NCBI GenBank assembly: GCA_016180525.1
Contig: JACPBB010000001.1
Span: 169,180 to 233,179, forward strand
Origin: Parcubacteria group bacterium
GTDB taxonomy: Bacteria; Patescibacteriota; Minisyncoccia; Phycocordibacterales; UBA2135
Length of the DNA stretch: 64,000 bases
Direction of reading: 5' to 3'
In this document: one piece after another, positions 1-64,000 of the stretch
Layout: every line of letters starts with the position of its first letter
Position numbering within the stretch: the first letter of the stretch is position 1
Notes under the pieces: generated by a model
What the model was told of the DNA's origin: nothing
Databases searched by the model: none
What the model saw: only the letters and a program-made list of their open reading frames with translations
Made by a program: the position numbers and the translations under genes

Positions 1-3000
1 GAAACAACAAGCGTTCTTCCGTAGGGAATCGCGTACTCAATGCGTTCCCCTTTTTTCTTTCCAGCTCCCGCTTCCTCGGTTAATACCACGAGCACCTGCT
101 CATTCCCCTTGTTTTGAATTTCAAGAACCTCTCCGTCGGTACGAGAAACAACTGCGGGGTTTTTGGGAATGCGGCGTTCAAATACCTCTTCAACACGCGG
201 AAGACCTTTTGTAATATCAGATCCGGTAACACCTCCTTGGTGAAAAGTTCTCATGGTCAACTGCGTTCCCGGCTCTCCAATAGCTTGAGCCGCAATAACG
301 CCCACCGCCTCTCCTTGCTCAATTAATTTATGACGTCCCATATCAAGGCCGTAACAATTTCTGCAAAGACCATATACTGTCTTACAAGAAAGCGGGCTCC
401 GAATGAATACTTCTTCTGTACCCGCGTCTGTAATTTTTTTAATCTCTGCCCGTTTCAGAAGAGTCTTTTTAGGGACAATGACAACTCCGTCCGCACCGAC
501 AATATCTTTTACGATAATACGGCCTCCAATCACTTTTGTGAGAGAAACACCGATACCTGAAATATTTTCCTTTAAACTGACCCGACGCCCAACTTTATCT
601 CCGCAATCATCCTCCGTGATAATGACATCCTGGGCGACATCAACAAGCCGCCGCGTTAAATATCCGGCTTTCGCGGTTTGCAGTGCCGTGTCGGTAAGCC
701 CCTTTCTTGACCCGTGAGTAGTAATAAAATATTCAATAGGAGTAAGCCCTTCTTTGTAGGAGGAAACTATAGGGAAGTCAATTGGCACGCCAACGGTATT
801 CATCACAATCCCCTTCATGCCGGTCATCTGCGTAATGGGACCGAGAGAACCTCGGGCGCCTGATTTCCACATATCATGTACCGAGCCGTTAAGCGAAAGT
901 GTTCCGGGAATTGCCTTGGCAACTTCCTCTTTTGCTTTTTCCCAGACTTCAATAACCATTCTGTATCGCTCGACATCAGAGAGAAGCCCGCCGCTCCATT
1001 GTTCCATAATCTCCTTTTCTTTCTTTCTCGCCTCGGCAACAATGCGCTCTTTTTCTTTTGGAACCGCTAAGTCTTCCATGCCCCAGGTAATTCCCGACTT
1101 CGTCGCAAATTTGAATCCAAAATCTTTAATTTTATCGAGAATTGTCGTGATTCGTTCTACGGGATATTTCTCAATAATATTATCCATAATTTCGGAGAGA
1201 GCGCTTTTGTCCACCTCCGCGTTTATATATGGATAATCACTCGGGAGTACGCTGTTAAATAAAAGACGGCCAACAGAAGTTTCAAAAACACCACCCTTAA
1301 GTTGGGCATATTTTTCGGTTTCGGTCGCCATGACTTTTATTTTTGCCCGCAAACTCAAGATGCCGAAATCGTGCGCGGTGATAGCGAGGTTTGGGCTTCC
1401 AAAAACTTTACCCTCTCCTTTCTCACCAGGAAGTATTTTTGTAACCCAGTATGTTCCGAGCGTAATATCAAGCATTTTTGAAATAACTACCGGATATCCC
1501 GTTCCCGGTTTAAATATATTTTTATCCGCCGCCATTATTTCTCGGGCCTCTCCTTGCGCCTCTTTTGAGAGCGGCACGTGAACGGCCATCTGGTCTCCGT
1601 CAAAGTCAGCGTTAAATGCGGGACAAACAAGCGGATGCAATTCAATAGCGTTTCCTTCAATAAGAATTGGTTTAAACGCCTGCACGCCAAGCCGGTGAAG
1701 CGTCGGGGCCCTGTTTAAAAGAACGTATTTATCTTTGATAACATCTTCAAGAATAGCCCAGACTTCCGGTAGCCCTTCTTCAATAAGACGTCCGGCCCCC
1801 CTGATGTTGTACGCCAGTTCCTGTTTTAAAATTTCCGAAATAACAAATGGCCTAAACAGTTCAAGCGCCATGTGTTTTGGAAGGCCGCACTGGTCAAGCC
1901 TTAAGCTCGGGCCGACAACAATGACTGATCGCCCCGAATAATCAACCCGTTTACCCAATAAGTTTTGTCTAAAAAGCCCCTGTTTTCCTTTAAGGTTCTC
2001 CGACAGTGATTTTAAAACTTTTTTCCGGGCATGCGCGGCCTGCTGGGACGTAGAGCGACGCATTGAATTATCAAGAAGCGAGTCAACGGCTTCTTGAAGA
2101 ATTCTTTTTTCGTTACGCAAAATAACATCCGGAGCATTAATTTCCTTAAGTTTTTTAAGACGATTATTCCGATTTATAACACGTCGATACAAGTCATTCA
2201 CGTCGGAGGTGGCATGTCTTCCTCCGTCAAGAGCGACCATCGGCCGAAGCTGGGGAGGCATGACAGGTATCACCGTAAGAAACATCCATTCAGGACAAAC
2301 ATCGGCCTCTACAAGAGATTTAACCAAGGCGAGACGTTTTCGTATTTTAGTTTTTTCCGCGGCCGACGCTTCTTCAAAATCTGCTTCAAGCTGTGTCGCT
2401 AATTTTTCCAGATTTACTTTTTTCAGAAGATTATAGAGAGCCTCTGCGCCAATTTCCGCATGAAAAACACTTCCGTACTTCAGAGAAAAACGGTGATACG
2501 AAACCTCGTCAAGCACGGAACCTGCCCGCAGGTCTTCAATTTCTTTTCTTACTTCGGTAAAACGTTTCTTCAGAATTTCCTTTTCTTTCACGCTCTCGGC
2601 AATTTTTTGCTTTGATTTAAATTCTGATTCAAGGTCTTTTAAAATTTTATTTCGTTCGCCTTCGTATACCTCCGTCACCATGTAGCCGGCAAAATACACA
2701 ACTTTTTCAACATCGGAAAGAGAGAGGTTCAGTAAAAGTCCAATGCGTGAAGGCACTCCCCGCAAAAACCAAATATGAGAAACCGGCGAGGCAAGTTCTA
2801 TGTGGCCCATCCGCTCACGGCGCACGATTGATCGCGTTACCTCAACGCCGCACCGTTCGCAAATAATATTTTTGTAACGAATGCGGCGATATTTACCGCA
2901 ATAGCACTCGTAGTCTTTTGTGGGACCGAATATTCGCTCGTCAAAAAGTCCGTTACGCTCGCTTCTTCCGGTACGATAGTTTATGGTTTCTGCTTTCGTT

Positions 3001-3087
3001 ACCTCTCCGCGCGACCATTCCCGCATACGCTCGGGGGATGCGAGTTTGATAATGATTGAATTAAAGTCTTTTGTTTGTGGATTCATA
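1..3087 (-). CDS. rpoC: DNA-directed RNA polymerase subunit beta' (partial; 3' end beyond window start)
   Basis: Minus-strand reading frame starts at ATG 3087..3085 and translates [83 protein letters not shown]..., the canonical beta' N-terminus with its Zn-binding Cys motif. The frame stays open to position 1, so it is absent from the ORF track. It lies directly downstream of rpoB. Confidence 0.92.
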
Positions 3088-3091
3088 ATGC

Positions 3092-3170
3092 TAGGCTTTA
3101 GGCTTTAGGCTTTAGGCTTTAGGAATATCGTTTTTTCCTAGCGCCTAGTGCCTAATAACCTAGAGCCTCA
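3092..3170. repeat. Intergenic imperfect-palindrome element, copy 1: (TAGGCTT)x4-TAGG / 14-nt loop / CCTAGCGCCTAGTGCCTAA. It lies between the rpoB stop and the rpoC start, ending 4 nt before the rpoC ATG.
   Basis: Tandem 7-mer TAGGCTT x4 at 3092-3119. The downstream half (3137-3170) is its imperfect reverse complement in 5-bp modules separated by 2-nt mismatches. Two further copies with the same architecture are at 36887-36964 and 43202-43287. Confidence 0.8.
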
Positions 3171-3174
3171 ATAA

Positions 3175-6100
3175 TTACTTTTCATTGCTTAGCTCCACAT
3201 CAAGCGCAAGCGCTTTTAAATGATGCATGAGCACATTAAAAGATTCGGGTAAGTTCGGCTCTCGTAATTCCTCTCCTTTTATAATTGAATCAAACGTCGC
3301 CGCACGACCTAAAATATCGTCTGATTTCACGGTGAGCATCTCACGAAGTGTGTGCGCCGCGCCGTATCCTTCAAGCGCCCAGACTTCCATCTCTCCAAAC
3401 CTCTGCCCACCCCCTTGCGCCTTTCCTCCAAGTGGCTGCTGATGAATGAGCGAATACGGACCGATAGAGCGCATGTGGATTTTATCTTCAACCATGTGAT
3501 GCAATTTCATAATGTACATGTATCCGATGGCAATTTCTTGCTCAAACTGTTCTCCTGTGCGCCCGTCATAAAGTTTTACCTTTCCATTTTCATTGAAGCC
3601 GGCTTTTTTGAGTTCCTGTTTAATTTCCTCTTCTGTCGCGCCCAAAAACGGAGGAGTAATCGCCTGATAATTAAGCGTGTGCGCGGCAAGTCCGAGATGC
3701 AGCTCTAAAATCTGCCCCAAGTTCATACGAGACGGAACTCCAAGCGGAGTTAAAATAACGTCAATCGGGGTGCCGTCAGCGAGGTATGGCATTTCTTCTG
3801 TGGGAAGAATTTTTGAAATAACTCCCTTGTTGCCGTGTCGCCCCGCAAGCTTGTCTCCCACCGTTACGGTGCGCAGCTGTGCAACTTCCACATGAATGCG
3901 CTTGATGGTTCCTGAATCAAGCTCGTCGCCGTTGTCGCGAGAAAATACCTTAACCCGTATGACACGCCCCCGCTTTCCGTGCTCCATTCTTTTTGAAGTA
4001 TCTTTTACGTCACGCGCTTTTTCTCCGAAAATTGAACGCAGGAGCCGCTCTTCGGGAGTGAGCTCCGCTTCTCCTTTGGGGGTAATTTTCCCGACTAAAA
4101 TATCGTTCGGCCCCACTTCAGCGCCGACCATCACAATCCCGTCTTCATCAAGATTTTTCAGCTTTGCTTCTCCGACATTTGGTATGTCGTGGGTTGTAAT
4201 TTCAGGACCAAGTTTCGTATCTCGGACGTTTACCTGAAACTCATCAACATAAAGAGACGTAAAGACATGGTCGCGCACAAGCCGCTCCGATAAAATAATG
4301 GCGTCTTCATAGTTCGCCCCGCTCCATGACATAAACGCGACAAGAACGCTCTGCCCGAGAGAAATTTCTCCGTCAACAGTTGAAGCATTATCGGCAAGGG
4401 GCGTCCCCTTTTTAACTTTTTGCCCAAGCTCCACTATCGGACGCTGCCTGAACGCGGTGACTTCGTTTGTTTTTACGAAATTTACCAGTTTATATTCTTT
4501 CTCTTTGTTCTTTTTTGCTTTAGAATTTTTAGTAATAATTTTATTTCCATCAACGGCAATAACAGTTCCCTCTTCTTCGGCAACAACAATTCTACCGGAG
4601 TCGGCGGCCGCTTTCCCTTCAATGCCTGTAGCAACACGCGGTCTCTGCGGAATAATGCACGGCACCGCCTGCTTTTGCATGTTTGAACCCATGAGCGCCC
4701 TGTTCGCGTCATCATGTTCAAGAAATGGAATAAGAGATGTCGCGACAGAAAACGGCTGGTTTGAGGCAACGTCAATAAAATGAACGTCCTTGGTGCTCAC
4801 AAGCCGAACCTGACCTTCTTTGCCTTTCGCGCGAACTTCCACGAACTTCTCCACAAAAACACCATCGTCGTTATAGGCGGTTGCCGCGTGCGCAATATTA
4901 TAATTTTCCTCTTCAATGGCGTTTAAATAGACGATTTCTTTTGTCACGATGCCATCTACAACTTTAAGATACGGGGTTTCAATAATCCCAAACTCATTTA
5001 CACGGGCAAACATCGAAAGACGAAGGATGAGCCCGATACTCTGTCCTTCAGGGGTGTGAATGGGACAGACACGTCCATAGTGAGACGGGTGCACGTCTCG
5101 CACTTCAAAACCGGCTCTCTCGCGAGTAAGTCCACCCGGGCCAAGCGCGGAGAGCGTGCGCAAGTGTTCAAGCTCGTCAAGCGCGTTTTTTTGGTTCATG
5201 TATTGAGTAAGTTGGTGCGTGTTGAAAAATTCTTTAATAGATGTCTGCAACGGTCTTGGGTTTATAAGTTGCACGGGAAGCATTGTTTCGGGATCCGTTG
5301 TCGACATTCTGTCTTGAATATTGCGCTTCATGCGGGAAAGCCCGACCCGAATGCGCTGTTCAAGCATTTCCCCCATAAAGCGAACGCGCCGGACGCCTAG
5401 GTGATCAATATCGTCACCTTCCGCTCCGGGAGTGTGGTTGAGCGTAATAATATGAGAAATAATGGTCACTAAGTCGTCCGCGGAGATAGTGCGTCTGTCC
5501 ACCTCTTTCTTATCCATGCTTTTATTGAACATTTTGTTAAATCGGTAACGTCCGACCGGAGAGAGGTCATAGCGCTCAGCGCCGAATATCCCGTCAATGA
5601 ATTCCTTCGCGTTTTCAGCAGAAGCCAATGTGCCGTCACGAAGCCGTTTATATATTTCAATATATGATTCATCCACCGTGTGCGCGGCGTCTTTCGCGAT
5701 TGATGTTTTAATGTATTGAACTGCGTGCTCATTGCCTTTAAAAAGATTCAGCAATTCTGCTTCAGTTTTGGCACCGCTGAATATTCGGAGAAGTGCCGTA
5801 GCGGAAATTTTTCGTTTTTTATCTATACGGACGTAAATCGCCCCGTCTGCTTCTGATTCAATTTCAATCCACGCGCCACGGGAAGGAATTATTTTTGCTC
5901 CAAAATATTTTACTCCACGTGTTTCCTGTTCGTTGAAGAACACTCCGAATGAACGAGCAAGCTGAGAGACCACAACGCGCTCGTTACCGTTAATGATAAA
6001 CGTGCCGTGCGGAGTCATAATCGGGAAATCCACAAGGAAAATTTCCTGTTCTTTTTCTTTACCAAGATTTTTGTTTTTTAGTTTGACGATTGCCCGAAGC

Positions 6101-6345
6101 GGAGCCTGAAGCGTCAGTTTATTTTCCTTCGCATAAAATTCGTCAAATAGAGGCTCCGCGAGTTCAAACGAGATAAATTCCAAATCAAACTTTTTTCCGG
6201 AATAGTCGGAAATAGGAGAAAATTCTTTAAACAAACCTTTGAGATCTTCGGTGACAAGTTTTTTATATGAACGAACCTGTGGCTCCACCAAGTCAGGCGG
6301 AGTAAGAATCGGTTTTTTATATTTTGAAAAATATTTTTTTTGCAT
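3175..6345 (-). CDS. rpoB: DNA-directed RNA polymerase subunit beta
   Basis: 1056-aa ORF with hallmark rpoB motifs (…GEMEVWALEGYGAAHTLREMLTVKSDD…, …RFGEMEVWAL…) and full-length collinearity with bacterial beta subunits. Confidence 0.97.
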   Translation of the reverse strand: MQKKYFSKYKKPILTPPDLVEPQVRSYKKLVTEDLKGLFKEFSPISDYSGKKFDLEFISFELAEPLFDEFYAKENKLTLQAPLRAIVKLKNKNLGKEKEQEIFLVDFPIMTPHGTFIINGNERVVVSQLARSFGVFFNEQETRGVKYFGAKIIPSRGAWIEIESEADGAIYVRIDKKRKISATALLRIFSGAKTEAELLNLFKGNEHAVQYIKTSIAKDAAHTVDESYIEIYKRLRDGTLASAENAKEFIDGIFGAERYDLSPVGRYRFNKMFNKSMDKKEVDRRTISADDLVTIISHIITLNHTPGAEGDDIDHLGVRRVRFMGEMLEQRIRVGLSRMKRNIQDRMSTTDPETMLPVQLINPRPLQTSIKEFFNTHQLTQYMNQKNALDELEHLRTLSALGPGGLTRERAGFEVRDVHPSHYGRVCPIHTPEGQSIGLILRLSMFARVNEFGIIETPYLKVVDGIVTKEIVYLNAIEEENYNIAHAATAYNDDGVFVEKFVEVRAKGKEGQVRLVSTKDVHFIDVASNQPFSVATSLIPFLEHDDANRALMGSNMQKQAVPCIIPQRPRVATGIEGKAAADSGRIVVAEEEGTVIAVDGNKIITKNSKAKKNKEKEYKLVNFVKTNEVTAFRQRPIVELGQKVKKGTPLADNASTVDGEISLGQSVLVAFMSWSGANYEDAIILSERLVRDHVFTSLYVDEFQVNVRDTKLGPEITTHDIPNVGEAKLKNLDEDGIVMVGAEVGPNDILVGKITPKGEAELTPEERLLRSIFGEKARDVKDTSKRMEHGKRGRVIRVKVFSRDNGDELDSGTIKRIHVEVAQLRTVTVGDKLAGRHGNKGVISKILPTEEMPYLADGTPIDVILTPLGVPSRMNLGQILELHLGLAAHTLNYQAITPPFLGATEEEIKQELKKAGFNENGKVKLYDGRTGEQFEQEIAIGYMYIMKLHHMVEDKIHMRSIGPYSLIHQQPLGGKAQGGGQRFGEMEVWALEGYGAAHTLREMLTVKSDDILGRAATFDSIIKGEELREPNLPESFNVLMHHLKALALDVELSNEK

Positions 6346-6751
6346 AATAGATTTTAAACGAGTAAAACGAATATTAAAATCATTACCCTGTGAAAGAAAA
6401 ATCTAAAAGATTTTTATTTCGTGGGGTTAGAAAAAACAAAAGAAGAACTATGCACATGAAAAAGCCCCGATTGTGGTCGGTAAGATCAAAAAGGGGTTTT
6501 AAGAAAAAAGCATAGAGCTGTATTTTTCTATCGTTTAATATGTTTGCCTGCTTTTTTGAGGCGTGAAAGATTGCCGAATTCACGCTTTAAGCGGCAAAAA
6601 GCCCGATAAATATGTAGATTTTTGAGAGTCCCCCCGCAACTCAATCAGAACAGTTATTAATAGCCATTATATATATCCCCAAAACAATGTCAAGAGTTTT
6701 CCACACCCCCAACACAAAACGCCGCCGCCCCTCGCATTTTAACCTCGCACA

Positions 6752-6782
6752 ACAAAACACACCCTTACAAACTAGTTTGTAA
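6752..6782. promoter_or_regulatory. Perfect 14-bp-arm palindrome (CACCCTTACAAACT/AGTTTGTAAGGGTG) inside a long non-coding region upstream of rpoB
   Basis: Seen directly: acacccttacaaactagtttgtaagggtgt. It is flanked by a CA-rich low-complexity tract at 6690-6760. No convincing ORF in 6346-7252. Confidence 0.4.
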
Positions 6783-7297
6783 GGGTGTTGTGTGTAAAAA
6801 CTATGTACTTTTTCTTTTTTGCTCACGCAAACTTTTTTTGTGTTTTTTTGTCACTAACACGCAAAACTGCGCAATTTCTCGCAGACATGTTTCTTCATAT
6901 ATTGTCTGCTCGCGCGGATGAAAGACATATGTATTCCAGCGAGGAAACCAAGAAATATATCCAAGAAACGCACGTTCTTTTGTATTTCTTACCTCGTAAT
7001 GAGAAATATCTCGAGTATCATTGGATTCAATTTCTTGAAAATAAATATAGGTGCCGAATGTTTCTCTGTCGTCACTTCCTGCTCTAAGTGCCACAAACCC
7101 ACCGTTTTTAAATACTGCGTTTCAGTATAACAAAAAGTACTATACACGCAACGACAGCCAAAATTCTCCACATTTCAACCCAAACTAAAAACACCCCAAG
7201 TAATTTGAGTGTAATGTTGACTCATTTTAAAATTGTGCTAAAACAAAGCTAGTTGCCGACCCCCGTAACTGCTTCAACCACACAAGGAGGACCCACG

Positions 7298-7846
7298 ATG
7301 CGGAGAATGTTGCAGATCGCTCTTTTAGCAGTCTGCTTTGCGGTTCTCTCTCCTATCGTAGAGGCAAGCATCATCGGCCTGTACTATTACGTACAGAACG
7401 ACAAAGTAAGCGTTGTCTTAAAAGATGGCCGACCATTCCTTATAGTTGAAGTCTCGAAATTTCCCGATTTGCCGGCATGCACCGGTTTCCAAGTCTACCG
7501 CACCAAACCGTTTACCAGAAAAGAACTCAATCTCATAAGCGGGCCTCAAGGAAAAGGCACCGGTTTCGGTCTCTGGAAATCTAAAAAATGTCTTGATGCA
7601 TATTATGAAAAAACGGGCAAGAATGAACGCGTCCCCGTTAAAAAACTCGTTCAGGAAATAGACGTATATAACGATTTCTTCGGATATTTCACAAATAAAG
7701 AACAATTGATTCGTGACTTTGAAGCAGGGAATTTTTTCCTCGCCGTCATGTATCAGAAAAACTATGACGGGTACGAATCAGATATGTATGAAGAGCTCTA
7801 TTCGTACAAAGATGTAGTAAACGGAAAAGTGCTCCTCGGCCAATAA
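7298..7846 (+). CDS. hypothetical secreted protein (signal peptide)
   Basis: ORF 7253..7846. The internal ATG at 7298 is preceded by aaggagg and opens MRRMLQIALLAVCFAVLSPIVEA, a predicted signal peptide. No recognisable family. Confidence 0.55.
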   Translation: MRRMLQIALLAVCFAVLSPIVEASIIGLYYYVQNDKVSVVLKDGRPFLIVEVSKFPDLPACTGFQVYRTKPFTRKELNLISGPQGKGTGFGLWKSKKCLDAYYEKTGKNERVPVKKLVQEIDVYNDFFGYFTNKEQLIRDFEAGNFFLAVMYQKNYDGYESDMYEELYSYKDVVNGKVLLGQ

Positions 7847-7872
7847 TTAATAATACGTTTTCACCAATGCAC

Positions 7873-7904
7873 GCGGCTACTTTTAGTAGCCGTTTTTATT
7901 TTCC
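7873..7904 (+). terminator. Rho-independent terminator (GCGGCTAC-TTTT-AGTAGCCG + T-run)
   Basis: Perfect 8-bp stem followed by tttttatttt, immediately downstream of the 7846 stop. Confidence 0.75.
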
Positions 7905-7979
7905 CTCACCTATTTTGAATGTATAAAAAAAGACCCTTTGATGTTATCGCAGGGTCTTAGTTCTGGTTGGTTCGTGTGG

Positions 7980-8498
7980 CTAGGCGGGGTTAATCTGTTT
8001 CCAGCCCTCACCCTCGGTGTACCACCTTTCTGCATCCGACGGGGTGTCGGAGAGATGCGGAGGATGGCAGACTTCACCAAATTCACGCTTGGCAACGAGC
8101 CGCTCGAGCATCGGCGAGCCGTCGTCATGAAAATCGTTGTAGACGAGCGAATGCCCTTTGTAGAGATAGAATGAACGCCCGCCGATGCGAACACCGAGCT
8201 CGCCGATATCGTTGACGACCCACTCGACCTCCTCAGCGGAGAGAGGACCTGCAAGCCGGCGGATTCTTGCCTTCATCGCATCAATTAGTCGTGTGAAAAC
8301 GTTGGGCGGATTCTCCAGCATGATGCGTTCGGATCTTATCCTCATCTCTCTGCCCGAAGACAAAGCCACGAGGATACGCCCTCCTGCCTGTCTGATGACC
8401 GAAGCAACGGTGCCTGCTGATGCGCGCACCTTACCACTTCGTGAATCTTCCACAAAGACAATCTTGTCGCCCGTGTGGAACTGGGGTTTGGATAGCAT
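7980..8498 (-). CDS. hypothetical protein, compositionally GC-rich (possible horizontally acquired gene)
   Basis: ORF 7980..8543. The internal ATG (MLSKPQFHTGDKIVFVEDSRSGKV…) is preceded by GGAAGAAGGAGAG. GC content by eye is well above the flanking genes. No recognisable domain. Confidence 0.5.
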   Translation of the reverse strand: MLSKPQFHTGDKIVFVEDSRSGKVRASAGTVASVIRQAGGRILVALSSGREMRIRSERIMLENPPNVFTRLIDAMKARIRRLAGPLSAEEVEWVVNDIGELGVRIGGRSFYLYKGHSLVYNDFHDDGSPMLERLVAKREFGEVCHPPHLSDTPSDAERWYTEGEGWKQINPA

Positions 8499-8592
8499 TG
8501 CGCTCTCCTTCTTCCTTAGGGTTAAGTTAAGCAGAACGGACATTCGATTACTCGAACTCCAACTTAATTATACCATACTAAATGAGTATTTG

Positions 8593-9234
8593 TCAATAGA
8601 GCTTCCTCTTCCTCCATTCCGCTATTTTTTTGTGGTCGCCGGAGAGAAGAATTTTGGGGACTGCGTATTTTCTTTTTTTATGAACTATTATTTCCGGACG
8701 AGTGTAGACTTCCGAAGATGTCTCGCGTGACTCTTCAAGCGACTCATGTGTGCCGAGCACCCCTTTCATCTGCCGCGCTGTCGCGTCAATGACAATCATC
8801 GCGGGAAGCTCCCCTCCCGTGAGAATATAGGGACCGATAGAGATTTTTTCCGCCTTTAAAATTTTTGCCACGCGCTCATCAACCCCTTCGTAGTGTCCCG
8901 CGATTAAAATGATATCGGCATATGTTTTGGAAATTTTTTTTGCGTAGACATTCGTGAATTGCTTGCCGTCTGCGGCAAAAAGAATGACTTTGGCATTCTT
9001 TTTGCCGCGCCTGATTTTATCAACTATTTTTACAATCGGCTCAACTTTAAGCACCATACCGGGGCCTCCGCCATATGGCTTGTCATCTGCAACTTTGTGT
9101 TTCCCTTTCGCGAAATCGCGTATATCGTAAATTTTTACAGCGATTTTTCTGTTTTTCACCGCGCGCTTCAGCATTGACTCATTGAGATATGAGAAACTGT
9201 TTGGAAATAATGTGAGAATGTGAAACCGAACCAT
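8593..9234 (-). CDS. trmD: tRNA (guanine37-N1)-methyltransferase
   Basis: 213 aa; signature …DDKPYGGGPGMVLKVEPI… and SPOUT-fold collinearity. Downstream of rpsP and the KH-protein gene, as in canonical operons. Confidence 0.92.
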   Translation of the reverse strand: MVRFHILTLFPNSFSYLNESMLKRAVKNRKIAVKIYDIRDFAKGKHKVADDKPYGGGPGMVLKVEPIVKIVDKIRRGKKNAKVILFAADGKQFTNVYAKKISKTYADIILIAGHYEGVDERVAKILKAEKISIGPYILTGGELPAMIVIDATARQMKGVLGTHESLEESRETSSEVYTRPEIIVHKKRKYAVPKILLSGDHKKIAEWRKRKLY

Positions 9235-9328
9235 AAAATTAGAATATAGAATTACGAATTATGAATCAAGGAAAACAAAAACTCCCCGAAAAATAATTGA
9301 GGGGAGTTTTTGTTTTTAGAATCGCAGA

Positions 9329-9646
9329 TTAGAGCTTGAGATCATCCATTGCTCTGTCTACGTCGCTTGAAGCTCGAGATCGTTTTCCGCCCTCGGGCTC
9401 GCTAATTTTCAAATTAACCCGCGCGTTGTTTTTGATGCCGACCACTCGCAGAAGCGTGCGGATAGCTTTCGCTGTCGCACCCATTCGGCCAATGACTGTT
9501 CCCATATCTTCGGGAGCAACATCAAGCGTCATAAGGACGCCCATTTCGTCAACTTCTCGTTTGACTTTAACCGCGCTCGGGTTGCTTACTAATGCCTTCA
9601 CTACTACTTCAAGAAAATCTTGGTCTTTTAATTCTTTAGAAGCCAT
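9329..9646 (-). CDS. KH-domain RNA-binding protein (UPF0109/KhpA-like)
   Basis: 105 aa with a …VIGRMGATAKAIRTLLRV… KH core. Conserved position between rpsP and trmD. Confidence 0.8.
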   Translation of the reverse strand: MASKELKDQDFLEVVVKALVSNPSAVKVKREVDEMGVLMTLDVAPEDMGTVIGRMGATAKAIRTLLRVVGIKNNARVNLKISEPEGGKRSRASSDVDRAMDDLKL

Positions 9647-9759
9647 AAAGCAAATATATTATCTTTTAATCATTAATATCAAGCAGAAACCGACCTTGTT
9701 TTAATTCTGCGGGTTACCTATATTATATATTATTATTTTAAAATGTCAAGTACTTTTTA

Positions 9760-10209
9760 TTACGCCTTCGTTTCAGGGGCTGCGGGCTCTTCCTTCTTTT
9801 CTTCTTTTACCTGTTCCTCTTTTTTTACTTCATCTTTTGCCGTTTCGGATTTTGGTTCAATTGTTTTTTCCTCTACTTTTTTCTCGGCACTTACCGAAGG
9901 CGTTGCAACCCCCGCTTCTGTCTCGCCCTTCTTCAGTTTTTTCTTTGCCGAGACATCAATCTTTGCTCCTTTTATAATCCCTTTTTTTATGAGAAGGTTG
10001 TGGACTGTCGCGGTCGGCTGTGCCCCTTTTGACACAAGCTCCGCAATTCTGTCTTTCTTCAAGGCACCTTCCCGCCCACCTCGCGGGTCATAATTTCCGA
10101 GGACTTCCAAATACCGCCCGCTTTTCGTGCTGTTTCTGGAATCGGTCAAAACCACCCGAAACGCAGGCTCATGAATTCTTCCCACTCGCTGTAATCTGAT
10201 TTTTAACAT
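9760..10209 (-). CDS. rpsP: 30S ribosomal protein S16 with Lys/Glu-rich C-terminal extension
   Basis: The internal start MLKIRLQRVGRIHEPAFRVVLTDSRNSTKSGRYLEVLGNYDPR matches the bS16 N-terminus. ORF-track start 10248 is probably an upstream artefact. The C-terminal ~60 aa are a KE/A-rich low-complexity tail. Confidence 0.88.
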   Translation of the reverse strand: MLKIRLQRVGRIHEPAFRVVLTDSRNSTKSGRYLEVLGNYDPRGGREGALKKDRIAELVSKGAQPTATVHNLLIKKGIIKGAKIDVSAKKKLKKGETEAGVATPSVSAEKKVEEKTIEPKSETAKDEVKKEEQVKEEKKEEPAAPETKA

Positions 10210-10275
10210 AATGAAGAATATACTATCAAAAGAACATAGACCCCGCAAGCGTGCATAAAAAATGCTTTTTTAAGC

Positions 10276-11628
10276 TTAAAAATTTTCAAGAAGTTTAACC
10301 AAAAATCTGATAGGTGCGCCGGCGGAGCCTTTTGCCAAATGGTCGCTTGAAATTGCAACCATGCGCGGGGCCATATCAATGTGCGCCCATTTATACCCCT
10401 CCGCAAACTGCGAAAGAAACATTGCCGCGTGAATGGCATCCCCATACCGGGTGCCGCTTACTGCCGAATTCGCCACATCAGCAAAGTTGCCTTTCACTTC
10501 GTCTTCATACTCATCCCAAAGCGGCAAGGGCCAAAGGTATTCACCCGACTCCTCACCAAGCTTCATGCATGTTTCAATAAGTTTTTCGTCTTTGCTTAAA
10601 ATCGCACTTGCTCTCTGTCCTAGCGCCGCGACTGCCGCTCCAGTCAAGGTAGCCACGTCAACAACAAGCCGCGGTTTATATTTTTTAGCATGTGTTAGAG
10701 CATCCGCAAGTATAAGCCGCCCCTCCGCATCCGTATTTAATACTTCTATCGTTTTCCCAGACATTGATTTTAAAATATCTCCTGGGCGATAACTTGAACC
10801 CGATGGCATATTTTCAACCGCCGGAATAAGTCCCACGATATTCTTTTTTACTTTGAGTTTTGCTGCCGCGATAATCGCGTGCGCAACAGCCGCGCCACCC
10901 GACATGTCTAAATGCATATCCAAAATTCCTCCGGTCGGCTTCAAATTAAGCCCGCCCGTATCAAACGTAACTCCTTTCCCCACAAGCACAATCGGAGCCT
11001 CCCCCTTCTTTCCTTTTTTATATTCAAGAATGATAAACTGGGCCTCTTCTTCTGACCCGCGAGCAACTCCTAATACCGCGCCCATTTTAAGCCGCTTCAT
11101 CTCATTCTCTCCGAGAATTTTCACAATGATGCCAGTACCACGACACGCTTCTTTTATTTTCCGCGCGAGAAGCTTCGGAGTCATATCCCCTCCCGGTGTA
11201 TTTGAAAGAATTCGTGATTTATTTACCTCTTCCCCAACAACAACTCCGCGGGCAGCGCCTTTTTTAAATTGACTATCTGCTCCATATATAAAAACTTCCT
11301 CCACCTCGCCCCATCCTTCTTTGGGGCGAGTTTTAAAGGAGTTAAATTCAAAATTCGCCATGAGCGCGTTCTCCGCAAAAAGCGAGCCAAGTTCATATGG
11401 AGAAATATCTTTCGGCGTGGGAATGTCGGAAAGCGCAAGAGCAATTTTTTTTATTTTATGCTTTCTGGCGGTAGTAATTATTTTTCGCACAAGAATAATG
11501 AGGAGCCGCCGAGTAATGGGCTTTGTGCCAATGCTTATGTGGAGAAATTTTGTTTTTCCATCCTTCACGATTTCTGCATCCGGCTTTTTTTCAAAAACAA
11601 CACGAACAACAACTCCGTCTTGAGACAT
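10276..11628 (-). CDS. pepA: leucyl aminopeptidase (M17 family)
   Basis: Motifs VGKGVTFDTGG and NTDAEGRL; start taken at MSQDGVVVRV (ATG 11628). ORF-track start 11703 adds 25 unlikely residues. Confidence 0.9.
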   Translation of the reverse strand: MSQDGVVVRVVFEKKPDAEIVKDGKTKFLHISIGTKPITRRLLIILVRKIITTARKHKIKKIALALSDIPTPKDISPYELGSLFAENALMANFEFNSFKTRPKEGWGEVEEVFIYGADSQFKKGAARGVVVGEEVNKSRILSNTPGGDMTPKLLARKIKEACRGTGIIVKILGENEMKRLKMGAVLGVARGSEEEAQFIILEYKKGKKGEAPIVLVGKGVTFDTGGLNLKPTGGILDMHLDMSGGAAVAHAIIAAAKLKVKKNIVGLIPAVENMPSGSSYRPGDILKSMSGKTIEVLNTDAEGRLILADALTHAKKYKPRLVVDVATLTGAAVAALGQRASAILSKDEKLIETCMKLGEESGEYLWPLPLWDEYEDEVKGNFADVANSAVSGTRYGDAIHAAMFLSQFAEGYKWAHIDMAPRMVAISSDHLAKGSAGAPIRFLVKLLENF

Positions 11629-11724
11629 TTTTTCCTCTGTTTTAAATATAAAGTGCATAGACATCATTAAACCATAAAAAAACAAAAAAGAAAACTCGCC
11701 CAAAGAAGCGGGCGAGGTGCTGTT

Positions 11725-12180
11725 CTACACAATTTTTGTATCTAAGTGCTCGTGAAGAGGCGTATTTATTTTTTCAATATTGTTTCCAATAAACATCCTG
11801 CCCCATATCATGCCTAGACGCATGCAATAAAATCCCGCAGCTGCATAGACTGCCAAAGTAATAATATTTATTTGTCCGCCAACCAAGAAAAAAGAGGCTA
11901 GGGTTAGAAAAAAAACATTCGCTAGATTACGATACGCCATCCACATGTTTAATGAAGAATGCGGATTCAGTCTCGTTGCCATAACCTCCAATAACACCAC
12001 AATCCCAAGCAAAAGTTCTGCATAAGCGGGGCTATAGAACCTGCTCAGCGGAGCGGCCAATATTAACACTCCGGTAAGGGAGACATACGATCTCACTTTC
12101 ATGGAATCAACCCATCGCCATAGCGGAATAAATACTGGACGAGCAAGGAACTTTTTAAGCCACAAAAGACTTGAGTTCAT
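11725..12180 (-). CDS. hypothetical integral membrane protein
   Basis: 151 aa with 4 predicted hydrophobic helices; no recognised family. Confidence 0.5.
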   Translation of the reverse strand: MNSSLLWLKKFLARPVFIPLWRWVDSMKVRSYVSLTGVLILAAPLSRFYSPAYAELLLGIVVLLEVMATRLNPHSSLNMWMAYRNLANVFFLTLASFFLVGGQINIITLAVYAAAGFYCMRLGMIWGRMFIGNNIEKINTPLHEHLDTKIV

Positions 12181-12292
12181 GTATGCCTATTTCCTCAATA
12201 CTTCTGATTCCAGTAAATCAGGAAGAAGGGCGTGTGTCAAAGAAAAAGAAGAGCTATTTATTAAAAGAAAAAACATCTATAATTAGGAAACA

Positions 12293-14230
12293 ATGACCCA
12301 AAAGCAAAAAGGCGCGTCGCAATATATTGAGGATGTTATATTTATCACGCGAACCGGAGTTGGTTTCGTTGCATTTCCGGATAAAAAAGACGGCGAAGTG
12401 CGCATAGAAAACCGGCTTTTAAACACGGCGCTCAACGGCGATTTTGTCCGTGTGCTCGTGTATCCCAAAAAAGATGAGAAACAAAGAAGCGGAGAGATTG
12501 AGAAAATAATCGCCCGAGCTAAAGAAACATTTGTAGGAACTCTTTATAGCGAGCGCGGAGTGGTTACCGTGCGGCCTCAGGATTCACGTTTCTACACCCA
12601 TATCGTCATTCCACGCGAGGAGAGCAAGGGGGCCAAAGAAGGAGAAAAAGTGCTTGTTAAGATAGTGGAATGGAAAACGGGAAAAGATATTCCGCTCGGC
12701 TCAATTATAGAAGTCCTCGGTAAAAAGGGCGAGCACGAGACAGAAATTCAGGCAATTCTCCGTGACCGTGGAATTATTGATGAATTCCCTAATGCAGTGG
12801 AGGAAGAGACAAGAATGATCGTTTCAAAATATACGGAGCGCCTCATAAAAGAATTGCCGACACGAAGAGATATGCGCAAGACCCTCACGTGCACCATTGA
12901 CCCTGAAGATGCGAAAGATTTTGATGACGCGCTTTCAATTCAAAAACTTTCAAACGGAAACTATGAAGTGGGTGTGCATATCGCGGATGTTTCTTTTTTT
13001 GTACGAAAGGGAATGGCGCTTGATATTGAGGCGGCGCGCAGGAGTAATTCTTTGTATCTCGTTGACAGGACGATTCCCATGCTACCTTCCGCGCTTTCAA
13101 ACGACCTCTGCAGTTTAAAGCCGAATGAAGACCGTCTCACATTTGGGGCGGTATTTGAAATGACGCCCCTCGGAATTGTAAAAAATCGATGGTTTGGAAA
13201 AACAATTATTCATTCTAACAAACGATTTACTTATGAAGAAGCGCAAGGGGTGCTTCTCGGGAAGTCGGGTAATTGGCATGCTGAGCTTTCAGTGTTAAAC
13301 ACAATGGCAAAACATATTCGCGCAAAACGTGAAGACGAAGGGGCGCTCTCGTTTGACCATGACGAAGTCAAGTTTGAACTTGATGCAAAAGGCGTTCCGC
13401 TTCGGGTGTTCCGCAAAAAAAGTTTTGATACCAATAAATTAATTGAGGAATTCATGATTCTTGCGAACAGAGAGGTGGCGCAGTATATGTCAGCAAAAAA
13501 CCCTCATATACAGCAATCATTTATTTACCGGGTTCACGATTTACCTGACGCTGATAAAATAAAAGAACTAGAGCGGGTTATGCGGGCGCTTGGTTACGAA
13601 ATTACGCTGCGCAAAAAAAATATTACCTCAAAAGACATCGCGAATCTTTTAAAACAAGTTAAAGGAGCTCCGCACGAGGAAATGGTGCACATGCTCACCG
13701 TACGCGCGCTTGCGAAAGCAATATACACCACAAAAAATATCGGGCATTTCGGACTCTCTTTGAAACATTACACTCATTTTACCTCTCCCATTAGGCGATA
13801 CCCTGACCTTGTTGTGCATAGACTTCTTCTTAAAAATTTACAAAAAGAGAAAGTCAGCCTAGAGGATTTGAGACGCTATGAGGCCGTCTCGCGATACGCC
13901 ACGCAAGCAGAAATTTCGGCACAAGAAGCAGAGCGCGCCTCTGTGAAATATAAGCAGTCGGAATATATGGCAGCACGCGTAGGACACACATTTGACGGAA
14001 TCATTACCGGATTAACCGAGCGCGGCATATTTGTATCTGAAGCAGAAACACTTTCGGAAGGAATGGTGTCGCTCCGCGATATAGGAGACGACTATTACAT
14101 GTATGATGAAAAAAAAGTTGCCATTATTGGCCGTAAAACCAAGAAAAAATATTCACTCGGTGACAAAGTTAGAATAAAGGTTAAAAAAGTTGATGTTGAG
14201 GCCCGTTTGATTGATTATATATTCACATAA
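12293..14230 (+). CDS. rnr: ribonuclease R (RNB-family 3'-5' exoribonuclease with C-terminal S1 domain)
   Basis: 645 aa; RNB catalytic motif …TIDPEDAKDFDDALSI…, cold-shock-like N-terminus and C-terminal S1-like segment. Confidence 0.9.
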   Translation: MTQKQKGASQYIEDVIFITRTGVGFVAFPDKKDGEVRIENRLLNTALNGDFVRVLVYPKKDEKQRSGEIEKIIARAKETFVGTLYSERGVVTVRPQDSRFYTHIVIPREESKGAKEGEKVLVKIVEWKTGKDIPLGSIIEVLGKKGEHETEIQAILRDRGIIDEFPNAVEEETRMIVSKYTERLIKELPTRRDMRKTLTCTIDPEDAKDFDDALSIQKLSNGNYEVGVHIADVSFFVRKGMALDIEAARRSNSLYLVDRTIPMLPSALSNDLCSLKPNEDRLTFGAVFEMTPLGIVKNRWFGKTIIHSNKRFTYEEAQGVLLGKSGNWHAELSVLNTMAKHIRAKREDEGALSFDHDEVKFELDAKGVPLRVFRKKSFDTNKLIEEFMILANREVAQYMSAKNPHIQQSFIYRVHDLPDADKIKELERVMRALGYEITLRKKNITSKDIANLLKQVKGAPHEEMVHMLTVRALAKAIYTTKNIGHFGLSLKHYTHFTSPIRRYPDLVVHRLLLKNLQKEKVSLEDLRRYEAVSRYATQAEISAQEAERASVKYKQSEYMAARVGHTFDGIITGLTERGIFVSEAETLSEGMVSLRDIGDDYYMYDEKKVAIIGRKTKKKYSLGDKVRIKVKKVDVEARLIDYIFT

Positions 14231-14237
14231 AAAAATA

Positions 14238-14268
14238 AGAGTTCTCTTTAGAGAACTCTTATTTTTGC
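14238..14268. terminator. Bidirectional intrinsic terminator (AAGAGTTCTC-TTTA-GAGAACTCTT) shared by rnr (+) and rplU (-)
   Basis: Perfect 10-bp stem. A-run upstream and T-run downstream serve both strands. The rplU stop codon lies in the loop. Confidence 0.75.
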
Positions 14269-14670
14269 GTATGTTTGCCGATGTCCATACCGCCTCGTCC
14301 ATCTGCTTTTTGATTTAAATTTGAGCACATTGATTTTTTTGCCGCGCACCTTGTCTTCGAACACAGCACCTACTGTTTCTCCGACAAGATACGGAGTTCC
14401 AATTTTTATCTCTTTCCCATCAGAGACAAGAAGCACTTTATCAAAGACAATAGCATCCCCTTTTTTGTGGATATCAGAAAGTTTCTCAATTAAAAGCGTA
14501 TCGCCCGAAGAGACTTTGTATTGTTTCCCCCCTGTTTCAATAATCGCAAAACCGGACCCCAGTTTTGATGCTAATTTTGAAGTAGCTGGTGCGGTTTTTT
14601 TTGAAACAGCGGCCTTTGTTTTTTTTGCTGCCAGTTTCACCGCTTTTTTGACTGTTTTTGTTTCTGCCAT
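14248..14670 (-). CDS. rplU: 50S ribosomal protein L21 with Lys/Ala-rich N-terminal extension
   Basis: Core …FAIIETGGKQYKVSSGDTLLIEKL… is the bL21 signature. The N-terminal ~40 aa are KKTKAAVSKK-type low complexity. Confidence 0.85.
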   Translation of the reverse strand: MAETKTVKKAVKLAAKKTKAAVSKKTAPATSKLASKLGSGFAIIETGGKQYKVSSGDTLLIEKLSDIHKKGDAIVFDKVLLVSDGKEIKIGTPYLVGETVGAVFEDKVRGKKINVLKFKSKSRWTRRYGHRQTYAKIRVL

Positions 14671-14673
14671 AAT

Positions 14674-14944
14674 TTATCCCGTTCCAGAAAGGAAGCGCTT
14701 TAGTCTCTTTTTAAGATAGAGCCTGCCCTTTCCTGATTTAAGATACTTTTCTCTCGACCGAGCATCGTGCTCGTTAATACATGCTTCATAATATATAAGT
14801 TGAAATGGTCCCCGTCCTTTTGTCCATGCTCGCTCTTCTGTATCCCTCTCGTGCTCTTTAAAGCGCTTCCGTAGGTCTTTTGTCCTTCCAGTATACCATC
14901 TTCCGCTTTATCTTGCTTTGTAGCATATAAACATAAAACATCAT
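14674..14944 (-). pseudogene. GIY-YIG nuclease superfamily gene (UPF0213-like) interrupted by a +1 frameshift/in-frame TAA
   Basis: Reading from ATG 14944: MMFYVYMLQSKI in one frame, then after skipping one nt in a gatAAAg tract, SGRWYTGRTKDLRKRFKEHERDTEERAWTKGRGPFQLIYYEACINEHDARSREKYLKSGKGRLYLKKRL in the +1 frame. Together these match the GIY-YIG consensus (YVYIL.S.DG.LYTG.T.DL.RRL.EHN…). The ORF-track frame (14700..14984) has no such similarity. The gene ends 4 nt before the rplU start. Confidence 0.6.
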
Positions 14945-15045
14945 ATTCTGGAACGGGATTAACTGTAAATAATATAGAATTCATTTAAAAAAGCAACTAT
15001 TTAAAAAGGCCGCTATATTTTATGAACGGCCATATTTATATAAAA

Positions 15046-15657
15046 CTAATTAATTACCCTCGCCTTTTTACACGCATCGGTAAATTCACGAAGGAGTGAC
15101 TCCCTCAGTATTTTTTCTGCCTCTGCTTCAAAATCTATTTCCCACAAAATAGCATGGTTAAAAATCTCATTGAGACCGCAAATAATGTCAGGAAGGTCTT
15201 TGCATAATTTTGGATCCCCTTGTTTTACGGTAGAAAATCCATGTTCCCGACTATAATATGCAAATGTCTCCAGAGAAAGATCAATCCTGAAAAAATCAAG
15301 AATCCCCACTCCATCATCATTTCTTTTCCAGCCTTCATGAAATACGGGATATTGAAGCCCTTCTCGTGGAAATACCGGAGGCTGCACAAAAATCATCTTC
15401 CCTATAATCATAACGACCCGATTTTCCTTTGCCCTCCACGTAGCAACCCGTGGATGCTCTGGGATCCAGCATAAATGCGTAAAAAATGATTCGTCTTTGG
15501 CTTTAAAAATAGAGGCTCCGTGTTCCCCTAAATCATCACGGCAACACATGAAATCTCCAACTAAAAGATGTGAAGTATCAGGCCCATATTTGGGAAGGCA
15601 TTTGTTTGTCATAAATAGTAAATCCTGTATTTCATCCCAAACAGTTTTTGAGCTCAT
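15046..15657 (-). CDS. hypothetical protein (Cys/His-rich, 203 aa)
   Basis: Single long ORF; no family recognised. Confidence 0.5.
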   Translation of the reverse strand: MSSKTVWDEIQDLLFMTNKCLPKYGPDTSHLLVGDFMCCRDDLGEHGASIFKAKDESFFTHLCWIPEHPRVATWRAKENRVVMIIGKMIFVQPPVFPREGLQYPVFHEGWKRNDDGVGILDFFRIDLSLETFAYYSREHGFSTVKQGDPKLCKDLPDIICGLNEIFNHAILWEIDFEAEAEKILRESLLREFTDACKKARVIN

Positions 15658-15811
15658 GTAAAATAGCTCTTTCTTGCATCTGTGTATAATGTTATACCGT
15701 AACGGCTTTTAGTCAACGGTAACGCGTACTGTTCATGGCAAATATAATACTTTTTGATTTAAGGCTTGATGTCGTGTAATATTCTTAAAGATACACACTA
15801 GAGAGCCGTTC

Positions 15812-16219
15812 ATGCGAATATTAAAATCTTCGTGGGGTCTTGTCATTGCGATTGCGTTACTCAGTATTTTAAAAATCTCTCCAGCATTAGGAAGCCATGA
15901 AGGCCCCTATGTAATTGGAGAAACAAAACATATTAAAAATGTGTGGGTCTGTACGGAAGAGAAGCCTCTGCAAGATGCCGTTGCCGCCTTGCCAGACTGG
16001 GATATAATGCTAGAAACTATTTCAGAAAGCGTAGAGTGTTTTTACTTAAGTATCACCTTGGAAGTAAGGGTTCTGGGTCAAATTGGTAAAGACAAGGTGG
16101 ATGAAAATGGTGTGTTGTATCGTATTGTGAGTGTTAAAAACCCGATACACAATTCCAACTTGTATCTTCTAGTAATGGGAAGTGAAACAAAAGTTATTTC
16201 ACCAAGCCGCACCCTATAA
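15812..16219 (+). CDS. hypothetical secreted protein
   Basis: 135 aa with N-terminal signal-like segment MRILKSSWGLVIAIALLSILKISPALG. Confidence 0.5.
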   Translation: MRILKSSWGLVIAIALLSILKISPALGSHEGPYVIGETKHIKNVWVCTEEKPLQDAVAALPDWDIMLETISESVECFYLSITLEVRVLGQIGKDKVDENGVLYRIVSVKNPIHNSNLYLLVMGSETKVISPSRTL

Positions 16220-16236
16220 GTTATTTTAATATAAAA

Positions 16237-16266
16237 AACTCCCTTCATCGGGAGTTTTATTTTAAA
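16237..16266. terminator. Bidirectional intrinsic terminator (AACTCCC-TTCATC-GGGAGTT + T-run)
   Basis: Sits between the 16219 stop (+) and the rmuC stop at 16283 (-). Confidence 0.7.
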
Positions 16267-16282
16267 ATTACAAGCGCGAAAC

Positions 16283-17335
16283 TTACTCTTCCTCAAAAAT
16301 CGGTTTTTCGAGAGTAAGCGGCTCAATGCTTGACTCTTTGCCCGTGATACGAACCACGTCTTTATCAATTTTTTTAAACTCTTTGTACGCCGAGCTGTAG
16401 TGCGACACGGTGGTTTTCAATGAAACTCCAAGTTTTTTTAAAAATGAATCATAGCTGTCAATATGCCGTCCCAGCTCTCCTACCCGTTTAATGATTTCAG
16501 TTGCCTGCTCTTCTATCTGTAAAGCCTTGAGACCTTGCAGCACCGTCTGTAAATACGCGAGAAATGACGTGGGAGAGACAATAATAACTTTTTTGTCCCG
16601 AAACGCATATTCAACGAGATCCCTCGTGTTTATTTTTACCGCTCCGACTTGAGAGATGAGGAGGTCATAGTAAATCGCTTCATGTGGAATAAACATAAAC
16701 GCAAAGTCTAATGTCCCCTCTGTAGGTTTCACATACTGCGCTGTTTCGTCAATCCTGTTTTTTAAATCTTGTTTAAATGCTTTTTCAAGCCGCTCTCTCT
16801 CCATGGCATCTTTCGCTTCAACAAGACGAGTATAATTTTCAAGTGAAAATTTTGAATCTATCGGAATTATTTTATCTTTCACAAAGACAACGGCGTCCAC
16901 GATGCTGCCGTCTTTAAATGCGTACTGCATTTGAAAACTTCCAGGCGGCAGTACATTTTTAAGCACTGCTTCCAAATAGTATTCACCCAAAATTCCTCGC
17001 TGTTTTGGATTTTTTAAAATATCCTGCAATTCCTGCAATTTTTCCATTGAGCCCACCATCTGCCGTCCCGTTTCTTTCATTAAAGTAAGTTCTTCGGTCA
17101 CTTCTTTAACCAATTTTTGTGATTCAGAAAATTGTCGGCCCATTGATTCACTGATGTGCTTGTGTGACTGCCCGAGACGCTCGTCCAGAGTTTTTGTAAG
17201 CATGTTGAGCTGCTGTTGAAGCAGTAAAAATCCCTGTGCATCTCCTCCTGCCTCTCTCTTGCGCACGAAAAAGAAGGCAACCGCTGCGCCCGCTATAATA
17301 CCGAGGATAATAAAAATAATTGAAATGTTGTCCAT
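16283..17335 (-). CDS. rmuC: DNA recombination protein RmuC
   Basis: 350 aa with N-terminal TM helix, long coiled-coil and C-terminal RmuC nuclease-like domain (…NPKQRGILGEYYLEAVL…IPHEAIYYD…). Confidence 0.8.
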   Translation of the reverse strand: MDNISIIFIILGIIAGAAVAFFFVRKREAGGDAQGFLLLQQQLNMLTKTLDERLGQSHKHISESMGRQFSESQKLVKEVTEELTLMKETGRQMVGSMEKLQELQDILKNPKQRGILGEYYLEAVLKNVLPPGSFQMQYAFKDGSIVDAVVFVKDKIIPIDSKFSLENYTRLVEAKDAMERERLEKAFKQDLKNRIDETAQYVKPTEGTLDFAFMFIPHEAIYYDLLISQVGAVKINTRDLVEYAFRDKKVIIVSPTSFLAYLQTVLQGLKALQIEEQATEIIKRVGELGRHIDSYDSFLKKLGVSLKTTVSHYSSAYKEFKKIDKDVVRITGKESSIEPLTLEKPIFEEE

Positions 17336-17339
17336 CAGA

Positions 17340-18314
17340 TTAGTTTAGAACGCACTTGATACATTCTGGAATCGTAAGTCCAAGAAACAGAATATACACC
17401 AATAATAACACGCTTGCTTCAAGGCGGGTAATTTTACGCTTTGTATACACAAAGAAATGAAACATGAGAAACGCGACAAAAAGAAAGAAAGCGATTACAA
17501 AAAAATTTCCGTTTGAGTCAATTTCAATCGGATTTAAAACAGCCACAAGGCCGACAATCGCCGTTGCATTGTACGCGATTGAGCCCAAAGTATTTCCGAG
17601 CATCGCCGCTCCCTGCCCCATCCGTGAGGCACGCACGCCAAAGATAAATTCCGGAATCGTTGTGCCGAGGGCAAGAAAAATAATCCCAAAGAGGAAAAAA
17701 TTTTCGTCAAAATATGCTCCCACAATTTCTTTTGATGACCAAATAAGCAAAAAAGATGATACGAGCAAAAGCACGGAGCCTCCAAGAAACACTCCAAAAT
17801 GCCGCATCACGTTTGAAACAGAGCGTAGGTCAGGCGGCTCATGAATGGGTATGTGTTTGTGATAATATTCTTCATCCTTAAAAATTTTAATAATATAGAG
17901 TGCGAAAGCGAGAAGGAGAATAACACCGTCACCGCGGGAAATAACCCCATCCACGCCAAGGAGCGTTGGCAAAACCCCGAGAAAAAACACGAGCCAGAAA
18001 TTCTGATTGGAAATTTTCCCCTCTCCTGTTAGGGCGCCGACAATTAAAACGATAATTCCTACCTTTAATGTAATGTTCACCAAATTTCCTCCAAGGATAT
18101 TGCCGAGCGATATATCCGGAATATTCTGAAATGCCGATGAGATACCGATAAACAATTCCGGAATTGAAGTCGCAAGAGACACCAAGAAAAAGGCGGTTAC
18201 AAATTGGGATAAGCGTAAAATAAGCGCGATGCCGCCGAGCGCGCGGGGCAATATTCCCCCCGCCCACACGGTAAGCGCGAGAGAAAGCATAAAGACAAAA
18301 AATGGAAACAGCAT
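17340..18314 (-). CDS. Ca2+/Na+ antiporter (CaCA/YrbG family)
   Basis: 324 aa, about 10 TM segments, two alpha-repeat signatures (GNILGGNLVNITL… and GNTLGSIAYNATAIVGL…). Confidence 0.8.
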   Translation of the reverse strand: MLFPFFVFMLSLALTVWAGGILPRALGGIALILRLSQFVTAFFLVSLATSIPELFIGISSAFQNIPDISLGNILGGNLVNITLKVGIIVLIVGALTGEGKISNQNFWLVFFLGVLPTLLGVDGVISRGDGVILLLAFALYIIKIFKDEEYYHKHIPIHEPPDLRSVSNVMRHFGVFLGGSVLLLVSSFLLIWSSKEIVGAYFDENFFLFGIIFLALGTTIPEFIFGVRASRMGQGAAMLGNTLGSIAYNATAIVGLVAVLNPIEIDSNGNFFVIAFFLFVAFLMFHFFVYTKRKITRLEASVLLLVYILFLGLTIPECIKCVLN

Positions 18315-18544
18315 ACAGTATGTATATTATAGCGGGAGTGCGCCGAATTTTAAAATTACAGAGGAGTCGTGTACAATAATAAAGGTTCCTCGGGGCTTAC
18401 CCCGAAGAATTCGTCGGTACTCGCTTCGCTCGCTCTTGCGCACGGCAGAGCCGCGCGGTATTAACCTATATTTCATCTTCGCTCGGACGAAATAAAAATT
18501 TGATATTTTCATTTCGCTCCTCACTAGCCGAAATAAGAACCATT

Positions 18545-18997
18545 ATGCTACATGAACAAATAAAAAAAGAAGCGCAAGTAGCACTTAAAACAAAAAATGC
18601 CTCTTTACTTAAGGCGTTGCGTAATATTATAGCGGCTCTTTCCAATGAAGCGACTGCAAAAGGGAAAACACCAAGCGGCATATTGACTGATGAGGAAACT
18701 GTCGCGGTTATCACGCGACTTGCGAAACAGAGAAAAGAATCAATTGAACAGTTTGAAAAAGGTGGGCGTCCAGAACTTGCGGCAGAAGAGAGAGAAGAAT
18801 TGGAACATTTGCAGAAATACCTCCCTGAAATGATGAGTGAAGACGAGGTGCGAAAAATTATTTTTTCTAAAAAAGAAGCGTTGGGGATACCAGATAAGTC
18901 AAAAATGGGAACGTTAATAGGGGTGGTAATGAAGGAGCTCAAAGGAAAAGCAGATGGCGCTATGGTAAAAAAGATCGTTGAGAAATCTTTTGAATAA
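18545..18997 (+). CDS. GatB/YqeY domain protein
   Basis: Start moved to ATG 18545 (MLHEQIKKEAQVALK…), which matches YqeY N-termini. Confidence 0.8.
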   Translation: MLHEQIKKEAQVALKTKNASLLKALRNIIAALSNEATAKGKTPSGILTDEETVAVITRLAKQRKESIEQFEKGGRPELAAEEREELEHLQKYLPEMMSEDEVRKIIFSKKEALGIPDKSKMGTLIGVVMKELKGKADGAMVKKIVEKSFE

Positions 18998-19028
18998 ATG
19001 ACTAGTATAATGTCACCTATAAAATGAA

Positions 19029-19066
19029 ACAGCGGATATTACATGTCCGCTGTTTTGTGTTATTTG
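19029..19066. terminator. Intrinsic terminator (ACAGCGG-loop-CCGCTGT + TTTTGTGTTATTTG)
   Basis: Downstream of the yqeY-like gene; it overlaps the stop of the convergent minus gene. Confidence 0.65.
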
Positions 19067-19371
19067 CTAGATTTTCGTCTGTGTCGAGAGGCTATTGAAA
19101 GTAATTTTAGAAATGCGCGCAGTTGACCAGCAATGATTTGAGCAGTTGGTTCTATGTCAACCAAATCATTTTGAATAACCGTGAAAGTATACGTTTTCTC
19201 GACCAAATCATTGGCATGAGCAATATCATCATCCCGACCCTCTACAAGGGCTTCAACAATCTCCTCTGCAAAAGCATCAAAGTCTGGGCCTAATGAACTC
19301 AAACGCCCTTCTTTTATTGATATATTAATGTCTTTTAATAAGTCAGTAATAAATTGTGCTCGTTCAGACAT
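19060..19371 (-). CDS. hypothetical protein (103 aa, acidic)
   Basis: ORF with no recognised family, transcribed divergently from 19516. Confidence 0.45.
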   Translation of the reverse strand: MSERAQFITDLLKDINISIKEGRLSSLGPDFDAFAEEIVEALVEGRDDDIAHANDLVEKTYTFTVIQNDLVDIEPTAQIIAGQLRAFLKLLSIASRHRRKSSK

Positions 19372-19436
19372 TCGAGGTTTCCAACTGACAAAATCTATAA
19401 AATAGATTACAGCACGATTTAATTTTTGTCAAAATT

Positions 19437-19473
19437 GACTTTTATATTGAAATATGATATAATGTAAAAATAA
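19437..19473 (+). promoter_or_regulatory. Consensus sigma-70 promoter TTGACT-N17-TATAAT driving the 19516 gene
   Basis: ttgacttttatattgaaatatgatataat is read directly. It is followed by the RBS acaaggaggg 6 nt before the ATG at 19516. Confidence 0.65.
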
Positions 19474-19515
19474 GTTCTTGCTTGAAATTCTGCTGACAAT
19501 AACAAGGAGGGATCG

Positions 19516-19815
19516 ATGGCGGACATCAAGTTGCTCGCCGATAAGGCGGCTCGCCTGCGACGAGAAAAAAATCTCACGGTCCCCGGGGCGGTACAGAGAG
19601 TTCTGCGCGAAAACGGATTTAGAAATCGCTCGGACTTTAAAGAAATCATGAGCGATGTCTGCGCGGAACTCCAAAGGCGTGCCACGGCGCGCCGTAAGAA
19701 AAATAAGCGGCTCGGACGAAAATCAGAAAAAATGCCCGAGCAGCTAGAATTAAGGTACGAGGAAGCGCGTCAGATGGCGGATGAGCGCCGCGATGATTTG
19801 CTTCCCGACCTATAG
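19516..19815 (+). CDS. hypothetical basic protein, GC-rich relative to neighbours
   Basis: 99 aa, Arg/Lys-rich (MADIKLLADKAARLRREKNLTVPGAVQRVLRENGFRNRSDFKEIM…). It has a perfect promoter, a strong RBS and its own terminator, with elevated GC. Confidence 0.55.
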   Translation: MADIKLLADKAARLRREKNLTVPGAVQRVLRENGFRNRSDFKEIMSDVCAELQRRATARRKKNKRLGRKSEKMPEQLELRYEEARQMADERRDDLLPDL

Positions 19816-19844
19816 GGTAGCCTTCAGGCTACCCTTCTTTTTTA
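19815..19844 (+). terminator. Intrinsic terminator (GGGTAGCC-TTCA-GGCTACCC + TTCTTTTTT)
   Basis: Perfect 8-bp stem immediately after the 19815 stop. Confidence 0.75.
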
Positions 19845-19880
19845 TAACCAAACTCTGAACGTCGGATATCCGTCGTTTGG

Positions 19881-20513
19881 TTATCTATTTTTTGTTACAA
19901 ACGGAACAAATGCAAATCCGAGAAACGCTTGTTCGTCAAACGAGCCGCCTTTCTTCTTTATAAACAAGTGAATGGAACCCCCTATCGGCATGACGATTCG
20001 GCCTCCAATTTTGAGCTGTTTTTTCCATGCTTTGGGCACCTCTTCCCCCGATGCTCCCGCGATAATCCTGTCAAACGGCGCCTCCTGCGGAATGCCATTC
20101 TCCGCATTCATTTCCAAATTAACGACAATTCCTTTTTTAATGAAATTGTATTTCCCGATATTTTCATCCCCCATTTTTTTAACTTCCGAAATTCTCTCTA
20201 TGCCAAATACTTTTCCTTTGGGGCCCACAATGTGAGCAAGAAGCGCGCTCTGCCAACCGGAGCCAGATCCAACATCCATAATTTTATTCCCCTTCTCCGG
20301 CTGTAGTAGTTCAAGCATAAACGCAACGGTGTATGGCTGTGAAATTGTTTGTCCTTCGCCTGTTGGAAGTGCGGTGTCAATATACGCCTCATTTTTGTAT
20401 TCCTCCGGAACAAAATCTTTTCTGTCTATCGCCTTAAACGCCTCTATGATGTGAGGTGTTTTTAAAATATTTTGTTTTATGAGAGATTGAACAAGTTGAT
20501 CCATACTTGACAT
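19881..20513 (-). CDS. pcm: protein-L-isoaspartate O-methyltransferase
   Basis: 210 aa; SAM-binding …VLDVGSGSGWQSALLAH… and the PIMT family pattern. Confidence 0.88.
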   Translation of the reverse strand: MSSMDQLVQSLIKQNILKTPHIIEAFKAIDRKDFVPEEYKNEAYIDTALPTGEGQTISQPYTVAFMLELLQPEKGNKIMDVGSGSGWQSALLAHIVGPKGKVFGIERISEVKKMGDENIGKYNFIKKGIVVNLEMNAENGIPQEAPFDRIIAGASGEEVPKAWKKQLKIGGRIVMPIGGSIHLFIKKKGGSFDEQAFLGFAFVPFVTKNR

Positions 20514-20833
20514 ATTACTCTATATACTATATGATACAAATAGTTACAATTACGGAGGAAATGATGCTCGGTTTTACGAAACCAGTACGTAGCCCTCAAG
20601 TAAAGGAGACGACCATAAAAATTTCTCAATTATGCGATGCTGCAATTGAAGCGCAGTTAGTATTTCTCAAAGAGGAACATGCGCAACAGAGAAAGGTGGT
20701 GACTGCTGCTGCGGGTATTTCTGGGCGTGTTTACGAAAACGAGCTAGAGCTTGAAGCGGCTATTGAAGCAGATATATCTTTTTTCCAAACAGAATTGACA
20801 AAGAGAAACAGGCAAAAAAAATCAGCAGCATAA
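20507..20833 (+). CDS. hypothetical protein (start uncertain; possibly ATG 20561)
   Basis: ORF only; it overlaps the pcm start by 7 nt and the mpg stop by 12 nt. Confidence 0.3.
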   Translation: MTYYSIYYMIQIVTITEEMMLGFTKPVRSPQVKETTIKISQLCDAAIEAQLVFLKEEHAQQRKVVTAAAGISGRVYENELELEAAIEADISFFQTELTKRNRQKKSAA

Positions 20834-21403
20834 CACAAACCTCATTTTCTTTTTAGACCACACTGGTCCAGCATAGCCGACACCCACTCTGGGTGTCTTT
20901 TTTATGTCGCGCTTCTTTATTTTTACCCCCCTATCCTCAAACCAAAGCCCTGCTTTAGGAGACGCGCGAAGCGCGTTTAGTTTTTTATCTATCTTTAAAA
21001 ACTTCGTCAACTTCCCCGGCCCGTCGCAAAGCGAGGCTCGCCAATCTTTAATTGGCGCTCCATCCAAACTCTGGACATCCGATGTCCAGAGTTTGGCAGC
21101 ACGGATTAAGACAGCGGCAGGATATTCTTTGGGGCCTGTTACCACATTGAGCATATAGTACATGCCATAGCAGAGATAGATATATAAATGCCCCGCGGGG
21201 CCAAACATTATTTCTGTGCGAGCAGTTTTACCTTTGTGAGCGTGACTTGCTTTATCATGTGACCCGTCATACGCCTCTGTTTCAGTAATCATAAGGACAA
21301 TTTCTTTTCTTCCCATTTTCCGCACCAAAAACTTTCCAAGTAAATCCCTCGCGACAATACTTGCGTTTCTATTAAAAAATTCTTGCTTTAAAATTTTTCG
21401 CAT
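20822..21403 (-). CDS. mpg: DNA-3-methyladenine glycosylase (Mpg/AAG family)
   Basis: 193 aa; …ETEAYDGSHDKASHAHKGKTARTEIMFGPAGHLYIYLCYGMYYMLNV… and …AVLIRA…DGPGKL… match the MPG fold. Confidence 0.85.
   Translation of the reverse strand: MRKILKQEFFNRNASIVARDLLGKFLVRKMGRKEIVLMITETEAYDGSHDKASHAHKGKTARTEIMFGPAGHLYIYLCYGMYYMLNVVTGPKEYPAAVLIRAAKLWTSDVQSLDGAPIKDWRASLCDGPGKLTKFLKIDKKLNALRASPKAGLWFEDRGVKIKKRDIKKTPRVGVGYAGPVWSKKKMRFVLCC
21064..21096. repeat. 33-nt perfect palindrome (16-bp arms) inside the mpg coding sequence, with an adjacent 7-bp-arm palindrome at 21041-21059
   Basis: ccaaactctggacatc c gatgtccagagtttgg and cgccaat cttta attggcg. Both strands therefore encode LWTSDVQSL. Confidence 0.8.
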
Positions 21404-21407
21404 AAGT

Positions 21408-22115
21408 TTAAACTTCTTCTAATGTTTGCGCTTCAGTTACTTTAAAATCCCCAATTCTTGTCCGGCGCAACTCTTTGACTGTTGCGGGCACATTAAGCCG
21501 CCTGCCAACCTCCTCGGCAATAGAGCGCACATACGCCCCGCTTCCCACATCCATCTCGACAAAAAGAATAATTTTCCCGTCTTTTTTTATTATTCCCAAA
21601 AGTTCAATCTTGAAAATATTCATTTTCTTTTTGGGCAGGATAACAGATTCACCTCGTCGCGCTTTTTTATAGAGCGGCTCGCCACTTTGTTTTATCGCAG
21701 AATATGCGGGAACCGGAAGTTCAATTTCCCCAATAAGGCCCTCAAAAACTTTTTTAATCTCTTTCTCGTCAACAAAATTGACTTCTTTTTCTTCTAATAC
21801 TCGTCCTTCCATATCCCCAGTATCCGTTCGTACTCCCAAGAGAATGTGAGCTTCATACGTTTTAGGCAGTTTCAAAAATTCTCCCATCTTTTTGGTTCCA
21901 TCCCCTATTCCTAAAATTAAAAGTCCTGTTGCGAGCGGATCAAGCGTCCCGGCATGCCCAATTTTCAATTCGCCATATCGTCTTTTGAGCTCACGGATAA
22001 CATCATATGAGGTCACGCCTTTCGGTTTATCAACAAGAAGAATTTCGGGTAATTCCTTTTTTTGTTTTTTCCTAAAAAATGTCTTTAAAAAATGCATGGT
22101 GTTATACAACATCAT
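21408..22115 (-). CDS. truB: tRNA pseudouridine55 synthase
   Basis: Catalytic motif …GHAGTLDPLATGLLILGIG…; N-terminal start ambiguous. Confidence 0.9.
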   Translation of the reverse strand: MMLYNTMHFLKTFFRKKQKKELPEILLVDKPKGVTSYDVIRELKRRYGELKIGHAGTLDPLATGLLILGIGDGTKKMGEFLKLPKTYEAHILLGVRTDTGDMEGRVLEEKEVNFVDEKEIKKVFEGLIGEIELPVPAYSAIKQSGEPLYKKARRGESVILPKKKMNIFKIELLGIIKKDGKIILFVEMDVGSGAYVRSIAEEVGRRLNVPATVKELRRTRIGDFKVTEAQTLEEV

Positions 22116-22201
22116 ACGACATTTTTCAATACCTGCAAGGTTGAGAAATCGAGGGGAAAAAGGCTACAATGGGACCAGAAGCTTTTTGAAAGGTATTACT
22201 C

Positions 22202-24244
22202 ATGGCCGACGAAAAACAGAAGCGTCTGTGCGATGAAGTTCGTATTGCGCTTCTTTCACGCATAGATTATTGCGGAGACGGATATCGCAAACGCCTCATG
22301 GAATGTGGATTTAATCTCGCAAAGCTGGAACAAGTCGCTTTCCTTGTGTTGGTGGGTGGGCTTGTCCACAATGAAGGTCTTAAGGAACGAATTCAGGAAG
22401 AGCTTGCGGAAGAGAAGGTGAAGCCAAAGAAAAAGCGACGCAGTCGCGCAGATGTCATTGACCGTGTTTTAAGTGAGGTCGCGGAAGAACTTGCAAAACA
22501 AATTCCAAGTATCACTCTACCCGGTACCGAAAAGAAAATTCGTCTGTATATCATGACCTCCCCAGCCTATGATGGAAAATATGGGGCAGCAATTGCCGAA
22601 AGACTCGCTGTTCTCCGCCCAGACGATATTCGCCACTGGGCAAAGGCAAGCGAGCATTTGCCACTTGAGCCGGCACCGCATGAAAAATTCAAAGAAATTG
22701 CCTGTCTCGTACCGAGGACAACTTCATTCCGTTCAAAATATGACTCCACTGCAGTAGACCGAGTTGTTGAAGACTATCTGAATACTGCGAAAAAGGCGTA
22801 CGCACCTGTCGTTATTGTCGGTTGCTTTAATGTAAATTTTCACAAGCCGGCAGGCGGTGAAAGCTCGATTCATATCATTGGACTTCCCGGATCAAGCCGT
22901 ATTGAAGAGAACCGCGCTTCAGAAAACCAAGTTGGTTTGACAATACTTAGAATCACTAATGACGGAAACCTGTTCGTAAAATCTCACAACTTCAATGACC
23001 TAGTGGTCAGAGAGCGTGAGTCAATCAATATTTCGCCGAAGTATAACAAGACAACACAGCGCGTGCTTGAACAGTTCAAGCACCGGACATGGTGGACGCT
23101 GGGTCTTCTTTCGGAAAAACTTGGCGTACCCCGCGACGAACTCAAGAAAACGCTTAACAGTATTGTAAAGCGACCGAGGCTCAATCCTCCGCTTAAATAT
23201 GACGAATCTTCGCAGCGATATTTTATTCCTCGTCCGTGGATCCAGAAAAATGTTACATATCCCTATCCGTGGCCGACGAAAGAATTTATTGAAGAGCGGT
23301 TTTTGTCTTTTGGCTGCTTGCACGCTCTGTGCCGACATACCGCGCACGAGTTCATGCTTGATGAAATGCCAAAACTTATGCTCAAATATAACATTCATCA
23401 CCTCATTGGTGGTGGAGACTTCATTGAAGGCCGTTCACACGGTCTTCCGGAAAATGGAGAATTGCTTTTTGGCGCCACGTATGACGCGCAAGAGAAGTTT
23501 GCCGCATGGCTTGTGGCAGAAGTCCTTCTCCGAGTCTTTAAAGAGCGTATTCAAAAATTGACGCAAACTGCGGACAAGAAACTGTTTACCGATGAAGCTG
23601 CCGTTCTTAACTTCATCAAAGCGACCCTTCCTGATTTTTGGTACATTCCTGGAAATCATGACGAATGGACTGAAAGAGTCGCGTTTGAAGCTCTGACGGT
23701 GTTCCGTTATGAACTGTTTCAACTCGTTCGTAGGGGTGTAACAGAGACGCTGAAAAACACAGGTCTTGTTGTACCGGCAATCCTTGAACAATTCATTGAA
23801 AGCACTATGGTGAAAATGAGCCCTCTGGACGCCGCTATGCATTCGTCAGGCGTTTCTCTGTCGCTGAACCATCTTCACATGGGCAGAACGCAGACAAAAA
23901 CGATTCGGAGTCAAGCGCTCTTGGGCGCAACGACTGCCGTTATCAACATTCACGCGAATTTTCACACCGCTCTTTCTATGTCTCGCTTTGACCCGAACAT
24001 TGGCCAGCGCGTCGTTCAGCAGATTGGAACACTCAAGCTTCGCTCAGGATTTGAAGACCGAAAAGGAAAAAAAGTTGACTTTGGAGTCGGATATCTCCGA
24101 GTCGGACTAGAGCAGCGTGGTAATGAAAAAGTTATCCTGATGCACGAGGTCGCGCTTTTCGGAGATCCGGCAAAATATCAGAGTATCGAAAATAGAGGTT
24201 TTATTGAATCTTTCAAAAAGAAAATTTTCGGAAAAAAAATCTAA
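22202..24244 (+). CDS. large hypothetical protein with C-terminal calcineurin-like metallophosphoesterase motifs (GD-x2-[DE]…GNHDE…H-x-N-F-H)
   Basis: 680 aa; …HHLIGGGDFIEG… about 65 aa …IPGNHDEW… then …INIHANFH…. The N-terminal ~400 aa have no recognisable family. Preceded by a TTGAGA-N18-TACAAT promoter-like sequence; followed by a strong terminator. Confidence 0.55.
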   Translation: MADEKQKRLCDEVRIALLSRIDYCGDGYRKRLMECGFNLAKLEQVAFLVLVGGLVHNEGLKERIQEELAEEKVKPKKKRRSRADVIDRVLSEVAEELAKQIPSITLPGTEKKIRLYIMTSPAYDGKYGAAIAERLAVLRPDDIRHWAKASEHLPLEPAPHEKFKEIACLVPRTTSFRSKYDSTAVDRVVEDYLNTAKKAYAPVVIVGCFNVNFHKPAGGESSIHIIGLPGSSRIEENRASENQVGLTILRITNDGNLFVKSHNFNDLVVRERESINISPKYNKTTQRVLEQFKHRTWWTLGLLSEKLGVPRDELKKTLNSIVKRPRLNPPLKYDESSQRYFIPRPWIQKNVTYPYPWPTKEFIEERFLSFGCLHALCRHTAHEFMLDEMPKLMLKYNIHHLIGGGDFIEGRSHGLPENGELLFGATYDAQEKFAAWLVAEVLLRVFKERIQKLTQTADKKLFTDEAAVLNFIKATLPDFWYIPGNHDEWTERVAFEALTVFRYELFQLVRRGVTETLKNTGLVVPAILEQFIESTMVKMSPLDAAMHSSGVSLSLNHLHMGRTQTKTIRSQALLGATTAVINIHANFHTALSMSRFDPNIGQRVVQQIGTLKLRSGFEDRKGKKVDFGVGYLRVGLEQRGNEKVILMHEVALFGDPAKYQSIENRGFIESFKKKIFGKKI

Positions 24245-24256
24245 ATAACGTATATT

Positions 24257-24288
24257 AAAGGAGTTCACCTGAACTCCTTTTTTTAATT
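24257..24288 (+). terminator. Intrinsic terminator (AAAGGAGTTCA-CC-TGAACTCCTTT + T-run)
   Basis: Perfect 11-bp stem. Confidence 0.8.
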
Positions 24289-24401
24289 CACAAATGTATT
24301 TTATATGGTGGATGTTTTAAAAAATCATTTTATCTTATCGTCAAGGTTTTTTATTTTTTTGGGATGTTATTATGAACACAGATTAAAAAAAGGGGTGTTT
24401 C

Positions 24402-25190
24402 ATGGCGACAAAATTCGCACTGCATAAAATAAAAGTAATAATGCCAGATGATACGGTGTTTACCTTCTGGTTTGACGGCAACGGAAAAATTACTGCAGGA
24501 AACGGAACATTTGATTCCCCCGTTCCAAATGCCTTCTCGCTCGTACAAGTCAAAGACTGTCCGTCGGCAACACCGACATGCACCAGCGTTTGCTATGTGC
24601 ACAACCTTGAAAAAGCGGAGGCTGAGGTGCACGGCAAATATGCCCACAACAGCGTCACCATTCGTAAGATTCTTCAGAATGCCATTTATCGGCAAGCAAC
24701 TGAATTTGAATTTGTTCATTGGATAAAGAAAAACAATATCCGAGAATTCAGATGGCACGTCTCCGGTGATGTCTTTTCAAAAGAATACGCAAAATTTGTT
24801 GTATCGGTGTGTAATTTAGCTCCGGATGTTTTATTTTGGATTTATACGCGCTCATTTAATTTTGTTGAAACACTGCAAGAAGCACCCAATTTGGTTGTAA
24901 ATCTCTCGGCAGACAGAGACAATTATAAAAAAGCACTTGAAATAAACAGAAAATACGGAGTCCGTATCTGCTATCTTTCTCTTGAAGGAGAGATTCCTAA
25001 GGATTTGCCAAAAGGGTCCGTCATTTTCCCAAACTACACGCTTCGCGGAAGAGATTTGCCCGTTCCTACAGAAGCTCCATTTTGGAAACAGCTTACGCTG
25101 AAACAAAAAAAGATGGTGTGCCCGCCGGATTTCTTCGGCCAAAGCGAAAAACTCCGCTGCGGCCCGTGCCGGAAGTGCATGGTTCATTAA
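24402..25190 (+). CDS. phage Gp37/Gp68 (DUF5131)-like Cys-cluster protein
   Basis: 262 aa; N-terminal C-x6-C-x3-C-Y (…DCPSATPTCTSVCYVHN…), then …WHVSGDVF… and …VLFWIYTRSFN…, resembling the DUF5131 layout W.NP..GC…S.GC..CYA … GDLF … W.ILTKRP. C-terminal CPPD…C-x2-C-x2-C. Assignment from memory of the family pattern. Confidence 0.45.
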   Translation: MATKFALHKIKVIMPDDTVFTFWFDGNGKITAGNGTFDSPVPNAFSLVQVKDCPSATPTCTSVCYVHNLEKAEAEVHGKYAHNSVTIRKILQNAIYRQATEFEFVHWIKKNNIREFRWHVSGDVFSKEYAKFVVSVCNLAPDVLFWIYTRSFNFVETLQEAPNLVVNLSADRDNYKKALEINRKYGVRICYLSLEGEIPKDLPKGSVIFPNYTLRGRDLPVPTEAPFWKQLTLKQKKMVCPPDFFGQSEKLRCGPCRKCMVH

Positions 25191-25214
25191 CCCCGCAATA
25201 GCGGGGTTTTTTCT
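25191..25214 (+). terminator. Intrinsic terminator (CCCCGC-AATA-GCGGGG + TTTTTT)
   Basis: Perfect 6-bp GC stem right after the stop. Confidence 0.8.
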
Positions 25215-25273
25215 TGCATTTATTTCTTATTTACCTATACTCCTAAACAGAACTTGAAATTCGGAAGCATCAG

Positions 25274-26152
25274 GTGTCTGAGACAATATCGCAAGAAAAA
25301 TTTCTTACATTAATGCGTTTGTGCTGCACAAAAGAGACAAGCGCGAGTCCCGATACGTGGACTCCTAAAAATCCCCTGTGGGGGCATTGTGCCGCTGTTT
25401 CCCTTGTCGCTCAAAACATGTTTGGAGGTACACTTCTGCGTGTCTCTCTTACAGATACCCCGTTTAAAGCTATGCGGTCACACTACTTCAATAAATTACC
25501 CGATGGAACCGTCATCGATTTTACCAAAGAACAGTTTGGGAAATTATATCCAAGTGGTTTAAAAACAAAGACACGAACCTGCGGAAGCATTCTTGAACAT
25601 GAAAGCACCAGAAACCGCTATAAAAAACTTGCTCTCCGTTTTGCCTATGAAATGACTCAAAATGTGCTCCTTTTGCACCCTTTATATGGGGCATGTTTTG
25701 AAGCCGCACTTGATTCCGGATGCCAAAAACTATGGGTTGGCTCCGTACTCGTGCATAATGGAGTTGTTGTCTCTTCGGGTAATAACCATCCTGTAGAAGA
25801 GCTCGCGCATGTCTGCAAACCAAAGTGTATTCGCTTCAATATTCAATCAAGAACTGAATCAATGATTGGTGCGTGTGGGCACGCGGAAGAATACGCCATG
25901 TGGGAGGCTATCCAAAAAGGAATCCCGCTTTCTGAGTGCGATATGTATGTCGCTATGGTCGGCACAGACGGATTGCCGCGGTTTAGAAGCGACCCTTCTG
26001 TTGGATATACTTGCCTACGATGCGCAACAGCAATGCGTTTGGCTGGTATCAAAAATGTATATATTGATATTGTTGACCATTGGGAAAAAATCAGTATTAA
26101 GGATGCACTACAAAGCGCATTGCAATATGCTCTTGGTGAAAAGAAACTATAA
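25274..26152 (+). CDS. two-domain protein: unknown N-terminal domain + C-terminal dCMP/cytidine-deaminase-like zinc-binding domain
   Basis: The C-terminal half reads …SGCQKLWVGSVLVHNGVVVSSGNN…ACGHAEEYAMWEAI…YTCLRCATAMRLAGIKNVYI…. These are the CDA-fold H-A-E and C-x2-C zinc motifs plus the dCMP-deaminase AGIK.V tail. The N-terminal ~140 aa (…NPLWGHCAAVSLVAQNMFGG…) are unassigned. Confidence 0.6.
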   Translation: MSETISQEKFLTLMRLCCTKETSASPDTWTPKNPLWGHCAAVSLVAQNMFGGTLLRVSLTDTPFKAMRSHYFNKLPDGTVIDFTKEQFGKLYPSGLKTKTRTCGSILEHESTRNRYKKLALRFAYEMTQNVLLLHPLYGACFEAALDSGCQKLWVGSVLVHNGVVVSSGNNHPVEELAHVCKPKCIRFNIQSRTESMIGACGHAEEYAMWEAIQKGIPLSECDMYVAMVGTDGLPRFRSDPSVGYTCLRCATAMRLAGIKNVYIDIVDHWEKISIKDALQSALQYALGEKKL

Positions 26153-26249
26153 GTAATATGTGTTAAAATTCCAGCGTTTGCTGGATTTTTTTGCAAAAAC
26201 ATTTTTTCCCTATATACTATTCACAGATTATTCAAACGAGGCACCAGAG

Positions 26250-27245
26250 ATGATACAGGACGATGTGTGTATTGACCACGAACGTATACAGGCTATTGCC
26301 CGAACTATTGCTTCCATTCCTGAGCATGGTGGAACATTAAATTTCCACAGCATTGAAACACCGCAAGGTGCACGAGTGCTTTCCGATATGTATCCAGACG
26401 TTGATGACGCTCATGCGATTGATTTCTTTTTCTTTGCCATTCTTCATGATCATGGATTCTGGTTTGGAGATGATGCGGGATATGTCAGCCCTCTGTATGG
26501 AACCATTCTTGGGAAAAACAAGGTAAAGGGTTCTGATTTATTGTGGAAGTCATTAAAACGATCGTTTGATAAAAACCCAACCATCGTAACCATAGAGCGC
26601 CTTTTAAAAATAACTCCGGAGGAATTTGCCGATGTGTTTTCAGATGATAACGGACCAATTCCGTTTCCCGACTGGGAGGCTCGGTATATGCTTACAAAAC
26701 AATACGCGCAGTGGTTTCTAGCCGCGCGCATAAAACCCAAAGACATGCTTTTAAAAGTACGCGCCACGCCCAAACCACTCTTGGAATTTAGAAATCTTAT
26801 GCGAGTTGTACCGGGCTATACAGATCCTTTCAATAAAAAAACACTACTCCTTGCTATGGTGCTTTCATTGCGCCCAGAAAAATTTTTATCCGTCACGGAT
26901 ACAGAGTCATGGGACCCAATTATTGATTACCACCTTATGCGTCTTGCGTTACGGATGGGAATAGTGGCTATTCCGAATTCTAACCCACTCTACAAAAGGC
27001 TGACAAAACGAAATTGGGTAAATGCGGATGAAGAATTATTTATACGACAAGAAGTATATCAGGCAATGAAGAAAGTATTGCAGTACTCACGTAAGCCGCT
27101 TGCGTTTGTAGATTATGCATTCTGGTCTGGAAGAAAATTTTGCCCAGAAATGACGGAACCGAATTGCAGAGAGTGTCCATTTCAGAGTGTGTGCGCAAAA
27201 AAAACTGAGTTATTTCAACCGATATTTAGAACGCTCAATTATTAA
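26250..27245 (+). CDS. HhH-GPD superfamily N-glycosylase-like protein with endonuclease-III-type [4Fe-4S] cluster loop and ~190-aa N-terminal extension (possible Qng1/DUF2419-like or divergent DNA glycosylase)
   Basis: Start taken at ATG 26250 (MIQDDVCIDHERIQ…); promoter-like ttgcaa…tatact lies inside the ORF-track 5' extension. HhH-like …VPGYTDPFNKKTLLLAMVL…. …IDYHLMRLALRMGIV… resembles the EndoIII VDTHIFRVCNR segment with the catalytic Asp. C-terminal C-x7-C-x2-C-x5-C (FCPEMTEPNCRECPFQSVC). Confidence 0.5.
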   Translation: MIQDDVCIDHERIQAIARTIASIPEHGGTLNFHSIETPQGARVLSDMYPDVDDAHAIDFFFFAILHDHGFWFGDDAGYVSPLYGTILGKNKVKGSDLLWKSLKRSFDKNPTIVTIERLLKITPEEFADVFSDDNGPIPFPDWEARYMLTKQYAQWFLAARIKPKDMLLKVRATPKPLLEFRNLMRVVPGYTDPFNKKTLLLAMVLSLRPEKFLSVTDTESWDPIIDYHLMRLALRMGIVAIPNSNPLYKRLTKRNWVNADEELFIRQEVYQAMKKVLQYSRKPLAFVDYAFWSGRKFCPEMTEPNCRECPFQSVCAKKTELFQPIFRTLNY

Positions 27246-27258
27246 AGCGAGATAAAAT

Positions 27259-27287
27259 AAAGCCCAACTGTTTTGGTTGGGTTTTTC
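27259..27287. terminator. Bidirectional terminator (AGCCCAAC-TGTTTTG-GTTGGG + TTTTT) between convergent genes
   Basis: Between the 27245 stop (+) and the 27300 stop (-). Confidence 0.65.
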
Positions 27288-27299
27288 TAAAAATTAAGA

Positions 27300-27671
27300 T
27301 TACTTTTCTGCCATATGCTTCATCACTAAAAAGAAGCTTTTGTCGGGTCCATTTTTTATTTCCACTTCATTCGCAACAACAACTCGCTTTCTAATGCCGA
27401 GCATTTCCGTAAGCATAAATACTCCTCCCATATCAAATTTTGAACCATAACTTTTCTCGTCATACCAAATATGCACCTCATCGGCATCTAAAATTGCCTG
27501 AAAATTTGTCCTACAGATATTCACTCCGCCCGTCGGGTCATCTTGTTCCGTATCCAGAGTCGGCCAGTGAACACGGTGTCCTTGTTTTTCAAGCTGCTTT
27601 ACGTACTTTGCAATTTTAGCGTTCGTTTTTTTACTTGCGTTCGTGACCGGACAAACAAGAAATATTTTCAT
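27300..27671 (-). CDS. nucleoside 2-deoxyribosyltransferase-like / DNPH1(Rcl)-like protein
   Basis: 123 aa; MKIFLVCPVT… Rossmann-like N-terminus typical of the family, and a …D…SYGSKFDMGGVFML… segment at the expected position. Family-level only. Confidence 0.45.
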   Translation of the reverse strand: MKIFLVCPVTNASKKTNAKIAKYVKQLEKQGHRVHWPTLDTEQDDPTGGVNICRTNFQAILDADEVHIWYDEKSYGSKFDMGGVFMLTEMLGIRKRVVVANEVEIKNGPDKSFFLVMKHMAEK

Positions 27672-28345
27672 GCGCTCATTCCTACCGAAAAGTACTTTTT
27701 CAATCGCTCCACCGTTTCAGACCAGAGTTTTCTATCAATTTTAGGGTCCATGTCGCGCCAATTAGCACGCTCGGGCCTACCAAGCGCTTCGGCAAGACGA
27801 GTACGGAAATATTGTGCCGGAACACCTTTCGGATCCCATATAATGTCAGTTTTTTGGTCAACACCGGGAGGCCTGGAGAGAAGATATCCATCTCCAATCT
27901 TTCCAACTCCTTCGGGAATTCCATTCGTTACAAAATTAAATTGCTCATATAAAGTTTCGGGAAAGTCCTGCAGCATTTTTGTAGTGAGGTCTACATGAGC
28001 GGGAACTATGTGTAAGTGCGCATGCTTCACTGTCTGTCCGACTATTCCATGTTCAAACAATATTACAGACCGTTCGCCAACAGTAGAACCATTATATGCT
28101 CCATATTCATCGTGAACCAAATCCTCTACGTACAACAACAAATGAGTTAATTTTACTTGCTCTTTTTCTGTAAGTAAATTCATACAGATTACATGACGTT
28201 TCGGGAATACAAGCACATGTCCACCGTCAGTAATCTGCCCCAGTGTCGCGATAACAAAAAATTCATTGGTTTCTGTAATAATACGCTCTTTAAATGTTTC
28301 GCGATTGCAGAACGGACAATCTTTTTCCATACATTTCTTCTCCAA
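27668..28345 (-). CDS. HIT-family nucleotide hydrolase/transferase
   Basis: Histidine triad HAHLHIVP; N-terminal CPFC; overlaps the downstream gene by 4 nt (operon). Confidence 0.75.
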   Translation of the reverse strand: MEKKCMEKDCPFCNRETFKERIITETNEFFVIATLGQITDGGHVLVFPKRHVICMNLLTEKEQVKLTHLLLYVEDLVHDEYGAYNGSTVGERSVILFEHGIVGQTVKHAHLHIVPAHVDLTTKMLQDFPETLYEQFNFVTNGIPEGVGKIGDGYLLSRPPGVDQKTDIIWDPKGVPAQYFRTRLAEALGRPERANWRDMDPKIDRKLWSETVERLKKYFSVGMSA

Positions 28346-28448
28346 TTCAATCTGTAACTAGGTTAGCATACAAAAAACACAAAAAACTTGACGGTCAAAA
28401 AAATAAATGTTAAAGTTAAACAAGTAAACAAAGAGGAGTTGCATTGTT

Positions 28449-29201
28449 GTGGATGTTTTTTTGACAGCAGTTTTAACAATCACCCTAATCCTGTTATCCT
28501 CTCCATGTCATGAATTAGGACACATATACGCAATGCGTAAGTTTAATATTCCCATTAAAAAAATTGGATGGAGTTTTGTTCGGGTTGAGCGGGAGGGGGA
28601 CATAGAAAAGCTTGATTTAAAAGACCAAATATACATCTCTGGCGCAGGGCCCTTGTCCAGTATAATCTTTGGGACGATACTTCTTACCATTGCGGGAATA
28701 CGAGTGAATCCTCTTGCAATAGGAGATTTTCAAATCAACTTGCTATTGTGGGCGCCCGTTGTAGCATTGACCATAATTATTTTCGCCCGTTGGTGTTGCC
28801 AATATATTATTCCTCTTGTGGGGCTCTTAGAAATAATTCTCTTGTCCGACTTTCTTTTTTGGCTTTTTACTCATTCGCTTAATGATATTATAGGTGAGCC
28901 AATATCAGCTTCTACTATAAGAATAACTGCACAGCAAACAGTAGAAAACGTGGGTATCGTGTTTACGGCGACGTTCATAGCCGGTTTCTGTTCTCTATTT
29001 TCGGGTGCATTGAATATGTTGCCATTTTACCCAATAGACGGTGGACGCATCGTTCGAGCATATATAAAGACATTCAGTGTTAGTATTGCCGACTGGTTCG
29101 CAATTGTAGGATACTTGCTATACATTGTAATTCGCTTGGTATTGGCAATAGGTTTTGTCGTGTTTCTTTTGTCATCAGATTTAGAAGCTTTTATGAAGTA
29201 A
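28449..29201 (+). CDS. site-2 protease family (M50) membrane metalloprotease
   Basis: HELGH zinc motif at the N-terminus and conserved …LNMLPFYPIDGGRIVRA… (the LDG motif) in a polytopic membrane protein. Confidence 0.8.
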   Translation: MDVFLTAVLTITLILLSSPCHELGHIYAMRKFNIPIKKIGWSFVRVEREGDIEKLDLKDQIYISGAGPLSSIIFGTILLTIAGIRVNPLAIGDFQINLLLWAPVVALTIIIFARWCCQYIIPLVGLLEIILLSDFLFWLFTHSLNDIIGEPISASTIRITAQQTVENVGIVFTATFIAGFCSLFSGALNMLPFYPIDGGRIVRAYIKTFSVSIADWFAIVGYLLYIVIRLVLAIGFVVFLLSSDLEAFMK

Positions 29202-29207
29202 GAATTA

Positions 29208-29240
29208 GGCCCCGATGTTTTCATCGGGGCCCTTTAATTA
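29208..29240 (+). terminator. Intrinsic terminator (GGCCCCGATG-TTTT-CATCGGGGCC + CTTTAATT)
   Basis: Perfect 10-bp stem after the stop. Confidence 0.8.
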
Positions 29241-29317
29241 ACCATTAACGCTTTTAAATACTGTACAAAGAGCCGTATTTTTTGAAATAAAAAGCAATAA
29301 GTTTAAAATCCTGACAA

Positions 29318-29345
29318 AAAACTGTACAGTGTGTCGTACAGTTTT
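29318..29345. terminator. Bidirectional hairpin (AAAACTGTAC-8 nt-GTACAGTTTT)
   Basis: Perfect 10-bp stem whose arms include the A/T runs. On the minus strand it lies about 90 nt downstream of repeat copy A1. Confidence 0.6.
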
Positions 29346-29430
29346 TTGTTGCTACTGTTTGTGCTGAACCCTTAGATCGTAGTCTAAAAGTTAAGTACAA
29401 AAAAATCTATCAGCCCCAGATTAACAGATA

Positions 29431-29616
29431 TTATTTTCTGCTTTTTTTATTGCGAGGAGGTCCTCCTACAACCCCAAGAGTCGCGAGACCAAGAAGAAAA
29501 TCAAGCCCCTCACCAGCGCCACCGCTACCAGGAGATCCCCCGCCAGATTTACTCTTTTTCTTTTTTTTCTCCGACTTATTGCCGGAAGAGAATGATTCAA
29601 ATTTAGGCATATATTT
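29431..29616. repeat. Direct repeat A, copy 1 (conserved ends ttattttctgcttttttattgcgAggagg … ttgccggaagagaatgattcaaatttaggCatatat)
   Basis: The 30-nt left block and 37-nt right block are near-identical to those at 31671-31700 and 31856-31894. The middle is diverged. The minus-strand ORFs over the two copies (29431..29757 and 31650..31880) share no protein similarity, so the element is probably non-coding. Confidence 0.75.
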
Positions 29617-29775
29617 ATAATATTGATAATACTCTCTTTTGTTTAAAAAAACAAGAATACATCTTGTGCGGCAAAATACGGCATTATTTCTCAAAAAACG
29701 ACTCCTCTCCAACCCAAAAAGCGAGTACTGATTATAAGAAAAAGGCTCGTATTTCATATACGAGCCGTTATAATT

Positions 29776-31428
29776 TTACCCGATAGATAGACATGGGTCA
29801 GAATCAGACTGTTTTGCTTTTTTCTGAAGCGCGACAATAATCTCTCTTGCCGAATTAAACCCGCATGCTCCCGTAACTCCTCCGCCTGGATGAGTGCCGG
29901 CACCGCATAAAAAAAGATTCTTAATTGGTGTCCGATAATCTGCGTATCCCCTAAGCGGACGAAGCGAGAATATTTGAGATAAACTCATTGCCCCATGAAA
30001 AATATTTCCTTCGGTAATGCCGAATCTATTTTCAAGGTCAATGGGAGACAAAATTTCAACACCTTCAATAATCTCTGACATGTTGCTGATATACGGCATC
30101 ATGGCCCCCAAAATATTTTTTTCAAAATATTCTTTTTTAGTGACATCATCCCAAAATTTTCCATCAGCTCGATGGTACGGAACATATTGAACAAAAATAC
30201 CCATGACATGCCTGCCGTGAGGCGCGAGGGTGTTGTCAATTGACGATGGTATAGTGATTTCCAAAATAGGCTTCTCAGACGGGTGCCCATGTTTAAAATC
30301 TTCGTGAGCTCGCTGTATGTAATCAGTACTCGGCGCAATATGAATTGACCCCCTGTGTTCGGGTCCGATTCTCATTTTGTGAGACGCGTCATCCGGCATA
30401 CAACGGAAATGTGGCAGTCCGGAAAGAATAAGATTTACTTTCATCACGGGACTTCCAAAATCAAGCAACCGAACATTATGCACAAAATTTTTCAATTTTT
30501 TATTTTTCCCGGCAATGGATACCAATTTTGTAAATGTATTTTTTGGGTCTGCGTTTGAAATAACAATATCGGCATATATACATCTTCCATCTTTCAAAGA
30601 AATTCCTACCGCTCTGCTCTCATCCGGAGAAAGGATGATTTTTTCCACCTTGCAATCCGTATGTATCCTGACGCCAAGATTACGGGCGGAAGCTGCTAAC
30701 GCATTGCTAATTGCCCCCATGCCACCCCGCTGGTAACCCCACACGCCTCGGGATCCGCCGGCCTCTCCCATAACATGATGCAAAAGCACATAACCTGAAA
30801 AGTCCGTAGCCCCAATGGTGCTATCGGTTAAAAGTGTTGCTTTTAACACTTCGCTTTCAAACCAAGAGTTAAGAAATTTTCTTGCATCTTGAGTGAGAAG
30901 CTTGCATAAGCGGATATTTGTAGCCACCCCTCGCTTAACAAGTTCTTTTAAAATTTGTGTGTATTTTTTAATATCACTCATCGTGCGCGGCGGAAAGTAC
31001 GGCGGGGTCATCGTGAGCATGAAATCGGCGATTGAAGCAATTTCTATCAATGCTTTTTCATATTTTGGATATGCTTCTTCGTCTTTGCTCGAAAATTTCC
31101 TTATTTGTCGCATGTTCTCTTCTATGTCATTACCAAGTAGGAGATATTCTCCGCTTTCAAGAGGAGTAAAAGACGCCGGGTCGCGCTTCAAGACTTCGTA
31201 GCCGTATTTTTTTAACTCAAGGTCATTTACAATTCTGGGGAGAAATAAGCTATTTACATATGATGCTGAGGAAATTTTAAACCCGGGAAATGTTGTTTCA
31301 TCCGTAGTGGCACATCCACCGACAACTCTTAACCGTTCAAATATTTCAACATTGTGGCCCGCTTTCGCTAAATAGCATGCCGCAACAAGCCCATTATGAC
31401 CAGCGCCTATAACGACTATTTTCGCCAT
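29776..31428 (-). CDS. phytoene-desaturase (CrtI)-family FAD-dependent oxidoreductase
   Basis: Start at MAKIVVIGAGHNGLVAACYLAKAGHNVEIFE (FAD dinucleotide-binding motif); C-terminal …LFLCGAGTHPGGGVTGA… is typical of CrtI-like amine-oxidase-fold enzymes. Confidence 0.8.
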   Translation of the reverse strand: MAKIVVIGAGHNGLVAACYLAKAGHNVEIFERLRVVGGCATTDETTFPGFKISSASYVNSLFLPRIVNDLELKKYGYEVLKRDPASFTPLESGEYLLLGNDIEENMRQIRKFSSKDEEAYPKYEKALIEIASIADFMLTMTPPYFPPRTMSDIKKYTQILKELVKRGVATNIRLCKLLTQDARKFLNSWFESEVLKATLLTDSTIGATDFSGYVLLHHVMGEAGGSRGVWGYQRGGMGAISNALAASARNLGVRIHTDCKVEKIILSPDESRAVGISLKDGRCIYADIVISNADPKNTFTKLVSIAGKNKKLKNFVHNVRLLDFGSPVMKVNLILSGLPHFRCMPDDASHKMRIGPEHRGSIHIAPSTDYIQRAHEDFKHGHPSEKPILEITIPSSIDNTLAPHGRHVMGIFVQYVPYHRADGKFWDDVTKKEYFEKNILGAMMPYISNMSEIIEGVEILSPIDLENRFGITEGNIFHGAMSLSQIFSLRPLRGYADYRTPIKNLFLCGAGTHPGGGVTGACGFNSAREIIVALQKKAKQSDSDPCLSIG

Positions 31429-31670
31429 GTATTTGCTACCCCCTTCTTTCAAGATACAAAAAATTTAATTTCTAGACCACAGAATATAGGAAAAGGCAAA
31501 TAAAGTCAACCTGAATTCAAAAACTAATTTTTTGAATTCAGCGCTCCTTGTGATAAATAAATAACCGCGCTGCCTACCTGAGACAGGCATACGGGCGGGA
31601 ATCTCCCGAGTGGATAATAAAAAATACCTAGATAAATTCCGGTTATTTTTTACCCCGCATATGCTGGGTT

Positions 31671-31896
31671 TATTTTCTGCTTTTTTATTGCGCGGAGGTT
31701 GTACGATTCGAAGCGTTGCAAAGCAGAGCAAAAAATCAAGTCCTTCAGGCGAGTCACTAGGTCCTCCACAGGATTTATTCTTTTTTCACGACGCCTGCCT
31801 GTGACGAGGTCAGGACTCCGACCAGCGCGGGTGGTCGGATCTTCTTTTTTCCGGCTTTTTGCCGGAAGAGAATGATTCAAATTTAGGTATATATAA
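31671..31896. repeat. Direct repeat A, copy 2
   Basis: See copy 1. Lies between the ABC-transporter stop (31911) and the oxidoreductase start. Confidence 0.75.
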
Positions 31897-31910
31897 ATAA
31901 TACGTAAATC

Positions 31911-33701
31911 TTATGACTGATGTAAGCCGCCGATTTGATATTCATACAAATGGCGATAGGTCCCGTTTTTGATTGCAATAAGCTCATCGTGCGTCCCCTC
32001 CTCAACAATACCTCCTTTCTCAAATACAAAGATTCTATCTGCGCGGCGGGTGGTGCTTAAACGATGGGCGATAATAAATGTTGTTCGCCCCTTCATAAGT
32101 TTTTGAAGCGATTCAGAAATTGTATGCTCAATTTTTGCGTCCAGAGCACTTGTCGGCTCATCTAAAATCAAAATTTTCGGGTCGCGCAACATGGCGCGGG
32201 CAATCGCAATTCGCTGTTTTTGTCCCACGGAAAGTTTAATACCTCTCTCGCCAACGATTGTTTCGTAGCCGAGTGGAAGCTTTTTAATAAAAGCGTCAAT
32301 ATGAGCTTCTTTTGCAACACGCTCCACTGCGGCATCTGTCGCATTAAATACCCCGTACTTAATGTTTTCTTTTATGGTGTTATTGAATAGCGCGACTTCT
32401 TGCGGAACAACGCCGATATTTTTTCGTAAATCAATAAGGTTAATTGCTCGTGTATCAATGCCATCAATAAGTACGCTCCCTTTGGTTGGAAAATAATATC
32501 CGGAAATGAGCGCGATGGCCGTACTTTTTCCCACTCCGGACTCTCCGACAAAGGCCACGACTTCTCCTTCTTTTACCTTAAGATTCATGTTCTGAAGAAC
32601 GTCCGATTCACCCTTTCCGTATCTAAATGTAACCGAATTAAATTCTACGGCCCCAGACATAGCAGAGAGATTGCGCGCATTCTTCGGCGCATATTCTTCT
32701 TCTGGTTTAGAATAAATTTCTTCAGCAAGCACGGCTGAGGTGAGTCCGTTTTGGATCGTCTGCCAGCTATGCCCCAGTGAAACAAAGGGGCCAAAGAACA
32801 TAAGCGCGTACCCGTTAAGTGCTACAAGTTCACCAACTGTAATAATTCCGTTTTTAATAAAATATACCGACACAATAAATACGGCAAGCTGCGTGAAAAA
32901 CACGATAATGCGCTGGAAAAAGTTTACATTGCTCCATATTCGCTCCAATCTATACCACAAAGTATAAGTTTTTTCTAAAAGATTTGTTTGTGTTTTTTTT
33001 ATTTCATACGCTTCAGCAACAGCCTGTTTTACGGTTTCTATTTGATGCACCGCTTCAGCCGCATCTCCCCACGATTCATTCCACGTGCGATGGGCTACCT
33101 CGTCTATAGCCGCAACGGGCCTTAAAATACGAACAAGTAGCACAATATATAAGACCACACCAGCGGTAAGAATTCCCGCAAGTGTTATGTTAATCGTCGC
33201 GGCAAGAACAATGCCGATGAGAATACTTAGAAATTGCGGAGCGATGCTAATAGCTGTCTGAAGAATAGCGGATGACCGCCAACCAGCTTTATGAAAACGT
33301 TCTATGGTTTCATTTATCTTTGTATTTTTATGAAAAGAAAGCGGAAGATGAAGCAAGTGAATAAATCCGCTTGTTTGCACAGAAAGATGCAGCCTTGTGT
33401 CCACACTCCGACGAATACGATCAATAACCCAATCTATGTTATTGGCAATAAATTGTATTATTGCCCACAATCCCAAGAAAAAAATCCATGGCTGAATTTC
33501 TGAAACACCACTATCGCCTTGTGAAACATTAATGAGCGTGTCAAAAAAACGTCCAGTAATATAAGGCACAAATCCGTTTGCGGCGGCAGAGATAAGCCCA
33601 AGAAACGAAAGTATTATTAACTGCCGTTTAAATGGGCGCATATGACGCCACAGGGCTTTAATGCCAGTCTGTATTTTTGTTTTTTGTTTTTTATTATCCA
33701 T
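31911..33701 (-). CDS. ABC transporter, fused permease/ATP-binding (MsbA-like exporter)
   Basis: Walker A GESGVGKST, signature LSVGQKQRIAIARAML, Walker B ILILDEPTSALD, six N-terminal TM helices. Start taken at MDNKKQKTKIQ (33701); ORF-track start 33833 adds an unlikely 44 aa. Confidence 0.88.
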   Translation of the reverse strand: MDNKKQKTKIQTGIKALWRHMRPFKRQLIILSFLGLISAAANGFVPYITGRFFDTLINVSQGDSGVSEIQPWIFFLGLWAIIQFIANNIDWVIDRIRRSVDTRLHLSVQTSGFIHLLHLPLSFHKNTKINETIERFHKAGWRSSAILQTAISIAPQFLSILIGIVLAATINITLAGILTAGVVLYIVLLVRILRPVAAIDEVAHRTWNESWGDAAEAVHQIETVKQAVAEAYEIKKTQTNLLEKTYTLWYRLERIWSNVNFFQRIIVFFTQLAVFIVSVYFIKNGIITVGELVALNGYALMFFGPFVSLGHSWQTIQNGLTSAVLAEEIYSKPEEEYAPKNARNLSAMSGAVEFNSVTFRYGKGESDVLQNMNLKVKEGEVVAFVGESGVGKSTAIALISGYYFPTKGSVLIDGIDTRAINLIDLRKNIGVVPQEVALFNNTIKENIKYGVFNATDAAVERVAKEAHIDAFIKKLPLGYETIVGERGIKLSVGQKQRIAIARAMLRDPKILILDEPTSALDAKIEHTISESLQKLMKGRTTFIIAHRLSTTRRADRIFVFEKGGIVEEGTHDELIAIKNGTYRHLYEYQIGGLHQS

Positions 33702-33897
33702 AACAATGTTAATAACCGCACATTCACGGCCTTTAATGGTGACTTCACCGGGATAAGAACAACTGGGAAACCCACGGTTTTCCCAATCCTTCCTCCACGG
33801 GGAACTACCGTTCCCCGACCTCCTCCCGTTCAAATCCAGGAGAAAGATTCATTAAGTAAAATTAAATCTATTTTCAACAGATTTAATTTTACTTATG

Positions 33898-33972
33898 TGA
33901 CCTCACCGGGATTTGAACCCGGGTTTCAGCGTTGAGAACGCCGCGTCCTGGACCAGGCTAGACGATGAGGCC
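33898..33972 (-). tRNA. tRNA-Glu (anticodon CUC)
   Basis: Minus-strand GGCCTCATCGTCTAGCCTGGTCCAGGACGCGGCGTTCTCAACGCTGAAACCCGGGTTCAAATCCCGGTGAGGTCA. Cloverleaf with 7-bp acceptor (one G-U), anticodon stem CGGCG/CGCTG, loop TTCTCAA (anticodon CTC), T-arm CCGGG-TTCAAAT-CCCGG. No encoded CCA. Confidence 0.85.
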
Positions 33973-34139
33973 AGCAAGTGCTTCGCACTAAAAATTCTAA
34001 ATCCTAATTTCTAAACATTAAGAAATAGACTTTAAAATCATACCATATTTTGAGAAAAAATCTATTGGATTATATATGAATATGCGGCAAATTTATTTTA
34101 TACTGTATAATAGAAGTAATGAAAAAAGGAGAACTACGC

Positions 34140-35447
34140 ATGTCTACAGGAATTCTGGCTAAAAAAATTGAAGAATTTGAACGTATCGGAAAGCTTATCA
34201 ATGCTCCCGGCTGGTTTTACGATGAAATGCTCACGCCTAAACGCGTTTTGAAAATGCAAATTCGCGCAAACGTCGGCGGCAAACCAACGTCCCTTACAGC
34301 AATTCGAGTTTTGCATAGAAACCCGCACCCAACCGGCGCGCGCCCGTTTAAGGGCGGAACTCGCTTTCATCCAGCCGTTACTGAGGAGTTGCTTACCGTT
34401 CTTGCTATGGATATGACAGAAAAATGTGCGCTTGCGGGTCTCCCGTTTGGCGGAGCAAAAGGTGGAATTGCTTTTGATCCATCTGTATGCAGTGAAGCTG
34501 AATTGCGAAATATTACGGAACAAATGATCATAGAGATGCTTCAAGATAATATTCCACACCCCGATATTGATGTACCCGGTCCAGATGTTGGAACCAATCC
34601 AACAGTAATGTACTGGATGTATATTAAACTTGCCGACATGAATCGTTTCAGAAATATTCCAAACGTGCCAGCAATGGTTACTGGAAAGCCAATTGAAAAC
34701 GACGGAATCCCGGGAAGAGAGGACGCAACATCACACGGTCTTTTGATACAGCTCAAAGAATTCATCCGTCTCGCGCGCCCAGCATTTTCTGACTCTGCGC
34801 ATCCGAGTTTAGTCATTCAAGGATTTGGAAACGTTGGGTATAACACTGCTCGACTTGCAGGCAAAAAAGAGTTTGATTTCCGCGTACAGGCGGTCAGCGA
34901 CAAAGATGGCGGTATTTACAACCCAAACGGTCTTAACATAGCTCACGTAAAAAAGTGGTATGACGAGCGCGGCACACTTGCCGAATTTCCCGAAGGAGAT
35001 GTTGTTACAAACAAAGAACTTTTAGAGCTGAAAACCGACATCCTTATTCCTGCTGCTATTGAAAATCAGATAACAAAAGAAAACGCCGACAATATTAAGG
35101 CGATCATGATTTCAGAGGGCGGAAACGAAACTATTACCCCGGAAGCTCATCAGATTTTATACGCGCGCGGAATTCCCGCCATTCCGGGAATTGCGGCAAA
35201 CGTCGGAGGCGTGGTAGTTTCCTATTTTGAATGGCGGAGGAATCGAGGAGATAGAAAACACCGAGTTGATTTTGACGACGAAAAAGAGTGGGTTTATTCA
35301 GAACTCTCAAAAATTATGCACAATGTTATTCAAAACGTGTGGACAAAAAGCCAGGAACTTTCATGTTCGCTTTCTGATGCGGCACATATACTTGCTATGG
35401 AAACAATACGAGACCAATTGCGCAAAAAACACAGTTATATGGATTAG
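34140..35447 (+). CDS. gdhA: glutamate dehydrogenase (Glu/Leu/Phe/Val dehydrogenase family)
   Basis: Catalytic-lysine motif LPFGGAKGGIAFDP and a Rossmann GFGNVG. Start ATG 34140 preceded by AAAGGAG and a tataat box. Confidence 0.88.
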   Translation: MSTGILAKKIEEFERIGKLINAPGWFYDEMLTPKRVLKMQIRANVGGKPTSLTAIRVLHRNPHPTGARPFKGGTRFHPAVTEELLTVLAMDMTEKCALAGLPFGGAKGGIAFDPSVCSEAELRNITEQMIIEMLQDNIPHPDIDVPGPDVGTNPTVMYWMYIKLADMNRFRNIPNVPAMVTGKPIENDGIPGREDATSHGLLIQLKEFIRLARPAFSDSAHPSLVIQGFGNVGYNTARLAGKKEFDFRVQAVSDKDGGIYNPNGLNIAHVKKWYDERGTLAEFPEGDVVTNKELLELKTDILIPAAIENQITKENADNIKAIMISEGGNETITPEAHQILYARGIPAIPGIAANVGGVVVSYFEWRRNRGDRKHRVDFDDEKEWVYSELSKIMHNVIQNVWTKSQELSCSLSDAAHILAMETIRDQLRKKHSYMD

Positions 35448-35475
35448 TATAAAGAACGATACAATACAAAAAGCG

Positions 35476-35516
35476 CCACTCCGATATTCGTTGGGGTGGT
35501 TTTTTTATTTTTTATT
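35476..35516. terminator. Bidirectional intrinsic terminator (CCACTCC-loop-GGGGTGG + long T-run)
   Basis: After the gdh stop; the T-run is 7+6 T. Confidence 0.65.
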
Positions 35517-35715
35517 TACTTCCCAAATACCCAGTTACGACAAAACCAGAGTATGACAAGTATCCGGCAAGTACAAGAACGATCCACGAAGTCCACATCG
35601 GCATTTCCCATCCACCAAGCATAACGTCCCATCCAAGAAAAAGGCGAAGTCCATGCAAGACAAAAATGACTAAAAAAATAACCGAACTAACAACTACGTG
35701 ATCTTTTAAACTCAT
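35512..35715 (-). CDS. hypothetical small membrane protein (2 TM)
   Basis: 67 aa, two hydrophobic helices. Confidence 0.4.
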   Translation of the reverse strand: MSLKDHVVVSSVIFLVIFVLHGLRLFLGWDVMLGGWEMPMWTSWIVLVLAGYLSYSGFVVTGYLGSK

Positions 35716-35806
35716 AAAAATAATGCGAAATTACGAAATTTTAATATATTGTTTTCGTGTGTTTCGAATGTTTTTTCGTGCTTTCGTGTTACATTAAAAC
35801 GACCAA

Positions 35807-36412
35807 TTATATATTTTTTAAAACTAAAAAATCTTTTTTTAATGTATCAAGAAGCGTTCTATTGTACACGGCGGCCGCGGGATGATAGAGGGCCACGATT
35901 TTAATTGCTCCATGTGATGCGTTTGCTTCAAATACTTTTCCGTGTAATTTACTGATGGGCGCCAATTCTTCCCATAAATTAAATGTTTCAAGAATAAAAT
36001 TCATGGAGTATCTTCCAAGCGTTGCTAAAACAGAGGGTTGAATAATTTCAATTTGGCGAGTCAGAAACGGGGCATAAGCCCTTATTTCTTCAGGAAGCGG
36101 GTCACGGTTACGAGGCGGCCTGTCTTTTACAATATTTGTAATATATACTTCTTCTCGCTTAAGTCCCGCGGAAATAAGGAGCTCGTCTAAAATTTTTCCC
36201 GCTGTACCGCAAAACGGCCTTCCGGTTGCCGCCTCATTTCTTCCGGGCGCCTCCCCGATAAACATAATACGTGCGTCGTGACTCCCCTCGCCAATCACCG
36301 GATACACTTTGTTTTTTGTTCTTTCTTCAAACAGGGGTAAGTCATTTCCATCCAACACCTCATCTCGTATTTCTTTAAGGAGGTCGTGTTTTGTTTTATT
36401 AGATTTCTCCAT
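35807..36412 (-). CDS. uracil-DNA glycosylase, family 4-type
   Basis: Motif A GEGSHDARIMFIGEAPGRNEAATGRPFCGTAGKIL and the UDG-superfamily fold pattern. Start taken at MEKSNKTKHD; it overlaps the upstream mgtC-like gene by 14 nt. Confidence 0.8.
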   Translation of the reverse strand: MEKSNKTKHDLLKEIRDEVLDGNDLPLFEERTKNKVYPVIGEGSHDARIMFIGEAPGRNEAATGRPFCGTAGKILDELLISAGLKREEVYITNIVKDRPPRNRDPLPEEIRAYAPFLTRQIEIIQPSVLATLGRYSMNFILETFNLWEELAPISKLHGKVFEANASHGAIKIVALYHPAAAVYNRTLLDTLKKDFLVLKNI

Positions 36413-36881
36413 TACTCCATTTTCCCGATACTTTTTTAATTCGCGTTTCAAAAAACCAGAGTATCGTGAAAATAAACAAAGTAACAATTGTCGCGAAGGT
36501 AGCAATCGCATAAAGGCCAAACCCAGAGGCCATACCGATGCCCGCGGCAACCCATAATCCTGCGGCAGTCGTTATCCCCTCAACATGGCTGCCCCGAAAA
36601 ATAATAACCCCAGCGCCTAAAAATCCGATACCGGTTACAATCTGCGCCGCAACACGAAGTGGGTCAAAATTTGTAACGCCGACAAACTGGCTTGAAATAA
36701 TAACTGATACTGCAACAAAAAGTGCCGAGCCCATTGATACAAGAGCATAGGTACGCAGACCCGCTGTTTTATGAGCACGCTCGCGCTCAAGACCAAGAAT
36801 CCCGCCAAGAACAGCCGCCACAAGTAAGTGCGCAAATATAGACAATGTCTCCGCGTCAATAAAAAAACCAAATAAGTCCAT
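36399..36881 (-). CDS. MgtC/SapB family membrane protein
   Basis: 160 aa, …LGGILGLERERAHKTAGLRTYALVSMGSALF…; family signature. Confidence 0.85.
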   Translation of the reverse strand: MDLFGFFIDAETLSIFAHLLVAAVLGGILGLERERAHKTAGLRTYALVSMGSALFVAVSVIISSQFVGVTNFDPLRVAAQIVTGIGFLGAGVIIFRGSHVEGITTAAGLWVAAGIGMASGFGLYAIATFATIVTLFIFTILWFFETRIKKVSGKWSNGEI

Positions 36882-36886
36882 AGTAC

Positions 36887-36964
36887 TAGGCTTTAGGATT
36901 TAGGCTTTAGGCTTTAGGAGTTTCTGTTTTCCTAATGCCTAGCGCCTAACGCCTAGTGCCTTAA
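36887..36964. repeat. Intergenic imperfect-palindrome element, copy 2 (TAGGCTT-TAGGATT-TAGGCTT-TAGGCTT-TAGG / loop / TAATGCC-TAGCGCC-TAACGCC-TAGTGCC)
   Basis: Starts 6 nt upstream of the mgtC-like ATG (36881) and ends about 27 nt after the Cas4-like gene stop (36991). Confidence 0.8.
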
Positions 36965-36990
36965 TTTATTAATTGTACCAAACCCTATTC

Positions 36991-37806
36991 CTAAAACAAT
37001 GTGTCTTTCTTTTTTGTTTTTGAAGAAGGCAACTGTTTGTTGAATTTTGCCGCTCTTTGTATTATTTCCACTGCTGCGTTTCTATATGAGCAAAAATCAC
37101 AGTCAGGAGATGCTTTTGGAACCTCATCACCCATAAGACAGTTTCGTGCCTTAACGAGAGTGTCGGAAACCCAGTCGTCTTTTCCTGTGTAAGGAATCAC
37201 TGTCACGTCAAATTCAAGTTTGCCATCAAACGCTTCTCTGTCACGGAGGGCATTTGCATAAACAAAATATCCCGTGGAAGAAACTTTAAAATCGTTTTGT
37301 CTGAAAAGCCACTGATATATTTCCATCTGCCGCTTGTAGCCGTCTTGCCATTTCGCATCAAGCGTAATCTCATCATTTTTACTTGTCGCTTTGTAATCAA
37401 CGATGTGTAACTCCTCTTTGGGCGTAACCCAAACATCATCAATTGCTCCGAACACAAAAAAATTGCTCTCTGTATGAAGATACGAAACCCCTTTAAACGT
37501 GTCTCGCCATTTTTCTATATCTCTATGCTCAAAAGGAATTGCATCAATCTTATAAACTTTCATAAGTGGATGCGCTTCATTTTTTGCTCGATGCGCGTCA
37601 AACTCTTTTTTAAGAAGCGTATCAACCGCGCTGTTTAAAGTAAACGGGAATCCTGGAGGTCTTCCAACTCCCAATCGTCGGTCAATATAAAAACAACGCG
37701 GACATTCTAAAAACAGGTCTATTTTGGAGCGGCTTAATTTAAATGGCTCCGTACTATCGGGGTCAAATAAATTTCTTGAACGTTTGGGATTATAATATTG
37801 GCTCAT
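36991..37806 (-). CDS. Cas4/RecB-like PD-(D/E)XK nuclease with Fe-S cysteines (standalone)
   Basis: N-terminal …LECPRCFY…, core …GAIDDVWV…IVDYKAT… (D/E-x-K), RecB-family QhxxY (QMEIYQWLF), C-terminal C-x11-C-x2-C. Confidence 0.65.
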   Translation of the reverse strand: MSQYYNPKRSRNLFDPDSTEPFKLSRSKIDLFLECPRCFYIDRRLGVGRPPGFPFTLNSAVDTLLKKEFDAHRAKNEAHPLMKVYKIDAIPFEHRDIEKWRDTFKGVSYLHTESNFFVFGAIDDVWVTPKEELHIVDYKATSKNDEITLDAKWQDGYKRQMEIYQWLFRQNDFKVSSTGYFVYANALRDREAFDGKLEFDVTVIPYTGKDDWVSDTLVKARNCLMGDEVPKASPDCDFCSYRNAAVEIIQRAAKFNKQLPSSKTKKKDTLF

Positions 37807-37897
37807 AACTCATATCACGCAAATCGTGTAATTTGCAACACAAGATTTACGATTATTCTTTTGAGTATAACACGAGGAAAATTTTAAATGAAGAAAA

Positions 37898-37928
37898 ATG
37901 AAAAAAGCGCCCACCGGAGGTGGGCGCC
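37898..37928 (-). terminator. Intrinsic terminator of rpmF (9-bp GC-rich stem + T7 on minus strand)
   Basis: aaaaaagcgcccaccggaggtgggcgcc on the plus strand. Confidence 0.75.
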
Positions 37929-37946
37929 AAGAAAATGAACGGGCTA

Positions 37947-38075
37947 CTACTTTTTTTTGCTCTTGCCCTTGGACGTGATGTGACCCCGGAATTCGTGTTT
38001 CCGGTGCTTTTGGCCCCGGTATCGCGGATCCTGCCGGGCCTTGCGGCGACTCGCCTTACACTGTTGCGCGGTCAT
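37947..38075 (-). CDS. rpmF: 50S ribosomal protein L32 (short form), not in ORF track (<60 aa)
   Basis: Minus-strand 42-aa ORF MTAQQCKASRRKARQDPRYRGQKHRKHEFRGHITSKGKSKKK. Compare bL32 MAVQQNK.SRSKR…GEKHLRHHIT. AGGA sits 8 nt upstream. A strong terminator follows (GCGCCCACC-GGA-GGTGGGCGC + T-run on the minus strand at 37898-37928). Confidence 0.5.
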   Translation of the reverse strand: MTAQQCKASRRKARQDPRYRGQKHRKHEFRGHITSKGKSKKK

Positions 38076-38240
38076 GGGAGTATCCTTTCTTCTTTTCCAA
38101 GTAATTGTTGAACCAAGTTAAATTATATCAAATATAATTAAAAAGTCAAGCACACTTGACTTTTTAGAGAAAATATGCTATTTTAGATAAAGTTCTTTTT
38201 GTGGGATTCGCGAAGGGTAAAATAAGGAGGAGCCAGAGTC

Positions 38241-38786
38241 ATGAGTGTCATTTTAACTCTTCTTCGGTGGAATCAGCCCCTTCACCGATGCAAAGAATTC
38301 AAAACAGAAGAAGACCTCGTAAAAGAATTCGGTCGGCGCAGTGGCGGGGTCTCATTTTCAGAGCGTGAAGTCCGAAATGTAGCACGCCGCATTGTCAGCG
38401 CCTTGAGTCAGACTTGCGTTGCTGAGCAGGTTGCGAAAGAATGGGGTTCGCTCCCCTCCATGCTCCAGCGCTACATTATGCAGATCGGAAACGAGGGCGG
38501 ACATTCTGGCAATGTTGGAAAGGGGTTCGCCTATCTTGACCAACTGCTTGGCGGAACAATCCGCCGTGCGCCGGATACCGACGTCACTGAACGGCGACTT
38601 CGCGTGTACGACGGAGTGCTCATCTCGGAGCGCCATCGCATAGATCCGGCACGGGCTCGCGCTCAAGCCCTCTACGCAAATACGGAACGGCCGGCAAATT
38701 ACGACTCTCTGTCAAAGCGAGAAAAGAAACAGATTGACCGAGAGTTGACACTAGCGCGAAAAGAAATGCGCCAACAAAAACGATAA
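38241..38786 (+). CDS. hypothetical protein, GC-rich
   Basis: 181 aa; strong RBS AAGGAGG 8 nt upstream; TTGACT-N17-TATTTT promoter-like upstream; no recognised family. Confidence 0.5.
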   Translation: MSVILTLLRWNQPLHRCKEFKTEEDLVKEFGRRSGGVSFSEREVRNVARRIVSALSQTCVAEQVAKEWGSLPSMLQRYIMQIGNEGGHSGNVGKGFAYLDQLLGGTIRRAPDTDVTERRLRVYDGVLISERHRIDPARARAQALYANTERPANYDSLSKREKKQIDRELTLARKEMRQQKR

Positions 38787-38820
38787 GTTTCTTCCATACG
38801 ACCAGCCAAGGAGAAACACT

Positions 38821-39054
38821 ATGACGTGCATCTACTGCGACCATCCCGTACGGAGTGGCGGTGACCGCCACAAGAAAGGGCACTGCCCGGCAAAAGCAGG
38901 ACCATGGGGCAACCGCCACGCAAGACGAGGAGAACGGCGAAAGCGTCAAGGCCTTCCAAATAAGGTCAACCGCGTCGTCGAGCGAGGCAGCGCTCCCGTC
39001 ACCGTCACCCTCGGAAGTAAGGGTGATAGGCGGAGAAGGAAGCAGAAGAAGTAA
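38821..39054 (+). CDS. hypothetical small basic Cys/His-containing protein, GC-rich
   Basis: 77 aa MTCIYCDHPVRSGGDRHKKGHCPAK…RRRRKQKK; RBS AAGGAG; followed by a terminator. Confidence 0.45.
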   Translation: MTCIYCDHPVRSGGDRHKKGHCPAKAGPWGNRHARRGERRKRQGLPNKVNRVVERGSAPVTVTLGSKGDRRRRKQKK

Positions 39055-39071
39055 TCAACTGCTCCTCACTT

Positions 39072-39102
39072 AAAAGGCGATCCTGTCGGATCGCCTTTTT
39101 CC
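39072..39102. terminator. Bidirectional intrinsic terminator (AAAAGGCGATCC-TGTC-GGATCGCCTTTT)
   Basis: Perfect 12-bp stem between convergent genes. Confidence 0.8.
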
Positions 39103-39111
39103 TTAGTTACT

Positions 39112-39684
39112 TTAGCGAGAATATAAACCGATCAATTCTGCCTTCTCCAACACATGCCCCATCATTGCCTCCTCAAGGGCCCCTTTATCTGTCTCTTTAG
39201 AAAGATTAAGTTCCGCATCAAGCGCGTAGAGTTTAAAGAAATAACGATGCTCTCCATCTGGAGGGCACGGCCCACCGTATCCGGGTTTTCCGAAATTCGT
39301 CATTCCCTCTACCGCACCCTTAGGCACGCTGTTTTCTTTTATTTCTTTTGTGCCAGGAGATATGTTCCATAGAGTCCAATGCACCCAAAGTCCCACAGGA
39401 GCATCTGGATCATCCATAATAAGCGCGAGTGTTTTTGTCCCATTTGGAATATTAGAAAACGAAAGAGGCAGACTCACATTTTCCCCATCACACGTATATT
39501 TTTGAGGAATAATTTCGTTGTGTTTAAACGCCGAGCTTTCAATTTTCATATTTCCTAATTTAGTATTCGTAATGAGTGCACTATTAAATATAACATACAA
39601 TAAAGTAAGTGTAAGTACAATGCTACTTAAAATGACAGCTGCTCGCATATCATCTGTTAGTTTAACATAATTCTTTACAAGCAA
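39112..39684 (-). CDS. YbhB/YbcL-family phosphatidylethanolamine-binding (PEBP) protein, membrane-anchored
   Basis: …LALIMDDPDAPVGLWVHWTLWNI… and …GYGGPCPPDGEHRYFFKLYALD… are PEBP signatures. Confidence 0.85.
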   Translation of the reverse strand: MLVKNYVKLTDDMRAAVILSSIVLTLTLLYVIFNSALITNTKLGNMKIESSAFKHNEIIPQKYTCDGENVSLPLSFSNIPNGTKTLALIMDDPDAPVGLWVHWTLWNISPGTKEIKENSVPKGAVEGMTNFGKPGYGGPCPPDGEHRYFFKLYALDAELNLSKETDKGALEEAMMGHVLEKAELIGLYSR

Positions 39685-39700
39685 TCATGTTTTTGTTTAA

Positions 39701-39883
39701 ATGCAGGTAGTATCCACAAGGATGGTCTCTATGAATATCCGGGAGTTTGGTTGTGCTATGTTACGCATGTGGAGAGTCGTGCGTGGACCGCTTGCCACAT
39801 TCTGTTTCCTTATATTTGTATTATTTATAGTCGTTCTGGTAATGCAGTTTGCCGGAGCCGTAAGGCCTTCAATCCCTCTATAA
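39701..39883 (+). CDS. possible small hydrophobic protein (60 aa)
   Basis: ORF followed at once by a plus-strand hairpin + T-run (39889-39925) that overlaps the 3' end of ogt. Confidence 0.25.
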   Translation: MQVVSTRMVSMNIREFGCAMLRMWRVVRGPLATFCFLIFVLFIVVLVMQFAGAVRPSIPL

Positions 39884-40141
39884 CAGTAAAGCGCCTTCTT
39901 TTTTGAGAAGCGCTTTTTTCTTTTGTATTCCCCTATTGTAGCCACCAAGCGTGCCATTTGATTTAATAACCCGATGGCACGGAATAGCGGGGTCGTAATT
40001 TTTTGAAAGAATCCGACCGACAGCGCGATACGCAAGTGGCGCGCCAGCACGGCGCGCCACTTCTTTATAGGTAAGTATTTCCCCTCTCGGAATTTTTTTC
40101 ACCACCTCAAAAACACATCTGGTAAATCGTGTTTTGTTCAT
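39878..40141 (-). CDS. ogt: methylated-DNA--protein-cysteine methyltransferase, short single-domain form
   Basis: 87 aa; active-site IPCHRVI and the HTH …YKEVARRAGAPLAYRAVGRIL…. Confidence 0.85.
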   Translation of the reverse strand: MNKTRFTRCVFEVVKKIPRGEILTYKEVARRAGAPLAYRAVGRILSKNYDPAIPCHRVIKSNGTLGGYNRGIQKKKALLKKEGALLL

Positions 40142-40403
40142 ATTCCGTGAGTGCGTATTCTATTGCCGTGCTGATTTAAATGCCGAGAGAATATTCGCAA
40201 AGAAATTGTTCCTCTCGCGAGATGATATAGGCGAAGCACTCTGCGCTTTGCATCGCGTGCAGAGATTGTAGTTTTGAGAATCGGGTGACCCCACATAAGA
40301 ACATTCTGGAACAGTAGTAAAGTTAGCACACAACTCCGGCGTAACAGGAATATACCTATGGCTAATAATTTTCTATTTGTGGTTATTAAGATGCTCATAT
40401 TTT

Positions 40404-40646
40404 TTATCTTAACGGATTGTTATATTTAAATGGATTTGCCCGGTCAAGAGGATTTATTTCCGGTACGTCTTCTCCGGGATTAGTTTGAATTTGGGGAACT
40501 GATTCGCTTACATCTTTTGCTGTTTCAACGACACCAACAGGAGGCTTTTCTTTTTGAAATACATACCAAAGACCTACAGCTATAATAAGAAGAACGATAA
40601 CGCCGCCTGCGATTATTTTTGGATCTGTTTTTGATTGTGATTCCAT
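40404..40646 (-). CDS. small single-pass membrane protein with C-terminal NPxx/NPF motifs (paralogue of 43291..43554)
   Basis: 80 aa: charged N-terminus, TM helix IIAGGVIVLLIIAVGLWYVF, tail …TNPGEDVPEINPLDRANPFKYNNPLR. Confidence 0.55.
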   Translation of the reverse strand: MESQSKTDPKIIAGGVIVLLIIAVGLWYVFQKEKPPVGVVETAKDVSESVPQIQTNPGEDVPEINPLDRANPFKYNNPLR

Positions 40647-40701
40647 AATTAAATTAGATATTTATTCTATTAAACAATCTACCTTTCATGCAACCTTCCC
40701 A

Positions 40702-43197
40702 TCAACGAAACAATGGATTAAAAGCGGAGAGAATATTGGCAAATATAGTTAATACGTCGAGAGATGATGTGGGCGGAGGTGGGGGTGGCTGTGAGAAATC
40801 TCCTGGGGGAGACGTGAAACTGCCGCTTGTCCCCCCATCAAAACTGCCTGTTGGCGGAGGCGGCACAAACGAACTGCTTCCTTCAAAGCTTCCGCTTGGT
40901 GGCGGTGGTACAAAAGTTCCTTCCTGATGAAATTCTCCACTTGGAGAACCTCCCGGTGGTGGAGGAGTAAACCCAGCATCGGGCTGAGTAAAGCTTCCTT
41001 CTGGAGGATGCGAAAAGTCTCCTGGTGGCGAAGCAAATGAACCGGGGTTAAAACTACCGCTCGTCCCGCCGCCAAAACTTCCCGGTGGCGGAGGAGCAAA
41101 CCTATCATCAGGCTGGGTAAAGCTTCCTGAGTGGTCTTCAAAACTTCCCGTTGGTGAAAAAGTATTCGGTTGGGGAGCAAAGTTACCAGTTGCGGGTGGC
41201 TGAGTAAAACTTCCTCCAGGGGGATGCGGAAAATTGCCATCAGGCGGAGTAAAACTTCCGGGTTGAGGAAAGCCATGAAACTTACCACGGTCCTCACCGC
41301 TTCCGTCAAATCCATCACGCCCGCCGGGGAAACCACCTGGCTGAAAACCTGGAAATTCACTCGATTCAAATTCATCACCTTCGTTGCCTTCCCTTCTCGG
41401 AAATCCAAAGCCTGGCGGTGGAGGAAGACCGCGGAATTGACCATCTTCGCCATCTCTTTGAAATCTATCCTGATCAAGAAATTGTTCTGGAAGTGGAGCG
41501 GAGTGTCCTTCTCGTTCAAACTGCGCTCGCTGTTCGTCCGAAATTTGAAATTCTTCTCCTTCATGAAAGCCTTCACGAAATCCTTGACCCTGAATGAAAT
41601 CACCTTGTTGTGGAATTCTGCCCTGCTCAAATTCCCCTCTCAGTTGCTTAAATTGCTCAAATCGCGACTTAAACTGCTCCTCAACCTTACTTCGCTCTTC
41701 CGGAGGAATATTTTCAAACCCTGGTGGAAATCCACCCTCACCCGAGGGACCAAAACCCTGTCCAGGAAACCCTTGAGGACCACCACCCGAAAAGCCAGAA
41801 GGACCAAATCCTTGTGGGCTGCCAGGTCCAAATCCTTGAGGGTTAAAACCTCCCGGACCGGGTGGGCCAAAACCTCCTTGAGGCCCACGTGGTCCAAAAT
41901 GCTCAACTTCAATAAATTGACGGAGCGACTGTTCGGCTTCGTCAGGAGAAAGAAATCCTTCATTGACTGCAAATGCGGCGCACTCATCAAAATGTGAAGT
42001 GTCCGTGCAATATGTCCGACATTCCCTCTCTCCGCGACACCCACCAGGTCCGCCTTGCTCCTCTACTTTCTTTTCAATATTCTTAAACTTTTCAATGCGC
42101 TCTAACTCTCCCGGCGGCAACAGATTGTTGTTTTTTGCAAATTCAAAACATTGCTCGCGATTGTCGGGATTATTGCAAAATGCCTCACATTCTCTTCCTT
42201 TACACCCACCAGGACCGCCATGTTCCTCAACGACACTTACAAAGCGATTAATTTCTTCAAACTCCTCATCATTCATAAAACCTTGTGCATGCGCAAAATT
42301 AAGACACTCCCGTTCATGCCCAGGCGCTTCACAGTATGCCTCACATGCTCTCCCACGACATCCGCCAGGGCCTTCAGCGCTTGACAGTCGTTTAAATTTT
42401 TCGGCTTCCGCGGGGTCCATGAGCCCGTGCTCTATTGCGAAATTGAAACAGACCTCTTCGTTTCCTGCCGTTGAGCAAAACTCTTCACATGCGTCAAAAT
42501 CTTCACAACCACCAGGTCCACCGCCTAATTCAGCAAGAACTTGTGCGGCCCTTGATTCATCTATTCGTGGCCCTCCAGGACCAGGACCTCCTCTTCGCGA
42601 AGCCTGTGGACCAAACTCACCTGCTCCTCTAAACCCTCCTGCTTCATTGTTTAAAAATGATTTTATTTGCCGAGCTTGTTCAGCAGTCATGTGTCCTTCA
42701 GCAACGGCAAAATCAATACATTCAATTTGATTTCCCGGCTCACTGCAAAAATCCCGACATTCCTCTTCGCCACGACATCCGCCAGGGCCACCTCGCGCTT
42801 GTTGTTCTCTAATTCTAGCTGCTTCCTCGGATGATATATGACCGTGTTCTACGCCATATTGAAGACATTCGTCCGAGTGAGCCGGGTCGTTGCAATATGA
42901 AAAACATTCGTTTTCATCCGAGCACCCACCAGGACCTTCTCTAACTTCAACATCCCGGGGCTCCTCTACCTCAATGCCATGTTCATTTGCCCAAGTGATG
43001 CATACATTTTCGTTGTCAGGATTATCACAAAACGTGTGACATTCTTCTAGATTGGTGCAGTTGCCAAGTTCGGCAATTGGAAATTCTATATCAAATGGAT
43101 TTTGCGCGTGCGCAGCAAACGCGAATGCAAAAAGAAAGACAACAACAGGAACGGCTATAAAAAATAAAATAGTGAGTTTGTGTTTAAAAGAATTCAT
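40702..43197 (-). CDS. large secreted protein: signal peptide + seven tandem about 45-aa 4-Cys repeats (GGPGGC-x5-C-x3-C-x7-C-x2-FA…G…EA) + about 450-aa Gly/Pro/Phe/Gln/Glu-rich disordered tail
   Basis: 831 aa; signal MNSFKHKLTILFFIAVPVVVFLFAFAFAAHA; repeats such as PGGCRGEEECRDFCSEPGNQIECIDFAVAEGHMTAEQARQIKSF. Tail holds GSFTQP and PPPPxGSF repeats and ends hydrophobic (…LDVLTIFANILSAFNPLFR). Confidence 0.8.
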   Translation of the reverse strand: MNSFKHKLTILFFIAVPVVVFLFAFAFAAHAQNPFDIEFPIAELGNCTNLEECHTFCDNPDNENVCITWANEHGIEVEEPRDVEVREGPGGCSDENECFSYCNDPAHSDECLQYGVEHGHISSEEAARIREQQARGGPGGCRGEEECRDFCSEPGNQIECIDFAVAEGHMTAEQARQIKSFLNNEAGGFRGAGEFGPQASRRGGPGPGGPRIDESRAAQVLAELGGGPGGCEDFDACEEFCSTAGNEEVCFNFAIEHGLMDPAEAEKFKRLSSAEGPGGCRGRACEAYCEAPGHERECLNFAHAQGFMNDEEFEEINRFVSVVEEHGGPGGCKGRECEAFCNNPDNREQCFEFAKNNNLLPPGELERIEKFKNIEKKVEEQGGPGGCRGERECRTYCTDTSHFDECAAFAVNEGFLSPDEAEQSLRQFIEVEHFGPRGPQGGFGPPGPGGFNPQGFGPGSPQGFGPSGFSGGGPQGFPGQGFGPSGEGGFPPGFENIPPEERSKVEEQFKSRFEQFKQLRGEFEQGRIPQQGDFIQGQGFREGFHEGEEFQISDEQRAQFEREGHSAPLPEQFLDQDRFQRDGEDGQFRGLPPPPGFGFPRREGNEGDEFESSEFPGFQPGGFPGGRDGFDGSGEDRGKFHGFPQPGSFTPPDGNFPHPPGGSFTQPPATGNFAPQPNTFSPTGSFEDHSGSFTQPDDRFAPPPPGSFGGGTSGSFNPGSFASPPGDFSHPPEGSFTQPDAGFTPPPPGGSPSGEFHQEGTFVPPPPSGSFEGSSSFVPPPPTGSFDGGTSGSFTSPPGDFSQPPPPPPTSSLDVLTIFANILSAFNPLFR

Positions 43198-43201
43198 GTG
43201 T

Positions 43202-43287
43202 TTAGGCTCTAGGTGGTTAGGCCTTAGGCTTTAGGAATATTAGAAGTTTTTATTTTTCTAATGCCTAGTGCCTAGCGCCCAATGCCT
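43202..43287. repeat. Intergenic imperfect-palindrome element, copy 3
   Basis: TTAGGCTC-TAGGTGG-TTAGGCC-TTAGGCT-TTAGG / AT-rich loop / TAATGCC-TAGTGCC-TAGCGCC-CAATGCC. Starts 5 nt upstream of the 43197 ATG. Confidence 0.8.
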
Positions 43288-43290
43288 CAT

Positions 43291-43554
43291 TTACTGTTGA
43301 AACGGATTAGTTACGGCTCCTTCAAAAGGGTTTTTGTATCCTTCTTCAAAGGGATTCACTGTTTCCGCAAACGGGTTTGCCGCCTCCGCAATCGCCTCTT
43401 GCGCGGCTTTTTTTTCTGCCTCAACGGCTGCTGCCTGTTCTGCCACATATGCCTTTTTCCCTTGCAAAACTCCAATAAAATAACCGCCCCCCGCACCAAC
43501 AAGAAGCGCGACAATCGCTGCGATAATTAATTTGTTTTGTGGATGGTCTTCCAT
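43291..43554 (-). CDS. small single-pass membrane protein with four C-terminal NPF motifs
   Basis: 87 aa; TM LIIAAIVALLVGAGGGYFIGVL, an Ala/Glu-rich helix, tail …ANPFAETVNPFEEGYKNPFEGAVTNPFQQ. Confidence 0.55.
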   Translation of the reverse strand: MEDHPQNKLIIAAIVALLVGAGGGYFIGVLQGKKAYVAEQAAAVEAEKKAAQEAIAEAANPFAETVNPFEEGYKNPFEGAVTNPFQQ

Positions 43555-43751
43555 AATAAAAAAGAAATCTAAGCGATTTTATGCTTAAAATCACACAGAA
43601 TTAATAAAAATAATAATAGATTTATACCTTATATCATTATACCCCCTATGTATTATTATTAACAACATTATCCACAGATATAATCTAAAAAATAAAGAAA
43701 AAGAAGCCGCATAAGGCTTCTTTGACTACGCAATATTACATGTGCGTCCTA

Positions 43752-43982
43752 TTATCGTGAATATACAGGAACAGGGCCGGCGCCGGTGACTTCCGGCTGT
43801 CCGCGAAACGCGTTTGCCCAGCGCACTTCCGTGCCTTTGGGGACAGTAATAAAATAAAAATCTCCTGAAACGCACACCTTGCCGAACTCAAGGCCAAAAT
43901 CTTTCACTATTTGCTCCACCACTTTGCCGGCAACGTTTGTTTTGCAAGTTACCACAATTTTTCCAGAACCGCTCTTCGCCAT
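43752..43982 (-). CDS. hypothetical small protein downstream of mnmA
   Basis: 76 aa; no confident family. Confidence 0.4.
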   Translation of the reverse strand: MAKSGSGKIVVTCKTNVAGKVVEQIVKDFGLEFGKVCVSGDFYFITVPKGTEVRWANAFRGQPEVTGAGPVPVYSR

Positions 43983-44036
43983 TCCCTTTTTACCCCGTGT
44001 TACATATCTGCCGGCATTCTAGCAAGAGTTATCATG

Positions 44037-45152
44037 TTACACAATAATACCTCCGCCGAGACATTCTTCTCCGCTATAGAGCACCAGCGATTGGCCCGGG
44101 GTCACCGCTTCCTGCCCATTTTCAAAAAGTATCTTGTATCTTGCCTGCCCCGCACCGAGCTTTGCTCTGGTGTCTGGGGTATCTTGTATCTTGTATCTTA
44201 CTTTTTGCAATGGCTGTCGGTACCGAGTCCGTGCCATATATGTTTTATTAGTATTGGGCGAGTTTCCGGAAACCCAATTAACATCCTGTAAGACAACTTC
44301 TTTCGCGGCGCTTTCTTCAATTTTTTTATGAGAAACGGTAATGATATTTTTTCCAATATCTTTTCCAACAATGTAATATGGTTTATCGTGTGGTGTTTTT
44401 TTGGTAATCGTAAACCCATGCCGCTGTCCGATTGTTAAGAAAAATACCCCGTCGTGATGCCCGATTATTTCCCCTTTTTCATTTACCACATCACCTCTTT
44501 TTTCTTTTATATAATGTTTCAAAAACTCTTTCATGTCCATTTTGCCGACAAAACAAAGCCCTTGACTTTCTTTTCGCTCCGCATTGGGAAGTTCAAATTT
44601 TCTCGCCAACTCCCGCACTTCTGGTTTATTGTATATTCCAACCGGAAAAAGAGTCCGATTTAACTGATCTTGAGTAAGAGTCCAGAGAAAATAACTCTGA
44701 TCTTTATTTAAATCAATGCCCGTCAAGAGTTTATATTGCCCATCTATACCTTCCTCTGTCCGTGCATAATGCCCCGTTGCAATCATATCTGCTCCCATAT
44801 CTTTTGCCTTTTTTAAAAACGCCCCAAATTTAATTGTTTTGTTGCACATAACATCAGGATTCGGCGTTCTTCCTTTTTTGTATTCAGAAATCATATAATC
44901 AATCACTTCTTCTTTGTATTCTTTTTCAAAATCAAATGTAAGAAATGGAATACCGATGTGCGCGGCAGCACGCATCGCATCCAATCTATCATCCCCTCTT
45001 TCGCACTCCAAAAAGTCCGGTTGCCAAACCTTCATAAAAACTCCCGTCACATCATAGCCTTCTTTTTTGAGTAATGCCACAGAGACAGAAGAATCCACAC
45101 CTCCGCTCATCGCTACAAATACCTTTTTCTTTTGCTTATTCATACCAAACAT
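44037..45152 (-). CDS. mnmA: tRNA-specific 2-thiouridylase
   Basis: PP-loop SGGVDSS, catalytic Cys context and C-terminal barrel; full-length collinearity. Two short 7-mer tandem repeats (AAGATAC)x3 and x2 lie in the 3' coding region at 44136-44200. Confidence 0.9.
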   Translation of the reverse strand: MFGMNKQKKKVFVAMSGGVDSSVSVALLKKEGYDVTGVFMKVWQPDFLECERGDDRLDAMRAAAHIGIPFLTFDFEKEYKEEVIDYMISEYKKGRTPNPDVMCNKTIKFGAFLKKAKDMGADMIATGHYARTEEGIDGQYKLLTGIDLNKDQSYFLWTLTQDQLNRTLFPVGIYNKPEVRELARKFELPNAERKESQGLCFVGKMDMKEFLKHYIKEKRGDVVNEKGEIIGHHDGVFFLTIGQRHGFTITKKTPHDKPYYIVGKDIGKNIITVSHKKIEESAAKEVVLQDVNWVSGNSPNTNKTYMARTRYRQPLQKVRYKIQDTPDTRAKLGAGQARYKILFENGQEAVTPGQSLVLYSGEECLGGGIIV

Positions 45153-45187
45153 GATACATATATTATAGAAAAGAAAAAGAGATTTTT

Positions 45188-45517
45188 GTGATGAGCCTTA
45201 AAGAACTCCTGTGGGCTAAACCAGTACCTATAAAAGAAATTTTAAATCTTTGGGAAGAAGTCCGTTACAAAAAAACTGAAGGAGAATTTAAAAAATTGCA
45301 CATTACTTTTCGCTTGTATGAAGTGTTGTGTTTCTTATGCCTTGGATACGCGGCCTATGCATTGATGCTGATTGTAGCGGGATTTATATACATTCCATTT
45401 GAAAAAATGCCGTGGTGGGACGTTGCGTTTGATGGTTTTCAAATGTTCTGCGCATATCGCGTTATGGTCTATGGGATAAATAGAACCGCGGAAATGCTCG
45501 GCTACAAAAAAGAATAA
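45188..45517 (+). CDS. hypothetical membrane protein
   Basis: 109 aa with a central hydrophobic segment. Confidence 0.4.
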   Translation: MMSLKELLWAKPVPIKEILNLWEEVRYKKTEGEFKKLHITFRLYEVLCFLCLGYAAYALMLIVAGFIYIPFEKMPWWDVAFDGFQMFCAYRVMVYGINRTAEMLGYKKE

Positions 45518-45528
45518 ATAAAAACTCG

Positions 45529-46536
45529 CTACTTAAGATAGCGGGCTTTTTTTGCAACATGTTCGTGAAATGTGCGGCTGTAATAAATATTTCCTTCTTT
45601 GTCAGAGAGATAGTAGAAGTATGGTGACTCTATGGGGGTAAGGGCCGCGCGAATGGAATCAAGTCCGGGGTTTGCAATCGGCCCTACGGGCAACCCCTTA
45701 TATTTATATGTGTTATACGGGGAATCAATTTGTAAATCCTCTGTGGTAAGTGTATATGTGTTTTTGTCGATAATATATTCAAACACCGCATCAACCTGAA
45801 GTGGCATATCAAGTTCTAGCCGCTTCCATAAAATACCGGCAATAGTGCGACGCGTCTCCATGGTTCGCGCCTCTTTTTCCAAAAGGGATGCCATAATGAT
45901 TATATCTTTGAGACTTTTTCCTGACTGAAGAAGATTTTGTTCCACTGCTTTAATTTTTTCATCAAAATTTTCTCTTAATGTCCGATACGCTTTCAATTCT
46001 CCGTCGTTTGGAAAAAACTTGTATGTATCGGGGAATAAATATCCTTCATCTTTTTTTGCAATACGTATAAAAACATCTTTATTAAAGGCAGTGAGGTGTG
46101 TTGCGAAAATATCGGCCATTCCTACAACCGTTGTCCCCTCCGGAATAACAATTGAAACAGGAATGATTCTGAAGTCAGCCGAAGTGATTCTTCTTGCGAT
46201 ACTCCACGCGCTTTCTGGTTTTTTAAAGAGATATTCCCCATGCCGCACCCCACCCTCCCCTTCAAGTGTTATGACTATAATTTCAAACAGTGTTTGCGAT
46301 TTAATTAATCCTCTGTCATATAGCTTTTTTGAAACCTGTGAAAGCGTGAGGCCTTCTTCAACAGTAAAACGAGTATCGGCTCCAAAAGACACGGGCGGGC
46401 TTACAAAAATAAAATATAAAACAATAATTATTATTGCGAACAAAAGAAGTAGCTGCCAAATAATGGGGTATCGTTTTAATATCCGAACAGTAGCTATGTC
46501 TTTTTTTTCTAGCCAGGAAATAATATCTGGGGGCAT
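45529..46536 (-). CDS. mltG: endolytic murein transglycosylase
   Basis: YceG-family signature …YKGLPVGPIANPGLDSIRAALTP…YFYYLSDKEGN… and an N-terminal TM anchor. Confidence 0.85.
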   Translation of the reverse strand: MPPDIISWLEKKDIATVRILKRYPIIWQLLLLFAIIIIVLYFIFVSPPVSFGADTRFTVEEGLTLSQVSKKLYDRGLIKSQTLFEIIVITLEGEGGVRHGEYLFKKPESAWSIARRITSADFRIIPVSIVIPEGTTVVGMADIFATHLTAFNKDVFIRIAKKDEGYLFPDTYKFFPNDGELKAYRTLRENFDEKIKAVEQNLLQSGKSLKDIIIMASLLEKEARTMETRRTIAGILWKRLELDMPLQVDAVFEYIIDKNTYTLTTEDLQIDSPYNTYKYKGLPVGPIANPGLDSIRAALTPIESPYFYYLSDKEGNIYYSRTFHEHVAKKARYLK

Positions 46537-46538
46537 AA

Positions 46539-47831
46539 TTATACGGGAAGATTCGCTGGAGGCTCTGCTTTTTGTGATTCAATTCGTTTGAAAGTCGGCG
46601 TTTCGGAAACTTGACCCGGAAAGTGATAAATAGTTGCAAGTTCTTCTGTATTTAAAACATACGGTTGCCGTTCATACGGGGGGAAAAACCATGAGCGCCT
46701 TCGATATGCGTCAAAAAATTTCCATTTTTTATATAGCAAGCGTCTTCCTTTAGGTGAAAAAAACGGAACCTGAGTTGGCGGATCAAAAAAAGGAATATTT
46801 ATATATTTCTGCCAAGGATAATCATAAGCAGCATAATCTCGTGGTTTAAAGCCGTTTAAATCATTTGAACTGTATTGCTTCATCGTTCCGAATAATCCGG
46901 CAACGTTTGCAGGATTGTATATACTTTTCTTCGCAAGATACAGCCCTCTGATACCACAATCAAGCCCGTGTTTTCCCGTGCTTCTGTCTATGGCCTTAAT
47001 AACATTTCGCTCGCCCTCCGTAAGCATTGAGAACCGAAAATCACTTGTCGCATCTTCAGGAAGCGGACCAGAACGTTCTTTTGCCTCATCCATAATTTTT
47101 TTAGTAAGCTCCTTTCCTTCTTCTTGCCAATTACGTTTACGCCACATTGTTGTAAAATCTTTTTCTCCCTTATTGGCGCGAACAAGAATTTGCACCCACG
47201 CCTGCTCTCCACGCCCCAAATCCCCGAGCCATTCAATAACCGAAAGCATCGGGTCAACCTTGAATTCCTCTTTCGGATCTTTTTCAAGACCATAATCAAC
47301 ATATGTTTTTATTGGATATGGATCGGGCTTGGTTAACTTCCATTCAACAGCAAAAAGATCCCAATCGGAACCTTCTTTTGCGTAGGGAACATCAGCGGTA
47401 TAGTCGGAAACTTCTTTAATTTCCGCTGTTGGATATTGTGAATATATCTGGGTTTCAATAAACTTTTTATACCCCTCACGAGTCCATATTAAAAAACGAA
47501 CATCGCCTTCAACGGAAATCATTTCAAGCGAAAAATCAGCGCGTACTTTTCCTAAAATATATCGGTCATACCAGTTTGACTCCCCGATAGTTTGATGAAA
47601 CGTTCCGAGCACAATTTCCATCGCAAGGGGTGATTTCGGAACATCCCGTGGAACTTTTATCTGGAGTAAAATATATTTTTGTTTGGCGAAAAATTGCTCC
47701 CTCCGAGCAAGCACCCACAGATGCCGAAAAATAAAAACAAGAACTACCGGGAGCGCGTAAATAAAAAATGAAGACGCGTACGCTACAAAAAATGTAAAAT
47801 TTTCTCCTAAAAAATTAAGGGATGCTTCCAT
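46539..47831 (-). CDS. hypothetical membrane-anchored protein (430 aa), translationally coupled to mltG
   Basis: Its stop abuts the mltG start; N-terminal TM helix; no recognised family. Confidence 0.5.
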   Translation of the reverse strand: MEASLNFLGENFTFFVAYASSFFIYALPVVLVFIFRHLWVLARREQFFAKQKYILLQIKVPRDVPKSPLAMEIVLGTFHQTIGESNWYDRYILGKVRADFSLEMISVEGDVRFLIWTREGYKKFIETQIYSQYPTAEIKEVSDYTADVPYAKEGSDWDLFAVEWKLTKPDPYPIKTYVDYGLEKDPKEEFKVDPMLSVIEWLGDLGRGEQAWVQILVRANKGEKDFTTMWRKRNWQEEGKELTKKIMDEAKERSGPLPEDATSDFRFSMLTEGERNVIKAIDRSTGKHGLDCGIRGLYLAKKSIYNPANVAGLFGTMKQYSSNDLNGFKPRDYAAYDYPWQKYINIPFFDPPTQVPFFSPKGRRLLYKKWKFFDAYRRRSWFFPPYERQPYVLNTEELATIYHFPGQVSETPTFKRIESQKAEPPANLPV

Positions 47832-47862
47832 TGTTTAAATATACCGTAAAAGGATATTATTG

Positions 47863-47900
47863 AAAACCCAGCCCCGCCGAGGGGCGGGGCTGGGTTTTTT
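47863..47900. terminator. Very strong bidirectional terminator (16-bp perfect GC-rich stem AAAACCCAGCCCCGCC-GAGG-GGCGGGGCTGGGTTTT)
   Basis: Read directly. Confidence 0.85.
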
Positions 47901-47907
47901 GAAATCT

Positions 47908-48945
47908 TTACGCAACTGTATACATATCGTTATCGTCTTTTTTGAAATACTTTTTGTTCTGTAGATTAACTAAAACAGTGTTTTCTTTCACGTATCGTTC
48001 TTTAAGCACTTTTTCAACGAGATCATCTTTGTGAAGCGAGCCATGCTCTTGTAAAATATCCCGAATTACATCTCGCACAATTCCGTTTGTGTACCCCCAT
48101 TCAGCAAGACCATAAATGCCACGGCCTACAAGCACGAATCGGTCTTTGTCTTTTATAAGTTCATTGTGACAAGTGGCAGTGTGCGCTGATTTTCCAAAAA
48201 GTTTTGTGATTTCTTTGGCAACTTCAGTAAAGTGAAGTGGTGAGCCGTGTCGTCTAATGACCAGATACGCGTAGTCCCGTGCACCACGAGCTCGAATATT
48301 CGGGGAAGACGCAAGCCCCCATTCTCCAAGAGGATTCCTCTGGATCACTTTTGAAATATTGAGCCAACGCCGAAGGGTTTCTTCGTCTTTTCTGTGACGT
48401 TCTTCAACCTCTTTCAGCCGGCTTACGAACATGTCAATAATTTCATTTTCAGCAACAAGATCGTCTTCTTTTAAATTTTTATATAAATCATGGAGTGCCC
48501 GATGAACATGCTGACTTGTCTCTTCATTCTGTACCCAGCGATGTTTAAAATGAGCGTCTTCCCGCTTTTTCTCAAATGGCTCACCAAGCACTAGCAAAAG
48601 ATGGAAATGATTTTGAAGTCCTCTATTTTCTGGAGCAAGGTGCTCAAGCAAATCTTCTTCGGCAACAACGCCTCCAAGCGCGTCAAGCAGATTATGAAGC
48701 TCGGTAAAAGCGTCTTGCTCATTTTTATACGCATCTGATTTCCGAATGCTGTTTAAAGCAAAATTTTCTATTTGGCGAACCCTCTCCCGTGTAATATTGT
48801 ATGTATCTCCGATTGACTCAAGGGTTCTTTTCTTTGGGTCTTTACCCAATCCGAAACGACTCTCTACAACGTCTTGTGCCCGCTCGGGCAACACCAAAAG
48901 TAGGTTTTTGGTGACTTGTTTAGGCTTAAAAGTAAGCGTTTTCAT
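47908..48945 (-). CDS. sigma-70 region-4-like HTH domain protein (putative transcription factor)
   Basis: N-terminal …LPERAQDVVESRFGL…LESIGDTYNITRERVRQIENFALNSI… matches sigma-70 region 4.2. The remaining about 260 aa are unassigned. Confidence 0.55.
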   Translation of the reverse strand: MKTLTFKPKQVTKNLLLVLPERAQDVVESRFGLGKDPKKRTLESIGDTYNITRERVRQIENFALNSIRKSDAYKNEQDAFTELHNLLDALGGVVAEEDLLEHLAPENRGLQNHFHLLLVLGEPFEKKREDAHFKHRWVQNEETSQHVHRALHDLYKNLKEDDLVAENEIIDMFVSRLKEVEERHRKDEETLRRWLNISKVIQRNPLGEWGLASSPNIRARGARDYAYLVIRRHGSPLHFTEVAKEITKLFGKSAHTATCHNELIKDKDRFVLVGRGIYGLAEWGYTNGIVRDVIRDILQEHGSLHKDDLVEKVLKERYVKENTVLVNLQNKKYFKKDDNDMYTVA

Positions 48946-49061
48946 GATTGTTTATATTTTTAGCACCTATAGGTTTTATAGTCAAGTCCTATGAGTGTTT
49001 TAGTAAAAATACCCCGTTGATGTATATTATGCAAATAATCGTTATCGTGTCAAGCGCTCAG

Positions 49062-51863
49062 CTACTCATGCTTTCTTTTTGTCACAATGCTGACCAGTTT
49101 CCCCTGTACATATAATATCTTTTGTATATCCTTACCCTCTACCCATCTCAAAACTTTGTCAAGTACCTGTGCCTTTTTCTTAATTTCTTCTTCAGTCGTT
49201 TCTTTTGAGATAGTAAATTCATCTCTTACCTTTCCATCCACTTGCACAACAATGGTCATCGTCGCTTTCTCCATTTTTTTCTCGTCATATGGTGGCCATG
49301 TTTCGGTATGAATGGAAGATGTGTGAAGAAGCCCCTTCCACAACTCTTCGGTAACATGCGGCGCAAACGGAGCAAGCAGGCATAATAGCAACTCATACTG
49401 TGTTTTTAAAATTACAGGTTCTTTTTCTAGCGCATTTGCAAAAATCATAAGCGCGGAGACGGCGGTATTAAATTTAAAATTTTCTATATCTTCTCCCACT
49501 TTTTTAATTGTCTGATGAGTGAGTGTTTCCAGTTCCGGATTCAGTGTATCATTTTCTGTCTTGGCAATTTTTTCTTGCAGTTTCCACACACGTTCAAGAA
49601 ATCTTCGCGTACCCGCGATACCTCCCGTGTCCCACGGATAGTGTCCGACGGTATTGTACGGGCCGATGAAGGCAAGGTAGAGACGCACGGAATCTGCCCC
49701 AACCATCTTTACTTGAGTGTCCGGATCAATCACGTTTCCCCAACGCTTACTCATTTTGCGTCCGTCAGTTCCTAAAATAATTCCGCGGTTCATTCGTGAA
49801 AGATACGGTTCTTTTTCTGTCACAATTCCCAGATCAAAAAGTGCTTTGTGGAAAAAACGGGAATACAACAAATGCATTGTCGTATGCTCCGCTCCGCCCG
49901 AATAACGCTTCACCGGCATCCATTGTTTGAGAAGCTTTTTTGAAGCCGGTTCTTTGTCGTTTTTGGGGTCCGTATAGCGCAAAAAGTACCATGAAGAATC
50001 TATAAACGTATCCATAGTGTCATATTCAGAACGCCAGCCTTTTCCGAATATCTTTTCCGTCCTTTTTTTAAGCTCTTTTGAAGACGCGAGCGGCGGCTCC
50101 CCCGTAGGGGTAAAATCAACGTCTGTGGGCAATGTCCATGGCAAGTGCTCCTCTGGAATAGGGTACGCTTTTCCATTTGGGTCATAGACAATAGGTATGG
50201 GACAGCCCCAATATCTCTGGCGGGAGATAAGCCAGTCACGGAGTTTATACGTCGTCTCTTTTTTCCCTTTAACAAACGCTGTTATTTTTTCTTTTGCTTC
50301 CTCGCTTTCCATACCATCAAATTTTCCTGAATTAATCATTGTTCCTTCACCGATAAATAAACGGGTTCCTAAAAGATAAGCGTTGATCGCATCTTTCACC
50401 CTAGGATTCATTCTAGGATGTACAATTGCTTCTTCAAGTGTCAGGGGTACAATTGCTTTTCCTTCGTGCAGGCGAAGTGAGCTCTCATCAATATCACGAA
50501 TATGAGCCGCCCAAATATGGCGATCCGATTCATTCGCCTCAAATGCGCATGTAGAAACTATTTTCTGCTCTCCTAATTTAAGTTCCAGTTCTTCTTCTAG
50601 TTCTCGTGCAAGACTTTGTAAAAAAATAGTTTCTCCCACTTCAATGGCGCCACCAAAGAGCCCTATGCCTCCAGGATTCGTGGGCATACCCTTATCTCTC
50701 TGTTGAAATAGAAACGTCCCAGGACGTTGCTTCGATTCCAAAAATGCCACTACGTGAGTTACTGGTTTTTGTGCCACAACGGTACGAACTGGTAATTTAT
50801 TTTTTTTTGCAAACGCAAAATCACGTTCATCATGCGCAGGTACTGCCATAATCGCTCCCGTTCCATACCCACCGAGAACGTAGTCGGCAACCCATATCGG
50901 AATCTCCTCATTGTTGGCGGGATTTATTGCTTTTATTCCCTTGAGCTCAACTCCTGTCTTTTCTCCCTTTTCAGCAATTCTATCTATATCTTTTTTTGCC
51001 AAAGCATGTTTTATATAACGCTCTACTTCGTTCCAATTTGAAATCTGCAATCTTAAATCTGAAATTATCTTGTGCTCTGGCGCCAATACTAAATATGTTG
51101 CCCCAAATAAAGTATCCGGCCGTGTTGTAAATACCTCAATTTGAAATTTGAGACTTGAGATTTGAAATTTAATCAGAGCACCTTCGCTCTTCCCAATCCA
51201 CGCGCGCTGGGATTGCTTGATTTCTTCCAGCCAGGAAAGTTCCCCGAGGTCTTTAAGAAGCCGTTCGGCATAATCGGTGATTTTTAAAAACCACTGCTCA
51301 AGCTCTTTTTTTTCAACGACTGCTCCGGAGCGCTCTGCTGTTCCATCAGGAAGCACTTGTTCGTTCGCGAGCACCGTTTTATCAATCGGGTCCCAGTTTA
51401 CGACCGCTTTTCCGCGGTACGCAAGTCCTTTCTTATATAGTTGTAAAAAAAGCCACTGTGTCCATTTATAATATTCTGGATCTGACGTAATAACCTGCCG
51501 AGACCAGTCAAACGAAGCACCGATGCTTTTTAACTGTTCCGTCATCCGTGAAATATTCTCGTACGTCCATTTCTTCGGGTCTACTTTGTTTTTTATCGCC
51601 GCGTTTTCCGCAGGCAGACCAAACGCGTCAAATCCGATGGGGAAAAGGACGTTATGCCCTTGCATCCGCTTATAGCGGGCAAAAATATCAGGCACTGCAA
51701 AAGCATACCAGTGGCCGATATGGAGGTTCCCTGACGGGTACGGAAACTCTACAAGTGTGTAGTAATTTTCTTTTTTAGCCGCCGTATCAGGTGTTTTATA
51801 GAGCCCGTCTTTCTCCCACTGTTTTTGCCATTTTTTTTCTATTTTGTGGTTATATTTCTGCAT
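49062..51863 (-). CDS. leuS: leucyl-tRNA synthetase with inserted Nudix hydrolase domain
   Basis: HIGH (…PYPSGNLHIGH…), KMSKS (…KMSKRWGN…) and the editing-domain …AVPAHDERDFAFAKK…. Between …KLPVRTVV… and …GTMINSGKFDG… lies about 145 aa with a Nudix box (GGAIEVGETIFLQSLARELEEELEL), absent from canonical LeuRS. Confidence 0.9.
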   Translation of the reverse strand: MQKYNHKIEKKWQKQWEKDGLYKTPDTAAKKENYYTLVEFPYPSGNLHIGHWYAFAVPDIFARYKRMQGHNVLFPIGFDAFGLPAENAAIKNKVDPKKWTYENISRMTEQLKSIGASFDWSRQVITSDPEYYKWTQWLFLQLYKKGLAYRGKAVVNWDPIDKTVLANEQVLPDGTAERSGAVVEKKELEQWFLKITDYAERLLKDLGELSWLEEIKQSQRAWIGKSEGALIKFQISSLKFQIEVFTTRPDTLFGATYLVLAPEHKIISDLRLQISNWNEVERYIKHALAKKDIDRIAEKGEKTGVELKGIKAINPANNEEIPIWVADYVLGGYGTGAIMAVPAHDERDFAFAKKNKLPVRTVVAQKPVTHVVAFLESKQRPGTFLFQQRDKGMPTNPGGIGLFGGAIEVGETIFLQSLARELEEELELKLGEQKIVSTCAFEANESDRHIWAAHIRDIDESSLRLHEGKAIVPLTLEEAIVHPRMNPRVKDAINAYLLGTRLFIGEGTMINSGKFDGMESEEAKEKITAFVKGKKETTYKLRDWLISRQRYWGCPIPIVYDPNGKAYPIPEEHLPWTLPTDVDFTPTGEPPLASSKELKKRTEKIFGKGWRSEYDTMDTFIDSSWYFLRYTDPKNDKEPASKKLLKQWMPVKRYSGGAEHTTMHLLYSRFFHKALFDLGIVTEKEPYLSRMNRGIILGTDGRKMSKRWGNVIDPDTQVKMVGADSVRLYLAFIGPYNTVGHYPWDTGGIAGTRRFLERVWKLQEKIAKTENDTLNPELETLTHQTIKKVGEDIENFKFNTAVSALMIFANALEKEPVILKTQYELLLCLLAPFAPHVTEELWKGLLHTSSIHTETWPPYDEKKMEKATMTIVVQVDGKVRDEFTISKETTEEEIKKKAQVLDKVLRWVEGKDIQKILYVQGKLVSIVTKRKHE

Positions 51864-51883
51864 ATTTTATTCTTCAGAAAAAA

Positions 51884-52492
51884 TTAGTTAAGTACGGCAC
51901 CCAGATTACTTCGCATATTCTCAAACATTTTTTTATGGCCAATACTATTTGGATGAATGCCGTCAATTAAATCATTTTTTGAAAGAAGATTAAAAATTGA
52001 GATAAAAGTTATTTCCTTCGCATGACAAAATTCTTTAATCGCAGCATCGTATTGTTTTATGTTTTCATTATGATAATAAGCGCCCCATGCAGTAGGAGTT
52101 GTCTTTAATTCATCAACGGGAGTAAGCCCGACAAAAATTATTTTTGGGGTAAACCTTCTAGCTGTTTTAAAGATATTTCCAATATTTTTAACAAACATAG
52201 AAAACGGCACGAGAAATGTTTCCTTAGTATCAATAATTTGCGAGTCATTAATTCCTACTGAAACAATAATTATGTCAGGTTTTCGAGCAGTACATTCTGC
52301 CGGAAGCCGCCCTAAAACATCCTGTGTTGTTTCCCCACGAATACCGAGAGCATATATACGAACATCCAATTCATTATTTGCTTGTAATTCAAAATAATTT
52401 CTTAAGCGAGTCGCCCACCCACCCTTTTGGGCGTCTCCTTGTCCATAGACAATACTATCTCCAAAAATACAAACGTTTATTTTCCCTTTCAT
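51884..52492 (-). CDS. SGNH/GDSL-family hydrolase
   Basis: Block I …VCIFGDSIVYG… and block V …DGIHPN…. Confidence 0.8.
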   Translation of the reverse strand: MKGKINVCIFGDSIVYGQGDAQKGGWATRLRNYFELQANNELDVRIYALGIRGETTQDVLGRLPAECTARKPDIIIVSVGINDSQIIDTKETFLVPFSMFVKNIGNIFKTARRFTPKIIFVGLTPVDELKTTPTAWGAYYHNENIKQYDAAIKEFCHAKEITFISIFNLLSKNDLIDGIHPNSIGHKKMFENMRSNLGAVLN

Positions 52493-52568
52493 TGTATGAT
52501 TATCACGCGGACCGAGCACTCAATGCGTTGAGTGCTTGGTTCTCAAAAATACTGGTCGCTAACGCTCC

Positions 52569-53147
52569 CTAATTTTTGGAAAATTTTTTTACTCCCGCCC
52601 AGAGGAGCGCGACGAGCGCGATACCGAGAATAATAACGCGCAGGTAGTCTTGCATTTCAGACCAGTAGCGGACTGACGCGATAAAGAGCGTAATGACTCC
52701 GCCTGCGGCAAGCGCGGGTGCCACAACCGCAATCGCGCGAAGGAGGAAGCTCGCGACAAGCGTAAGCGTGCCGAGTACTACAAGCGCGATAAATACATTT
52801 CGTTGGTATAGTTTCCACGCTTCATTATAGTCTGCGCTACAGGTAAAATCTTCGTTGCAATATCCTTTTTGTTCCTCTGTAATAACCGGCGGTTCAATAT
52901 ATTGCGCACGTGGAAGTCCTTTTTGAACATAAATGCCCTCAACCCATTGGCCTCCAACAAGGACACACTCATCTTGCGTTTGGGGAATAATGTGAACCTG
53001 CTCTTTGGCACAAAATGTATCATACGTGGGCTGCTCATACACGAGCTGAATACTAAAAATAAAGAACAAGTTAAGAACAATAATAATGGCCGCGGCAAGC
53101 GCGAGTTTCAAAATATTTGCTTTCGTAAAAAAATGGTTTCTTTCCAT
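52569..53147 (-). CDS. hypothetical membrane protein
   Basis: 192 aa, N- and C-terminal TM segments, Cys-containing periplasmic middle. Confidence 0.5.
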   Translation of the reverse strand: MERNHFFTKANILKLALAAAIIIVLNLFFIFSIQLVYEQPTYDTFCAKEQVHIIPQTQDECVLVGGQWVEGIYVQKGLPRAQYIEPPVITEEQKGYCNEDFTCSADYNEAWKLYQRNVFIALVVLGTLTLVASFLLRAIAVVAPALAAGGVITLFIASVRYWSEMQDYLRVIILGIALVALLWAGVKKFSKN

Positions 53148-53282
53148 AATGTTTTAAATATTAATTAACAGGTAGTAATAGAGCAATTATACAACGTACA
53201 TTGTATGAGCGCAAAAGCCACTTGTCATGCTCTTGTGGAGGGAGTAATATGCGGATAGATATATACCGTTGAGGCAAGCGGC

Positions 53283-53471
53283 ATGATAGAAAGTAATCCG
53301 TCAGCTCTTCATCCACTAAAATCTCGTGATAGTTGGAGACTTTTCTGGATTGGTTTTGCGGGCGGTATTATGCTCACGCCATTCATACTTTTATTCGGAG
53401 CGTCATGGATTGTTATTGAACTACTCGAGTCCCTCCTTGTTTTTATACAACTTATTTCAGCCATTTTGTAA
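53283..53471 (+). CDS. possible small membrane protein
   Basis: 62-aa hydrophobic ORF followed by a terminator. Confidence 0.25.
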   Translation: MIESNPSALHPLKSRDSWRLFWIGFAGGIMLTPFILLFGASWIVIELLESLLVFIQLISAIL

Positions 53472-53504
53472 AACCCCAAAACTTACATTGGGGTTTTAAA
53501 TTTT
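53470..53504. terminator. Bidirectional terminator (AAAACCCC-loop-GGGGTTTT)
   Basis: Lies between the 53471 stop and the ychF stop. Confidence 0.65.
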
Positions 53505-54566
53505 AAATTCAATTACGTCACCGTCTTTGACTATATATTCCTTACCTTCAGTACGCACAAGTCCCTTTTCACGCGCTTTTGCGTAAGAGCCGACTTCCAG
53601 CAGGTCACTGCATCCAATTACTTCGGCGCGGATAAATTTGTCTTTGAAATCGGTGTGAATGGCGGCGCCCGCCTCCGGTGCGGACGAGCCTCGCTTAATA
53701 GTCCACCCCCGCGTTTCATCCTCGCCTGTCGTAAAAAAAGTTATAAGGTCAAGAATCTGGTATCCTTTTTTAATAATCATCTCTATTCCCACTTCTGCCA
53801 TTCCCAATTCTTTTCGTATGCCCATGCCCTCCTCCGCGGAAAGATCGTTAAGCTCGCGCTCTGTTTTAATATCAAGTATCGCATACTCTGCTTTTTCTTT
53901 TTCAAAAAAATCAGCCAGTTCTTTTGGCAGTTGCGTCTCGCCTTTGGTATTTAAAATATAGAGGATTGGTTTTGCGGAAAGCAAATGAAGTCCTTTTATA
54001 ATTTTTTGTTCATCCGTATTGTAATCTTCCATTCGCACAAGTTTTCCCGTAGTAAGCATGGCTTCAATTTTTTTTAAAACATCATACTCTTTTGCTGTTT
54101 TTTCATCCCCTCGTTTTAATTCTTTTTGAATGTTGTTAATTCGTTTTGTTACTGTTTCCAAGTCGGCAAGAATAAGCTCTAAGTTTATAACCTCAATGTC
54201 ATGAAGCGGATTAATGGCATTATGCACATGAATAATATCTTTGTCCTCAAACACTCGCACGACTTCGGCTATCGCCTCCACCTCTCGTATATGAGAGAGA
54301 AATTTATTTCCGAGCCCCTCGCCGAGAGATGCCCCCTTCACAAGCCCCGCAATGTCGGTAAACTGTACGACCGCCGGAATTGTCTTTGCTGATTTTGAAA
54401 AGTCGGTAAGTTTTTGTAGCCGCGAGTCAGGCACGGGAACAATGCCCACAGAAGGGTCAATAGTGCAAAACGGATAATTCTCCGCAGGCACGGATTGTTT
54501 CGTAAGCGCGTTAAATAACGTGGACTTTCCGACATTTGGGAGCCCTACAATTCCAACAGATAACAT
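53496..54566 (-). CDS. ychF: ribosome-binding ATPase YchF
   Basis: G1 GLPNVGKST, …NAINPLHDIE… and a C-terminal TGS domain. Start at MLSVGIVG. Confidence 0.9.
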   Translation of the reverse strand: MLSVGIVGLPNVGKSTLFNALTKQSVPAENYPFCTIDPSVGIVPVPDSRLQKLTDFSKSAKTIPAVVQFTDIAGLVKGASLGEGLGNKFLSHIREVEAIAEVVRVFEDKDIIHVHNAINPLHDIEVINLELILADLETVTKRINNIQKELKRGDEKTAKEYDVLKKIEAMLTTGKLVRMEDYNTDEQKIIKGLHLLSAKPILYILNTKGETQLPKELADFFEKEKAEYAILDIKTERELNDLSAEEGMGIRKELGMAEVGIEMIIKKGYQILDLITFFTTGEDETRGWTIKRGSSAPEAGAAIHTDFKDKFIRAEVIGCSDLLEVGSYAKAREKGLVRTEGKEYIVKDGDVIEFKI

Positions 54567-54699
54567 GGAGAGACTGTAGCACAAAAAATTACTTTAGAAA
54601 AACTTAAAAAGAAGGTCTTATTTTAAAATTGACATAATTAATTCTTAATGTTAAAATAAAATTAGTATTTGAAACCACAGAGATACGGAGCACGTGAAA

Positions 54700-55692
54700 A
54701 TGAAAACAGTCACAATACTCCCCGGAGACGGCATTGGCCCTGAGGTTGTCTCAGCAACGCTTAGAGTGCTTGAGGCACTTGATATCGGACTCTCGTTTGA
54801 AATTCATGATTTTGGCGAAGCAGTAGGCGGAGTGTTGCCAGAGACGGTCCTTGAGTCAATCAGGCGCAACAAGGTCGCGCTTAAAGGTCCAACCATGACA
54901 CCCTCCGGAGGAGGATACACAAGTGTAAACGTAAGACTTCGGCAGGAACTTGAATTGTACGCAAATGTTCGACCCTTTGCGTCCATGCCGAACGTACGGA
55001 CACGCTGGAGCGATGTGCCCCTTGACCTTATCGTCGTTCGTGAAAACACCGAGGGTGAATACGCGGTGAAAGAAGAGAAGCGGGAAGGCCGCGTCGTCGC
55101 GACATTTGAATTTACCAATAAGGGCTGTAGCCGCATTGCCGAATTCACTTTTAAATATGCCGATAGGCTGGGAAGGAAAAAGGTCTGCGTAAGCCACAAA
55201 GCGAATATTATTAAACTCTCTCACGGTATGTTCCGTGACGCGGCATATAAAGCCGCGCAGAAATATCCGCACATTGCCTGCACGGATCTCATTATTGATA
55301 ATTACGGAATGCAGCTGGTACGCAATCCATCACAGTTTGACGTAATGCTTCATACAAATTTGTTTGGAGACATTTTCTCCGATGTCTGCGCGGGGCTTGT
55401 GCACGGCTCACTCGGATTTGCCTCTGGCGCAAATATTGGAGATGAGTACGCGGTGTTTGAAGCGGTACACGGAACAGCTCCGGATATTGCCGGCAAAGGT
55501 GTCGCAAACCCCGCCGCGCTCATGCTTTCGTCTGTCCTCATGCTTGAGCACCTCGGTATGAAAGATGCCGCCCTTTCTGTGCGCAATGGAATCATGAAAA
55601 CGCTAGAAGACGGGATCGTAACAAAAGACGTAGATCGCGCCGCTGGAGTTACTACCAATGAGTGGACAAACGCCGTTATCACACGAATGTAA
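54700..55692 (+). CDS. icd: isocitrate/homoisocitrate dehydrogenase family (beta-decarboxylating dehydrogenase)
   Basis: …KGPTMTPSGGGYTSVNVRLRQELELYANVRP… resembles the IDH substrate-binding segment; the metal site is …NLFGDIFSD…. GC is visibly higher than neighbours. Confidence 0.8.
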   Translation: MKTVTILPGDGIGPEVVSATLRVLEALDIGLSFEIHDFGEAVGGVLPETVLESIRRNKVALKGPTMTPSGGGYTSVNVRLRQELELYANVRPFASMPNVRTRWSDVPLDLIVVRENTEGEYAVKEEKREGRVVATFEFTNKGCSRIAEFTFKYADRLGRKKVCVSHKANIIKLSHGMFRDAAYKAAQKYPHIACTDLIIDNYGMQLVRNPSQFDVMLHTNLFGDIFSDVCAGLVHGSLGFASGANIGDEYAVFEAVHGTAPDIAGKGVANPAALMLSSVLMLEHLGMKDAALSVRNGIMKTLEDGIVTKDVDRAAGVTTNEWTNAVITRM

Positions 55693-55821
55693 AAAATTAA
55701 ATAGAACCCTACAACCACACGGAAGAATCGTGTGGTTTTTTGTACGACAAAAAAATTGACTTAGATACTATTTAATGGTAAAATTAATTTAGAACAAATA
55801 AACGGATGGACAGAGAATAAA

Positions 55822-57111
55822 ATGCCTTCGCATGAGTATGATGTGGTGATTGTCGGTGGCGGAGTTACCGGCACTGCCCTTCTCTATGTGCTAAGCCTCT
55901 ATTCCGATATCAGAAACATCGCGCTTATTGAAAAAAATGCTTCTGTTGGAGAGGTCAATTCTCATCCTTTAAATAACGCGCAAACATCACACGATGGAGG
56001 AACTGAAACAAACTATCCCTTGGAACATGCGCTTCTAGTGCAAAAGGCAGCAAAGCTTCTGCGCGCGTATGTTGAAGCACGTAAGACAGAGGGTCTTTTC
56101 AAAAAGACACACAGAATGGTGCTTGGGGTTGGCGAAGATGAGACACGGGACCTGCGAGAAGAACGGTTCCCTAAATTCAAGCCACACTATCCTGACCTGC
56201 ATCTTGCGGAAAAAGATGAACTGCGTGTTATTGAGCCGAATGTCGTTCTCGGCAGAGATGAGAATGAAGCCATCTGTGCCATGGTAAGCTCGGAAGGATA
56301 TGCGGTTAATTACCAGCGTCTGTCGGAGTGTTTCCTTGAAGATGTGCGCGTTCATAACCCGTACGCGAAAGTGTTCTTTAACACGAAAATCAAACACATC
56401 AGGAAGGAAAACGGCGTGTTTACGCTTGAGACAAACACGGGGGTTTACAGAGCTTCCGTCGTGGTATGTGCCGCGGGAGCGTATTCGCTTCTCTTTGCAC
56501 AGGAGCTCGGCTATGGAATGCATTTGGGCATTTTGCCCGTTGCGGGCAGTTTCTACTCTTCAGGGCCCTTGCTCAAAGGAAAGGTGTATCGCGTACAGAT
56601 AGAAGGTATGCCATTTGCCGCAATCCACGGAGACCCCGATGTTTTAAATCAGGCTGACACGCGTTTTGGCCCAACGACAAAACCACTTCCGTTTATGGAA
56701 CGGCATCGTCCAAAAACATTTTTTGATTACGTGAAGCTTCCGATCGTCTCTTTGCGAGGGTTGTGGGTCCTCACAAAGCTTCTCATGAATAAAAAATTGT
56801 TGGGATATGTCTTTAAAAACGCTCTCTACGATCTGCCTGTCATTGGCCCATATCTTTTCTTGCGCGAGGCGCGGGTCATTGTACCCACGCTTACATATCA
56901 GAATTTGAAATTACGGAAGGGAGCCGGCGGTATCCGCCCGCAAATCGTAAATCTAGAAACGGGAGAGCTTGAGATGGGCGACAAAACGCTTGTAGGAGAA
57001 AATTGTATCTTCAATACTACCCCCTCACCCGGCGCATCCGTCTGTCTTGCAAACGCGCACCGCGACGCGAAACAGGTGGCAGCGTTTCTCGGTAAAAAAT
57101 ATTCTGCGTAA
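55822..57111 (+). CDS. mqo: malate:quinone oxidoreductase-like FAD-dependent oxidoreductase
   Basis: …YDVVIVGGGVTGTALL…NNAQTSHDGGTETNYP… and …FNTTPSPGAS… match the Mqo family, although the protein is short (429 aa). Confidence 0.65.
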   Translation: MPSHEYDVVIVGGGVTGTALLYVLSLYSDIRNIALIEKNASVGEVNSHPLNNAQTSHDGGTETNYPLEHALLVQKAAKLLRAYVEARKTEGLFKKTHRMVLGVGEDETRDLREERFPKFKPHYPDLHLAEKDELRVIEPNVVLGRDENEAICAMVSSEGYAVNYQRLSECFLEDVRVHNPYAKVFFNTKIKHIRKENGVFTLETNTGVYRASVVVCAAGAYSLLFAQELGYGMHLGILPVAGSFYSSGPLLKGKVYRVQIEGMPFAAIHGDPDVLNQADTRFGPTTKPLPFMERHRPKTFFDYVKLPIVSLRGLWVLTKLLMNKKLLGYVFKNALYDLPVIGPYLFLREARVIVPTLTYQNLKLRKGAGGIRPQIVNLETGELEMGDKTLVGENCIFNTTPSPGASVCLANAHRDAKQVAAFLGKKYSA

Positions 57112-57117
57112 AAAACT

Positions 57118-57153
57118 ACCCCGCTTTCGGCATAGCCGAGACGGGGTTTTTAT
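57118..57153 (+). terminator. Intrinsic terminator (nested hairpin ACCCCG…CGGGGT + TTTTTAT)
   Basis: Directly after the mqo-like stop. Confidence 0.65.
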
Positions 57154-57204
57154 ATTTTATACATAACATATAAAAAAGATCGGCGAAGCCGATCTAAACT
57201 ATGC

Positions 57205-57795
57205 TTATTTGGTTGAAAAATCTGGTTCAATGCTCGCGAAAACCCGCTTCTTAATACTCTCGTATAACCCTCGAATATAATAGAAGATTTTATTAAAGAC
57301 CTTAAATACAAAATCATCAATCAGCGTCCACAGAACGCTCCACGGCCAAAATGTCATCCATGTCACGATTTTCTCTTTATAGTCAAAAATGCTTGAACGA
57401 ATGAGGCGCTTCATTTCACTGTGCGTATTGGTTCTCTTCCAATTCTCAAGATTTTTCTCGTCCATATCACTATCCGAGAAGTGTTGTTTCTTTAATTCTT
57501 CATATTCTTCCTTCTTGTTCAAGAGATAAAAATACCATTTCAGCACCGACCAGACGGTGCCACACACCAGATAGCCACCAAAATACATAAAGATTGCGAA
57601 CGGATGATTTTTCAGATACGTAAACAGATGAAGGTCGCCCAAAAACTGCAAGAGCAAAAAGGTGCCAAGGAGAACAAAGATGCCGAGAAACGGCCGCTCG
57701 TTTTCGGTACACGCAAACAGTGCAATATTGGCAATAACGACTAGCGTCCAAAACCCAAACGACCCGAGCACAAACAAACCAAAAAACCATTCCAT
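57205..57795 (-). CDS. hypothetical membrane protein
   Basis: 196 aa, 4 TM helices. Confidence 0.5.
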   Translation of the reverse strand: MEWFFGLFVLGSFGFWTLVVIANIALFACTENERPFLGIFVLLGTFLLLQFLGDLHLFTYLKNHPFAIFMYFGGYLVCGTVWSVLKWYFYLLNKKEEYEELKKQHFSDSDMDEKNLENWKRTNTHSEMKRLIRSSIFDYKEKIVTWMTFWPWSVLWTLIDDFVFKVFNKIFYYIRGLYESIKKRVFASIEPDFSTK

Positions 57796-57917
57796 TCGCG
57801 CGCACTCCGACTGTGATGTCTAAGGAGACAGATTAATACTATAGATAAAAAAGACAACTTGCAAAATATTTTATTTATTGTATAAGATGTAGAGATACAA
57901 AACTGAGGCGGAGAATC

Positions 57918-58493
57918 GTGGGAGAAAAAATAAAGTCATTCTTTTTTCGTTTAGGATTATGTATTGTGGGAGCTGCCCTATTCGCCGCAGCCGGTATGTT
58001 TATTGGATACCGCCTATGGCACAAACCGCCCACCCCGCTTGAAAGAGGGGTAAGTCTTTTTATTGAGGAGGTCACCGACGGCGATACGATGGTTGTACGA
58101 ATGAGCGGTGAACGCATTAAAGTGCGCCTCATGGGGGTGGACACGCCGGAGACAGTGGATAAGCGAAAAGCGGAGCAGTGTTTTGGAAAACGAGCAAGTA
58201 TAGAAACAAAAAAATTTGAAGGACAAACGCTGCAATTTGAGTTCATTCCCCCTGAATGGCCAGCTGTAAAGAGAGACACTTATGGTCGTCCGCTTGTATA
58301 TCTCTACCTGCCAAACGGAGAGCTTTATAACGAAAAGCTCATTCGCGAAGGCCTTGCCCACGAGTATACCTACAAGGGCGGATATAAATATCGTCCGCAA
58401 TTGCAAGATGCTGAAAAAGACGCTCGCACACATAAGCGCGGAATGTGGAAAAGCACATCATGCGCAGAAGAATCTTCGCGAAAAAAGAAGTAA
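57918..58493 (+). CDS. thermonuclease (staphylococcal-nuclease family), membrane-anchored
   Basis: N-terminal TM helix, then …VTDGDTMVVRMSGERIKVRLMGVDTPE…DTYGRPLVYLYL…REGLA…, the SNase catalytic pattern. Confidence 0.85.
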   Translation: MGEKIKSFFFRLGLCIVGAALFAAAGMFIGYRLWHKPPTPLERGVSLFIEEVTDGDTMVVRMSGERIKVRLMGVDTPETVDKRKAEQCFGKRASIETKKFEGQTLQFEFIPPEWPAVKRDTYGRPLVYLYLPNGELYNEKLIREGLAHEYTYKGGYKYRPQLQDAEKDARTHKRGMWKSTSCAEESSRKKK

Positions 58494-58726
58494 TTAAGAA
58501 AAAATTCAAACCATCCTGAGCAGGTGGTTTTTCATTTGCCGAAAAAACCAATAAAATGAAAGTGTTTTTGGCAAACGAAAAGCCCCCCGAAGGGGGATTT
58601 TCGCAGACATTTGCGGTGTTCGGAAGAACTCCGGACACTCATGCCTCTATATTAGCAAAAGGGGTTCCAAATGTCAAGCGATTTGGGGACAACCAAAAAC
58701 TATACGTCCAAATCCCTAAATATACG

Positions 58727-61030
58727 CTACGGATTACGCCCTGCTCTAATTTCCCGTATAAAATACTCCCCCTGCTCTTTAAATTCCGGAAACAGCTCTA
58801 TTGCCATTTCAATTTGAGCTACCGCCTTATTTCGCTCACCCAACTCAAGATACGCAGCCGAGAGTGAAACATACGCTTCCAGATTTTGCGGTTCATTTTT
58901 AATTTGTTCCTCTCGAAATGTGATTAATTTATCAAATCTGCCAATACTTACATACGCATTTACGATGTCAGGATTTAATGAATAATCATCGCCGATAAAA
59001 CCTTTTAGCATCTCTTCCGCTTCTGTTGTTCGTCCTACTCGTATAAGCAGGGAAGCATATATTTTGAGGGCACGGTCATTATTTGGCTCAAGATCAAGAG
59101 CGCGCTTCGCCACCTCAAGCGCTTTTCCTGTGTTTCCCGTATTTAAATACGTGTTCGCGAGAAGATAATATATGTCTTGTTTTTTATCTGAAACAGTGAG
59201 TGCTTTTTCAAGTTCTATAATCGCTTCATCAAAAAGCCGATAGCGTATAAGAAGGGTTCCCAGAAAAATCCGCGGACGAAGATTCTCCGGAGTTTCTTCT
59301 ATTTGTTTTTTCATTTCGGTATTCGCAAGTGTAAAAAATTCCTGTCGCACTACCTGGGAAATGGGCGCATCAACCAGGTTGCCTGTAATCTGGGATAATT
59401 GCTCCCGTGTTTCTGCCCTCCCCAAAAAACCGCTTTCTATAGATTTTTGAAACGATTGGAAATTCCCTCGGAGAAGCATCTCTCTGCTCTCTGGCGCCCC
59501 AGCTTCTTGAGCGGCGCGCAAATCAATACCATGAAGTAACGCGCGATTTCCTAACATATGTTTAATGTTTCCAACATACAAAGATAAGACAAGCATAATT
59601 ACCGTAATCGGCCCCACGAAGCGATTCATGAATTCATTTCCGCTCAAATTCATTTTTACCCAGCTAAAATGATGAAGTGCAGATGGTTTAACGCCGGCAG
59701 AAGCCTGATGCACAAACGCAAGCATAGAGAAGAAAAATATGTAGCTGATCACATTATCAAATACGAAAAAATTGTGAAAAAGATACGCCCCGAATAACCC
59801 CGTAAGAATACTTTTTTCAAAGACAGAAAAATATTCCCCCTCTCCCGTTCTTTTTTGTTCTTCAATCTTTCTCAAACCCAAAGGATAAAACCAGAGCCCG
59901 TATATGAGGACAATAAAAATAGACAAATATGAGAGGAGCGCGAGGGCTCCGCCGGCAACAAGCCAGTCAACAAAAACATTATGAGCGCGGTCAAACCATG
60001 GCTCTTCGGTATACATTTTTGGATCATAGTGCTTGCCAAACGCTACAATAAAATTATCCTGCCCCCACCCGAGTAATGGATGCTCTTTTATCCCCTCCCA
60101 CGCAACGCCCCAAACCAAAAACCGCGATTTGCCCGCGTCAAGAGAGATCCCGGCAAGACGGTCAAGCGCCTGATTTTGTCTTACAAAATTAGTGTCTTTA
60201 ATTGCTATAAAAATACCCATGAGAAGAACAATGCCTCCCAAAACTCCTGCCGCATATTTTTTAAGCGTGGGAGCATGTTTCCCAAAAAAGATAAAAAGAA
60301 GCGCAGTCAATATCGTGCCGCCAATAAGAGCAAGAATCGCTCCGCGCGTCATTGTGTTGAAAAGCATAAACACATGAAGTGCGATTATTGCTCCATAAAG
60401 TCCTTTCAACCAATTCGGAATATTTTTTTGAGCAAGTAAAAATGCCGCGAAAAAAATGTGAAGCAAAAGATAGCCGGCAAGATACGTGGCGTTGCCAAGC
60501 GTTCCGTCAACCCGCACCCCGCCTTGGTTAATCACAATTTTCCCCGCAAGTTGCAAGATGCCGTAGAAAGACATAATGGCGCTTGCTCCAAGTGATGTTT
60601 GCAAAAACCGAGTCCAGAGCTGTTTCGTATTCATTACCGGGGCGGCGACAATAAAAAGCACAAACAAATGCAGAGTGGTAATGAACCCATCCATTCGCTC
60701 ATAATTTGACCAAAAACTGCGCAAAAAATCTTGTCCAAAAATATCAGCAACGAAGACTACGCCCACAAATGTCGCAAGCGCTGCGAAAATCCATGAAAAT
60801 TTTAAACGGTATTGAACATCACGAAACGCAAGCACGATCCAGCTTGCAAATATGATTTCAATAATAATTCTAAAAGCAAAATTCTTTCCGACAATAAACG
60901 GAAAGAACATTGATTTCGTAACGATAAACGGAATAAACGGAAGCAAAAAAATGCCGCCGATAATGACAGCCCTTAACCACCATTCTATGCCATATTTTGA
61001 ACGCATCTCACTACTATACAAAAAAGACAT
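58727..61030 (-). CDS. O-antigen ligase/polymerase (Wzy_C)-like polytopic membrane protein with C-terminal TPR repeats
   Basis: Start taken at MSFLYSSEMRSKYGIEWW (61030); ORF-track start 61213 would overlap ald. About 12 TM helices including …LGNATYLAGYLLLH…, C-terminal TPR-like repeats (…YYLLANTYLNTGNTGKALEVAKRALDLEPNN…). Confidence 0.7.
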   Translation of the reverse strand: MSFLYSSEMRSKYGIEWWLRAVIIGGIFLLPFIPFIVTKSMFFPFIVGKNFAFRIIIEIIFASWIVLAFRDVQYRLKFSWIFAALATFVGVVFVADIFGQDFLRSFWSNYERMDGFITTLHLFVLFIVAAPVMNTKQLWTRFLQTSLGASAIMSFYGILQLAGKIVINQGGVRVDGTLGNATYLAGYLLLHIFFAAFLLAQKNIPNWLKGLYGAIIALHVFMLFNTMTRGAILALIGGTILTALLFIFFGKHAPTLKKYAAGVLGGIVLLMGIFIAIKDTNFVRQNQALDRLAGISLDAGKSRFLVWGVAWEGIKEHPLLGWGQDNFIVAFGKHYDPKMYTEEPWFDRAHNVFVDWLVAGGALALLSYLSIFIVLIYGLWFYPLGLRKIEEQKRTGEGEYFSVFEKSILTGLFGAYLFHNFFVFDNVISYIFFFSMLAFVHQASAGVKPSALHHFSWVKMNLSGNEFMNRFVGPITVIMLVLSLYVGNIKHMLGNRALLHGIDLRAAQEAGAPESREMLLRGNFQSFQKSIESGFLGRAETREQLSQITGNLVDAPISQVVRQEFFTLANTEMKKQIEETPENLRPRIFLGTLLIRYRLFDEAIIELEKALTVSDKKQDIYYLLANTYLNTGNTGKALEVAKRALDLEPNNDRALKIYASLLIRVGRTTEAEEMLKGFIGDDYSLNPDIVNAYVSIGRFDKLITFREEQIKNEPQNLEAYVSLSAAYLELGERNKAVAQIEMAIELFPEFKEQGEYFIREIRAGRNP

Positions 61031-61118
61031 GAGTTGCGCAACGGAAATAGATTGACTTTCAGCATTTTTTTTCTTATACCTAATGTAGAAATGTTTTTTG
61101 TTGTTAAAGGAACCGCAG

Positions 61119-62276
61119 ATGATTATCGGCGTTTTGAAAGAGGTAAAAAAGGGAGAGCACCGAGTGGGACTTACTCCTGCGGGTGCGTCACTTTTAAAGC
61201 ATGGGGGGCACACGGTGCTTGTAGAAACTGGAGCCGGGGTTGGTTCTGGGTTTGAAGATATTCATTATAAAAATGCCGGGGCTTCCATATGTTTAAAGCC
61301 GATAGAGGTGGTGCACCGCGCTGATATGGTCATAAAGATAAAGGAGCCGATTCCTCAGGAATACAAGCTCCTAAAAATGTTGCGTGGGAAAATACTATTT
61401 ACTTATTTCCATCTTTCTGGGTCTCCGAAGCTGTTGACTAAAAAACTTTTGGAGCACAAAGTTACAGCGCTTGCATATGAAACAATTGAGGACGAAAGCG
61501 GCCACCTTCCGCTTCTTGCGCCCATGAGCTCTGTTGCTGGAGTGGCGGCAATTCAATACGCCACAGAGTATTTACAGAAAAAGTACGGCGGATGTGGAAT
61601 AACTCTGGGTAAAATCCCCAATACCGAACCTGCGCAGGTTGTAGTTGTAGGAGGAGGTGTCGCCGGAGTATCTGCTGCAAAAACCGCAGTAGGCATGGGA
61701 ACACAGGTAACGATTATTGAGCAACGGCAACAGAGGATATTTGAACTTAAAGAAATGTTTCAAGGGCGTGCCAAGATTTTTGACTCCCAAAAACATGGCA
61801 TAAACGAGTGTCTTCGAGACGCACACGTGCTTATTGGAGCAACACTCTCTTCTGGAGCTAAAGCGGAGTGTGTAATATCAAAAGAGCAAGTTCTTTTGAC
61901 AACGCCGGGAGCTGTTATTGTTGACATCTCAATTGACCAGGGCGGATGTATTTGGGGCTCATCTCCAACAACTCACGAAAAACCAACTTTTGTAAAGGAA
62001 GGACGAGTCTATTGCTGTGTTGCAAATATTCCCGGACAGTTCCCACGGCAATCAACGCCGGCGCTTACCGCAAAAACAATTTCATATATACAGACATTGG
62101 CAAACAATGATTTTTTGTTTTCTCTCAGAAAAGACCGTGGGCTTGCGAAGGGGTTGAGTACATTTGCCGGCTTTATTACAAACAAAGCGGTTGCGAGAGA
62201 CCTTAAGATGGAAAAAAATTACAAGGACCTGTGGTTTTTGTTGGAGGAAAGCCTCAGAAAGAGTATTGTTTCCTAG
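61119..62276 (+). CDS. ald: alanine dehydrogenase
   Basis: MIIGVLKEVKKGEHRVGLTPAGASLLKHGGHTVLVETGAG… and NAD-binding VVVVGGGVAGVSAA. Confidence 0.88.
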   Translation: MIIGVLKEVKKGEHRVGLTPAGASLLKHGGHTVLVETGAGVGSGFEDIHYKNAGASICLKPIEVVHRADMVIKIKEPIPQEYKLLKMLRGKILFTYFHLSGSPKLLTKKLLEHKVTALAYETIEDESGHLPLLAPMSSVAGVAAIQYATEYLQKKYGGCGITLGKIPNTEPAQVVVVGGGVAGVSAAKTAVGMGTQVTIIEQRQQRIFELKEMFQGRAKIFDSQKHGINECLRDAHVLIGATLSSGAKAECVISKEQVLLTTPGAVIVDISIDQGGCIWGSSPTTHEKPTFVKEGRVYCCVANIPGQFPRQSTPALTAKTISYIQTLANNDFLFSLRKDRGLAKGLSTFAGFITNKAVARDLKMEKNYKDLWFLLEESLRKSIVS

Positions 62277-62281
62277 CATAT

Positions 62282-62313
62282 AATCCGCGTATTTTCAAAA
62301 CGCGGATTTTTTT
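62282..62313. terminator. Bidirectional terminator (AATCCGCGT-loop-ACGCGGATT + TTTTT)
   Basis: Sits between the ald stop and the convergent cytidylyltransferase stop. Confidence 0.75.
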
Positions 62314-62740
62314 ATGCGTGATAATTTTTAAGTAACTCAGAGCTTGAGCGGATTTTTCCCCCGCCGACATTAAATATCATCTCTACTCCGAGTTTTTTAC
62401 AGATATCCGCCTCAGGTATGTCTTTTTCTTCTTTTCGATCTCCCCCGTTCGCAAAAATATGGGGGCGGAATTTTTCAATCGCCTCCACTACATCGTTGCG
62501 GTCGCTCTCCAATATAAAGACCTCGTCAACACATGAAAAGCCCGCTATAAGCTCCGCGCGCTCGTTTTGGTTCATAAACGCTTTACCCTTTTTTCGCATA
62601 AGCCACGCGTCACAGTTAAGCACGACGATGAGTTTCGTGCCCAATTTTTTCGCCGCATCGAACATGCGCAGGTGTCCAACGTGCACGGGGTCAAAACCCC
62701 CGCTTACCATCACCACTTTTCCTTTTTTTTGTACAGCCAT
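62312..62740 (-). CDS. cytidylyl/adenylyltransferase (RfaE domain II / HldE-C-like nucleotidyltransferase)
   Basis: HxGH motif VSGGFDPVHVGHLRM in a 142-aa cytidylyltransferase fold. Confidence 0.8.
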   Translation of the reverse strand: MAVQKKGKVVMVSGGFDPVHVGHLRMFDAAKKLGTKLIVVLNCDAWLMRKKGKAFMNQNERAELIAGFSCVDEVFILESDRNDVVEAIEKFRPHIFANGGDRKEEKDIPEADICKKLGVEMIFNVGGGKIRSSSELLKNYHA

Positions 62741-62749
62741 AGAAATGTA

Positions 62750-63817
62750 TTATTTATGTTTACGAAATTCTGCCGGCACGTTGTTCTCATAACGTCCATT
62801 TGTATATTCAAACGCGTCAGCAGAATTATATTTATATGTATAGTGAAGCATACGAGTAATTTTTGACCCATCCATCACAATTGGATATGAATAAAAACGC
62901 CATACACCACGAGAAGTTGGTACTTTGCCACGGGAAATATGCCAAAAAATGAAATATACCAATCTTACCATCCATGGATATACCCTTAAAACCCGCTTCC
63001 CCACCGCGCGAGCCATTTGTGGTGCCAAAACTGGGTCTCCGGGTGGTGTAATGTTAAAAATAGCATATCCGATAGGTGTATTCACTTCAAATGCAAAAAA
63101 AGAAATAATGTCTGTTACATCGTCTTCGTGTATAAATTGCCGCACCCACCATGGCGTTGCCGGCACAAATGAAACCATAAGTGAAATAATCTTATACAAT
63201 GAATCTCCTTTTAACTGACCGGAGAGCGCTGATTGCAGACCAAAACGCACCCGCATAAACCTTCCCCGCGGACCGGTAATCGCGGCTGGGCGAACAATAA
63301 AAACAGATTTATTTTTCTGACTTTCCTCCCAAGCATTTTTTAAAATCTCTTCAGCCTGTTTTTTTTCATACCCATAAGAATATTCCTCTTCCCGCATTCC
63401 ATCTTTTTCCATAAATCGATACTCTAGAGAGTTTGTATAATATGCGCCGTACACAGCTGCCGATGAAAAATAAATTAATTTTTTAACTGATGGTAGTTTT
63501 AGGGCAACATCAAATACATTGTGAGACCCCTCAACATTCCACCTGTATTGTTCACGCCTGTTTCCATATAATTCACGAATTTGCCATGCTGTATGAATCA
63601 CAACATCTGGATGTAACTCCTTTACTTTTTCTTGCCAATCCATGTCCGCAGTATTTGTTTGCATCCATATAATTTTTTTATTCTCTACAAGAAACTCTGG
63701 CCTCTTCTCTTTGTCAAGAGCAATAATTTTCTCTACATCGGTACGTTTTGAAAATTGGTCACACAGCATTGCGCCTACATAACCCGCAGCTCCCGTAATA
63801 AAAATTGTGTATTTCAT
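62750..63817 (-). CDS. NAD-dependent epimerase/dehydratase (extended SDR)
   Basis: ITGAAGYVG glycine motif, YxxxK …YGYEKKQAE…; start at MKYTIFITGAAGYVG. Confidence 0.8.
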   Translation of the reverse strand: MKYTIFITGAAGYVGAMLCDQFSKRTDVEKIIALDKEKRPEFLVENKKIIWMQTNTADMDWQEKVKELHPDVVIHTAWQIRELYGNRREQYRWNVEGSHNVFDVALKLPSVKKLIYFSSAAVYGAYYTNSLEYRFMEKDGMREEEYSYGYEKKQAEEILKNAWEESQKNKSVFIVRPAAITGPRGRFMRVRFGLQSALSGQLKGDSLYKIISLMVSFVPATPWWVRQFIHEDDVTDIISFFAFEVNTPIGYAIFNITPPGDPVLAPQMARAVGKRVLRVYPWMVRLVYFIFWHISRGKVPTSRGVWRFYSYPIVMDGSKITRMLHYTYKYNSADAFEYTNGRYENNVPAEFRKHK

Positions 63818-63841
63818 AATAACAATAACCCGAACAATCAA

Positions 63842-63960
63842 AATTATTTACTCGAAAATCCCGAATCAAATTGCAGTTTTATAATTCTTTTTAATGTCAT
63901 AATATTATTCGAGATTTTCGGGTGTATTTGTAGATTCGGGTTATTATTTGTTATCTTCCC
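63842..63960. promoter_or_regulatory. Nested imperfect inverted repeats upstream of the epimerase/cytidylyltransferase operon
   Basis: aataacaataacccgaa…ttcgggttattatttgttat (outer) and tcgaaaatcccgaa…ttcgagattttcggg (inner) bracket AT-rich -10-like boxes (tataat-like ttataattc, tcataatat). Confidence 0.35.
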
Positions 63961-64000
63961 GATCGCGAGAGAAGTGTTTTTATGGTTTTTAGAGCAATCA

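What the first reader, a model, noticed from the sequence alone, without database searches (positions are those of the whole stretch)
24402..25190. Phage Gp37/Gp68 (DUF5131)-like gene in a bacterial chromosome
The C-x6-C-x3-C-Y N-terminal cluster plus …WHVSGDVF…VLFWIYTRSFN… resembles the DUF5131 family, which is mostly found in phages. Its function is undescribed. It sits here with its own terminator inside the nucleotide-enzyme island.
Basis: partly seen in the sequence, partly recalled or inferred. Interest (0 to 1): 0.55.

Follow-up and report, generated by a model that had tools for sequence, protein, structure and literature searches.

The report
GP88-family iron-sulfur enzyme, function unknown
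The gene is real and encodes a stand-alone member of the mostly phage-borne, uncharacterised protein family GP88 (not DUF5131 as first guessed), which probably is a distant radical-SAM-type iron-sulfur enzyme; it is an interesting unknown but an ordinary member of a catalogued family.

The parts
24402..25190 (+). GP88-family (PF17338) protein gene, 262 aa plus stop codon
   Evidence: ORF; Pfam GP88 E 1.8e-33, residues 26-260 on profile 6-228/230; PHROG 1392 E 7.9e-30; 841 homologues; AF2 pLDDT 93.1, pTM 0.90
24390..24395 (+). Shine-Dalgarno-like AAGGGG, 7-12 nt before the ATG
   Evidence: Read directly from the sequence; not tested further
24558..24596 (+). Codons for C53-x6-C60-x3-C64-Y65, the proposed site-differentiated [4Fe-4S] (radical-SAM-type) cluster motif in the loop after beta1
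   Evidence: C53, C60 and C64 are invariant in 34/34 and 44/44 sequences, Y65 at 90% or more; an intein is inserted directly before the third Cys in homologue P0133; position relative to beta1 and alpha1 comes from DSSP of the model
24747..24770 (+). Codons for F116-R-W-H-V-S-G122-D123 (beta2 and its C-terminal G-D). By inference this is the counterpart of the radical SAM 'GGE' SAM-binding motif
   Evidence: R117, G122 and D123 are invariant across the whole family; strand 115-118 in the model; aligned to the IFxxSxxDLF motif of DUF5131 by hhalign
25119..25178 (+). Codons for C240-P-x12-C253-x2-C256-x2-C259, a ferredoxin-like four-Cys motif proposed to hold an auxiliary [4Fe-4S] cluster (or Zn)
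   Evidence: Each Cys is conserved in at least 40 of 44 family members, with variable CP-to-CxxCxxC spacing; weak Fer4_2 and DHODB_Fe-S_bind hits in two relatives
25189..25214 (+). Intrinsic-terminator-like hairpin plus T run directly after the stop codon
   Evidence: 8-bp stem with 6 GC pairs, followed by TTTTCTT
24257..24286 (+). Terminator-like hairpin of the upstream 680-aa gene, which isolates the GP88 gene as its own transcription unit
   Evidence: 10-bp stem, followed by TTTTTAA

Best explanation
The gene encodes a stand-alone enzyme of the GP88 family (PF17338). Its core is a partial (beta/alpha) barrel of the radical SAM type. The three invariant cysteines in the loop after beta1 (C53-x6-C60-x3-C64, followed by an aromatic Tyr) most likely hold a [4Fe-4S] cluster with one open iron. 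That iron would bind S-adenosylmethionine, helped by the invariant G122-D123 at the end of beta2 and by S169/D171 on beta4, which sit where the SAM-contacting motifs of radical SAM enzymes lie. The four C-terminal cysteines (C240-P…C253-x2-C256-x2-C259) most likely hold a second, ferredoxin-like cluster that delivers electrons or anchors the substrate. The enzyme would start radical chemistry on a substrate common to phage-infected cells and to bacteria, with no dedicated partner protein. Phage contexts (early and replication/nucleotide modules) and intein occupancy make a nucleic acid or nucleotide the most likely substrate class. Shown: family membership, Cys conservation, confident fold, closest solved folds are radical SAM enzymes, no conserved partner gene, patchy mostly viral distribution. 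Inferred: Fe-S binding, SAM use, radical chemistry. Speculative: the substrate. In this Patescibacteria chromosome it is an accessory gene that has been kept intact and is under purifying selection. It was probably exchanged with phages.
Confidence: 0.5

Rival explanations
1. It is a metal-dependent TIM-barrel-like enzyme that does not use SAM radical chemistry, for example a hydrolase, nuclease, lyase or alkyl-transferase. The Cys groups would bind structural or Lewis-acid Zn, or a redox-inert Fe-S cluster, as in endonuclease III-type or Zn-Cys3 enzymes.
For: Foldseek against the PDB ranks generic TIM barrels first. These include the Zn/homocysteine-binding barrels of methionine synthase and an AP endonuclease (APN1), all at E 0.025-0.1. 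There is no PF04055 hit. The Cys spacing is noncanonical. Many invariant polar and charged barrel residues (N83, R117, D123, R150, N163, S169, D171, R188, R215) could equally form a hydrolytic site.
Confidence: 0.25
2. It is a member of DUF5131 (PF07505, phage Gp37/Gp68).
For: The N-terminal motif is similar (C-x6-C-x2/3-C-Y-A) and so are the beta2 and beta3 motifs. A BFVD Gp37/Gp68-like protein is a structural hit.
Against: There is no PF07505 hit at E<=1 for this protein or for 44 relatives, while 8 of 8 control DUF5131 proteins score E<=1e-94-class hits. None hits TIGR04471, unlike 8 of 8 DUF5131 controls. The DUF5131 hallmarks GGESG and FKQWG are absent here. The C-terminal four-Cys motif of GP88 is absent from the DUF5131 alignment.
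Confidence: 0.03
3. It is a phage-derived passenger gene (a moron or remnant of a mobile element) with no role in the cell's own physiology. Examples would be a phage counter-defence or host-takeover enzyme left in the chromosome, or a defence gene against phages.
For: The family is mainly viral. Only about 25 close relatives turned up in 185,579 species genomes, spread across unrelated phyla (Patescibacteria, giant sulfur bacteria, Xanthobacteraceae, Bacteroidales, Leptospirales). Neighbourhoods are variable. The closest relative of the upstream gene (Wolfebacteria, 69% identity) has no GP88 beside it. The gene is its own transcription unit.
Against: The gene is intact and under strong constraint: 40 invariant columns, and dS saturated at dN 0.19-0.34. 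Its composition matches the host. There are no phage structural, integrase or defence-system genes beside it, and no PADLOC hit. This rival addresses the gene's origin and role, not its chemistry, and is compatible with the best explanation.
Confidence: 0.2

Closest known systems
Pfam PF17338 'GP88' (gene product 88 of L5-like mycobacteriophages) / PHROG 1392
   Same: Full-length HMM match (residues 26-260 on 6-228/230, 116.8 bits). It shares the family-wide invariants C53, T57, C60, C64, N83, R117, G122, D123, R150, N163, S169, D171 and the C-terminal CP…CxxCxxC motif. The function is unknown in all sources.
   Different: It belongs to a distinct 'full-length' subfamily of about 60 clusters at 50% identity. 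This subfamily adds an N-terminal beta-hairpin (residues 1-40) and an insertion at about 196-238 (VIFPxYxLRGRD…WW) that typical phage members lack. Phage hits cover only residues ~26-213. The subfamily is mostly on cellular contigs (Patescibacteria), though 7 viral contigs also carry it.
Pfam PF07505 DUF5131 (phage Gp37/Gp68; relatives of NCBIfam TIGR04471 'radical SAM mobile pair protein A')
   Same: The N-terminal Cys motif is nearly identical, ends in C-Y-A and sits at the same position. The beta2 (xFxxSxxDxF), beta3 (F-x-x-x-T-K/R-R/S) and beta4 (N-hydrophobic-x-hydrophobic-x-x-S) motifs are co-linear. There is a structural hit. The family is also phage-rich and uncharacterised.
   Different: There is no HMM match in either direction. 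The spacing is x3 rather than x2 in 34 of 44 members. GP88 has a C-terminal four-Cys cluster. DUF5131 instead has GGESG and FKQWG motifs and a longer C-terminal half.
Canonical radical SAM enzymes (QueE 5tgs/4njg, lipoyl synthase 8trw/4u0p, spore photoproduct lyase 4fhc)
   Different: Sequence identity is 10-14%. There is no PF04055 hit. The motif is C-x6-C-x3-C rather than CX3CX2C. Foldseek does not recover them significantly. SAM use is untested.
Pfam PF23872 DUF7227
   Same: Ten of 44 GP88-family members also match it (best E 2.2e-7). A DUF7227 viral protein is a structural hit (E 5.1e-5).
   Different: The window protein itself does not match DUF7227 at E<=1.

Membership tests
PF17338 GP88 | Score above Pfam's gathering threshold over most of the profile | tested here: met
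   116.8 bits against a cut-off of 24.4; E 1.8e-33; profile positions 6-228 of 230
PF17338 GP88 | Family-wide conserved residues (N-terminal C…C…C-Y, FRxHxxGD, YTRS, NLxxxxSxD, C-terminal CP…CxxCxxC) | tested here: met
   All are present in the window protein and invariant or at least 90% conserved in 44 diverse members
PF07505 DUF5131 (Gp37/Gp68) | Significant match to the PF07505 HMM | tested here: not met
   No hit at E<=1 for the protein or for 44 relatives. Positive control: 8 of 8 phage DUF5131 proteins hit it (best E 1.7e-101; first member 6.7e-94)
PF07505 DUF5131 (Gp37/Gp68) | Characteristic motifs WNPxxGC-x6-C-x2-CYA, GGESG, FKQWG | tested here: not met
   Only the Cys motif has a counterpart, with x3 spacing. 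GGESG and FKQWG are absent
PF07505 DUF5131 (superfamily-level kinship only) | Profile-profile or structural similarity | tested here: inconclusive
   hhalign P/E 0.0021 but probability 13.4%, 120 co-linear columns. BFVD Gp37/Gp68-like hit at E 1.9e-5, TM 0.43-0.46
Radical SAM superfamily | CX3CX2C (or an accepted variant) three-Cys motif in the loop after beta1 | tested here: inconclusive
   Three invariant Cys are in the right place, but with C-x6-C-x3-C spacing. There is no PF04055 hit
Radical SAM superfamily | Partial (beta/alpha)6 or related barrel fold | tested here: inconclusive
Radical SAM superfamily | [4Fe-4S] binding and reductive cleavage of SAM to a 5'-deoxyadenosyl radical | not testable with these tools
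   This needs biochemistry. No literature exists on GP88 or DUF5131 activity
Ferredoxin-like auxiliary [4Fe-4S] site | CxxCxxC plus a remote C-P ligand forming one cluster | not testable with these tools
   The sequence pattern is present and conserved. There are weak Fer4_2 (E 0.092) and DHODB_Fe-S_bind (E 0.0047) hits in relatives.
Known anti-phage defence systems (PADLOC) | Match to a PADLOC model | tested here: not met
   No hit at E<=1

The most novel reading that the evidence does not exclude
GP88, with DUF5131 and DUF7227, is an unrecognised and largely virus-borne branch of the radical SAM superfamily. It would have a noncanonical C-x6-C-x3-C SAM cluster plus a ferredoxin-like auxiliary cluster, and would carry out an undescribed radical modification or repair of DNA, RNA or nucleotides. 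Phages would use it early in infection, and some Patescibacteria and giant sulfur bacteria would have domesticated it as a single-gene function.
Probability: 0.3. Interest if true: 0.6.

Novelty: new member of a known kind. Interest (0 to 1): 0.35.

Why it matters
GP88 is a large family: 2,912 clusters at 50% identity match at E<=0.001. It is present in hundreds of sequenced actinophages, including the L5/D29 model phages, yet it has no assigned function and is not annotated as an Fe-S or radical SAM protein. If the assignment proposed here is right, it adds a new motif variant to the radical SAM superfamily. It also gives a concrete, testable hypothesis (Fe-S plus SAM chemistry on nucleic acids) for an early gene of well-studied mycobacteriophages and for an accessory gene of Patescibacteria. 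For this window the practical result is a corrected annotation: PF17338, not PF07505. There is also no evidence that the gene works together with the neighbouring nucleotide-metabolism genes.

Tried and rejected
1. DUF5131 membership was rejected by HMM, with positive controls.
2. Sequence searches against PDB chains found nothing meaningful, whether with the single protein or with the GP88 and DUF5131 profiles. Hits were lithostathine at E 0.044 and ribulose-phosphate epimerase at E 1.8.
3. NCBIfam and PADLOC gave no hits.
4. Guilt by association failed. All-against-all BLAST of ORFs around 24 cellular copies found no shared neighbour beyond antisense shadow ORFs. A Pfam census of 76 flanking genes found only lineage-local synteny: Methyltrans_SAM and XseA in 3 loci, GH130 x2 in 2 loci.
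5. I tested whether the upstream 680-aa protein is a partner, because a homologue is adjacent to GP88 in L008 (E 2e-80). Four other homologues lack GP88 nearby and are instead followed by a ClpX-like AAA_2 gene, so this was rejected.
6. I tested whether that 680-aa protein is related to the metallophosphoesterase-like gene beside GP88 in viral locus L052. Only the GNHD motif matches (E 0.35), so this was rejected.
7. A domain-fusion search found only an intein, N-terminal extensions without domains and sub-threshold zinc-ribbon/ACT hits, with nothing pointing to a substrate.
8. Literature searches for PF17338, GP88, DUF5131, PF07505, DUF7227, the motif spacing, and radical SAM plus mycobacteriophage gave no functional data.
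9. The AlphaFold database (afdb50) fold library was unavailable.
10. A compositional-island test was negative.

Full report
**1. The observation.** The window has an ORF at 24402-25190 (+) of 262 aa with an ATG start. An AAGGGG Shine-Dalgarno-like element lies 7-12 nt upstream. A terminator-like hairpin plus T run follows the stop codon (25189-25208). Another follows the upstream gene (24257-24280), so the gene looks like a separate transcription unit. The gene's GC content (0.434) equals that of the window (0.429), so there is no compositional island.

**2. Family.** The protein does not match PF07505 (DUF5131) or PF04055 (Radical_SAM) at E<=1. It matches PF17338 'GP88' at E 1.8e-33 (116.8 bits, cut-off 24.4) over almost the whole profile. 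It also matches PHROG 1392, of unknown function, at E 7.9e-30. NCBIfam, PADLOC and PDB sequence searches are empty.

The word-indexed search found 841 homologues. The best 120 are 49-100% identical to the query and mostly about 260 aa long. Nearly all of the named ones are from Patescibacteria/Parcubacteria MAGs: Nealson-, Yanofsky-, Vogel- and Lloydbacteria, and Paceibacterota. The exhaustive profile search found 2,912 clusters at 50% identity with E<=0.001. Only about 60 of these match over the full length. The rest match only residues ~40-195 plus the C-terminal Cys motif.

GenBank phages hold 387 records with a relative: 277 Mycobacterium and 99 Streptomyces phages, all annotated 'hypothetical', covering residues ~26-213 at 30-42% identity. 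IMG/VR holds more than 511 loci, 7 of them with the full-length form. Among 185,579 species genomes, a peptide-pattern scan found only about 25 close relatives. They are scattered over Patescibacteria, giant sulfur bacteria (Thiomargarita, Parabeggiatoa), Xanthobacteraceae, Bacteroidales and Leptospirales. The family is therefore mainly viral, and the window protein belongs to a sporadically distributed, mostly cellular subfamily.

**3. Conserved anatomy.** In 34 close homologues, 40 columns are invariant, including eight Cys. Across 44 members spanning the whole family, C53, T57, C60, C64, N83, R117, G122, D123, R150, N163, S169 and D171 are invariant. C240, C253, C256 and C259 are each conserved in at least 40 of 44. 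The N-terminal motif is C-x6-C-x3-C-Y in 34 of 44 members and C-x6-C-x2-C-Y in 4 of 44. The C-terminal motif is C-P-x(10-37)-C-x2-C-x2-C, which is the ferredoxin [4Fe-4S] signature with the C-P ligand placed upstream (this reading rests on established knowledge of ferredoxin motifs).

One homologue, P0133, carries a LAGLIDADG intein: …DCPQSTPTCRAS | C-LASF…HHN | C-YVHNLEK…. Splicing restores the motif exactly, and the third motif Cys serves as the +1 nucleophile. P0164 is a truncated copy with the same intein. Inteins characteristically sit in active or cofactor sites, which marks this motif as the functional core. Against four genomic relatives, dN is 0.19-0.34 with synonymous sites saturated, so the gene is under purifying selection.

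**4. Structure.** AlphaFold2 with the 34-sequence alignment gives pLDDT 93.1 and pTM 0.90. The model has an N-terminal beta-hairpin (5-27), a short beta1 (44-45), the Cys loop, a long helical alpha1 region (58-111), and then beta2 (115-118, FRWH), alpha, beta3 (144-149), alpha, beta4 (164-170), alpha, beta5 (188-193) and beta6 (207-210). Short helices and the C-terminal Cys loops follow.

Foldseek against the PDB finds nothing at E<=0.001 and ranks generic TIM barrels first, with radical SAM entries at ranks 21-49. The structural evidence for a radical SAM fold is therefore real but moderate. Foldseek against viral models finds GP88-domain proteins first, a Gp37/Gp68-like protein at rank 7 (E 1.9e-5) and a DUF7227 protein at rank 11. 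I could not read the model's coordinates, so the geometry of the two Cys groups is unverified.

**5. Relation to DUF5131.** I retrieved real DUF5131 genes from phages using an approximate consensus written from memory as a probe only. The set included phi1026b 'Gp37/Gp68 family protein' and Gordonia phage Zirinka 'DUF5131 family protein'. I took eight diverse proteins and verified them. All hit PF07505 (best E 1.7e-101), one also hits PF04055 at E 0.005, and all hit NCBIfam TIGR04471 'radical SAM mobile pair protein A' below its cut-off.

Their motif is WNPxxG-C-x6-C-x2-C-Y-A. hhalign of GP88 against DUF5131 gives P 0.0021 but probability only 13%. The 120 aligned columns are co-linear and pair the Cys motifs, FRWHxSGDxF with IFxxSxxDLF, FWIYTRS with FQVLTKR, and NLxVxLS with NVWLGVS.

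RadicalSAM.org lists DUF5131 inside the radical SAM superfamily, in the same megacluster as spore photoproduct lyase (PMC9477430). I conclude that GP88 is not DUF5131 but is probably a remote sister family.

**6. Genomic context.** In the window the gene lies after a 680-aa Patescibacteria-specific protein with metallophosphoesterase-like motifs. It lies before a YunG+dCMP-deaminase fusion, a weak Q_salvage-like protein, a weak nucleoside-deoxyribosyltransferase-like protein and a HIT protein.

None of this is conserved. Four Pfam-annotated homologue contigs show unrelated neighbours. All-against-all BLAST around 24 copies finds no shared neighbour. A Pfam census of 76 flanking genes shows only lineage-local synteny.

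Two two-locus coincidences exist. A homologue of the 680-aa protein is adjacent to GP88 in a Yanofskybacteria contig, and a HIT homologue is near GP88 in the closest relative, L017. However, four other homologues of the 680-aa protein have no GP88 nearby and are followed by a ClpX-like AAA_2 gene instead.

In viral contigs the full-length form sits in replication and nucleotide modules: ThyX, MazG-like PRA-PH, an N6/N4 methylase, endonuclease VII, an RNase T-type exonuclease and polymerase-like genes. In cluster A mycobacteriophages it lies in a run of about 18 same-strand hypothetical genes near the right end of the genome. The enzyme apparently needs no dedicated partner, and the only substrate hint is a loose link to nucleic-acid metabolism.

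**7. Mechanism.** The best-supported reading (confidence about 0.5) is a stand-alone, noncanonical radical-SAM-type enzyme.
- The C53/C60/C64 loop would hold a [4Fe-4S] cluster with an open iron for SAM.
- The invariant G122-D123 (end of beta2) and S169/D171 (beta4) sit where the GGE and ribose-binding motifs of radical SAM enzymes lie. This is inferred from topology, not from a residue-level superposition.
- The C-terminal four-Cys motif would hold an auxiliary cluster.
- Substrate: a nucleic acid or nucleotide. This is speculative.

The main rival (about 0.25) is a non-radical metallo-TIM-barrel enzyme. A passenger-gene origin (about 0.2) concerns the gene's biological role and is compatible with either chemistry. 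DUF5131 membership is rejected.

**8. Novelty and verdict.** This is a new member, in a distinct subfamily, of a catalogued family of unknown function. No paper in the searched library deals with it. The corrected annotation, the family-wide seven-Cys architecture, the intein at the motif and the radical SAM-like fold give a clear, testable hypothesis. Nothing here is categorically new, and the local 'island' context carries no functional signal. Interest is 0.35.

Noticed in passing
P0133 (539 aa) and P0164 (382 aa), homologues found: A LAGLIDADG intein is inserted directly before the third Cys of the C-x6-C-x3-C-Y motif (…TCRAS|C…HHN|CYVH…). Splicing restores the motif, and P0164 is an N-truncated copy. 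I found no report of a GP88-family intein in the searched literature.
   Followed up: partly
L049:5769-8099 (viral contig IMGVR_UViG_3300025018_000424): The gene immediately downstream of a full-length GP88 copy is an N6_N4 DNA methylase that also contains a LAGLIDADG_3 domain (E 3e-5). It may be a second intein-bearing gene in the same phage.
   Followed up: no
L054-L126 (viral loci), about 2.5-3.5 kb downstream of GP88, e.g. L055:7544-8704: A DUF932 (PF06067, E 1.4e-46) protein lies on the same strand downstream of GP88 in 59 of 80 viral loci. These include both Streptomyces-phage-like and environmental phage lineages. Most loci belong to one lineage, so this may reflect shared ancestry rather than a functional link.
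   Followed up: partly
window 22202-24244 (+): This 680-aa protein belongs to a small family (80 proteins) that is specific to Patescibacteria and has no Pfam domain. It has metallophosphoesterase-like GDxxxG…GNHD motifs. In 4 of 4 other contigs its homologue is followed by a ClpX/ClpB-like AAA_2 ATPase gene, with a PCMT gene in between in L127. In the window and in L008 it is adjacent to GP88.
   Followed up: partly
window 26160-27245 (+): This 361-aa protein has a weak Q_salvage/QNG1-like match (E 0.0027, below threshold). Its C-terminal C-x7-C-x2-C-x5-C motif (CPEMTEPNCRECPFQSVC) resembles the Fe-S cluster loop of HhH DNA glycosylases.
   Followed up: no
window 25274-26152 (+): A fusion of a YunG domain (PF24585, E 1.9e-20) with a dCMP/cytidine deaminase zinc-binding domain (E 1.7e-9).
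   Followed up: no
window 27668-28345 (-) and L017:1631-2383 (-): A HIT-family protein with a ~100-aa C-terminal extension. A 55%-identical homologue lies 1.1 kb downstream of GP88 in the closest genomic relative (L017). It is the only neighbour shared with that genome. It also gives a weak hit to the PADLOC ThsC HIT model (E 1.3e-5).
   Followed up: partly
L001/L002/L007 (contig JACPGX010000002.1, labelled Candidatus Nealsonbacteria): Here GP88 overlaps the end of the fumarase beta-subunit gene. It sits inside a cluster of TCA-cycle and related genes (fumarase, succinate dehydrogenase, succinyl-CoA synthetase, malic enzyme, POR, methylmalonyl-CoA mutase). That gene content is unusual for a Patescibacteria MAG and may point to mis-binning or an atypical lineage.
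   Followed up: no
window 24351-24758 (-) and 24852-25187 (-): Two antisense ORFs of 135 and 111 aa lie inside the GP88 gene, and similar antisense ORFs occur in homologous loci. This similarity is a by-product of conservation of the sense strand (shadow ORFs), not evidence of genes.
   Followed up: yes
L006, L014, L019 (Vogelbacteria/Paceibacterota-type loci): There is lineage-local synteny: SAM-dependent methyltransferase (PF10672) on the opposite strand, then GP88, then exonuclease VII large subunit. Three of 21 cellular loci show it.
   Followed up: partly

Follow-up and report, generated by a model that had tools for sequence, protein, structure and literature searches.

The window, by which we mean the whole 64,000-nucleotide stretch of DNA analysed, is a piece of a Patescibacteria chromosome with housekeeping genes (leucyl aminopeptidase, RNase R-like, RmuC, PCMT, MPG, TruB, M50 protease, ABC exporter, GDH, UDG and one tRNA-Glu). 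Within it lies a complete gene encoding a protein in which an N-terminal YunG domain is joined to a C-terminal dCMP-deaminase-like domain (Table 1). A Shine-Dalgarno-like GGAAG (25263-25267) stands 6 nt 5' of its GTG start. The identical protein deposited at NCBI (MBI2108753.1, from a 344-kb contig of a Parcubacteria group bacterium MAG) begins at M14, has 279 residues, and is probably 13 residues too short; the GTG start is preferable because of the GGAAG box, because alignments with homologues extend from residue 1, and because the AF2 model is confident from about residue 7.

The gene is flanked by two terminator-like hairpins and has a promoter-like element of its own, so that a single transcription unit is most likely and the gene is probably monocistronic. 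The promoter-like element was left out by our promoter consensus scan, its -35 hexamer agreeing at only 3 of 6 positions. An element of the form TTGCAA-N16-TATACT (26191-26218, + strand) precedes the next, Q_salvage-like gene, which probably begins behind it at ATG 26250; the succession of hairpin, T-run and TTGCA[TA]-N16-TATACT before both genes may represent a recurring promoter layout in this genome.

Table 1 Features of the fusion gene and its immediate flanks, in window coordinates
Feature	Position	Strand	Remarks
Terminator-like hairpin of the upstream GP88-family gene	25189..25208	+	8 pairs, 6 of them G-C, with T-run; isolates the fusion gene
Promoter-like TTGCAT-N16-TATACT, 5' of the fusion gene	25214..25241	+	Read from the sequence
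YunG + dCMP-deaminase-like fusion gene, complete	25274..26152	+	292 aa, GTG start, TAA stop
YunG domain, residues 9-124	25298..25645	+	Predicted minimal papain/transglutaminase-like fold
Cys39 codon (tgt), putative nucleophile	25388..25390	+	Opens helix 39-50; invariant in 36 fusion proteins, at least 90% in standalone YunG
His70 codon (cac), putative general base	25481..25483	+	On strand 69-74; invariant in 38 YunG sequences, at least 90% in the fusion family
Asp82 codon (gat), putative third triad residue	25517..25519	+	After the next short strand (80-81); invariant in fusion and YunG alignments
CDA-fold zinc deaminase domain, residues 141-264	25694..26065	+	Closest to dCMP deaminases
Candidate second (structural) zinc site and phosphate-binding loop	25721..25876	+	Invariant C150, C181, C185, C201, K152, N171, R187, S192, R193
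H203-A-E205, zinc ligand and catalytic glutamate	25880..25888	+	cacgcggaa read directly; aligns with HAE of S. mutans dCMP deaminase
C247-L-R-C250, two zinc ligands	26012..26023	+	tgc cta cga tgc read directly; aligns with PCINC of 2hvv
Terminator-like hairpin (26170-26185) plus T-run	26170..26192	+	18 nt past the fusion gene stop codon

The N-terminal YunG domain

The N-terminal domain is matched, over the extent given in Table 1, by Pfam PF24585 (YunG) at 73.6 bits (E 1.9e-20; cut-off 27), across positions 4-112 of the 116-position model. A first-pass annotation, made from the sequence alone, had held that the N-terminal ~140 residues match nothing recognisable, a statement that this assignment overturns; nor is the domain a known dCMP-deaminase regulatory or oligomerisation segment. 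YunG is a named Pfam family with no assigned function, and a literature search for yunG or YunG, its results swamped by the surname, found no paper in the collection searched.

Besides the putative triad of C39, H70 and D82, whose conservation is given in Table 1, residues T22, W29, N33, G51, Q87, F88 and R115 are invariant among 36 aligned fusion proteins; some YunG copies are without the cysteine. The AF2 model, computed with the family alignment, has a pLDDT of 92.6 and a pTM of 0.90 for the whole fusion protein and a pLDDT of 94.7 for the N-domain alone, and its sole uncertain region inside the protein is residues 195-199, the loop directly before the HAE motif. The pTM value implies a defined packing between the YunG and deaminase domains. 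In the model the three residues have a papain-like layout, with the cysteine opening a helix, the histidine on a strand and the aspartate after a further short strand. The structures to which the N-domain was likened (protein-glutaminase, PeiW, SseI, menin, arylamine N-acetyltransferases, SpvD, LapG, NTAQ1, TglA, OspI and factor XIII) are nearly all papain/transglutaminase-like. Because a Foldseek search of the N-domain against the PDB returned nothing significant, we regard the assignment of this predicted fold, which the C39/H70/D82 pattern backs, as moderate rather than strong; searches by sequence (phmmer and profile search) for a solved structure of a YunG relative found none. A zinc site composed of C18, C39, H70 and D82 was considered and ruled out, C18 not being conserved in standalone YunG.

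The C-terminal deaminase domain

The C-terminal domain, a three-layer alpha/beta/alpha deaminase fold, is matched by PF00383 (dCMP_cyt_deam_1) at 37.9 bits (E 1.7e-9; cut-off 25). Its zinc ligands had been read correctly at first pass: H203-A-E205 and C247-x2-C250 are confirmed in the codons, H203, E205, C247 and C250 are invariant across the 36 aligned fusion proteins, and the AGIKNVY tail is also present. Invariance extends in the same alignment to C150, K152, N171, C181, C185, R187, S192, R193, C201, E206, R249 and W270. C150 and C181 align with cysteines of S. mutans dCMP deaminase 2hvv and are, together with C185 and C201, candidates for a structural second zinc site of the kind that T4 and S. 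mutans dCMP deaminases possess; K152, R187, S192 and R193 are candidate phosphate binders.

A profile search of the PDB matched only dCMP deaminases (2hvv, 4p9c, 1vq2), TadA not being among the matches, and these three share with the fusion an N-terminal S-x-C-x-[KR]-x-x-[VF]-G motif. The ComEB equivalog TIGR02571 (NCBIfam) scores 21.6 bits (E 1.7e-4), and because this is far under its cut-off of 219.45 the protein is dCMP-deaminase-like and not a ComEB orthologue.

The same results bear on whether the fusion might edit nucleic acid, changing C to U or A to I in tRNA, rRNA or DNA, with YunG serving in substrate recognition or processing. We consider this highly unlikely, given that the structural matches are to dCMP deaminases and not TadA, that the form S-x-C-x-K-x-x-x-G of the N-terminal motif agrees with dCMP deaminases, that the protein has no THUMP, PUA or comparable RNA-binding domain, and that the other partners of YunG described below (PyrF, NUDIX, Cdd-type CDA) act on small molecules.

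Extent and distribution of the fusion

A word-indexed protein search found at least 225 homologues of the fusion, carried in their sources as 'hypothetical protein' or 'deoxycytidylate deaminase', so that the fusion is not the novelty it had been taken for at first pass. That it is a genuine two-domain protein is upheld, both Pfam domains scoring above cut-off and the 120 homologues listed all having the same architecture within 272-345 aa. Precomputed annotation assigns PF24585 and PF00383 to 116 of these 120 and PF24585 only to the other 4. We reject the idea that the fusion arose through faulty assembly or a frameshift, since it occurs on hundreds of independent contigs and in ~30 species-representative genomes.

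The sources are nearly all Parcubacteria/Paceibacterota-type MAGs, with a few in bins labelled Woesearchaeota or Micrarchaeota, and the family is widespread across Patescibacteria at 40-69% identity. Scanning one genome per GTDB species gave 54 loci, ~30 of them with the full-length fusion and ~20 with standalone YunG (125-150 aa); standalone Patescibacteria YunG is 40-54% identical to the fusion N-domain. Four loci (L013, L029, L049, L059) carry fusion or standalone YunG on contigs binned as DPANN (Woesearchaeota, Micrarchaeota, Parvarchaeota), the copies being 35-52% identical to the Parcubacteria protein, a pattern due either to gene transfer among episymbiont lineages or to mis-binning. 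Two related loci (L014 7947-8900 and L021 7935-8900, both - strand) have an uninterrupted ~317-aa ORF antisense to the fusion gene and longer than it, probably an artefact of composition.

Genomic neighbourhood

Clustering of ORFs from 45 loci, in search of a conserved neighbourhood, yielded no family recurring in more than 3 loci, and a Pfam census of two genes per side in 24 fusion loci (88 flanking genes) returned scattered housekeeping functions with no recurrent partner. The only recurrent neighbours, in 3 loci each, were a 680-aa protein and a Q_salvage-like protein, a recurrence that we treat as local synteny among related Parcubacteria and not as a functional operon; in the window a terminator-like hairpin stands between the fusion gene and the Q_salvage-like gene. 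In one Yanofskybacteria locus a separate Cdd-type cytidine deaminase lies two genes from the fusion, which is therefore not simply that organism's nucleoside deaminase.

Several of the neighbours deserve description in their own right. The 680-aa protein (22202-24244, + strand) has no Pfam match at E up to 0.01 and by eye shows metallophosphoesterase-like motifs (GGGDFIEG, GNHDEW); a homologue 33% identical adjoins the fusion gene in Yanofskybacteria locus L001, and another occurs in L022. The family, which is uncharacterised and belongs to Patescibacteria, shows loose synteny with the fusion. The Q_salvage-like gene (26160, or ATG 26250, to 27245, + strand) has a sub-threshold Q_salvage/DUF2419 match (E 0.002-0.003), its product carries a C-terminal C-x7-C-x2-C-x5-C (CPEMTEPNCRECPFQSVC) resembling the Fe-S cluster loop of HhH DNA glycosylases, and homologues adjoin the fusion gene also in L022 and L058. 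On the reverse strand follow a 123-aa ORF (27300-27671), whose match to nucleoside 2-deoxyribosyltransferase is weak and stays below cut-off (E 0.012), and, overlapping it by 4 nt, a gene for a 225-aa HIT-family protein (27668-28345); the deaminase, the Q_salvage-like gene, the 123-aa ORF and the HIT protein form a loose cluster of genes for nucleoside and nucleotide handling. Directly 5' of the fusion gene, at 24402-25190 (+ strand), lies a homologue of phage-associated GP88 (PF17338, E 1.8e-33; phrog_1392, of unknown function) in what is a bacterial chromosome.

Deaminase fusions are frequent in toxin and defence systems, and the first-pass annotation leaned towards a toxin, defence or modification enzyme; a protein of the toxin or anti-phage kind would deplete dCTP/dCMP or mutate DNA. 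Besides the phage-family GP88 gene upstream, what speaks for such a role is a sub-threshold similarity, confined to the zinc motifs, to the PADLOC dCTPase model (E 0.0021, 15 bits, no qualifying stretch) and to the NCBIfam anti-phage dCTP deaminase NF041025 (E 0.056, 12.3 bits against a cut-off of 400). Every defence and toxin model, however, stays far under its cut-off, MafB19-deam of Pfam (19.1 against 27) included. Polymorphic-toxin deaminases of the MafB19, DddA or SsdA type are C-terminal on a delivery protein and have an adjacent immunity gene; the fusion protein has no kinase-like, secretion, toxin-delivery or RNA-binding domain (such as THUMP or PUA), and 24 loci showed no conserved immunity gene beside it. 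Its gene is a single transcription unit amid housekeeping genes (TruB, MPG, PCMT, M50 protease), its neighbours in the 24 loci are likewise of housekeeping type and unrelated to it, and the family's wide occurrence across Patescibacteria at the identities given above is a further argument against a role of this kind. The earlier leaning is therefore without support, and we regard a toxin or anti-phage function as extremely improbable.

YunG at large and its other partners

When 1.84 billion representative proteins were searched in full with an HMM, 2,522 YunG clusters were recovered at E up to 1e-3. The best 150 of these comprise 103 standalone YunG proteins (up to 175 aa), 27 fusions of the window type (YunG then deaminase) and 20 other architectures longer than 175 aa; in a Pfam census of the same best 150 the only recurrent partner was PF00383 (17 clusters), with OMPdecase, DUF7768 and DUF1653 found once each. 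A cytidine-deaminase-YunG protein of reverse order (P0227, NCBI MCL5434702.1) comes from Candidatus Marsarchaeota, where many contigs together carry 13 near-identical sequences. Three clusters contain PyrF-YunG, the PyrF part being 55-60% identical to ordinary Patescibacteria PyrF, and a NUDIX-YunG protein is encoded at locus L043. Two other proteins depart from the usual active-site pattern: P0137 combines a borderline ASCH domain (E 0.001) with a Cys-to-Ser change, and P0143 (313 aa, from a metagenome) is a tandem YunG-YunG in which the first repeat has Gly for Cys and the second keeps Cys, an arrangement suggesting that YunG may act as a dimer with one active site. The C-terminal region of P0144, by eye a cytidine deaminase (CGER...PCSDC), was not counted, its Pfam search being empty at E up to 1; a region of P0183, which looked NDT-like by eye, is DUF7768 and nothing else (Pfam, E up to 1), and phmmer against the PDB was empty. 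Because YunG is found in two independent cytosine-deaminase fusions as well as with PyrF and NUDIX, we place it in pyrimidine-nucleotide metabolism, and this is the main new inference of the present analysis.

Some occurrences outside this set may be recorded. Three Patescibacteria proteins (P0307, P0320, P0382) have PyrF fused to a PF00156 phosphoribosyltransferase, presumably PyrE, and resemble the UMP-synthase arrangement. With a Clostridia YunG domain (L061) as the query, a single and uninformative match was obtained. On two Bacillaceae plasmids, where PGAP names the YunG copies 'hypothetical protein', a standalone YunG gene adjoins a same-strand GNAT N-acetyltransferase gene (L062 3363-4330, B. 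cereus CP128127.1; L063 3998-5278, Priestia megaterium NZ_CP137805.1); the adjacency could hint at acyl-group chemistry or be due to chance, GNAT genes being common in Bacillus. The only phage match among 50,697 records is a YunG-like domain, 31-38% identical to the queries, at 238973-239332 (- strand) of LR756511.1, a 595-kb 'uncultured phage'.

The diversity of partners also admits an explanation in which YunG is not catalytic at all, being instead a nucleotide- or nucleoside-sensing or oligomerisation module that regulates an otherwise ordinary dCMP deaminase, replaces or supplements the classical dCTP/dTTP allostery, and regulates PyrF, cytidine deaminase and NUDIX partners in the same way. 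The partners all bind pyrimidine nucleotides yet differ in chemistry, as expected of a shared regulatory module; some copies are without the cysteine; the tandem with one Cys-less repeat suggests dimeric binding modules; and the pTM of the model would correspond to tight packing on the deaminase. Against this, His70 and Asp82 are invariant and Cys39 is kept at 90% or more in a family of ~2,500 clusters, at the positions of a papain-like triad, which is a pattern typical of catalysis, and most members stand alone at 125-150 aa, lacking a fused partner enzyme that they could regulate. We judge a purely regulatory YunG somewhat unlikely, and treat it as the main rival to a catalytic one.

Proposed function

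The fusion protein is best described as a dCMP-deaminase-like enzyme with a putative second, thiol-based catalytic domain, genuine, conserved and already present in databases. With a confidence that stops a little short of even, we propose that it serves pyrimidine-nucleotide salvage in Patescibacteria as a cytoplasmic housekeeping enzyme of two domains, in which an active dCMP-type deaminase is combined with a Cys-His-Asp YunG module that performs, or controls, an adjacent step.

The occurrence of both domains, the conservation of their catalytic residues, the recurrence of the fusion and its housekeeping setting, in organisms dependent on nucleotide salvage, are observed directly; both catalytic centres are intact, and in the model they are rigidly packed. 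Which substrate is used, what YunG does to it and how the two sites are coupled are what we infer here, as follows. The zinc deaminase domain, of the dCMP-deaminase branch, would turn a cytosine nucleotide, most likely dCMP or CMP, into the uracil nucleotide by means of a Zn-activated water and proton shuttling by Glu205; we hold with moderate confidence that dCMP or CMP is deaminated. The YunG module, with its putative Cys39-His70-Asp82 triad, would perform or gate a neighbouring step on the same pyrimidine nucleotide. As the likeliest chemistry we suggest, with low confidence, that the thiol would remove an acyl or amide substituent by hydrolysis, as it might on N4-acylated cytosine nucleotides scavenged from degraded RNA; loss of the acyl group would release a substrate usable by the deaminase. 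N4-acyl-cytosine nucleotides are our leading guess because their deacylation would feed the deaminase directly. This guess must be tempered by the PyrF-YunG fusion, which does not fit it, and the Cys-less YunG copies are another weakness.

A broader claim, which we think unlikely as it stands, is that YunG constitutes an unrecognised class of small thiol enzymes acting on pyrimidine nucleotides (e.g. an N4-acyl-(d)CMP amidohydrolase, by way of an acyl-Cys or a C6-thiol adduct), and that the fusion is a two-step channel from modified cytosine nucleotides to the (d)UMP pool. If true, it would explain what an orphan family of ~2,500 clusters, B. subtilis YunG among them, does in the cell, and would mean that genome-reduced episymbionts (Patescibacteria and some DPANN-type archaea) recycle modified cytosine nucleotides from host RNA/DNA.

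Patescibacteria (CPR) are unable to make most nucleotides de novo and depend on those that they scavenge, yet little is known of the enzymes that they use for salvage. The fusion appears to be a conserved, vertically inherited part of the CPR salvage toolkit, and it offers a first functional handle on YunG, an orphan family of Bacillota, Actinomycetota, Pseudomonadota, Patescibacteria and archaea. A conserved Cys-His-Asp on a predicted papain-like scaffold suggests concrete, testable chemistry; should YunG act on modified cytosine nucleotides, the reaction would be a new one of salvage or sanitation, and the protein could in addition supply a compact deaminase scaffold for engineering. It is for this testable lead on YunG and on nucleotide salvage in CPR that the protein is of value, and not for any toxin or defence function.

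Comparison with known systems

Classical dCMP deaminases are single-domain hexamers with a dCTP/dTTP allosteric site. Similarity of the fusion to the dCMP deaminases (EC 3.5.4.12) of the S. mutans ComEB type (2HVV/2HVW), of cyanophage S-TIM5 (4P9C) and of T4 (Cd, 1VQ2) is very low, and it is set apart from them by 14 residues inserted ahead of C-x2-C, by a conserved extension at the C-terminus (W270...Y285-A-x-G-E-K) and by its fusion to YunG. Anti-phage dCTP deaminases combine an N-terminal kinase-like domain with a deaminase. The fusion resembles these (NF041025, PADLOC dCTPase) in having two domains, the C-terminal one a dCMP-deaminase-like zinc domain, and differs in that its N-domain is YunG and not a kinase-like P-loop domain, that its context is housekeeping, and that its scores lie far below cut-off.

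Papain/transglutaminase-like enzymes (protein-glutaminase 8Z3I/2ZK9, PeiW 8JX4, SseI 4G29, NTAQ1 3C9Q, OspI 3W30, arylamine N-acetyltransferases, and Atu2299 2HLY from structural genomics) have no detectable sequence similarity to the YunG domain, and their Foldseek matches are not significant; YunG, at ~120 aa, is far smaller, and is fused to nucleotide enzymes rather than associated with proteins or peptidoglycan. E. coli YqfB is an ASCH-domain N4-acetylcytidine amidohydrolase. It may be a functional counterpart of the proposed YunG step, the removal of an N4-acyl group before cytidine deamination, and one YunG protein, P0137, itself carries a borderline ASCH domain. The link is hypothetical, and YqfB differs from YunG in its unrelated PUA-like fold and in having no thiol nucleophile.

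Set beside standalone YunG (PF24585, named after B. subtilis YunG; 125-150 aa), the fusion N-domain is a full-length member that shares T22, W29, N33-P34, C39, G51-G52, H70, N73, D82, Q87 and R115, and is distinguished by its covalent junction to a deaminase. The archaeal P0227 unites members of the two domain families found in the fusion and retains HAE, PC-x2-C and the YunG Cys, His and Asp; its deaminase is N-terminal and belongs to a different, CDA-like branch, and since domain order, deaminase branch and host all differ, it represents an independent fusion event.

What the first reader, a model, noticed from the sequence alone, without database searches (positions are those of the whole stretch)
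26250..27245. EndoIII-like HhH-GPD protein with Fe-S cluster loop and a 190-aa N-terminal extension
The C-terminal C-x7-C-x2-C-x5-C and the …IDYHLMRLALRMGIV… segment mirror the endonuclease III/MutY Fe-S cluster loop and catalytic region. An HhH-like …VPGYTDPFNKK… is present. The protein is about 120 aa longer than EndoIII and sits beside a deaminase-domain protein. Deaminase plus glycosylase is the logic of base editing followed by excision. Alternatively it is a Qng1/DUF2419-like nucleotide N-glycosylase for queuine salvage.
Basis: partly seen in the sequence, partly recalled or inferred. Interest (0 to 1): 0.6.

Follow-up and report, generated by a model that had tools for sequence, protein, structure and literature searches.

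The report
Iron-sulfur-loop variant of Qng1 nucleotide glycosylase
This gene of a tiny-genome groundwater bacterium encodes a distant relative of Qng1, the enzyme that clips the base off the nucleotide queuosine monophosphate, but it carries an iron-sulfur-cluster loop like that of DNA-repair glycosylases, so it most likely recycles free nucleotides and does not repair DNA.

Summary
The sequence features are real. The ORF 26250..27245 (+, 331 aa) carries a helix-hairpin-helix, a catalytic-type Asp (D226) and a C-terminal C-x7-C-x2-C-x5-C. The four Cys are present in 106 of 107 full-length homologues. They align with the [4Fe-4S] ligands of E. coli endonuclease III and MutY.

The Cys loop is a roughly 20-aa insert that is absent from all 120 canonical Qng1 sequences examined.

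The family is large (867 representatives). It stands alone in Patescibacteria and Woesearchaeota. In Chloroflexota, Acidimicrobiia and others it is fused to a PfkB ribokinase-type kinase.

Best reading: an Fe-S-bearing N-glycosylase of free nucleoside 5'-monophosphates, with a guanine-like base and an unknown exact substrate. The deaminase-plus-glycosylase DNA-editing idea is not supported.

This is a new variant of a known kind, of moderate interest.

The parts
26250..27245 (+). CDS of the Fe-S-loop Qng1-like protein (331 aa plus stop). The ATG at 26250 is taken as the start, not the GTG at 26160.
   Evidence: ORF list. Identical to the NCBI protein of 331 aa. Homologues start at the equivalent position. 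The 26160-26249 stretch holds a terminator-like hairpin, a promoter-like site and a GAGG 8 nt before the ATG.
26170..26218 (+). Terminator-like hairpin of the upstream deaminase gene (26170-26185 plus T-run), followed by the promoter-like TTGCAA-16-TATACT (26191-26218).
   Evidence: These are consensus matches only. Promoter-like sites are not above the shuffles; terminator-like sites number 13 against 6.7+/-2.5.
26457..26531 (+). F70-W71 (ribose-stacking Phe, equivalent to StQng1 F75-W76) and the beta-hairpin insertion 71-94, ending in the family signature K93-G94-S95-D96.
   Evidence: DSSP strands 71-74, 77-81, 83-86 and 89-93. hhalign mapping to StQng1 W76-G92. Conservation. Translation.
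26775..26870 (+). Helix-hairpin-helix: helix 176-184, hairpin VPGYTDPFNKK, helix 196-207. K196 is equivalent to Qng1 K199 and L200 to I203. The hairpin lacks Qng1's beta4-beta5 insertion.
26925..26933 (+). D226-Y227-H228. D226 is the catalytic Asp (Qng1 D231, EndoIII D138). Y227 stacks on the ribose (Qng1 Y232). H228 replaces the phosphate-binding K233.
   Evidence: Roles are taken from PMC9881137.
27111..27134 (+). D288...W292..R295. D288 is the base-edge-reading Asp (Qng1 D298), W292 the stacking aromatic (Qng1 W302), and R295 sits in place of the phosphate-binding Q306.
27141..27194 (+). Four-Cys loop C298-x7-C306-x2-C309-x5-C315, the predicted [4Fe-4S] cluster loop.
   Evidence: Absent from 120 canonical Qng1 sequences.
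27195..27245 (+). C-terminal tail ...ELFQPIFRTLNY, ending in the conserved terminal Tyr (Y331, equivalent to Qng1 Y323, whose carboxylate is part of the active site), then the stop codon.
   Evidence: Role of the terminal Tyr from PMC9881137.
27263..27281 (-). Terminator-like hairpin between the convergent gene pair (the Qng1-like gene and the 27300..27671 minus-strand gene).
25274..26152 (+). Upstream neighbour: a YunG (PF24585) plus dCMP/cytidine deaminase (PF00383) fusion. It is listed as context and probably does not work together with the glycosylase.
   Evidence: A homologue lies directly upstream of the Qng1-like gene in one Yanofskybacteria contig, L011.

Best explanation
The gene encodes a divergent, iron-sulfur-cluster-bearing member of the Qng1/DUF2419 branch of the HhH glycosylase superfamily.

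Proposed mechanism:
- It most likely hydrolyses the N-glycosidic bond of a free nucleoside 5'-monophosphate (possibly also the nucleoside), releasing a base and ribose 5-phosphate for salvage.
- D226 acts as nucleophile or oxocarbenium stabiliser.
- K196 and the carboxylate of the terminal Tyr331 hold the ribose hydroxyls.
- F70 and Y227 stack on the ribose. L200 and W292 sandwich the base.
- D288 reads a guanine-type edge.
- H228, R295 and K93 may form the phosphate site.
- The four Cys bind a [4Fe-4S] cluster homologous to the EndoIII/MutY cluster loop. Here the cluster is probably structural and anchors the C-terminal tail that closes the active site.

The substrate is probably not queuosine 5'-monophosphate itself, because the queuine pocket and proton relay are replaced.

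Shown here: homology, fold, conservation and fusion architecture. Inferred: metal binding, catalysis and substrate class.
For: - Sequence: the family profile hits only Qng1 in the PDB (E 2e-6). hhalign to canonical Qng1 gives 98.2%, E 3e-14, 274 columns.
- Conserved Qng1 catalytic and ribose/base-edge residues and a terminal Tyr in 92-94% of relatives. Their roles come from PMC9881137.
- Four of the five Qng1 insertions that block the DNA cleft are kept.
- About half of the genome loci encode a PfkB-kinase fusion with an intact GAGD motif (visible in the sequences), which points to a free nucleoside or nucleotide substrate.
- Cys loop: 106 of 107 homologues have it. It aligns in register with the EndoIII/MutY ligands and is absent from canonical Qng1.
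Against: - No biochemical data exist for any member.
- Pfam PF10343 scores below its gathering threshold for this protein (18 against 25 bits).
- The Qng1 beta4-beta5 insertion in the HhH is missing, and an EndoIII-type cluster loop, which contacts DNA in EndoIII/MutY, is present. A nucleic-acid substrate is therefore not excluded.
- Model coordinates could not be inspected, so the cluster geometry is untested.
- The similarity of the Cys loop to EndoIII is not significant on its own (E 0.7-1; hhalign probability 9-11%).
- The fused kinase could instead phosphorylate the ribose product.
- Gene neighbourhood gives no consistent support.
Confidence: 0.6

Rival explanations
1. It is a functional orthologue of Qng1: a queuosine-5'-monophosphate glycosylase that supplies queuine (or a precursor) to tRNA-guanine transglycosylase. 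The Fe-S loop would be an ancestral ornament, and the fused PfkB domain in other phyla would be the queuosine kinase.
For: - Only Qng1 is found by profile and fold searches.
- D288 and W292 (Qng1 D298 and W302) and the terminal Tyr are kept.
- Some homologues pass PF10343 and are named 'queuosine salvage family protein' by NCBI.
- Qng1's preferred substrate is a 5'-monophosphate made by a still unidentified kinase (PMC9881137), which fits a kinase fusion.
- One distant relative is fused to a radical-SAM domain (P0364). From background knowledge, this recalls the queuine lyase QueL.
Against: - The queuine-specific residues, which are invariant in canonical Qng1, are replaced by other conserved residues: Y93/W94 become S95/D96, D69 becomes an aliphatic residue, D207 becomes A/V/I, and R80 is lost.
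- The family occurs in Woesearchaeota next to TBP and MCM genes, and archaea do not use queuosine (background knowledge).
- No tgt or queA lies in the 64-kb window (weak evidence, since the rest of the genome is unseen) or in the seven contexts inspected.
Confidence: 0.2
2. It is a DNA (or RNA) glycosylase of the EndoIII/MutY type. It removes a damaged or deaminated base from a polymer, possibly downstream of the neighbouring deaminase.
For: - HhH, a Gly/Pro-Asp-type catalytic Asp and a four-Cys loop lie in register with EndoIII/MutY.
- After Qng1, the next Foldseek hits are MutY and EndoIII.
- The HhH hairpin is short, as in DNA glycosylases.
- A deaminase gene is adjacent here and in L011.
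Against: - There is no PF00730 hit.
- The cleft-blocking hairpins, alpha12 and the C-terminal tail with its terminal Tyr are retained. In Qng1 that carboxylate contacts the 3'-OH and excludes 3'-phosphorylated substrates and tRNA.
- PfkB-kinase fusions make no sense for a polymer substrate.
- The deaminase is of the dCMP/cytidine-deaminase type and is separated from the glycosylase gene by a terminator-like hairpin.
- The window already encodes MPG-type and UDG-type DNA glycosylases.
Confidence: 0.1
3. The four Cys bind zinc, or form a purely structural knuckle or disulfides, and not a [4Fe-4S] cluster. Alternatively the protein is a non-catalytic nucleotide-binding or sensor protein.
For: - Metal identity cannot be read from sequence.
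- The first Cys spacing is x7, not the x6 of EndoIII/MutY, and it varies from x5 to x11 in distant subfamilies.
Against: - The spacing and topological position match the EndoIII/MutY cluster loop, including the G-R-x-x-C lead-in and, in this protein and MutY, C-P-[FL]-Q.
- All catalytic residues are 93-100% conserved, which argues for an active enzyme.
Confidence: 0.1

Closest known systems
Qng1 / QNG1 (DUF2419, PF10343): queuosine-5'-monophosphate N-glycosylase (S. thermophilus 7U07/7UK3, human 7UGK; PMC9881137)
   Same: - Catalytic Asp-Tyr, the HhH Lys and the Phe-Trp ribose wall are kept.
- The base-edge Asp, the stacking aromatic, the R-T-x-x-Y C-terminus ending exactly at the Tyr, the beta2-beta3 hairpin, the beta1/beta6 sheet and alpha12 are also kept.
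   Different: - It carries a roughly 20-residue four-Cys loop between the last helix and the tail. Canonical Qng1 has no Cys there and is reported to be metal independent.
- It lacks the beta4-beta5 insertion in the HhH.
- Queuine pocket: Y93/W94 become S95/D96, and W299 is variable (W48 and H53 map only in a low-confidence part of the alignment). Proton relay: D69 and D207 become aliphatic. Phosphate contacts: R80 is lost, K233 becomes His, and Q306 becomes Arg.
- This protein scores below the Pfam threshold.
- The family occurs in archaea and as PfkB fusions.
Endonuclease III (Nth) and MutY: HhH-GPD DNA glycosylases with a [4Fe-4S] cluster loop
   Same: - HhH, catalytic Asp and the C-terminal Cys-x6/7-Cys-x2-Cys-x5-Cys lie in the same order.
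- hhalign and HMMER place D226 on D138 and all four Cys on the cluster ligands.
   Different: - It is 120 aa longer, with insertions that fill the DNA cleft and a tail that plugs the active site.
- No PF00730 match.
- The family is fused to kinases.
- The similarity is statistically weak on sequence alone.
Clusterless MutY (8UUC), cited as a precedent for gain or loss of the cluster within one HhH family
   Different: It is a DNA-repair enzyme. It is cited only as an evolutionary analogy, which is my inference.

Membership tests
Qng1/DUF2419 (PF10343) | Pfam PF10343 match above the gathering score | tested here: not met
   This protein scores 18.0 bits against a cut-off of 25. Many homologues do carry PF10343.
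Qng1/DUF2419 (PF10343) | Profile and fold homology over the whole chain | tested here: met
   [not shown]
Qng1/DUF2419 (PF10343) | Catalytic Asp-Tyr (D231-Y232) and HhH Lys (K199) | tested here: met
   D226-Y227 and K196 are 93-100% conserved.
Qng1/DUF2419 (PF10343) | Invariant C-terminal Tyr whose carboxylate completes the active site | tested here: met
   Y331 is the last codon before the stop. The terminal Tyr is present in 92-94% of relatives. Its position in the active site was not checked in coordinates.
Qng1/DUF2419 (PF10343) | 7-deazaguanine recognition: D298 plus the W302/I203 sandwich | tested here: met
   D288 (94-100%), W292 (Trp in stand-alone forms, Phe in fusions) and L200.
Qng1/DUF2419 (PF10343) | Cyclopentenediol pocket (W48, H53, Y93, W94, W299) | tested here: not met
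   Y93/W94 align with the conserved S95/D96. W299 aligns with a variable position. The W48/H53 region aligns poorly.
Qng1/DUF2419 (PF10343) | Proton-relay network D69-N72-D207 | tested here: not met
   D69 maps to position 64 (C/V/T/I), D207 to position 204 (A/V/I), and N72 to position 67 (Q/D/N).
Qng1/DUF2419 (PF10343) | Metal-independent, with no Fe-S cluster | tested here: not met
   The four-Cys loop is present here. None of 120 canonical sequences has it. Metal independence of Qng1 is stated in PMC9881137.
Qng1/DUF2419 (PF10343) | Hydrolysis of queuosine 5'-monophosphate to queuine | not testable with these tools
   This needs an enzyme assay.
Endonuclease III / HhH-GPD (PF00730) | PF00730 profile match | tested here: not met
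   No hit at E <= 1. Only one distant 795-aa relative gives a sub-threshold hit.
Endonuclease III / HhH-GPD (PF00730) | HhH followed by a Pro/Gly-rich loop and the catalytic Asp | tested here: met
   Helices 176-184 and 196-207 with the hairpin between them, then P223...D226. D226 aligns with EndoIII and MutY D138.
Endonuclease III / HhH-GPD (PF00730) | Cys-x6-Cys-x2-Cys-x5-Cys [4Fe-4S] cluster loop at the C-terminus | tested here: met
   The x7 variant is present, aligned Cys for Cys with EndoIII and MutY. Cluster binding itself is untested.
Endonuclease III / HhH-GPD (PF00730) | Open inter-lobe cleft that binds duplex DNA and flips a base | tested here: inconclusive
   Four of the five Qng1 cleft-blocking insertions and the tail are present by alignment and DSSP.
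Endonuclease III / HhH-GPD (PF00730) | Orthologue of Nth conserved at this position in relatives | tested here: not met
   The best PDB and profile matches are Qng1, not Nth. The gene context varies among relatives.

The most novel reading that the evidence does not exclude
The Fe-S-loop proteins may be the ancestral, widespread form of the Qng1 family, a link between EndoIII-type DNA glycosylases and free-nucleotide glycosylases. Canonical metal-free Qng1 would then be a derived, clusterless branch specialised for queuine.

On this reading the recurrent PfkB fusion marks the kinase that makes the 5'-monophosphate substrate. That gives a concrete candidate family for the still unidentified queuosine or modified-nucleoside kinase.

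In Patescibacteria and DPANN archaea the stand-alone enzyme would then salvage a 7-deazaguanine or other modified guanine base (preQ0, preQ1, an archaeosine precursor, or m7G) from host-derived nucleotides.
Probability: 0.2. Interest if true: 0.75.

Novelty: new variant of a known kind. Interest (0 to 1): 0.55.

Why it matters
Qng1 was described as a metal-independent enzyme dedicated to queuine salvage. This analysis points to a large, unannotated sister group: 867 representatives at 50% identity, mostly labelled 'hypothetical' or 'carbohydrate kinase'.

That group keeps the catalytic core but carries an EndoIII-type Fe-S loop and a remodelled base pocket. If that holds, three things follow:
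- HhH glycosylases that act on free nucleotides would be broader than one micronutrient pathway.
- It would show how a DNA-repair fold was converted to nucleotide metabolism.
- It would point to nucleotide-scavenging chemistry in ultra-small symbiotic bacteria and archaea that cannot make nucleotides.

The kinase fusions also give a testable lead for the kinase step that the Qng1 literature leaves open.

Tried and rejected
- EndoIII orthologue: rejected. PF00730 gives no hit, and tblastn with E. coli Nth, MutY, Tgt and QueA finds nothing significant in the window.
- Anti-phage defence or phage origin: PADLOC and PHROGs give no hit for the protein.
- Operon with the deaminase: weak. A terminator-like hairpin and a promoter-like site lie between the genes. 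The adjacency recurs only in L011. Other nearby deaminases in L001 and L008 are not orthologous.
- Conserved neighbourhood: I clustered about 1,100 ORFs from 77 non-redundant loci and found no neighbour family in more than 9 loci.
- Functional link to the 680-aa neighbour: it is adjacent in 3 loci, but elsewhere its family sits next to ClpX/ClpP-like genes. I treat the adjacency as lineage synteny.
- A separate PfkB kinase near the stand-alone genes: none found.
- The AFDB Foldseek library was not available.
- Model coordinates are not exposed, so Cys-Cys distances and pocket shape could not be measured.
- Zallot et al. 2014 (PMC4136680) is not held, so I could not check whether it mentions these subfamilies.
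- Literature searches for an Fe-S Qng1, a queuosine kinase, or Qng1 with PfkB found nothing.
Full report
**Observation.** The region holds one ORF on the + strand, 26160..27245. I take the ATG at 26250 as the start, for three reasons. It gives a 331-aa product identical to the NCBI-called protein MBI2108754.1 of a Parcubacteria-group MAG on a 344-kb contig. Homologues begin at the equivalent position. The 90 bases upstream contain a terminator-like hairpin (26170-26185 plus a T-run), a promoter-like TTGCAA-16-TATACT (26191-26218) and a GAGG 8 nt before the ATG.

CPEMTEPNCRECPFQSVC lies at 27141..27194, DYH at 26925..26933 and VPGYTDPFNKK within 26775..26870. The Cys pattern is the only match to C-x6-7-C-x2-C-x5-C in the six-frame translation of the 64-kb window.

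**Family and fold.** Pfam gives no PF00730 (HhH-GPD) hit. It gives only a sub-threshold PF10343 (Q_salvage) hit of 18 bits against a cut-off of 25. NCBIfam gives nothing. A search of 5.8 billion proteins found 113 homologues of about 330 aa, nearly all from Patescibacteria. Many of them carry PF10343, and a few are named 'queuosine salvage family protein'.

A profile of 33 homologues (A1) hits only Qng1/DUF2419 chains in the PDB (7UGK at E 2e-6; 7UK3 and 7U07). Profile-profile comparison with 21 canonical Qng1 sequences (A2, which includes a 99%-identical copy of S. thermophilus Qng1) gives 98.2% probability, E 3e-14 and 274 aligned columns, covering residues 2-304.

**Residue mapping.** Residue roles come from the Qng1 structure paper (PMC9881137). 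The mapping comes from hhalign, and conservation from 176 aligned relatives.

Residues that are kept:

| StQng1 | This protein | Role or note |
|---|---|---|
| F75-W76 | F70-W71 | ribose wall |
| K199 | K196 (97-100%) | HhH lysine |
| I203 | L200 | base stacking |
| D231-Y232 | D226-Y227 | catalytic Asp-Tyr |
| E267 / R271 | E262 / R266 | conserved in both families |
| D298 | D288 | reads the base edge |
| W302 | W292 (Phe in fusions) | base stacking |
| R319-T320-x-x-Y323 | R327-T328-x-x-Y331 | C-terminal tail |

Y331 is the last residue, and a terminal Tyr is found in 92-94% of relatives.

Residues that are not kept:

| StQng1 | This protein | Element |
|---|---|---|
| Y93 / W94 | S95 / D96 (conserved) | queuine pocket |
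| W299 | variable position | queuine pocket |
| D69 | position 64 (C/V/T/I) | proton relay |
| D207 | position 204 (A/V/I) | proton relay |
| R80 | lost | phosphate contact |
| K233 | invariant H228 | phosphate contact |
| Q306 | R295 | phosphate contact |

Of the five Qng1-specific insertions said to block the DNA cleft, four are present. These are the beta2-beta3 hairpin, the beta1/beta6 sheet, alpha12 and the C-terminal tail. The beta4-beta5 insertion in the HhH is absent.

**The Cys loop.** Canonical Qng1 ends ...DWxLWxLGQxLPxxxxPYHRTRTIFY, with no Cys in that stretch. None of 120 canonical sequences has the motif. The present family ends ...DxxxWxARxYCPEMxxPxCxxCxFxxVCxKRxELFQPVxRTTxY. 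The four Cys therefore sit in an insert of about 20 residues between the W-helix and the tail.

They are present in 106 of 107 full-length homologues; the exception is truncated. They are 97-100% conserved.

A profile of this segment alone retrieves EndoIII chains as four of its five best PDB hits, with all four Cys on the cluster ligands. The E-values are only 0.7-1. hhalign of A1 against E. coli Nth and MutY puts D226 on D138 and C298/C306/C309/C315 on the four ligands (E about 3e-3 for the single comparison, probability 9-11%).

The lead-in G-R-x-x-C is shared with EndoIII. In this protein, C-P-F-Q matches MutY's C-P-L-Q. Together with the equivalent topological position, I consider homology with the EndoIII/MutY [4Fe-4S] loop likely. 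Metal binding itself is inferred.

**Extent of the family.** An exhaustive profile search of 1.84 billion representatives found 867 proteins at E <= 1e-3, 456 at <= 1e-10 and 112 at <= 1e-30. Of the newly listed hits, 107 of 140 show a four-Cys loop, and most of the rest are fragments.

A recurrent architecture of about 600 aa has an N-terminal PfkB ribokinase-type kinase and this domain at the C-terminus. The kinase GAGD and NxxE motifs are visible in the sequences. The kinase matches ribokinase, nucleoside-kinase and ribose-1-phosphate-kinase models without reaching any equivalog cut-off.

A scan of one genome per GTDB species confirmed the gene in 145 matched stretches, of which the best 80 loci were fetched. 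The stand-alone form is found in Patescibacteria and in Woesearchaeota. The archaeal context was verified by neighbouring TBP, MCM and eIF genes. The fusion is found in Chloroflexota, Acidimicrobiia, Myxococcota and others. By my ORF calling, at least 41 of 77 non-redundant loci carry the fusion. Source databases call the fusions 'carbohydrate kinase family protein' or 'hypothetical'.

More distant subfamilies share the short HhH hairpin, the DYH/DNH motif, a Cys-rich C-terminus and a terminal YY. Canonical Qng1 looks like the clusterless outlier.

**Genomic context.** The four + strand genes are a 680-aa protein (22202..24244), a GP88/PF17338 protein (24402..25190), a YunG plus dCMP-deaminase fusion (25274..26152) and the Qng1-like gene. 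Each is followed by a terminator-like hairpin.

The deaminase matches dCMP_cyt_deam_1, ComEB and the phage dCMP-deaminase family. It is therefore a free-nucleotide deaminase type. A homologue lies 15 nt upstream of the Qng1-like gene in one Yanofskybacteria contig (L011). Other nearby deaminases are unrelated.

Across 77 loci no neighbour family recurs in more than 9. The window has no tgt, queA, nth or mutY. It does encode MPG-type and UDG-type DNA glycosylases.

**Mechanism proposed.** I propose a nucleotide (or nucleoside) N-glycosylase that works as Qng1 does. The Asp stabilises or attacks C1'. The Lys and the terminal carboxylate hold the 2'/3'-OH. Aromatic residues stack on the ribose and the base. 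An Asp reads a guanine-type edge.

The terminal-carboxylate feature, the retained cleft-filling insertions and the kinase fusions all point to a small-molecule substrate. The remodelled, more polar pocket (S95/D96, D/Q/N67) and the archaeal members argue that the base is not queuine itself.

The cluster loop directly precedes the tail that must open and close the active site, so a structural or gating role is the simplest inference. For Patescibacteria and DPANN archaea, which are generally reported to depend on scavenged nucleotides (background knowledge), such an enzyme would release a base and ribose 5-phosphate from 5'-NMPs. I put about 0.6 on this general mechanism. Substrate identity is open.

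**Rivals.**
- A true Q-5'MP glycosylase: about 0.2. Homology, the guanine-edge residues and the fit with a kinase step favour it. The lost queuine pocket and relay, and the archaeal members, count against it.
- A DNA or RNA glycosylase coupled to the deaminase: about 0.1. The HhH, Asp and cluster loop favour it. The fold, tail, fusions and context count against it.
- A zinc-binding or non-catalytic protein: about 0.1.

**Novelty.** Full-text searches found no description of a cluster-bearing Qng1, a queuosine kinase or a PfkB-Qng1 fusion. The 2014 DUF2419 paper could not be read. The family is recognisably Qng1-like, and some members are already auto-annotated as such. I therefore rate it a new variant of a known kind, not a new kind.

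**Limits.** There is no biochemistry. Only 64 kb of the genome was seen. ORF calling in the fetched loci was crude.

Noticed in passing
[not shown]
   Followed up: yes
window 25274..26152 (+): A fusion of a YunG domain (PF24585, function unknown) with a dCMP/cytidine deaminase domain. HAE and C-x2-C zinc-site motifs can be read in the translation. A 294-aa homologue sits 15 nt upstream of the Qng1-like gene in Yanofskybacteria contig L011.
   Followed up: partly
window 24402..25190 (+): A Cys-rich 262-aa protein that matches Pfam GP88 (PF17338, E 2e-33) and phrog_1392 (unknown function). It is a phage-associated family sitting in a cellular gene row.
   Followed up: no
window 27300..27671 (-) and 27668..28345 (-): A 123-aa protein with a weak nucleoside 2-deoxyribosyltransferase-like hit (E 0.012). 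It overlaps by 4 nt a HIT-family protein (DcpS_C/HIT; PADLOC ThsC-like HIT, E 1e-5). The pair is convergent with the Qng1-like gene, so several nucleotide-handling genes cluster here. There is no PDB sequence match for the 123-aa protein.
   Followed up: partly
window 20822..21403 (-), 35807..36550 (-), 16283..17335 (-): Bona fide DNA-repair genes nearby: a methylpurine-DNA glycosylase (PF02245), a UDG-superfamily protein (PF03167) and RmuC.
   Followed up: no
window 24257..24280, 25189..25208, 26170..26185, 27263..27281: Each gene of the + strand row 22202..27245 is followed by its own terminator-like hairpin with a T-run. There are 13 such sites in 5.9 kb against 6.7+/-2.5 in shuffles, which suggests separate transcription units and not one operon.
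   Followed up: partly
protein P0364 (not in window): A 544-aa protein joins a Qng1-like domain, with an exact EndoIII-type C-x6-C-x2-C-x5-C but Asn in place of the catalytic Asp, to a C-terminal radical-SAM domain. From background knowledge, this recalls the queuine lyase QueL.
   Followed up: no
loci L021, L024, L026, L027, L029, L085 and others: Several contigs that carry the gene come from MAGs titled 'Gammaproteobacteria', 'Rickettsiales', 'Melainabacteria' or even 'Klebsiella pneumoniae'. The gene versions there resemble those of Patescibacteria or Chloroflexota, so some bin labels are probably wrong.
   Followed up: no
proteins P0334-P0373 (not in window): More distant Qng1-like subfamilies have a short HhH hairpin, DYH or DNH, varied Cys spacings (C-x5 to x11-C-x2-4-C-x5-C) or no Cys, and a terminal YY. 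Canonical Qng1 appears as the clusterless outlier, with a 9-residue HhH insertion.
   Followed up: partly
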